Shown: piece by piece, positions 1-26,585 of the stretch | Layout of the letters: each line of letters begins with the position of its first letter | How positions within the stretch are numbered: position 1 is the first letter of the stretch | Source: Paramecium tetraurelia | Taxonomy: Eukaryota | Direction of reading: 5' to 3' | Assembly: GCA_000165425.1 (NCBI GenBank) | Contig: CT868057.1 | Span: forward strand, 186,001 to 212,585 | Length of the DNA stretch: 26,585 bases | Notes under the pieces: model-generated | Told to the model about the DNA's origin: nothing | The model's input: only the letters and a program-made list of their open reading frames with translations | Databases searched by the model: none | Translations under genes and position numbers: made by a program

Positions 1-299
1 ATAGATACACTAATCATTTATTATATAAATATCAATAATTTTTTAAATATTAACAATATATTTATGAAAATTGAATAATAATAATTGTTCCTCAATTAAA
101 AAATTATTTAATCCTCTTATAAAAAACAATTCATTTTATTCCATCTTTTGTTAATTCGTGAATGATAATAAATTATTTAATCATTTTATATATTTACTTT
201 AAATAATTAGATCTTAATGTTTTTTCCAATAAGTTTAAGCATTAATTAATTTATTTCATGAATTAATAATGAGCCTTTTTTTTTCAAATGATTTTCTTT

Positions 300-2320
300 C
301 AAATTTATGAAAGTTGCTTATTATTTTAGAGTAAAATTCTGAAAAATCATATCTTTATCGAGATATTGCATTATTCAATTATAATATCTATTTTTTATTT
401 ATTAGCGATAGATTTTATTTTTGACTTAATAGAGATTTTTTTAATCAATTAAGATTGCATGATTAGATAAGTTATTAAGAAGATTAATTTGTAGGTTATG
501 TTTTCAAATTACTGTTAATTGATAAAAATAATCTGTTTTTATTGTTCTTTCAGTTTAGGAATGATTTCTTTTGATTAGGTAATATGCCTGCAGTTATATT
601 AGAATAGAAATAGAAGTTATCAAATTTTCCTCAATTTTTATTTTCTTTGATTTGCCATAAATAATCCGTATAGATGTCAAATAAATAAAAAGATGGAATA
701 CTTCCTTATGATATTCCATTTCAAAAAGAATGTTTAGCTTCATTATTATTATAGTATTATTTACTAATTAATGCTTTTAGAAATTTTAGCTCGTTAATCG
801 CAAGTTTTGTTTTCTTTTTTATATACAGATATAGTAGATCTAGATTAGCAGTATTGTATGCCCATTTAAAATCAATGAATATTACTACTTTATTATAATA
901 AGCTCCTTATCTTGAAATATCTTTTATTAATTTAAAAATCTGAAATAAAGTTCCAAATCCTTTCATAAAGCCAAAATATTGTTTTATTATTTTGCTTTCA
1001 CAGAATCTGCTTAAAAATTTTAACAATCGCAATTCTATCCGCTTATATAAGAGTCTTAACATTGTAATTGGTCGAAATTCGCTAGGCTTTGGATAGTTTT
1101 TATTTAATGGGATTATAACGAACTCTCCGAAGTTTTAACTAAATTTTATGTACTACTTCTCCAAACATCATCAAAATAATGAAGGATCAATTTTTGGATA
1201 TCCAAGTGTCTGAAATTAAAACATTCGTTAACGCCTTGTTTTATCTTATTCTTGATTTCATATATAAAAATGGTTTAAAAGTAGTAGGTTCTAATTCTTG
1301 GAGTGGGATAGGTAGAAATTTATTAGTCCTTAATTATTTTTTTATGTATATAATACATTATTTTTGGATGTCTGTTTTCTGTGATTAAGTAATCTAAATT
1401 ATCAATGTAACAATTCATGATTTCACCATCCCTTTTAATTGGATTAACTATAACTGGCTTGTTAATTAGTTTGCGAATAATCTTATTTTACTTAATTCTA
1501 ATATTGCTATTAATTAATTAGAGTTTATTTAAAAATCTTAAGGAATTCTATGCATTATTAATTCGAGACTTTATCTTTTCTTCTATAGAGTTAGAATCTC
1601 TTTTGATTCTACTGAATTTTATGGATAAATTCTCTGAAATTCTCACTGAGAGTGCAATTCGAATTCAATAGTTAAACCTACTGCTTGTTCATTATGAAAT
1701 TATATTGCTTTTAACTTCTTAGGTTTTTTTTCAAATTTAATGAACAAATGATTAATTTATGATTAGAAAGTTTATTTTCCTGAAGTTAATCGAATGCGAA
1801 AGCTCTTAATTGATTTGAAAAATGTCTGCTTTTGATTATCGAAGCTTGTTCTTTACGTATTTTTAGTACGTAATTTAAGATTTTTGGATTAAATTTCCTT
1901 TGAGCTTAACTGTACTATTATTAGCATCATTATAGGAGCAAATTGGATTTTTGATTTTAAGTTGAACAATCAAGCTTTGCAATTTATTTAATTAGTTTCT
2001 GAAACATTTAGAGTTGACAGAGTCGATATTCGCAATATATAGTTCTACATTATTTTTTGTACATTAAACTAACAAAAATTCAGTATCATCTACTTTTAAT
2101 TATGAGAAATGTCTCTGCATATGAGTTATTTATGAATGCATTTACTTATTCCTCCGCCTGAAGAATGCTCGCTAAGTAATTTAATAATGAAATTGTATCT
2201 AGAAGAAGTGTTTATAATCTATTGAGTTTCTTGAAGACATATTTCATTTTCTTTTAAATAATTATAAAGTGATTGGTTTTAGAGAGGAAATATTTCAACA
2301 CATTACTGTTATTTAATGAT
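300..2320 (-). mobile_element. Degenerate non-LTR retrotransposon (LINE-like) ORF remnant with APE endonuclease and reverse transcriptase domains; 3' boundary approximate
   Basis: Minus-strand motifs in canonical order across frameshifts. APE: VMC*NISSL (~2280-2306; WN motif with probable TGG>TGA), ICLQET (2225-2242), SGGGI (~2148-2161), QSKADIF (~1820-1838), LSNHKLI (SDH motif, ~1750-1770). RT: NKAL..LISDTW (1202-1240), IIPLNK..P..FRPITML..YK (~1045-1116), FGFMKG (~958-975), FIDFKWAYNT (850-879), NGISQGS (700-720), LFDIYTD (664-684), decayed YADD region LQAY-YLI (573-593). Confidence 0.85.
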
Positions 2321-2519
2321 GTTTGAAGTTTATATCGTTTTAGTTTTAAAGTTTTTATTTATTTATTAAAGTATTTATTATATAATATTAATTAAAAAAT
2401 ATATATATATCAAAAAAGATGTAAGTAAGAATGATAATGTTAAAAGATTATGGGTAAATTATTTTATTCAATGAATAGAAAATGAGATTGAGTTAAGTTA
2501 GATAAAGCGAGAATAATGA

Positions 2520-3488
2520 GTATAATAATAATAAATAAATAAATGATAGAATGATATTAATTTGTTTTTATTTTTATTGATGAATATTGTAAGGTCATGC
2601 TAGTTAAGCGGCATTAACTTTATTGCAAGTATCTTCTAATAAGGCTAGAAGTGTTTCTTCTGTAGATTCTCTAAGATGATAATAAATAAAAATAGAAACC
2701 TTTATTTTTTTTCATTGTCTACTTCAGTTTTGATTCTATTGACAACATCTTTTAACATATCAAAGATTGCTTATTCTGATTCTTATCTATTGACTTTCTC
2801 TTAAACTAATAATTAGTTTAATTTGCTTAATTCTTCATTCATTTTTCTAGAGATGTTTGAATCCATTTCTTCTCTTTCTGCTACTTCTGTCTTTATAGCT
2901 TCATGTAATCTTGGTAAATCTGTTTCTAAACATTAATTTAATCTTTCGATATTTTCATTTCTTGTTCTACTTTCTGTACTCAATTCACTTCTTATTAATC
3001 CAGTCTTCTCTTCAATAAATCTTATAATCTTCTATTCTCCATCTTTTCTTGTTGATGTCAATCCTTCAACTGCCTAATTGAATGAATTCTCTAAATCGAT
3101 ATATTCCTTTTATTTTTATTCAAAATGTTATTCTCTTTATAATTTTGTTTAATCCAACACTTTCTATAATTTCAATACACTATCTTTTATCAAAGCTACT
3201 CTTTAACTTAATTATTCATTTAATTCATTCAATCCAGATTCCAATTAATCTAATCTTGTCTCTGATTCCTCTATTCTTTTTGTCTATATAAATATTAATA
3301 ATTATATTACTCTCTCTCCTTCTATTGTTAAATCCATCTAACTTAATTAAGAACTTATTTTTGCTACTCTCTCTCTTGATGGTGAATAATCTACTATATT
3401 TCACTATACCTTACTTCTATTATTTGACATATCTAACTGATTATTTAAATTAAAAGATAATATTAATATAAATAAATTTATTGCTAAT
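2520..3488. repeat. Left arm of a 969-bp inverted repeat (partner 7220-8188)
   Basis: Reverse complement matches 7220-8188 with constant coordinate sum 10708 at both ends and at the mirrored 69-aa ORFs 3082-3291 / 7417-7626. No mismatches seen in manual comparison, including introns. Confidence 0.97.
2595..3430 (-). CDS. SF-assemblin / beta-giardin family striated (kinetodesmal) fibre protein, copy 1, ~252 aa, 3 introns
   Basis: Mirror image of the gene at 7278-8113. Coiled coil ending ...ESEQAIFDMLKDVVNRIKTEVDNEKKQRESTEETLLALLEDTCNKV, which is the SF-assemblin C-terminal pattern. Confidence 0.88.
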
Positions 3489-4122
3489 TTATTTTGCTCA
3501 AATATCATTTATAATTAGTTATTATTAGAATATTTATAATTTTTACAAAAAATTTAGCATTTAACAAAGTTTAGACACATCTCCATTTTATCTAAACCTT
3601 TATTTAAGGCTATTTTAAACTTAACATTAGGCTTTATGCAATATTGTTTCTCAATGTGGCTCAGCTAATTTTTTAACAGATGCTGTGTTTTTTCGAGTTT
3701 TCTATTTTAATTAGATTAATAACATTGCTAGATACTTGGAAGGAAATTTTAGAGTAAAATCATATGTTTTAGAGCATCTTAAATTGATATCAATAAAATT
3801 AGATTGAGAAGTAGATTTTTTTTAACATAAAGGATTAAATATTTATTGTGAACATTCAATTTTTATTATTTAAATAACATTTACATATAAAAATGATTTT
3901 TATACTCTATTAGTTATTATGTAATTGTTGTAATAATAAAAATATAATGTTTTCTGAAATTGGATGAAAATAATTAAAGTCTAAAATGATGAATTAACTG
4001 AATTTCTGTTAATTTATAGTATTTAGAAAAACTTAAATATGAAAGAGATCCAAGGCTTTATTATTAAATAGGAATATCATTAGAGTCGATTGTATTGATT
4101 TAATTTTAATTAGTAATATATA

Positions 4123-5406
4123 TCAATCATATTTGGAGTAACTTCTTTATTTAAAACTTTATTTTCCTTTTAATCCTGTTTTGGTAACAAAACTTGTTTT
4201 TGTTGTATCGAACCTAAATGACTATTCTTGCGGTTATCGACTGGGTTATTTATATATGGTTTATTAATGTGGTTAGTTTTTTGGGGAAGATTTATTGCTA
4301 TGTACGTTTAATGAAACCTTTTTCTACAAGACAACCTTTTCTTATTATTTAAGATTTGTATCCTTTTCTTAAAACTCTCTTTTAGAATTTTGTCTACCAG
4401 TTTATATTTACAAAATTTTTTGGGGTTTTTCTGAAGAATTGAAATCAAGTCTATTTCTTTAGATTATAACAGTTTTGTTAAGTGGGGATGCCTATTGCTT
4501 TTATGTGTTGGGTTTAGTGGAAGATAAATAAGTAGGAGGTTTTAGACAGGCCTTCACTAATTCTTAATAATTTTTAGGAGGCGTTTCATTTGGTTAAGTA
4601 TTATTAGGAACACTGGATTATCTTAAAACTGTTTTTTCATAGAAATCGTTAAAGAACTTTCCTTTCTTTCTAGTTCCATCTTGATAAATTAATTCACCTT
4701 CTCCATGCTTTTTATCATTCATATAATATCCCTTATAAGAGTATGATGAACATCTGTACTCTCCATAGCCAGTTTTTAGCCCATTTTTAAATTTTCCATG
4801 AAAATAAGCACCGCTTGAATAAAAATATTCTCCATCTCCCTCTGGTTTTCCATTTTAATATATTCCAACATACCTATCCCCATTTGCAAATAGTTCTTCA
4901 CCAAAACCATGTTTCAAACTATCCTTAAATTCTCCTTTATATTAATCTCCATTAATCCATTTATGTTAACCTTTACCATTTGGTTTCCCTTCAATCCAAA
5001 ATCCAGTATACATGTCTCCCTTTAAGCCCATCCAAGTTCCTTATCCATGTTTATTACCGTTAAACCATTCTCCATCATAATATTCGCCATTTGCCCATGT
5101 AAATTTTCCTTAGCCTTCTGGTTTTCCATTTACATAAAGTCCTTAATAATAAGATTTGGATGGAAAAATTTCCCAGCCTTGACCGTGCTTCCGATTATTA
5201 TTGAACTCTCCTTCATATACATGATCCTAATCCATCAGCAGTACACCTTTGCCATGTTTTTAGCCATTGAATACCTACCCAAAATATATTTTGTTTTTAG
5301 AACTAACAATACTAAAATTAGGCAATTGCTTTAATTCTTAAAATGAATATCCCTTTGTATTATTCTTATAACTTTGTATTCTTAATATTATCAGATTATC
5401 GATCAT
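4123..5406 (-). CDS. MORN-repeat protein, 427 aa, intronless, with a low-complexity C-terminal tail
   Basis: Open in code 6 from ATG 5404-5406 to TGA 4123-4125. About 9 tandem MORN repeats, e.g. YEGEFNNNRKHGQG, YDGEWFNGNKHGQG, YKGEFKDSLKHGFG. Confidence 0.92.
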
Positions 5407-5465
5407 TTAATTAATTTATGTTAAAATTGAATAAAAAAAATGATTATTTTTTAATTTGATTTCAA
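5407..5465. promoter_or_regulatory. 59-bp head-to-head intergenic region, probable bidirectional promoter
   Basis: Lies between divergent ATGs at 5406 (-) and 5466 (+); about 90% AT. Confidence 0.55.
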
Positions 5466-6933
5466 ATGAGTGATGAAGAATCAGAAGATGAAAATAGATC
5501 CAAATTCAAGTTATCTAAGACTCATCAATTAATTAATTAACTTGAACACAAACTTTCAATTCTTGACTAAAAAAATGCACCTAATCTCTATCCAATATCA
5601 AGAGATTCACATCTTAAAAGTAAATAAGAATTGGAAAGAGAATTATAATAATTTGAATAAAGAATGAGAAAACTTAATCAATCAGAAAACTCCTAGTTAC
5701 ACTCATCATAAGCAAAATCAATCCCAAAGCAATCACCATAGAAGTTGAATCTATCTAATCCTATTTTATAATTATTAACTCAAAAATTAGAAAGTTTTGA
5801 TGAGGATAAAAATACTATGTTAACATCGAAATAAGATCATTTTCATAGAGAATAATAAATATTAGAATAAGAATAAAATAATTTGTTAAGAGAATAATAA
5901 TAAGCAAAATTTGAATTGGAATCATTGTTAAGAGGTTTAGAAATTGAAGAATAACGAAAATTGAATGAATAAAAGATATCAATTCTTAAGGAATAAGAAG
6001 AAAAATTATTTGATATTTAGGAATAAAGTGAAAAGCTAATATAAGAAGAGGAAGAAAAAAAGACGAACTTTTTATTGGAATTGTAATAACTATCTTTTGA
6101 AAAAAATCAATTACAAGCTTAATTATAAGTATTTACCCAAATGATATTCTTTTTTAGAACTTCGCAAGAGAATAAGGCATGTTAATTAGTAATCGAGATG
6201 AAATATCTAATTAATTAAATACATTGATGTAATTGCATAATCAAATACTTTAAAATGATTTAAAAAAGAAAGTAGTTCATCTTGATGCTTCTCCTCTGCA
6301 GAATCTTTATTAGATGAATTAACAAATTCAAGAATCAATGAATCAATAGCTATCTTTAATCAGACAAGAATTGAATGAACAAAAATAAATTAATTTAGAT
6401 CTCCTATAGGTTCTTAGCGGAGAATAGCAACAAACACATAGATAAATTGTTTCAACAGAGATGCAATAATAGTTAGAATAACAATAATAATTGTAATAAT
6501 AATCAAATTCTTAAATTCAATTCCAAAACAACACTTGCCAAAATCTAAATGAAAATTTGGAAAGCGAGGAAAGTAACATTATGTTTCAAAAATATAATAA
6601 CTAAAATGCTAATCTATATATATAAAAAGATTTTAATTAGCTTTTTGAAAAGCATAAGAAATAGTATCTATTAATTAATAACTTAGATTATTTAAGCCAA
6701 AATAAAAACTATATTTGAAATAAAACAAGGCTACTGTAGAAAAAAGGAAAAGGTCCATAGATGCAGCATAATCTAAATCAAAATCTAAGTCAAAAGAAAA
6801 GGAGAATTTTATATTGAAAGATAAAGAAAAAAAGAAAACTCCCTTATCATTTGAGGAAACATACAAAAGACACATCCAAGATTAATTAAAGAAACTTAAT
6901 TTTATTGTCGAAAAATCTTTAAATAATAAATGA
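5466..6933 (+). CDS. Uncharacterised Q/E/K-rich coiled-coil protein, one intron (6129-6157)
   Basis: Starts MSDEESEDENRSKFKLSKTHQLINQLEHKL. Open in code 6 after removing a 29-nt GT..TAG intron; ends at TGA 6931-6933. Confidence 0.8.
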
Positions 6934-7219
6934 AAGAATAATAATCTTCTTTTAGCGTTGTAATGAATCTATACTGATTATAATATATATTGAAATAAAT
7001 AACTCTCTTATTTTATTTTTTTTGATAGCAAATCAGCTTTATAATATAAATTAATGAGAACTAAAATAAGGGAAAATAAGTGTGTTTTATATGTTTTTCT
7101 GATAACCATGCTGAGATTATTATTGCTAGAGAAGAAGATATCGTTATTTGTAATTGCAGTAGAATAATCAATTAAATTTTCCTGAATTTTTAATATACTG
7201 ATTGAGGCATTGATAAGGC

Positions 7220-8188
7220 ATTAGCAATAAATTTATTTATATTAATATTATCTTTTAATTTAAATAATCAGTTAGATATGTCAAATAATAGAAGTAAGGT
7301 ATAGTGAAATATAGTAGATTATTCACCATCAAGAGAGAGAGTAGCAAAAATAAGTTCTTAATTAAGTTAGATGGATTTAACAATAGAAGGAGAGAGAGTA
7401 ATATAATTATTAATATTTATATAGACAAAAAGAATAGAGGAATCAGAGACAAGATTAGATTAATTGGAATCTGGATTGAATGAATTAAATGAATAATTAA
7501 GTTAAAGAGTAGCTTTGATAAAAGATAGTGTATTGAAATTATAGAAAGTGTTGGATTAAACAAAATTATAAAGAGAATAACATTTTGAATAAAAATAAAA
7601 GGAATATATCGATTTAGAGAATTCATTCAATTAGGCAGTTGAAGGATTGACATCAACAAGAAAAGATGGAGAATAGAAGATTATAAGATTTATTGAAGAG
7701 AAGACTGGATTAATAAGAAGTGAATTGAGTACAGAAAGTAGAACAAGAAATGAAAATATCGAAAGATTAAATTAATGTTTAGAAACAGATTTACCAAGAT
7801 TACATGAAGCTATAAAGACAGAAGTAGCAGAAAGAGAAGAAATGGATTCAAACATCTCTAGAAAAATGAATGAAGAATTAAGCAAATTAAACTAATTATT
7901 AGTTTAAGAGAAAGTCAATAGATAAGAATCAGAATAAGCAATCTTTGATATGTTAAAAGATGTTGTCAATAGAATCAAAACTGAAGTAGACAATGAAAAA
8001 AAATAAAGGTTTCTATTTTTATTTATTATCATCTTAGAGAATCTACAGAAGAAACACTTCTAGCCTTATTAGAAGATACTTGCAATAAAGTTAATGCCGC
8101 TTAACTAGCATGACCTTACAATATTCATCAATAAAAATAAAAACAAATTAATATCATTCTATCATTTATTTATTTATTATTATTATAC
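7220..8188. repeat. Right arm of the 969-bp inverted repeat (partner 2520-3488)
   Basis: Reverse complement of 2520-3488. Covers 58 bp upstream of the ATG to 75 bp downstream of the stop. Confidence 0.97.
7278..8113 (+). CDS. SF-assemblin / beta-giardin family protein, copy 2, ~252 aa; introns 7294-7314, 7398-7424, 8009-8037
   Basis: MSNNRIDYSPSRERVAKISSQLSQMDLTIEGERTKRIEESETRLDQLE... to ...STEETLLALLEDTCNKVNAAQLA*. Short head followed by a segmented coiled coil. Confidence 0.88.
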
Positions 8189-8289
8189 CTTATTACTATT
8201 GCTATTATACCCATCTCTATCATTATCATCTTTTTTCAATATTTACTTCTATATATATCTATAGTATTTTTATTATTATTTATATAACA

Positions 8290-9550
8290 GGAAATAAAGA
8301 ATATGTATTTACTTAGATATTGATATCAGATACTTGGACCTAATAATATGCTACATATATGCTTGATTTTATAATTTATGGAACTTGGCTATTGACAGAT
8401 TTTTAGACAAAATTTATGCCTATTTTGCTTTATTCGTTTGAAAAAATAATATCAAAAATACCCGTATTATTTTAGCTAAATCCAATAAAATATTTTTTAT
8501 ATTAATGGCTTGAATAGAGTTTTGATTTCCTCTCTAATCATTCTGTAAGCACATGCCTTTCTAATAATATACAAGTTCTAGTAAATTCTTAGAATTAATC
8601 TAAATGTTAAGGCTTGTTCTAAATTACCTATTTTTTATCAATTTTAAATTTGCTATAACACAGAAATTGGTGGCTGCGAACTTGAATAAAAGGAAAATAA
8701 ATAAATGCTATTTCAAATTAACTAAAGTTTCAAAAAGCCTTATCAACAATTAAATATAGAAGATATGTTAGAAAGGAGGCTTTCTTAAGTTGAGAGCTTT
8801 ATAGATGCATTTTTTCACTTTAATTATTTGAGATATACACGGAATTATTTTTTGAAAGTATAAAAAACATTGGAATCCTAAATTGTTTCGATATATACTA
8901 ATTTTATACGAATGATCTAATTCTTATAATCCGAAAAATCAACTATAAGAAACTATTGACGTTATAAAAAAAAGAAAGGAAGCAACCAAATAAAATGTTA
9001 TTTAATTAGGCTTCTGCAATTATGCATTCTTAATTAGTTTATCTTATCAATATACCTTGAATACCAATATAAATATTTAGAAATAAAAGTTGACAAAAAT
9101 AGAACCCTGAATCTAAAAATCAAATCTACTGTTAAAAATGAATTATTTATTTTGACTTTAAGAAAATCTTAATAATTCAAAACATTAGCAATCATAATTA
9201 TTAAAGTCAATTAAAATAAATTAAAATTTACTACTTGGTTCCACTAAAAATTTTCAAAAGATTCAGATTTAAATGGAATAAACGCTTAAAATTATGGTTC
9301 AATCTACTTTAAATTACCCAATAAAATTTATATTTGAAATAATAGGAGAACTTAAATAAGATTTTGAAAGGGAAATATTAAATTAAATCAAATTTAATAG
9401 AGCAAAGAATATATTCTTTAAAATAATTACTTTGATTGCCCCTTTATCAAATAAGGGTTTGTCGATTTCAATTTCCATATAACTACCTAAATGTTCCCTT
9501 GTTTGATATATTAGATTTGATCTTAAAATGTATTAATTGATAAAGCAATA
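8290..9550 (+). mobile_element. Second, heavily degenerate non-LTR retrotransposon RT remnant lacking the APE part; boundaries approximate
   Basis: Plus-strand motifs in RT order across frameshifts: LISDTW (8320-8337), FFINFKFA-YNT (8631-8663; FIDFxxAYxT motif), LFEIYTE (8824-8844), FYTNDLIL (~8902-8925; decayed YADDL), YKYLEIKVD (9068-9094; YLG motif). Confidence 0.75.
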
Positions 9551-9858
9551 AAAAGAACCTCTATTATAGAACATAAAATATAAACATACAGCTTTTTTTG
9601 TTTTATTAGTTTTATATTTTAATATAACTGCTTTTATGAATCTAAGTTCTTTTAACAATATAATTGAGAACTTCATAAAATTAACAAAGAAATATATGTA
9701 ATTAATAATAGAAAATCTAGATTATAAATCTAAAGTTTGTAAAATTGTACAACTACAATATGATTATTTAAATGAAAATTTAAATTGATTATTTTTATTT
9801 GTAATAGTTTATTTATATATTGGTGTTATATAATATTAATTTAATTACTAACAGTCAG

Positions 9859-10356
9859 ATGTTCAATAAAGTTGGAAATAAAGAAAACAAATATACGCTG
9901 AAGACAGATGAATCAAATATTGAGGAGTTGCCACATATTACAAAAATCAAAAGTGATCATTTGGAACAATTAATATTTAATGTTAAATTATATACAGAGA
10001 ATCAAAACCTTGATCAAATGAAAAAATTTTTGGTAATGAATTATAAAAAATTCAATGATTTGTAATGTGCCATCGAGTAGCTTGAAACTGAATTAGAACA
10101 ATTGAACAGATAGGAATCACAATTTGAAAATTAAAATTAAGAAAAAAATTAAGAGAATGAATTACAAATGCTTTAATAAAACTTGGAGGCATTGCAAAAG
10201 GAAGAATAACAATATCAACAACAAATAAAACAAAAACAATTATAATTGCAGAATTAAATGTTTTATAGAGAATACTATTATATGTAGCAAGAGAAACAAG
10301 GCTTGATAGCATAGAATGCAAAATTACTTTAACAAAAATAATCTACTCATAGTTGA
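9859..10356 (+). CDS. Small uncharacterised coiled-coil protein, 165 aa
   Basis: MFNKVGNKENKYTLKTDESNIEELPHI...LQCAIEQLETELEQLNRQESQFENQ...QQKQSTHS*; fully open in code 6. Confidence 0.75.
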
Positions 10357-10438
10357 TTGAATATATTTAATCAGATTTTTTATATGTATGCATTTTTGAT
10401 TTTCAAAAATATAGTGATTAAGTAATAATAAATATAAA

Positions 10439-13077
10439 ATGTAACCACCAGTGTTCGAGAATCAATTAGATCCAGAAGAAATGGAAGCTTGGCTTGCAGA
10501 AGTAGAATTAGTCCATGAGAAAATTAAGAAATTGTCAAGCGAATAGGTATAACAATATTGGAAAATTTAAAGGCCAATGTAAAAGATGATGATGAGGAGA
10601 TAATTAAGATAAGATAAAAAAGGTTAGAACAAGAGAAAAAGAAAGAAGATGCTAGGAGATAATTGCAGATTTAGAAGGAGGAAGAGGAAAGAAAAGGAAG
10701 GAAGGGAAAAGGATAAAATAAAGATTATGCTAGTTTTTGCAAATATTGCTATTTAGAGTATGCTAAGAAGACAGATTAATGCTATTGGTGCAAAAGAGAT
10801 ACTTTGACACAGGAATGTAAAATTCATAGAATAATCTAGAACGTTACAATTAATTATTGGAAAAGGTTGAAAAATATAAAGAAGACAAGAACAGAAAGCA
10901 ATAGAAGAAGTAGAAATTTGAGTTGATGGAAAAAACAGAGAAAATCTTATGGAAAAAGAGCACTTTTACGCATAAGAAATGGGAATATTATACAAGTTCA
11001 GAAGAAGAAATTGAATCTGAGCCAATAGTTCCTAAAGATGACCCAAATTTCAGAGCCTTAGAATTAGATATGGAATAAAGAAAGAAAAAGAAAGAGGAAG
11101 ACATGAAAAAGGCAGAGGAATTGAAAAACAAAGGCAATGAGTATTATAGTAAGGGTGATTATGATCATGCGGCTTGGAAATATTCTTAAGCCCTTGAATT
11201 AGTAAAGGATAATAAGACTTTGTGGTTAAATCGAGCAATTACATACATAAAATCAAACAAAAACAAAAAGGCTATCAATGATTGCACAAAAGTAATCGAA
11301 TATGCTGAATGCTTTGAAAATGGTTATACTTAGAGTAGAGAAAATTGCTGTAAAGCCTTTTATCGAAGAGCATTGGCATATTATAATAGAGACCGATTAT
11401 AAGAAGCATTAAATGATATCAATCAAGCCTAACAACTTATACCAGACGATAAATAGGTGTAGAATCTTAAGAAGGAAATAGAAGCTAAAATAGATCATTA
11501 TTAAAGGTTGAAACAGAATGAAAAGGAGGAGAAGGATGAAGAAGAACCAAAATAAGACAACTAAGATTAATAGGAAAATAGTATATAGTGATAATAATAA
11601 TATAGATAATCCAAAAGAAAAAAAAACCTTTATGGATGAAAATCTAACTTATAAACAATTGATTGATAAGTTTGTAGGAGAGGAGGAGATTGAACTCTTA
11701 TAATTATTTAAAGTGCTTAAGGTTGATTCAAATGAAGCCACAGCCTATTTCTATGAAAAAAATGGTTTGAAATAACTATTAAACATAATATAAAAAAATG
11801 ATGAGAAATTGCACAATTTATAAAATGTAAGTATTTTCTATTAACCTTAGATTATGGCAAGTTTACCTGCTTTGATTTTATAAGTTTATTAAGAGAAAAG
11901 TTTGTTGTACTAGGAATAATTCCTAAATTAATATAATGGAATTGAAGTTATTTATGAAAAAATTAAGTAATTGTTGAAACAGGTTGAAAATAAATCCTTA
12001 TCTGCAATTTATGATACAATATCAGATTATTTAGATGTTTTAAATGTAATGGATGAAGAAAAACCAAGATCTATAATATAACAGCATGAAATAATTAGAA
12101 ATAAGTTATATCCTGAATTGTTTCACAGAATTATATCATTATATAAGACCGAAAGAGATGTAGTTGCTACATTTTTAAGTTTCTGCAGTAATTTATGTTA
12201 TGGATAAGATACACCCTTAAGAAATGTTATTTTTGGGAATATTAATGAAATTATAACTAAATTTGTAGAGATATTTGAAAAAGTCGAAATAAAATAAACA
12301 AACATTAAAATGATGTATTAATTATGCAACTTATTGTCAAATTTGTTAACAGAAGAGAAATATAGGTTTTACTTCCTATCAAAAGAATTAAACCCTAATT
12401 TTTTTAAGGCTTATCTCAAGTTTATCAAAGCTATATAATTTAAAGATAATGAATATAATTCATTAAAATAAAATGCAATTGCAGTCTTAGTTAATCTGAC
12501 ATTTCAAATCAATTAAGCTCAATCGGACTATGTAAGTAAAATCAATCTGTTGGCTCCTACTCTAATTGAATATTTAGAGACTTAATAAGATGGTTTAGTG
12601 ATAGAGAGAGTCCTTACAGTATTATCTAAGGTCAACTATGAAGACAATATTTATCTAATAACAAGGTTTATAAAATAATACAGTAATCAATCTATTAGAT
12701 GCTTACTTCAATGGTTATCAAGAAAATCTCCTTTAGTTGTTGATCAGTTAAAATAAAAATAAACACTGTTATATGAGTTATTGGAATAATTGAAATAGTA
12801 ATTGAATAGTGATAACGAGATAATATATTGTAATTGCTGTAATGTAATTGGGTTCATAATTGATTTATTATCGCCAATTAATGGTGAGTAAAATGCTTGC
12901 TCATTCTTCAATCAATTGATTCCAAGATTGTTGAGTTTCGTGAAAGATAAAACTGGTAATTTTAGAAAGAATTCGGCAATTCTTTTGGCAAAATTAACAA
13001 AAGATTAAAACAATTTACAAAAAGTAAGAGATTTACATGGAATTGAAATTTTATAATCAGTAATGGGTAAATTGTGA
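10439..13077 (+). CDS. TTC12: TTC12-like TPR + armadillo-repeat protein (dynein-arm assembly factor family); introns 10547-10572, 10817-10839, 11827-11850
   Basis: Three TPRs (AEELKNKGNEYYSKGDYDHAAWKYSQAL; LWLNRAITYIK; KAFYRRALAY). These are preceded by FRALELDMEQR and followed by a helical ARM region ending RKNSAILLAKL...VRDLHGIEILQS, which matches the TTC12 C-terminus as I recall it. Confidence 0.8.
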
Positions 13078-13117
13078 ATAGTATAATAATATATTATATA
13101 AATATTTAAATTTGATT

Positions 13118-15250
13118 ATGCTCTCAAAATAATAGAAACTACATCAAATACTATCATAGGGCATATTGAAAACATATGTTTAGAATACTAATTAGTTCAA
13201 CTACAAAAGCATCTTAAAAATTAAGCTAATCGTTCAATAAAGATGAATTAATAGGACAATCATTGAGTCCAAATTAAAAAACAAATTAAAGCATGGGATA
13301 AAAAAAAGTGAATAAAGCAATATAATATCAGCAAGAATTACTAAAATTAATGACAAGTCATAAACAATTATCGTCTGGAAATAAAAAAGAATATATTTCA
13401 GATGTGATGAGTTAACAAAAGGAAAGTAAGCGAAATAATTCTGGTGCAAGTCAACACTAGAAATAATAATCATCAAACAAATTGAGTTTTGTTAATGCAG
13501 GAATTACAATAATAGTGAATCATGAGAATCAATAAATTAAATTTAATATTGAATCTTTAAAAACAACAGTATAGATAGAAGAATACTTGAAATAAGAAAT
13601 AAAGAAACATTGAATACATTAATATTCATCTACAGGTTCTTAACCAGATGAAAGAAAAGTAACATGTCGAACTAAGAATGAATCCTCAGATTTAGAAATA
13701 GTTTCATTTCATACAATAGGTAAAAATCTGCCTATTGATTATTATTTGCAGTAAACTAATAACAGTTTAGAAATATTTAGTGGATAAACATTCAATTTAT
13801 AACCATTTTATGGAACTCCTTCATAAAGCAAAATAACGCTTTAAGATTTTATTTTTGTAAAATGTATTGGAGTTGGAGGCTTTTCAAGAGTTTATATGGT
13901 GAAAAAGAAATCCATGGAAGTTTTACGCTATGAAATTAATTGATAAGGAATTTATTATAAACATAAGAAATGAGGTAAAAGTAGTTAAAAATTTGTTAGG
14001 TATTGCGTAAAATGAAAGAGATATCATGACTGTTCTTGATCATCCTTTTATGATTAAATTAGAATACGCATTTGGTAATTAAAACAAGTAAAAAGAATGA
14101 CAGAAGATTAAACAAGATTTTATTTTACAGAGATTTGTTTAGCTATGCTTTATCTGCATTCATTATCTGTGGTTTATAGAGATATCAAACCAGAGAATAT
14201 TTTGATAGATTTAGATGGCCATATCAGATTGTCAAAACTTAATATGACAGAAGATGATTATGCATACAGCTTTTGTGGTTCACCTGAATATATGGCTCCA
14301 GAAATGTTATTGAAAGTAGGCCATACTGTTTAGGTGGATCATTATTGTCTAGGAGCATTGCTATACGAATTAGTCACTGGATTGCCTCCATGTTATTCTA
14401 AAGATACTGATGAGATATAAGAATCTATTCTTAATGAAGAATTGACGTTTCCTGAGAAATTAAATTTATCAACTGACATAAAGGTACTTTTAAATTTTAC
14501 ATAGAATCTATTATAAGGGTTATTTTGCAAACAACCCTCCGAAAGATTAGGAGATAATAAAGGATTGTCAGAATTACTTACTCATTCTTGGTTTAAGGAT
14601 GTTAATCTTGTGGCAATTTTACAAAAATAAATTCCTCCACCTTTTAAACCAAATCAATTGAAATTCAATTACGATTAAAATGATTTAATGAAAGGAGAAC
14701 TTGAAACAAGGGAAAAACTTCTAGGCAAGTCTCATTAAGAAATTAGACTATTTAAAGCCTTTTATTTTGACTCCAAAGAACAGATATAAATGAAATAGGA
14801 ATAAGCTAAATTATTGAAATAGCATTTCATAATGGTAACTCAATAATAACTGGCACTTAATACTAAGTTTAAATCATATAGAAAAAGTGTTGAACCTAAA
14901 GAACATCAATCAAAACCATCATCTCCATAAATTAATAATAATAAATAATAGAAACTCCATTCTGAGTAATTCTAATCTCTCTGAAAACGAATTAAATCTT
15001 AGTATTATTCTATTTAATTCTAAGTAATCCTCAATTACTAATGTCCAATAAGTAAGTTCTGTTGCAAGCCCTACTTAATCAAAAGTTTCATGTTTGAATA
15101 GAATTATTTCTTAAAATAATTTCTTTGCTGAAAGACAAAACACTTTACCTAATGAGTAAAGAAGTTAGATTATAATCAATTATTGTCAAATGTCTCGACA
15201 GAACAAATGCTTCACAAAAGATTATCTTCTTTAAAATAAAGAAAAAATGA
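13118..15250 (+). pseudogene. AGC-group Ser/Thr kinase pseudogene
   Basis: GVGGFSRV (13869-13892), FYAMKLIDK, YRDIKPENIL, SFCGSPEYMAPE and the AGC tail PPFKP are present. Lesions: frameshifts near 13915 and 13960, subdomain IV-V missing after YAF (~14074), DFG missing (GHIRL^SK, ~14231), and in-frame TGAs including 14982. Confidence 0.85.
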
Positions 15251-15913
15251 ATACTAAATTATCATATTAATTTTAATTTTCAAATTTTTTATCACTGTTC
15301 GTTTCTATCCTTAAAGCAAACTTGAATTATTTCTTATATAATATACAATAATTTTGGTTGTTAATAGACTATATAGCTAAAGTTTATCACATTAGATAAT
15401 ATCATCAAGTCATGAAAGAAATCATAACCTGAATTCAAATTAAAGTTTCTATTGAGAATCAATTTCATATCAAAATGATTTCGCACATTCAATATAAGTA
15501 TTTCGATGATTGGATGTATCTTAAATTTTATTGCAACTATTTAATATTAATTTCTTAAAAAGTATGAAACTATAAATACGATAAATATTAGAAGAATGAG
15601 ACTAATAATCTATAAAAAATTAAAAATATATATTTTTAGAAAATCCCAAAATATATTTATCGTTTTTTAGTTATGATTAATATTTCTGTTAAATTTAGGT
15701 TTTATTGTATATATATCTAAATTCTATAATTCAAGTTCATAGATCGAAGAAATTGTTAGTAAGTTTAAAGATAATTTGATTATTTTTTATATATGCCCTA
15801 AATTCTCAAGAAATTATCGATCAAACTAAAGGAGAAATAGTTAATTAATTCTTATTTTAATTTAAAAATCACAAAATGTAAAATTACAGAAAAAATAAGG
15901 ATTATAATGATAA

Positions 15914-16114
15914 CCCTCATTCAGATTGGAATGATATTAATTNNNNNNNNNNNNNNNNNNNNNNNNNNNNNNNNNNNNNNNNNNNNNNNNNNNNNNNNNN
16001 NNNNNNNNNNNNNNNNNNNNNNNNNNNNNNNNNNNNNNNNNNNNNNNNNNNNNNNNNNNNNNNNNNNNNNNNNNNNNNNNNNNNNNNNNNNNCCCTCATT
16101 CAGATTGGAATGAT
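15914..16114 (+). repeat. 22-nt direct repeat CCCTCATTCAGATTGGAATGAT on both sides of the gap (15914-15935, 16093-16114)
   Basis: Exact copies directly visible; the following bases are similar but not identical (attaatt vs cttcatt). Confidence 0.9.
15943..16092. other. Assembly gap (150 N)
   Basis: Run of N. Confidence 1.
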
Positions 16115-16737
16115 CTTCATTTTGATTGTTCTGATCCTTATCTGAATCCTGTTATAGACAATTAAGCTCTCATTTAAGTTGAGGAAAATGATACACATAA
16201 CAAAAACCAACTCAAGATCCCCAATAAAGCAAAGCAATAAAAGAAAACGTTAAACTTTCATTTCTCAAAAAGAAAAAAAATAGATTCGTAGAAGTATAAT
16301 CAGAAGCATCACTCTATTACAAAAAAAAGTAGGAAAAAATACAGCATAACTTAATCTAATTCTCCATTCTGTCCAGGAGGATGCGAATCAAATGAGCTTC
16401 TATCATCAAATACTGATGTTTCTTCTAAAGAGACCACACTAAGCTCGATAAAATGGAGATTTGATTTTATAGCAACTTTAATCAAATAAACAAAATTAGA
16501 AATGATGCAACTTTAGAAATATCGAAATGATAATCAATAATTGTGATTCATCTTGTATCCAAAATCAATACAATTACATTAATAATCTTATTAAACCATT
16601 TTTTTAATTAGAATTAATATATAAATTTATATACTCTTATTATTTATATCCATATTTATATGAATAATGATGTTGTTTAATTCTTTTATATTTATTTCTA
16701 AAATTTATGTAATCTCACAATAAATAAAATATTCTAA

Positions 16738-17590
16738 TCAATTTTTTTATTTTCTACTAGATTTTCTAGTTTATAATTTATTTACAATAGCTTAAAGATA
16801 ATCTCCATTAAGCCCCAATAACCCTGTAAAACAATTAAATTAAGTTGCCAATGGTACAAATTCAGTTTCATAATCTAAATTTTCAGTAAATAAGGCCAAA
16901 GAAACTTTATTATAAGGGTTTTTTTGGCTTAATTCATAAAAATATGCGATTGATAAGACACATTGCTTTTAATTGTAATATGCTGAGGATCCTCCTTTTA
17001 CCTTTTTTAATTATTATTATGAATACCCCAACGTGCTTGTAGATCCTTGCTAAAGCAGGATTTTAAAGTGAAACATATCCTATCAATGGATAAAATACTT
17101 CATAGAACTACTTATTAAAAATAGTTTCCTTGTTTAATTTATTTAACAAATTAGCATAAGAATTAGTAGTTGATTTAGTAAATAACTAAGCTTAAATTCC
17201 TAAGACTTCTCCATCTAATAATTCTTTTCCTCTTTTTAATAGTTCCTATGCTTCTTAGCCACCTTAAATTAATAAATTATGGATTTCATTGCTCTGTTAT
17301 TTTATTGATTCCCCATTGTAAGATTTAAGTTCTGCTATATACTGATCTCTTGTTGCATTTTTTATGTTTATGAATGACAATATAAATGAGTTCAAATAAT
17401 AAGAATTAGTTTATTTCAATTTTAATTTATTGATTGTTTTCTAAATTGATTCGAGAGTTAAAATGGTCTACAAGAACTCAGTATTAGCATTAGAACTTAA
17501 TGCTATCATTCCATTAGCAATTTCAATTATTTCACTTTGCCATCTTATAACTTACCTTATTTTTCCCAAATTTACAAAAAATTAGTAATG
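16738..17590 (-). CDS. Class A beta-lactamase-fold serine hydrolase / DD-peptidase-like protein, 5'-partial (N-terminus in gap); intron 17002-17026; apparent 1-nt frameshift near 17530
   Basis: EIANGMIALSSNANTEFL (SxN motif, ~17471-17525) and HVG|VKGGSS (KTG-equivalent, ~16984-17035) at plausible spacing. Ends at TGA 16738-16740. The SxxK motif is not visible and would fall in the gap. Confidence 0.7.
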
Positions 17591-18006
17591 NNNNNNNNNN
17601 NNNNNNNNNNNNNNNNNNNNNNNNNNNNNNNNNNNNNNNNNNNNNNNNNNNNNNNNNNNNNNNNNNNNNNNNNNNNNNNNNNNNNNNNNNNNNNNNNNNN
17701 NNNNNNNNNNNNNNNNNNNNNNNNNNNNNNNNNNNNNNNNNNNNNNNNNNNNNNNNNNNNNNNNNNNNNNNNNNNNNNNNNNNNNNNNNNNNNNNNNNNN
17801 NNNNNNNNNNNNNNNNNNNNNNNNNNNNNNNNNNNNNNNNNNNNNNNNNNNNNNNNNNNNNNNNNNNNNNNNNNNNNNNNNNNNNNNNNNNNNNNNNNNN
17901 NNNNNNNNNNNNNNNNNNNNNNNNNNNNNNNNNNNNNNNNNNNNNNNNNNNNNNNNNNNNNNNNNNNNNNNNNNNNNNNNNNNNNNNNNNNNNNNNNNNN
18001 NNNNNN
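17591..18006. other. Assembly gap (416 N)
   Basis: Run of N. Confidence 1.
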
Positions 18007-18457
18007 CAGAACGGATCGAAGTTCAACCGGCCGGGTGTTAAAGGGGGAGGATGGTTAACTGTAATCTTCTATAATAAATTTTTTGAATTTTGTATCATCA
18101 TATTCCCATGTTATTAACCCAGGTGCTAAGTTATTTTGAAATGCAACAATTACAGCAGGAGAGGTTGGATTTGGAGCAGAATATGACCAATATTAGATGG
18201 GACCTGTTCTCTTTTTAATTGTTTATAAAGTTTCTTTGAATTCATTATAATTTAATTAGTTTTACACTTATCCTGATAATTGATCGTAGATATCTTCAAA
18301 TTTATCTATAGCTGTAATACTCAACTTTACTTTTATTGAAAGATGATTTGATTGAATGAAAATGTTCAATGTTCGAATAATCAGTTGGAACAAATGTGCA
18401 AAATGCTACAGCAGGTAATACCATTCTCATTAGAATATGTTTATGTAGTTTAATCAT
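18007..18457 (-). CDS. Hypothetical protein, 3'-partial (runs into gap), two predicted introns
   Basis: MIKLHKHILMRMVLPAVAFCTFVPTDYSNIEHFHSIK...KFEDIYDQLSGQ...KRTGPIQYWSYSAPNPTSPAVIVAFQNNLAPGLITWEYDD after removing 25-nt and 32-nt GT..AG introns. Confidence 0.55.
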
Positions 18458-18667
18458 GAGTATTTTAATAATATTAAAATGAACATATTGATTTATCTAT
18501 ATAAATAGAGTAACAACCTTATAGTATTATATATTTGTGGAAATGAAGCAATAATTAATATTCTCATTAAGGAGTTAAATATTATTTTTTGGATATAGTT
18601 TCAATTACAATCACTATTTGATTTTTGTATATTAATAATTGTGTAATTTATAATAAATGAATGAACT

Positions 18668-19286
18668 ATGGTACGATTAACTGAAAACGGAGATTTAAAA
18701 TCAGAATCTAAGCGAAAGAGATCCGATAATTAAAAAATAACGATAGGATATCATATCATTACCATATTTGAGACATCCAAAACAACTAAGAGTTAATAGT
18801 ATTACTAATCTAAAAAATATTTCATCCGATCGATTTAAATAATATTTATAATAAATACAGCTTAAAAGGTTGGTGAAAAGAGATTAATTCAAAAATAATT
18901 ATTCTGAAACAGAAATATATCCCTTTTTGAATTTGTAAGCAAAATAAATGAAATTTTCTGAAAAAGAATTTAAAGCTAATAACATGAGTGTTTCAATCAG
19001 TCAATCCAATATTTTAAATTAAGGGTCGAACCTTCAAACAAATAAGATATCTTTCGTTAGACTTAATCTTCAATAAAATAATGTCCCTTAAGCAATTACA
19101 AATAATAAGGATTCTTCAAGAAGAATTAAAACCTTTAATCAAATTGAAATCGCAGAAATTGTGGAGTAACCGGAAAGCAAGTAGCAACTCTATCTCAAAT
19201 TGAGGTTAAGAAATAGCGGTATAAAATAAACAATCAATAATTGGATTAAATAAAGATATAATTTCAACAGAAAATTTAATTCCTGA
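18668..19286 (+). pseudogene. Possible degenerate gene of unknown function
   Basis: MVRLTENGDLKSESKRKRSD... stops near 18905. A second frame stays open for about 125 codons to TGA 19284-19286. No recognisable domain. Confidence 0.3.
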
Positions 19287-20486
19287 TTTATTTAATTATC
19301 TCATCAGACTAGTAGATATTTCATTGATTTTATTTCTGATATCTTGTTTATCACTTTTTTTAAATACGATTATTATAACAGTTCATAGTTTTAATGTCTG
19401 AAGTCTTACGAAAAGATTCTTTTTTGATAATTTTATTCTTACAAGGTCTAAATAATTTATAAAGGTGTTGAAATTTTAATTAAGATTAATATCATAGATT
19501 AATACAATTTTTCAATTAAACAGAATCACTTGTGTTTTATTTTTTGTGTAGATGAATTATATAATAATGATAGATGATCAATTTTGAAAGCATTTCAACG
19601 GCATAGGTATCATTAGCTTTACTCAATTTATTACTTCAGCAAAATATTTTTACTAAAATTCTATCCTCCTTCGTTAGAATTTGGTTTAAAAATAGAATAA
19701 ATAAGTCTCTGGTATGTTAAGCAAAATCTAATTCAATTAATTTTCTTGGATTAAGATTTTTAAACATTAATTGAATTCAATAATCATTAAGAAGATTTTT
19801 TACTAATGAAGTATACTTATAATTGATGAAATAGGAATAATCAAATTGCCTTTGATAACTAATTTGGTATGATTTTAACTGTTTAATTAGTACCTTGATT
19901 CTATTTCATATTATCAATTAATTAATTTTGTAACTTTTCTTCTGTTATATAGGAGAAAAATATTAATTTTAGTAATAAAATTCTAAATTATAGATTCTTT
20001 AAAACTGTTATTAGAGAATGAATTTTGATTGAATTAAATAAAAATGGTTATATATATAATCACGCTTCAAAAAATCATGGATAATAGTTACATTTACTAT
20101 TAAAATATTCTCATAGATATCATATATCTCCTTAAGCACTTTTCTCAACATCAATTCTTATTCAATATTTATCATTCTATTTACAAATTAACAAATTTCT
20201 TATTAAGTTTTCAGTAAGCTTCTTTATCTATATTACATTAATAATGAGATTGATTATTTTATTTGAAGGATTCAATTTAAAAATCATTTATTAAAAATTG
20301 ATCCCAATCCATGATGGATAGATTCAATAGTTTAATGAATTAATAATTTCTTTATCTGATTTAATTATTTCATTCTCTTTCCTTATTTATTTGAATTATA
20401 AGAAATTCATTTTAAATAGAGATGTTCTCTCATTCTTTTTTTTATATATTTGAAAATACTAATAAAAAGAGATATTTAATTTAAAA

Positions 20487-22626
20487 ATGAACTTCGAGAA
20501 ATAAGAAAGCTTTATCTAATTTGAGAGATTTTAGAGTTCATTATCCGAAAATTCTTATAATAGAAGTTCCTTTAAACAAAAAGATTTTGAATCACGAAAC
20601 AGTTCGATCATCTTTGATGTTCCCGAATAACTCTAACGAATTTTATCAATGATAAATAAGGAAAATGTAGAAGAAATGGAAAATAATATAATTAAACTCC
20701 AACAAATAAGTGAAAATGTGAAATAATTTAAGTCTTAGCTAATAGAATCAATAGACAAATATATTGGAAATATTGATTAATATATAGACTACATCTAAAT
20801 ATAGATGGGAATAATTCATTAAAAAATCTAAGAAATTCCTTTAGATAACTAAATTGAATTTTGTTTGAAATATTAAGAAATTGAAATCTATCTACCAAAT
20901 TATGCTGAAATAAAAGAAATTTTGTTAAAAAATTTAGTCATATTAAACTCCTCAAATAAAGTTAATAACTTAGAACAATATATAAATTAGTTTGGTATAG
21001 AAAAATACAAGTTATCATAAGAGATCCTATAAAATTTAACACAAGAAAATTAGGATAAACTCAATAATGTACAATGTGAAATTCATCAAAGTTAAATAAA
21101 AATGGTACATTTAAGTGAAGTAAGTTTAGTACCTCGAAGATTAGCATGTTTGACTTGTGTAGAGGAATATCCCTGTTAATATATGAGAATAGAAACATTC
21201 TAAGATGAATGGTAGATATAACAATAAAGAAAATTATTCTTAATTAGAAAGGGAAAATATAAGTATTTAATGAAGCATGTTAGTAGGAAAATTAAAATCT
21301 TAATAAGTTTTAGTTTGAGATCAATGCTTTAATTGAATAATATAGAAATAAATTAAATAACAATTCCTAAAGTTAGTTAGAACAATTAAGAAAGTCAAAA
21401 TAATAGGAATCAGAAATTTGGTCTTAAATTAAAAAAGAAAGATTGAATGAAATTGTTGAAGCTTTTAGTAGATCTAATCATATGAATGAATTTGAAAATA
21501 AAAACAAATAAATATTCGCTCTTTGGCAATATAAATCAAAAGTAGAAGTTATGATTTTCTCTTTAGAAACACGTTTATTTTATTGGAAGATCAAGTTCCT
21601 GAAATAAAACTTTCCTGTTATATAGAATAATTAGATTAGAAATAAAGCAGTTTTAAATATTAGTCACTTAAAGATTGCTCGGTAAAATAGAAAGAATTTT
21701 GTTACGCGATTGCTATCAGTTTAGATTTATCTATCATGGCTGCTAGTTGTAAACAATAAATTAGGATATTCGAAATTAGAGATGAAATAGTAATAGAAGT
21801 ATAAATGTTAAATGAGCATTAAAAAGATGTTTTATGCCTAGCTTTTATGAAACCATCTGATTCATTTATATCAGGGAGTGAGGACAAAACCATAATATTA
21901 TGGAAAAGAAATTAAACTTTTTAATGGCTTTGTCAACAAAAATTAAAATAGCATTTGGACTCTGTTTATTGTTTAATACTATCTAGCAATGATGATCTCA
22001 TTATATCTGGGAGTAAAGATAAAACAATTAGAATTTGGGAGAGGTGTAGTTAAAATAAAATTGCACAAATTTTGCAAGGAAAAAAATAATGGTTATGCAA
22101 GTAAACTATCTCTAGCCACACTGACTCTGTATTTAGTTTAGCTATAAATGAAACATCAAATCAATTAATCTCTTGCGGGAAAGATAATAAAATAATAGTT
22201 TTTTAAGTTGAAGAAAAGGGTTGGATTTAAAAATAAGTGATTTCTGTTTAATCATTTGGGCTTGGAATTAGTTTTATTAACAATGATACATTTTGCATTT
22301 AACCTTAGTATAGTAAAAAAATTGAAATATACGAGTTGAAGAATTCTAATTATATCAAAACTAAAGAGATACAAGTAAAAATAGGCAGTTGTTCTAATAA
22401 TTTATTTCCTTAATAAATGATAAAATCAAAATAAATATTAATAAATAAAAATGGGTCTTGTGTAAATTTTATAAGTTTTTCTTCAAATTTAGAGAAAGTT
22501 TAAGAGTATTCTATTGAATTTTCTACAAATATGATTTATGGAGTATCAAGTAATAATGGTGAATATTTATTTACATGGGATTTTGAATCGAAATTAATAC
22601 AAGTATGGAAGTATAAAGAAGAATGA
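20487..22626 (+). pseudogene. WD40-repeat protein of an expanded Paramecium-type family with an N-terminal Cys/His motif; frameshifted in the linker
   Basis: N-terminal frame contains CEIH...LACLTC and hits TGA at 21444. Frame changes near 21230-21260 and 21570. The WD40 block ~21570-22626 is intact (FISGSEDKTIILW, LIISGSKDKTIRIW, LISCGKDNKIIVF, NGEYLFTWD). Confidence 0.75.
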
Positions 22627-23989
22627 GATATGAATAATTATAATATTCAAAATAAAATCTTTAATTGTCTCATCTTTCTGCAACTATTAGGATCATGTGA
22701 AATGAGTATAGATTACCATTTCATATTTTGGATGTTATAAATTCAAAATATATAATATTAAACTTCTGCTGGTAAAATAATTATGCTTTTTACATCTTCA
22801 AAACAATATTTAATGAATCGTGATGATAAAACTTAAAGAATTAAACATATATATTTCTTCTTACTACTCTATCTTAAGTATTTAATTTTGGCTTCATCAA
22901 TTTTCATATTGTTTTTGTTATTACAATTCATTTTGGTTTTTATGTTTACAAATCATAAATATATATGTACTTCATATTTTCCTTATGTTGTATAAATCAA
23001 AGCTGATACTTTTTATCAAGGAATCTATTGGATAGTATTATATAATTTTTCCTGTCTAAATAGGTCCTTTAATGAGACATTTAGCTTTTTTAAAAAAAGA
23101 AAATTTAGATTTTAATAAAGATGTAAGTGAAGGTGCATTCAGTCAGTTTCCAAATATTTAGCTTTTATGATGAAATTTATATACTTTTAAACTACAGAAT
23201 TCTATTAGCTAAAATAGTAATAATTATTGATGTTTGAAAACGGAAAAGCAGAAATGAACCAAACAGCAAATCGTTTAGCTTGAAATAGTTAATGAATTAT
23301 TATAACCTAGAAATATTTATTAAGTTAAAAAAATTAATTGATCTATCTCTTAAACCAAATAACTTTTTATTTCTCAATTTATGGTGATATTAATTCTGAA
23401 AATGCAATCAAAGATTTAAATTTTATTCTTTAAATAATAGTCATACTAATGAGTTAGATCCTCTAATAAATATGATTAAAGATTAACATAAACATTTCTT
23501 TTTTGTATTGTAATTCATGCCTATAGGATGAAAAAGAGATTATTCATAAATTTGAATATATTAAAACAATATATTTAAATCAAAAAAAAGTTTTTTATCA
23601 TAATTAATTAGCTTATTTATAAAGATAAATTTATGCATTTAATTATTAATTATTAATTAACTAGATTTATAATAATAGAGATTAAAATATTAAATTATTC
23701 AAATTAATAAATATAATATAAAAGTAGAAATAATATTTAACTTATGTATTTGTTGATGATATTATTCATACTGTTTATTCTAAATGATAAAAATGATTTT
23801 AATATTTATAAAGTTGATAAGATGAAAATCTAATTTTTGATTTTTGGAAGCTATTTCTATTAATCAAAGGTTCAAGAGAAATTGATATAACAATTTTTTT
23901 TGACTTAAAATAATTTGAGGTAGTATTTATAGATAGAACAATTGTAAATATAGAAAATTTTAATATTATTATGGATTGAAACCATATTC

Positions 23990-24870
23990 TCTAATTTGAA
24001 AAATATGAGATTTAATCCCAAGTTATTAAGAACTATCCATCTTGACTCATTGTTCCATGTATTTGACTCCATAAGACTTTTTTGAAATCAATCACCTCTT
24101 ACAATTTGCACTTTGCAATTTCTTCTTCAGTCAAATATACTATCCTGATTAAATTCAATTTGTATTTTTGTTTAACAAGAATACAATTTTTCGAAGGTCC
24201 ATAGATCATAGGGAAATAATAATTACAGGGTTGATGTCCTCCTTAAATTTCTACTTCCATTACTTTAAAAAATTTCTCGTTATCATATTTTAATTTATAA
24301 ATTTCTAAATTAAATTATCTATAAAGTTAAAATACCAAGGTTTCATCTTTAATAAAAGATAATCTATATCAAAAATTAGAAATAACTTCTTAATGCTTTT
24401 AATATTAATATCGAATTGTTATCACTGCAAGATATTAATTTGTTTCTAAAATTACATGTTGAAAATGATTAAATTTATTAATTAAATAGTCTTAAAGTTT
24501 ACACACATAAAGATAATGAAAAATACACAAAAATTTAATTGTAGAATCCTTTGATCCACTAATAATGAGATCTTCGAATAGTTGAGGTAGTAAAACACAA
24601 GGCAGTTAATCCAATCATTATGACCTTTTAATTTTATTACATATTTTGAGTTTATTATTAATTTTGATGACTAAATAATAATTTTATATCTCTCCAACCC
24701 GATATGAACCACAAATCAATTTAAAAAAGTTTAGAGTAGTGACATTATCAAGATGCTTGTTATTCTGTAAAATCTATTTTAGATATTTGTGTTTGAACTA
24801 AAAGATTTTTGATTTTTTTTGTAGATTATTTCATAGTTGAAATTTTATATTATTATTCTTGCATTAATCC
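23990..24870 (-). pseudogene. Heavily degraded WD40-repeat pseudogene of a related family
   Basis: Fragments KLKGHNDWINCL, EDLIISGSKDSTIKF, CNYYFPMIY and GTMSQDGQFLITWD occur in order across many frameshifts. Confidence 0.75.
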
Positions 24871-25092
24871 TATGGATTAAATAACTTTCATTTTCTATTA
24901 TAATAAGTATATTAATTGCAATATATTTTGGAAATTCCTTTTTAAATGTATTATATACTCTAAATTTGTTTCTGAAATACTCTTTGTAACACCTAAGTTA
25001 GGTCCTCTTTTATGATAAAAAATAAACAATTTGATCAAAATGAGCCTATTAATACAAAATTAATTAGTTTGATTCTGATAATTTTTTAAGCA

Positions 25093-26428
25093 ATGAAATT
25101 TCTTGTTTACCTATATTTATCTGCTATGGCATATATCAAGTATGATTCAGGACTAAATACTAATTTTAATCCTAGTACGGCTGGCTTTGTGTGCTAAAAT
25201 TAATACACATTAGAGACGACAACTTCCTTTAATGGATAATTTGAAAATATTCCCCAAGTCTTTTTACAACATAATATTGGTGATATTACCTAAGGGAATA
25301 CAGAATTTCGATTATTAATTACATCTATCACCTTAATAGGTAATTATATACTATAATTCAGATTTTAAGGTGTAAATAAATTGTCCATCATCAACAAGAA
25401 CATATACGTTGAAATTTTAATGGTATGCGATCGATGATTAACGAGTTCAAGTTATAAGCGCTTTTAATATTGATAATCCAACAATTTCATAAATATATTA
25501 GCACTTGAATGCAAATGCTGAATTAGGAATGTTATTTCCTATAAGTCTATCTTATGCTGGTCCCCTTGACTTTGTTATATAAGTATGATTTGGCATAATA
25601 ATAATTCTTAGATATCAAGCATAACAAAAACTGATGTTACAATAGAGATATCAAACCCTTCAGGAAAGTTTGCAAACCTTAAATAAATTGGATATTAAAT
25701 TGTCTTAGGAACTAGCGAAATCTTTACTAACTTGGGACTTTAAACTGTAACAGGTACCTCTTACAGTAGTGGTGATTTTGATTTATTGACCAATAAATGG
25801 CTCTTGACTCCAATTATTGGATTTAATTATCCAAATGACTACTATTTATAATTTAGATGGACTTATACATATACAGCCTCAAAAGTTTCTTATAAAGTTG
25901 ATTCATGTAAATTATATAAATACTTTAGGGGATAGACTTGTGAAACATACACATTAAAAGGCATGGATGTCCTACGTAATCAATACTTAGTATCTACCAG
26001 TTTATTGTTAGACAGTAAGAATTTCCTAAAAAATTGACCTTGAAGCCATAAACAGATTTACAATTTATTCTGATATACCACAAATTAATGGGGTTTTCAA
26101 TTAAATTGGAACATTCAATACTATTATTGACAAATCTATTTCACCATTATTAATAAATGTCATAATAAAATGTTCATTAGGAAAAAAAATTACAAGCAAG
26201 TTTAATAAATGCAATAATTGCTCATCGTAAATGTTCTATACATTCACTCATTATTGCCATAATTAAATTAATTAAATCTCTTATTTTCCCAGATATATTT
26301 CTTCTACCTCAGCTCATTAAGAATTAGTAATAATAATAAGTGCTTAAAGAATTTAAATTAATCAAATAACCTATAATTAGATCAAGGCAGTTACAAATAT
26401 ATTAGATATTGAAATTGGTAATATTTGA
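25093..26428 (+). CDS. Putative secreted protein of the Paramecium H-type-lectin-like family; introns 25340-25361, 25583-25611, 25907-25928
   Basis: Hydrophobic N-terminus MKFLVYLYLSAMAYIKYDSG, then FENIPQVFL, FQWYAIDDQRVQVI and a Cys-containing C-terminal part. Open to TGA 26426-26428 after splicing. The family label is from recall and is less certain than the gene model. Confidence 0.75.
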
Positions 26429-26585
26429 TAAAATAATATAATTCAAAATATAATAATAACCTACTTTGTGGTTAAAAAAAACAAGATATTTTAGTTCTAT
26501 AAACAGTTTCAATAGTTTTATATTTTGTAGGCTCCAAGTTTATAATTATAAAAATAAAAAAAAATTTTGACTTGAGTAGTTTTTA

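What the first reader, a model, noticed from the sequence alone, without database searches (positions are those of the whole stretch)
300..9550. Both SF-assemblin copies are followed by a related but independently diverged LINE in the same relative position and orientation
Seen: the region is a mirror, LINE(-) SFA(-) [MORN(-) CC(+)] SFA(+) LINE(+). Each retroelement remnant begins about 100-200 bp beyond the repeat arm, co-oriented with its gene and just past a (TA)n run (~2399-2410; ~8249-8258). The remnants share motifs but differ mostly at synonymous positions: tta att tca gac act tgg vs ttg ata tca gat act tgg; ttc att gat...tac aat act vs ttt atc aat...tat aac aca; atc tat acg vs ata tac acg. 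Inference: they diverged as active elements under protein-level selection, not as one dead copy passively duplicated. That suggests two insertions at equivalent sites, i.e. a possibly target-preferring LINE lineage (SF-assemblin 3' flank or TA microsatellite), or RT genes once retained next to each copy. Site-specific APE-type non-LTR elements are established in other eukaryotes (R1, Tx1, Dictyostelium TRE). I know of no case at ciliate cytoskeletal genes.
Basis: partly seen in the sequence, partly recalled or inferred. Interest (0 to 1): 0.8.

Follow-up and report, generated by a model that had tools for sequence, protein, structure and literature searches.

The report
Two dead LINEs flank twin SFA7 genes
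Two identical, mirror-image copies of a Paramecium ciliary-rootlet gene are each followed by a dead retrotransposon, and these came from two separate insertions of related elements, an ordinary kind of genomic fossil with an oddly repeated landing spot.

Summary
A perfect 969-bp inverted repeat (2520-3488 / 7220-8188) carries two SF-assemblin genes. By primer match and gene numbering these are SFA7a and its unnamed twin.

- **Left flank.** It holds a clear LINE relic on the minus strand (RVT_1 E 5e-9; chain of 190-196 bits against a LINE ORF2 profile; weak endonuclease start).
- **Right flank.** It has no Pfam hit but is a real relic: 5'-truncated and bracketed by an 11-bp direct repeat (8287-9808). 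Its frameshift-aware protein path aligns to the left relic at z = 11 (35% identity).
- **How they diverged.** Third codon positions are random (+0.04 over baseline). First and second keep +0.25 and +0.32. Neutral simulations do not reproduce this. The two diverged as working elements, so they are two insertions, not one copy duplicated with the gene.
- **Landing spot.** About 85-100 bp of 3' flank beyond the arms is still about 73% alike and ends at both LINE junctions. Both elements therefore sit at nearly the same TA-rich spot.
- **Target preference.** Untested, because no genome is held. Zero of 8 SF-assemblin loci from metagenomes carry a LINE.

Verdict: known kind of element, real curiosity, modest interest.

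The parts
553..2377 (-). Left LINE relic (ORF2: endonuclease start, linker, RT to about motif B/C). It probably runs on towards or past the window's left edge.
   Evidence: Pfam RVT_1 E 5.3e-9 on 724-1167. tblastn of relatives covers 1852->553. Collinear profile chain: 2284-2039 (profile 21-105), 1848-1426 (181-323), 1384-1196 (355-422), 1146-745 (445-582), 720-643 (591-616), total 190-196 bits. P0014 residues 2-62 match 2236-2081, E 0.004. At least 4 frameshifts and 2 in-frame TGA (reading).
2378..2519 (-). 3' flank of the left SF-assemblin gene. Positions 2378-2459 are still alike with the right flank and include (TA)6 at about 2399-2410.
   Evidence: Local alignment score 46, about 73% identity. 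0 of 1112 natural-null segments reach it for either query (null maximum 45 and 36). (TA)5 match at 2400-2409.
2520..3488 (-). Left arm of the perfect inverted repeat: the SF-assemblin gene (twin of SFA7a), CDS about 2595-3429.
   Evidence: Protein P0156 is 100% identical over the 190-aa query. The SFA7a primer from the paper's supplement matches 3250-3271.
4123..5406 (-). MORN-repeat gene inside the mirror
   Evidence: PF02493 E 1.6e-38
5466..6227 (+). Coiled-coil-like ORF inside the mirror, no family
   Evidence: ORF; 0 Pfam families
7220..8188 (+). Right arm: SF-assemblin gene (SFA7a by gene numbering). CDS 7279-8113 with a 29-nt intron at 8009-8037.
   Evidence: Exon 3 translates to the C-terminus of P0156. 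Primer match at 7437-7458.
8189..8286 (+). 3' flank of the right gene. Positions 8204-8287 are alike with the left flank. (TA)4 at 8249-8257. First copy of the candidate target-site duplication at 8276-8286.
8287..9808 (+). Right LINE relic, 5'-truncated (starts near ORF2 residue 340). RT landmarks are decayed: motif A D->N, motif C reads YTND. It has 2 in-frame TGA and three 1-nt frameshifts near 8629-8686.
   Evidence: P0077 on 8305-8556, E 1.2e-5. Profile chain 8812-8946, 9029-9157, 9240-9389, 12.2 bits. Alignment to the left relic z 11.3.
9809..9819 (+). Second copy of the candidate 11-bp target-site duplication
   Evidence: The same 11-mer lies at 8276-8286 and 9809-9819. 2.1% of 980 AT-rich null pairs share a word of 11 or more.

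Best explanation
This is a somatic-type Paramecium locus. SFA7a and an identical twin face outward around a MORN gene and a coiled-coil gene. Each gene is followed, in its own orientation, by a dead non-LTR retrotransposon of the ciliate endonuclease-plus-RT clade.

Shown: the two relics are homologous but separated while both lineages still encoded working proteins. They are therefore two insertions by target-primed reverse transcription, not one insertion copied with the gene. The left relic keeps the start of ORF2. The right relic was truncated at its 5' end on arrival and carries an 11-bp candidate target-site duplication.

Inferred: the gene pair is old. Gene numbering suggests that the ohnologous locus has the same pair. 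Gene conversion keeps the pair identical. An older conversion tract reached only as far as the two LINE junctions, where likeness between the loci stops.

Inferred, and least certain: both elements landed within about 0-36 nt of the same point. That point is a TA-rich stretch in a spacer of only about 225 bp. An APE endonuclease with the usual loose taste for A/T-rich DNA nicks easily there, and an insertion co-oriented with the upstream gene does little harm. Strict site-specificity is not needed and has not been shown.
For: - Homology: left-right path score 140 against shuffles of 37.4 +/- 9.1, z 11.3, 35% identity over 185 codons.
- Selection signature: excess identity of +0.25/+0.32/+0.04 at codon positions 1/2/3, and pS 0.71 against pN 0.43. 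Neutral simulations reject it.
- Different 5' ends: endonuclease start at 2284-2039 in the left relic only; the right relic begins at the LISDTW region.
- Relatives have Exo_endo_phos plus RVT_1, and the named ones come from Paramecium and Tetrahymena.
- Candidate TSD around the right relic, null frequency 2.1%.
- Flank likeness of about 73% ends at both junctions. It is not extended by removing the right relic.
- A real intron sits in both gene copies.
- Gene numbers 36963/36966 and 34211/34214, and the paper's remark on duplicates of SFA7a and SFA7b (passages of PMC6819543).
- The stretch 7000-10100, which includes the right relic, has 0.94-0.96 of its sampled words in 14 runs of organism A.
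- LINE relics are reported to cover 0.84% of MAC-destined DNA in P. tetraurelia (PMC5405496, table seen).
Against: - Only two cases.
- The flank likeness lies in low-complexity AT-rich DNA. With the left flank as query, the best unrelated segment scores 45 against the observed 46.
- MAFFT aligns the flanks differently from the local aligner.
- The left relic's 3' end and any duplication around it lie outside the window.
- The left and right paths were built by choosing frames on likeness. The simulations did not copy that choice.
- Frameshift density is similar in both (about 3 and about 4-5 per kb), so the order of the two insertions is open despite 190 against 12 bits.
- No reported 3' tri- to penta-nucleotide repeat is visible at 9750-9808.
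- Chance co-location of two rare relics is unlikely on its face, which leaves room for real targeting.
Confidence: 0.6

Rival explanations
1. A target-preferring LINE lineage. The endonuclease of this family recognises the TA-rich motif, or the SFA7 3' spacer itself, and so hit the same site in both paralogous flanks.
For: There are two separate insertions. Their 5' junctions coincide with the end of flank likeness to within about 0-36 nt. They have the same orientation. The only two LINE relics in 26.6 kb are these two; the next best chain score in the window is 8.9. Target-specific APE LINEs exist in the R1 and Tx1 clades, with microsatellites among the targets (PMC4640811, introduction passages).
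Against: There are only two cases, and the two TA runs are one paralogous feature, not independent. The right run is only (TA)4. None of the 8 SF-assemblin loci from metagenomes (6 of them with 2 kb or more downstream) has LINE homology or a decayed chain (all 6.6 or less). Those loci come from other species and paralogues at 42-60% identity. Paramecium LINEs are described as widespread (PMC13085455, passage), and no preference is mentioned in the parts of PMC5405496 that I read.
Confidence: 0.2
2. One LINE inserted once and was copied with the gene by the inverted duplication. Both copies then decayed neutrally.
For: Mirror symmetry; the same orientation and junction; the two relics are each other's nearest relatives in the tree.
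Against: Third codon positions are random while first and second are not. The right relic lacks about 1 kb of 5' sequence that the left one has. blastn finds no DNA likeness between the relics, although the flanks beside them are about 73% alike. The tree join is flagged as a meeting of long branches.
Confidence: 0.04
3. The relics were RT genes kept under selection in place next to each gene copy after co-duplication, and died later.
For: The selection signature alone does not say where the selection acted.
Against: Synonymous sites are saturated while the adjoining flank is about 73% alike. The two have different 5' extents. Both carry frameshifts and stops. There is no sign of a host function.
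Confidence: 0.03
4. The gene copies were made by the LINE machinery. Either the RT switched template from LINE RNA to SFA7 mRNA (a chimeric retrocopy), or a read-through transcript carried the gene along (5' transduction). This would put the junction at the transcript's 3' end in both.
For: It would explain the same orientation and the same junction without any targeting.
Against: Both copies keep a real 29-nt intron and upstream sequence. The candidate duplication brackets the right relic alone, not gene plus relic. There is no A-run at the junctions. The junction lies about 175-215 nt past the stop codon, which is long for a Paramecium 3' UTR by my recollection. Gene conversion could have erased some of these marks.
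Confidence: 0.05
5. The right flank is not a LINE at all. Its likeness is chance in AT-rich, K/I/N/Q-rich translations.
For: There is no Pfam hit. Single profile hits are weak (E 0.06-0.75). The number of HSPs at E<=1 in the right-flank bins (16, 15) is no higher than in some other bins (13-19).
Against: z 11.3 against shuffles. Four collinear RT landmarks lie at matching spacing. The profile chain is beaten by 0 of 104 natural segments and 1 of 200 shuffles. P0077 scores E 1.2e-5.
Confidence: 0.03

Closest known systems
Paramecium germline LINEs, groups 1-5 (Guerin et al. 2017, PMC5405496; section 7 read)
   Same: ORF2 has an APE endonuclease plus RT. They belong to a ciliate-specific clade together with Tetrahymena elements. 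Most copies are decayed. A small share lies in DNA retained in the macronucleus.
   Different: I could not place these two relics in a named group, because the consensus library is in supplements I did not use. The reported 3' tri- to penta-nucleotide repeats are not evident at the right relic's end. That paper says nothing on insertion sites in the parts I read.
Unnamed P. pentaurelia proteins P0077 and P0026; Tetrahymena RT proteins P0014, P0045, P0146 (names)
   Same: These are the nearest named relatives. P0077 matches the left relic at E 1e-32 and also gives the one clear hit on the right relic. P0045 has Exo_endo_phos plus RVT_1.
   Different: They are annotated ORFs in other species. 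Their genomic context could not be fetched, so orthology to the left relic is open.
Target-specific APE LINEs of the R1 and Tx1 clades (Kojima and Jurka 2015, PMC4640811, introduction passages)
   Same: They have an APE-type endonuclease. Insertions recur at one sequence, and microsatellites are among the known targets.
   Different: Those families are defined by many copies at one target. Here there are two copies at paralogous sites. Ciliate LINEs form their own clade (PMC5405496), not R1 or Tx1.
L1-type chimeric retrocopies made by template switching (recalled, no call)
   Same: A cellular gene copy is joined head-to-tail to a 5'-truncated LINE.
   Different: The gene copies here keep an intron and upstream DNA. 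The candidate duplication flanks the relic only.

Membership tests
APE-type non-LTR retrotransposon (ciliate LINE clade) | Reverse transcriptase domain with motifs in order | tested here: met
   Left: RVT_1 E 5.3e-9; 132 bits on profile positions 445-582. Right: no Pfam hit, but it is collinear with the left relic at four RT landmarks, z 11.3, and has a chain of 12.2 bits.
APE-type non-LTR retrotransposon (ciliate LINE clade) | Apurinic-like endonuclease N-terminal to the RT | tested here: inconclusive
   Left: there is no Pfam hit on the ORFs 1973-2467 and 1734-2243. Weak collinear matches exist: P0014 residues 2-62, E 0.004, and profile 21-105 at 6.2-6.6 bits. Right: absent, because the relic is 5'-truncated. 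The relatives do have it.
APE-type non-LTR retrotransposon (ciliate LINE clade) | Target-site duplication and variable 5' truncation | tested here: inconclusive
   Right: an 11-bp repeat at 8276-8286 / 9809-9819, null frequency 2.1%, and truncation near ORF2 residue 340. Left: the 3' end is outside the window.
APE-type non-LTR retrotransposon (ciliate LINE clade) | Short tri- to penta-nucleotide repeats at the 3' end (PMC5405496) | tested here: not met
   I read 9750-9808 and saw no clear tandem unit. Decay could have erased it.
Site-specific LINE (R1/Tx1 type) | Many independent copies at one target sequence | not testable with these tools
   No genome is held. There are two copies only, at paralogous sites.
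Site-specific LINE (R1/Tx1 type) | Association with the proposed target (SF-assemblin 3' flank) elsewhere | tested here: not met
   0 of 8 metagenome SF-assemblin loci have LINE homology at E<=1e-3. All downstream chain scores are 6.6 or less. This is a weak test: the loci come from other species and paralogues.
Chimeric retrocopy by template switching | Processed gene part (no introns) with a duplication around the whole unit | tested here: not met
   The 29-nt intron at 8009-8037 is needed for the frame. The candidate duplication brackets the relic alone.

The most novel reading that the evidence does not exclude
A Paramecium LINE lineage whose endonuclease homes to a TA-rich, microsatellite-like motif in short 3' spacers, or to the SFA7 spacer itself. 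It would have hit the same site in both members of an old inverted gene pair, leaving relics that are tolerated in the somatic genome and now mark the outer limit of gene conversion between the twins. This would be the first target-preferring APE-type LINE described in ciliates. My searches for SF-assemblin with retrotransposon and for Paramecium retrotransposon insertion sites found no such report.
Probability: 0.2. Interest if true: 0.55.

Novelty: new member of a known kind. Interest (0 to 1): 0.3.

Why it matters
LINE relics are rare in the DNA that Paramecium keeps in its somatic nucleus. Two independent ones at the same spot beside paralogous genes give a small natural test of two questions: whether ciliate LINEs choose their sites, and which sites in a very compact genome tolerate them.

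The locus also shows concerted evolution of an essential rootlet gene, SFA7, whose silencing disorders basal-body rows (PMC6819543). The conversion tracts appear to stop at the foreign DNA.

The species has public germline and somatic assemblies and a curated TE library, so the open question can be settled quickly by someone who holds them.

Tried and rejected
- Whole genome: not held, so no family-wide target test was possible.
- Word-index protein searches with the left RT fragment: no hits at 'longer' or 'near' lengths. The full HMMER search did find relatives.
- Earlier notes of this scan: nothing on this genome or sequence. The three word hits concern other genomes.
I resent them as ORF pieces.
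- blastn and tblastn of left against right flank: only weak, low-complexity hits. The best tblastn hit (665-396 against 9142-9411) is about 300 nt off the diagonal and I dropped it.
- Codon pairing through relatives' HSPs: frames were mixed and the result is not used. It was replaced by explicit paths.
- Far-left 1-640: no robust LINE homology. One out-of-order profile hit at 280-146 (E 0.005) is unexplained.
- Empty-site reconstruction of the right locus: it does not lengthen the flank likeness.
- Tree of 111 RT segments: the left and right relics join, but as long branches and with no well-supported (starred) clade around them. It does not tell duplication from separate insertion.
Junctions, expression and somatic retention were therefore not checked with reads.
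- Relative age of the two relics: 190 against 12 bits and branch lengths of 1.1 against 2.53 suggest the right one is older. Similar frameshift densities do not. This is left open.
- timed out and was rerun. One search crashed in its last, optional baseline step, after printing the results cited here.

Full report
**What is there.** The window reads as ciliate DNA: about 23% G+C, table 6, and introns of under 30 nt. The repeat finder gives one outstanding feature: arms 2520-3488 and 7220-8188, 969 nt, 100% complementary, 3731 nt apart.

Each arm is a whole gene unit.
- It holds 59 nt of upstream DNA, a coding region (7279-8113 on the right arm) and 75 nt past the stop codon (reading).
- The product is SF-assemblin (PF06705, E 8.1e-10).
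- A 29-nt intron at 8009-8037 is needed for the frame. Exon 3 translates to the C-terminus of the database protein.
- Between the arms lie a MORN gene (4123-5406, minus strand, E 1.6e-38) and a coiled-coil-like ORF with no family.

The 190-aa query is 100% identical to a protein that NCBI names as macronuclear Paramecium tetraurelia, gene number 36963. The supplement of Nabi et al. 2019 lists SFA7a as number 36966 and SFA7b as 34214. Its SFA7a primer matches both arms. A second cluster member carries number 34211. [quoted passage not shown]

I infer that the window holds SFA7a and its twin. I also infer that the ohnologous locus has the same four-gene layout, so the pair predates the last genome duplication. 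This rests on gene numbering only.

**The left relic.** ORF 724-1167 (minus strand) passes Pfam's threshold for RVT_1 (E 5.3e-9, 36.5 bits against a cutoff of 29.6). A full HMMER search found 218 relatives at E<=0.001, the best at 7.5e-18.
- Twenty of these were looked up. Six carry a species name: two from P. pentaurelia and four from Tetrahymena.
- Three of the four long relatives scanned have an endonuclease domain plus RVT_1.
- With all 150 listed relatives as tblastn queries, 161 of 162 HSPs at E<=0.01 fall in 500-2250 on the minus strand.
- A profile built from them gives a collinear chain from 2284 to 643, profile positions 21-616 of 933, totalling 190-196 bits. The endonuclease part is weak (6 bits; P0014 E 0.004).
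- The relic is dead, with at least four frameshifts and in-frame TGA codons.
- Positions 1-553 show nothing robust. A full ORF2 would run past the window's edge.

**The right relic.** None of its 16 ORFs has a credible Pfam match, and single profile hits are weak. Three lines of evidence show that it is a real RT relic.
- The P. pentaurelia protein P0077 matches 8305-8556 at E 1.2e-5.
- Three weak profile hits (8812-8946, 9029-9157, 9240-9389) are collinear with correct spacing and total 12.2 bits. In one search, 0 of 104 same-length segments elsewhere in the window reached this (maximum 7.0), and 1 of 200 triplet shuffles did. A second scan with other offsets gave 8.9 as the next best. The opposite strand gives 0.4.
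- After I followed the relatives' alignments through the frameshifts, a left path (1249->634) and a right path (8284->9057) align with score 140. Shuffles give 37.4 +/- 9.1 with a maximum of 66, so z is 11.3. Identity is 35% over 185 codons.

The shared landmarks are LISDTW, the F-R/N-P-I stretch, motif A, an LKFxKAL stretch, and the LF-D/E-IYT end of motif B. The right copy reads N for the motif A aspartate and YTND for motif C. It has two in-frame TGA codons and three single-base shifts near 8629-8686.

Its homology starts at about residue 340 of ORF2, so it lacks the endonuclease. An 11-bp word lies at 8276-8286 and again at 9809-9819. Only 2.1% of 980 AT-rich control pairs share a word that long. 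This bounds the relic at 8287-9808. The next gene starts at 9859.

**One copy duplicated, or two insertions?** Over the 185 codon pairs:
- Identity at positions 1, 2 and 3 is 0.557, 0.616 and 0.373. Random pairing of the same codons gives 0.311, 0.298 and 0.332. The excess is +0.25, +0.32 and +0.04 (z 7.9, 9.7, 1.3).
- Nei-Gojobori pS is 0.711 (random 0.632) and pN is 0.426 (random 0.699).
- Of 65 identical residues, 35 use different codons; 31.0 are expected if codon choice were independent.

To measure alignment bias I evolved the left path neutrally in two lineages and ran the same pipeline. At the same overall identity, pos3 minus mean(pos1,2) is -0.04 +/- 0.05, with a minimum of -0.156 in 100 runs. 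The observed value is -0.214.

A DNA-level alignment blind to protein gives -0.153. Its simulations give 0.00 +/- 0.04 at two settings. A third setting had one outlier at -0.333.

Neutral decay of one dead copy does not explain the data. The different 5' ends agree with that, as does the absence of any DNA-level match between the relics.

**The flanks.** Just beyond the arms the 3' flanks are still alike. Positions 2459-2378 align with 8204-8287 at about 73% identity, with a 45-nt length difference nearer the arm. The score is 46, and none of 1112 unrelated segments reaches it for either query. The margin is thin for the left query (45), and MAFFT aligns the region otherwise. The inner flanks show nothing.

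The likeness ends at 2378 and 8287, which is at the two LINE junctions. Deleting the right relic does not extend it. Three things follow.
- The 100% arms are a recent gene-conversion tract inside an older region of likeness.
- The relics, saturated at silent sites, are far more diverged than the flanks beside them, so they did not share the flanks' last common state.
- The two insertion points lie within about 0-36 nt of each other in a spacer of roughly 225 bp (174 nt before and about 50 nt after the right relic).

The right one is only (TA)4, and (TA)5 is not rare here: 3 in the window, with 4 of 100 shuffles giving as many.

**Why the same spot?** I cannot decide. A loose A/T-rich nicking preference plus tolerance of a co-oriented insertion in a tiny spacer is enough, and it is my best reading. 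Real targeting remains possible at about one in five.

The only outside test I could run was 8 SF-assemblin loci from metagenomes (42-60% identity, 6 of them with 2 kb or more downstream). None has LINE homology or a decayed chain. That speaks weakly against a general SF-assemblin association.

The papers I read describe Paramecium LINEs as an old, ciliate-specific APE+RT clade with a widespread distribution, almost all of it in eliminated DNA and 0.84% of retained DNA (PMC5405496; PMC13085455, passages). They say nothing on target choice in the parts I saw. Their supplements with the consensus library were not used.

A retrocopy origin of the gene twins is contradicted by the intron and by the duplication flanking the relic alone.

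**Retention.** The stretch 7000-10100 has 0.94-0.96 of its sampled words in the contigs of 14 runs labelled organism A, and 0.82-0.90 in two more. This fits retention of the right relic in bulk, macronuclear DNA.

**Verdict.** The target-preference idea is a fair but untested lead. The elements themselves are of a known kind.

Noticed in passing
window 2520-3488 and 7220-8188: The twin SFA7 genes are identical through an intron and untranslated DNA. Gene numbers (36963/36966 and 34211/34214), together with the paper's remark on database 'duplicates', suggest that the same inverted pair sits at the ohnologous locus. That would mean four near-identical copies kept alike across two chromosomes.
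   Followed up: partly
window about 17590-18000: A run of N (a scaffold gap) interrupts the ORFs listed.
   Followed up: no
window 280-146 (-): A profile hit to the endonuclease-RT linker (positions 292-336, E 0.005) lies out of order at the far left. It may be a further LINE fragment or chance. tblastn found nothing robust there.
   Followed up: partly
window 19188-19346 (-) and 20333-20404 (-): Weak RT-profile hits (6.1 bits; chain 8.9). This is the best score outside the two relics and is probably chance.
   Followed up: no
proteins P0077, P0026: The somatic-genome annotation of P. pentaurelia holds 'unnamed proteins' that are ORFs of LINE relics. P0077 is about 75-85% identical to parts of the left relic by eye (alignment) and could be its orthologue.
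   Followed up: partly
window 3401-3488 (-) and protein P0156: The database model of the left twin starts 26 residues upstream of the ATG used for tagging in the paper. It runs out of the repeat arm into unique DNA, so the two identical genes have different annotated N-termini.
   Followed up: no
window 7000-10100: An RNA-seq run of a differently labelled organism B holds 0.20 of the sampled words, and two biofilm metatranscriptomes hold 0.09-0.11. None of these was laid on the window.
   Followed up: no
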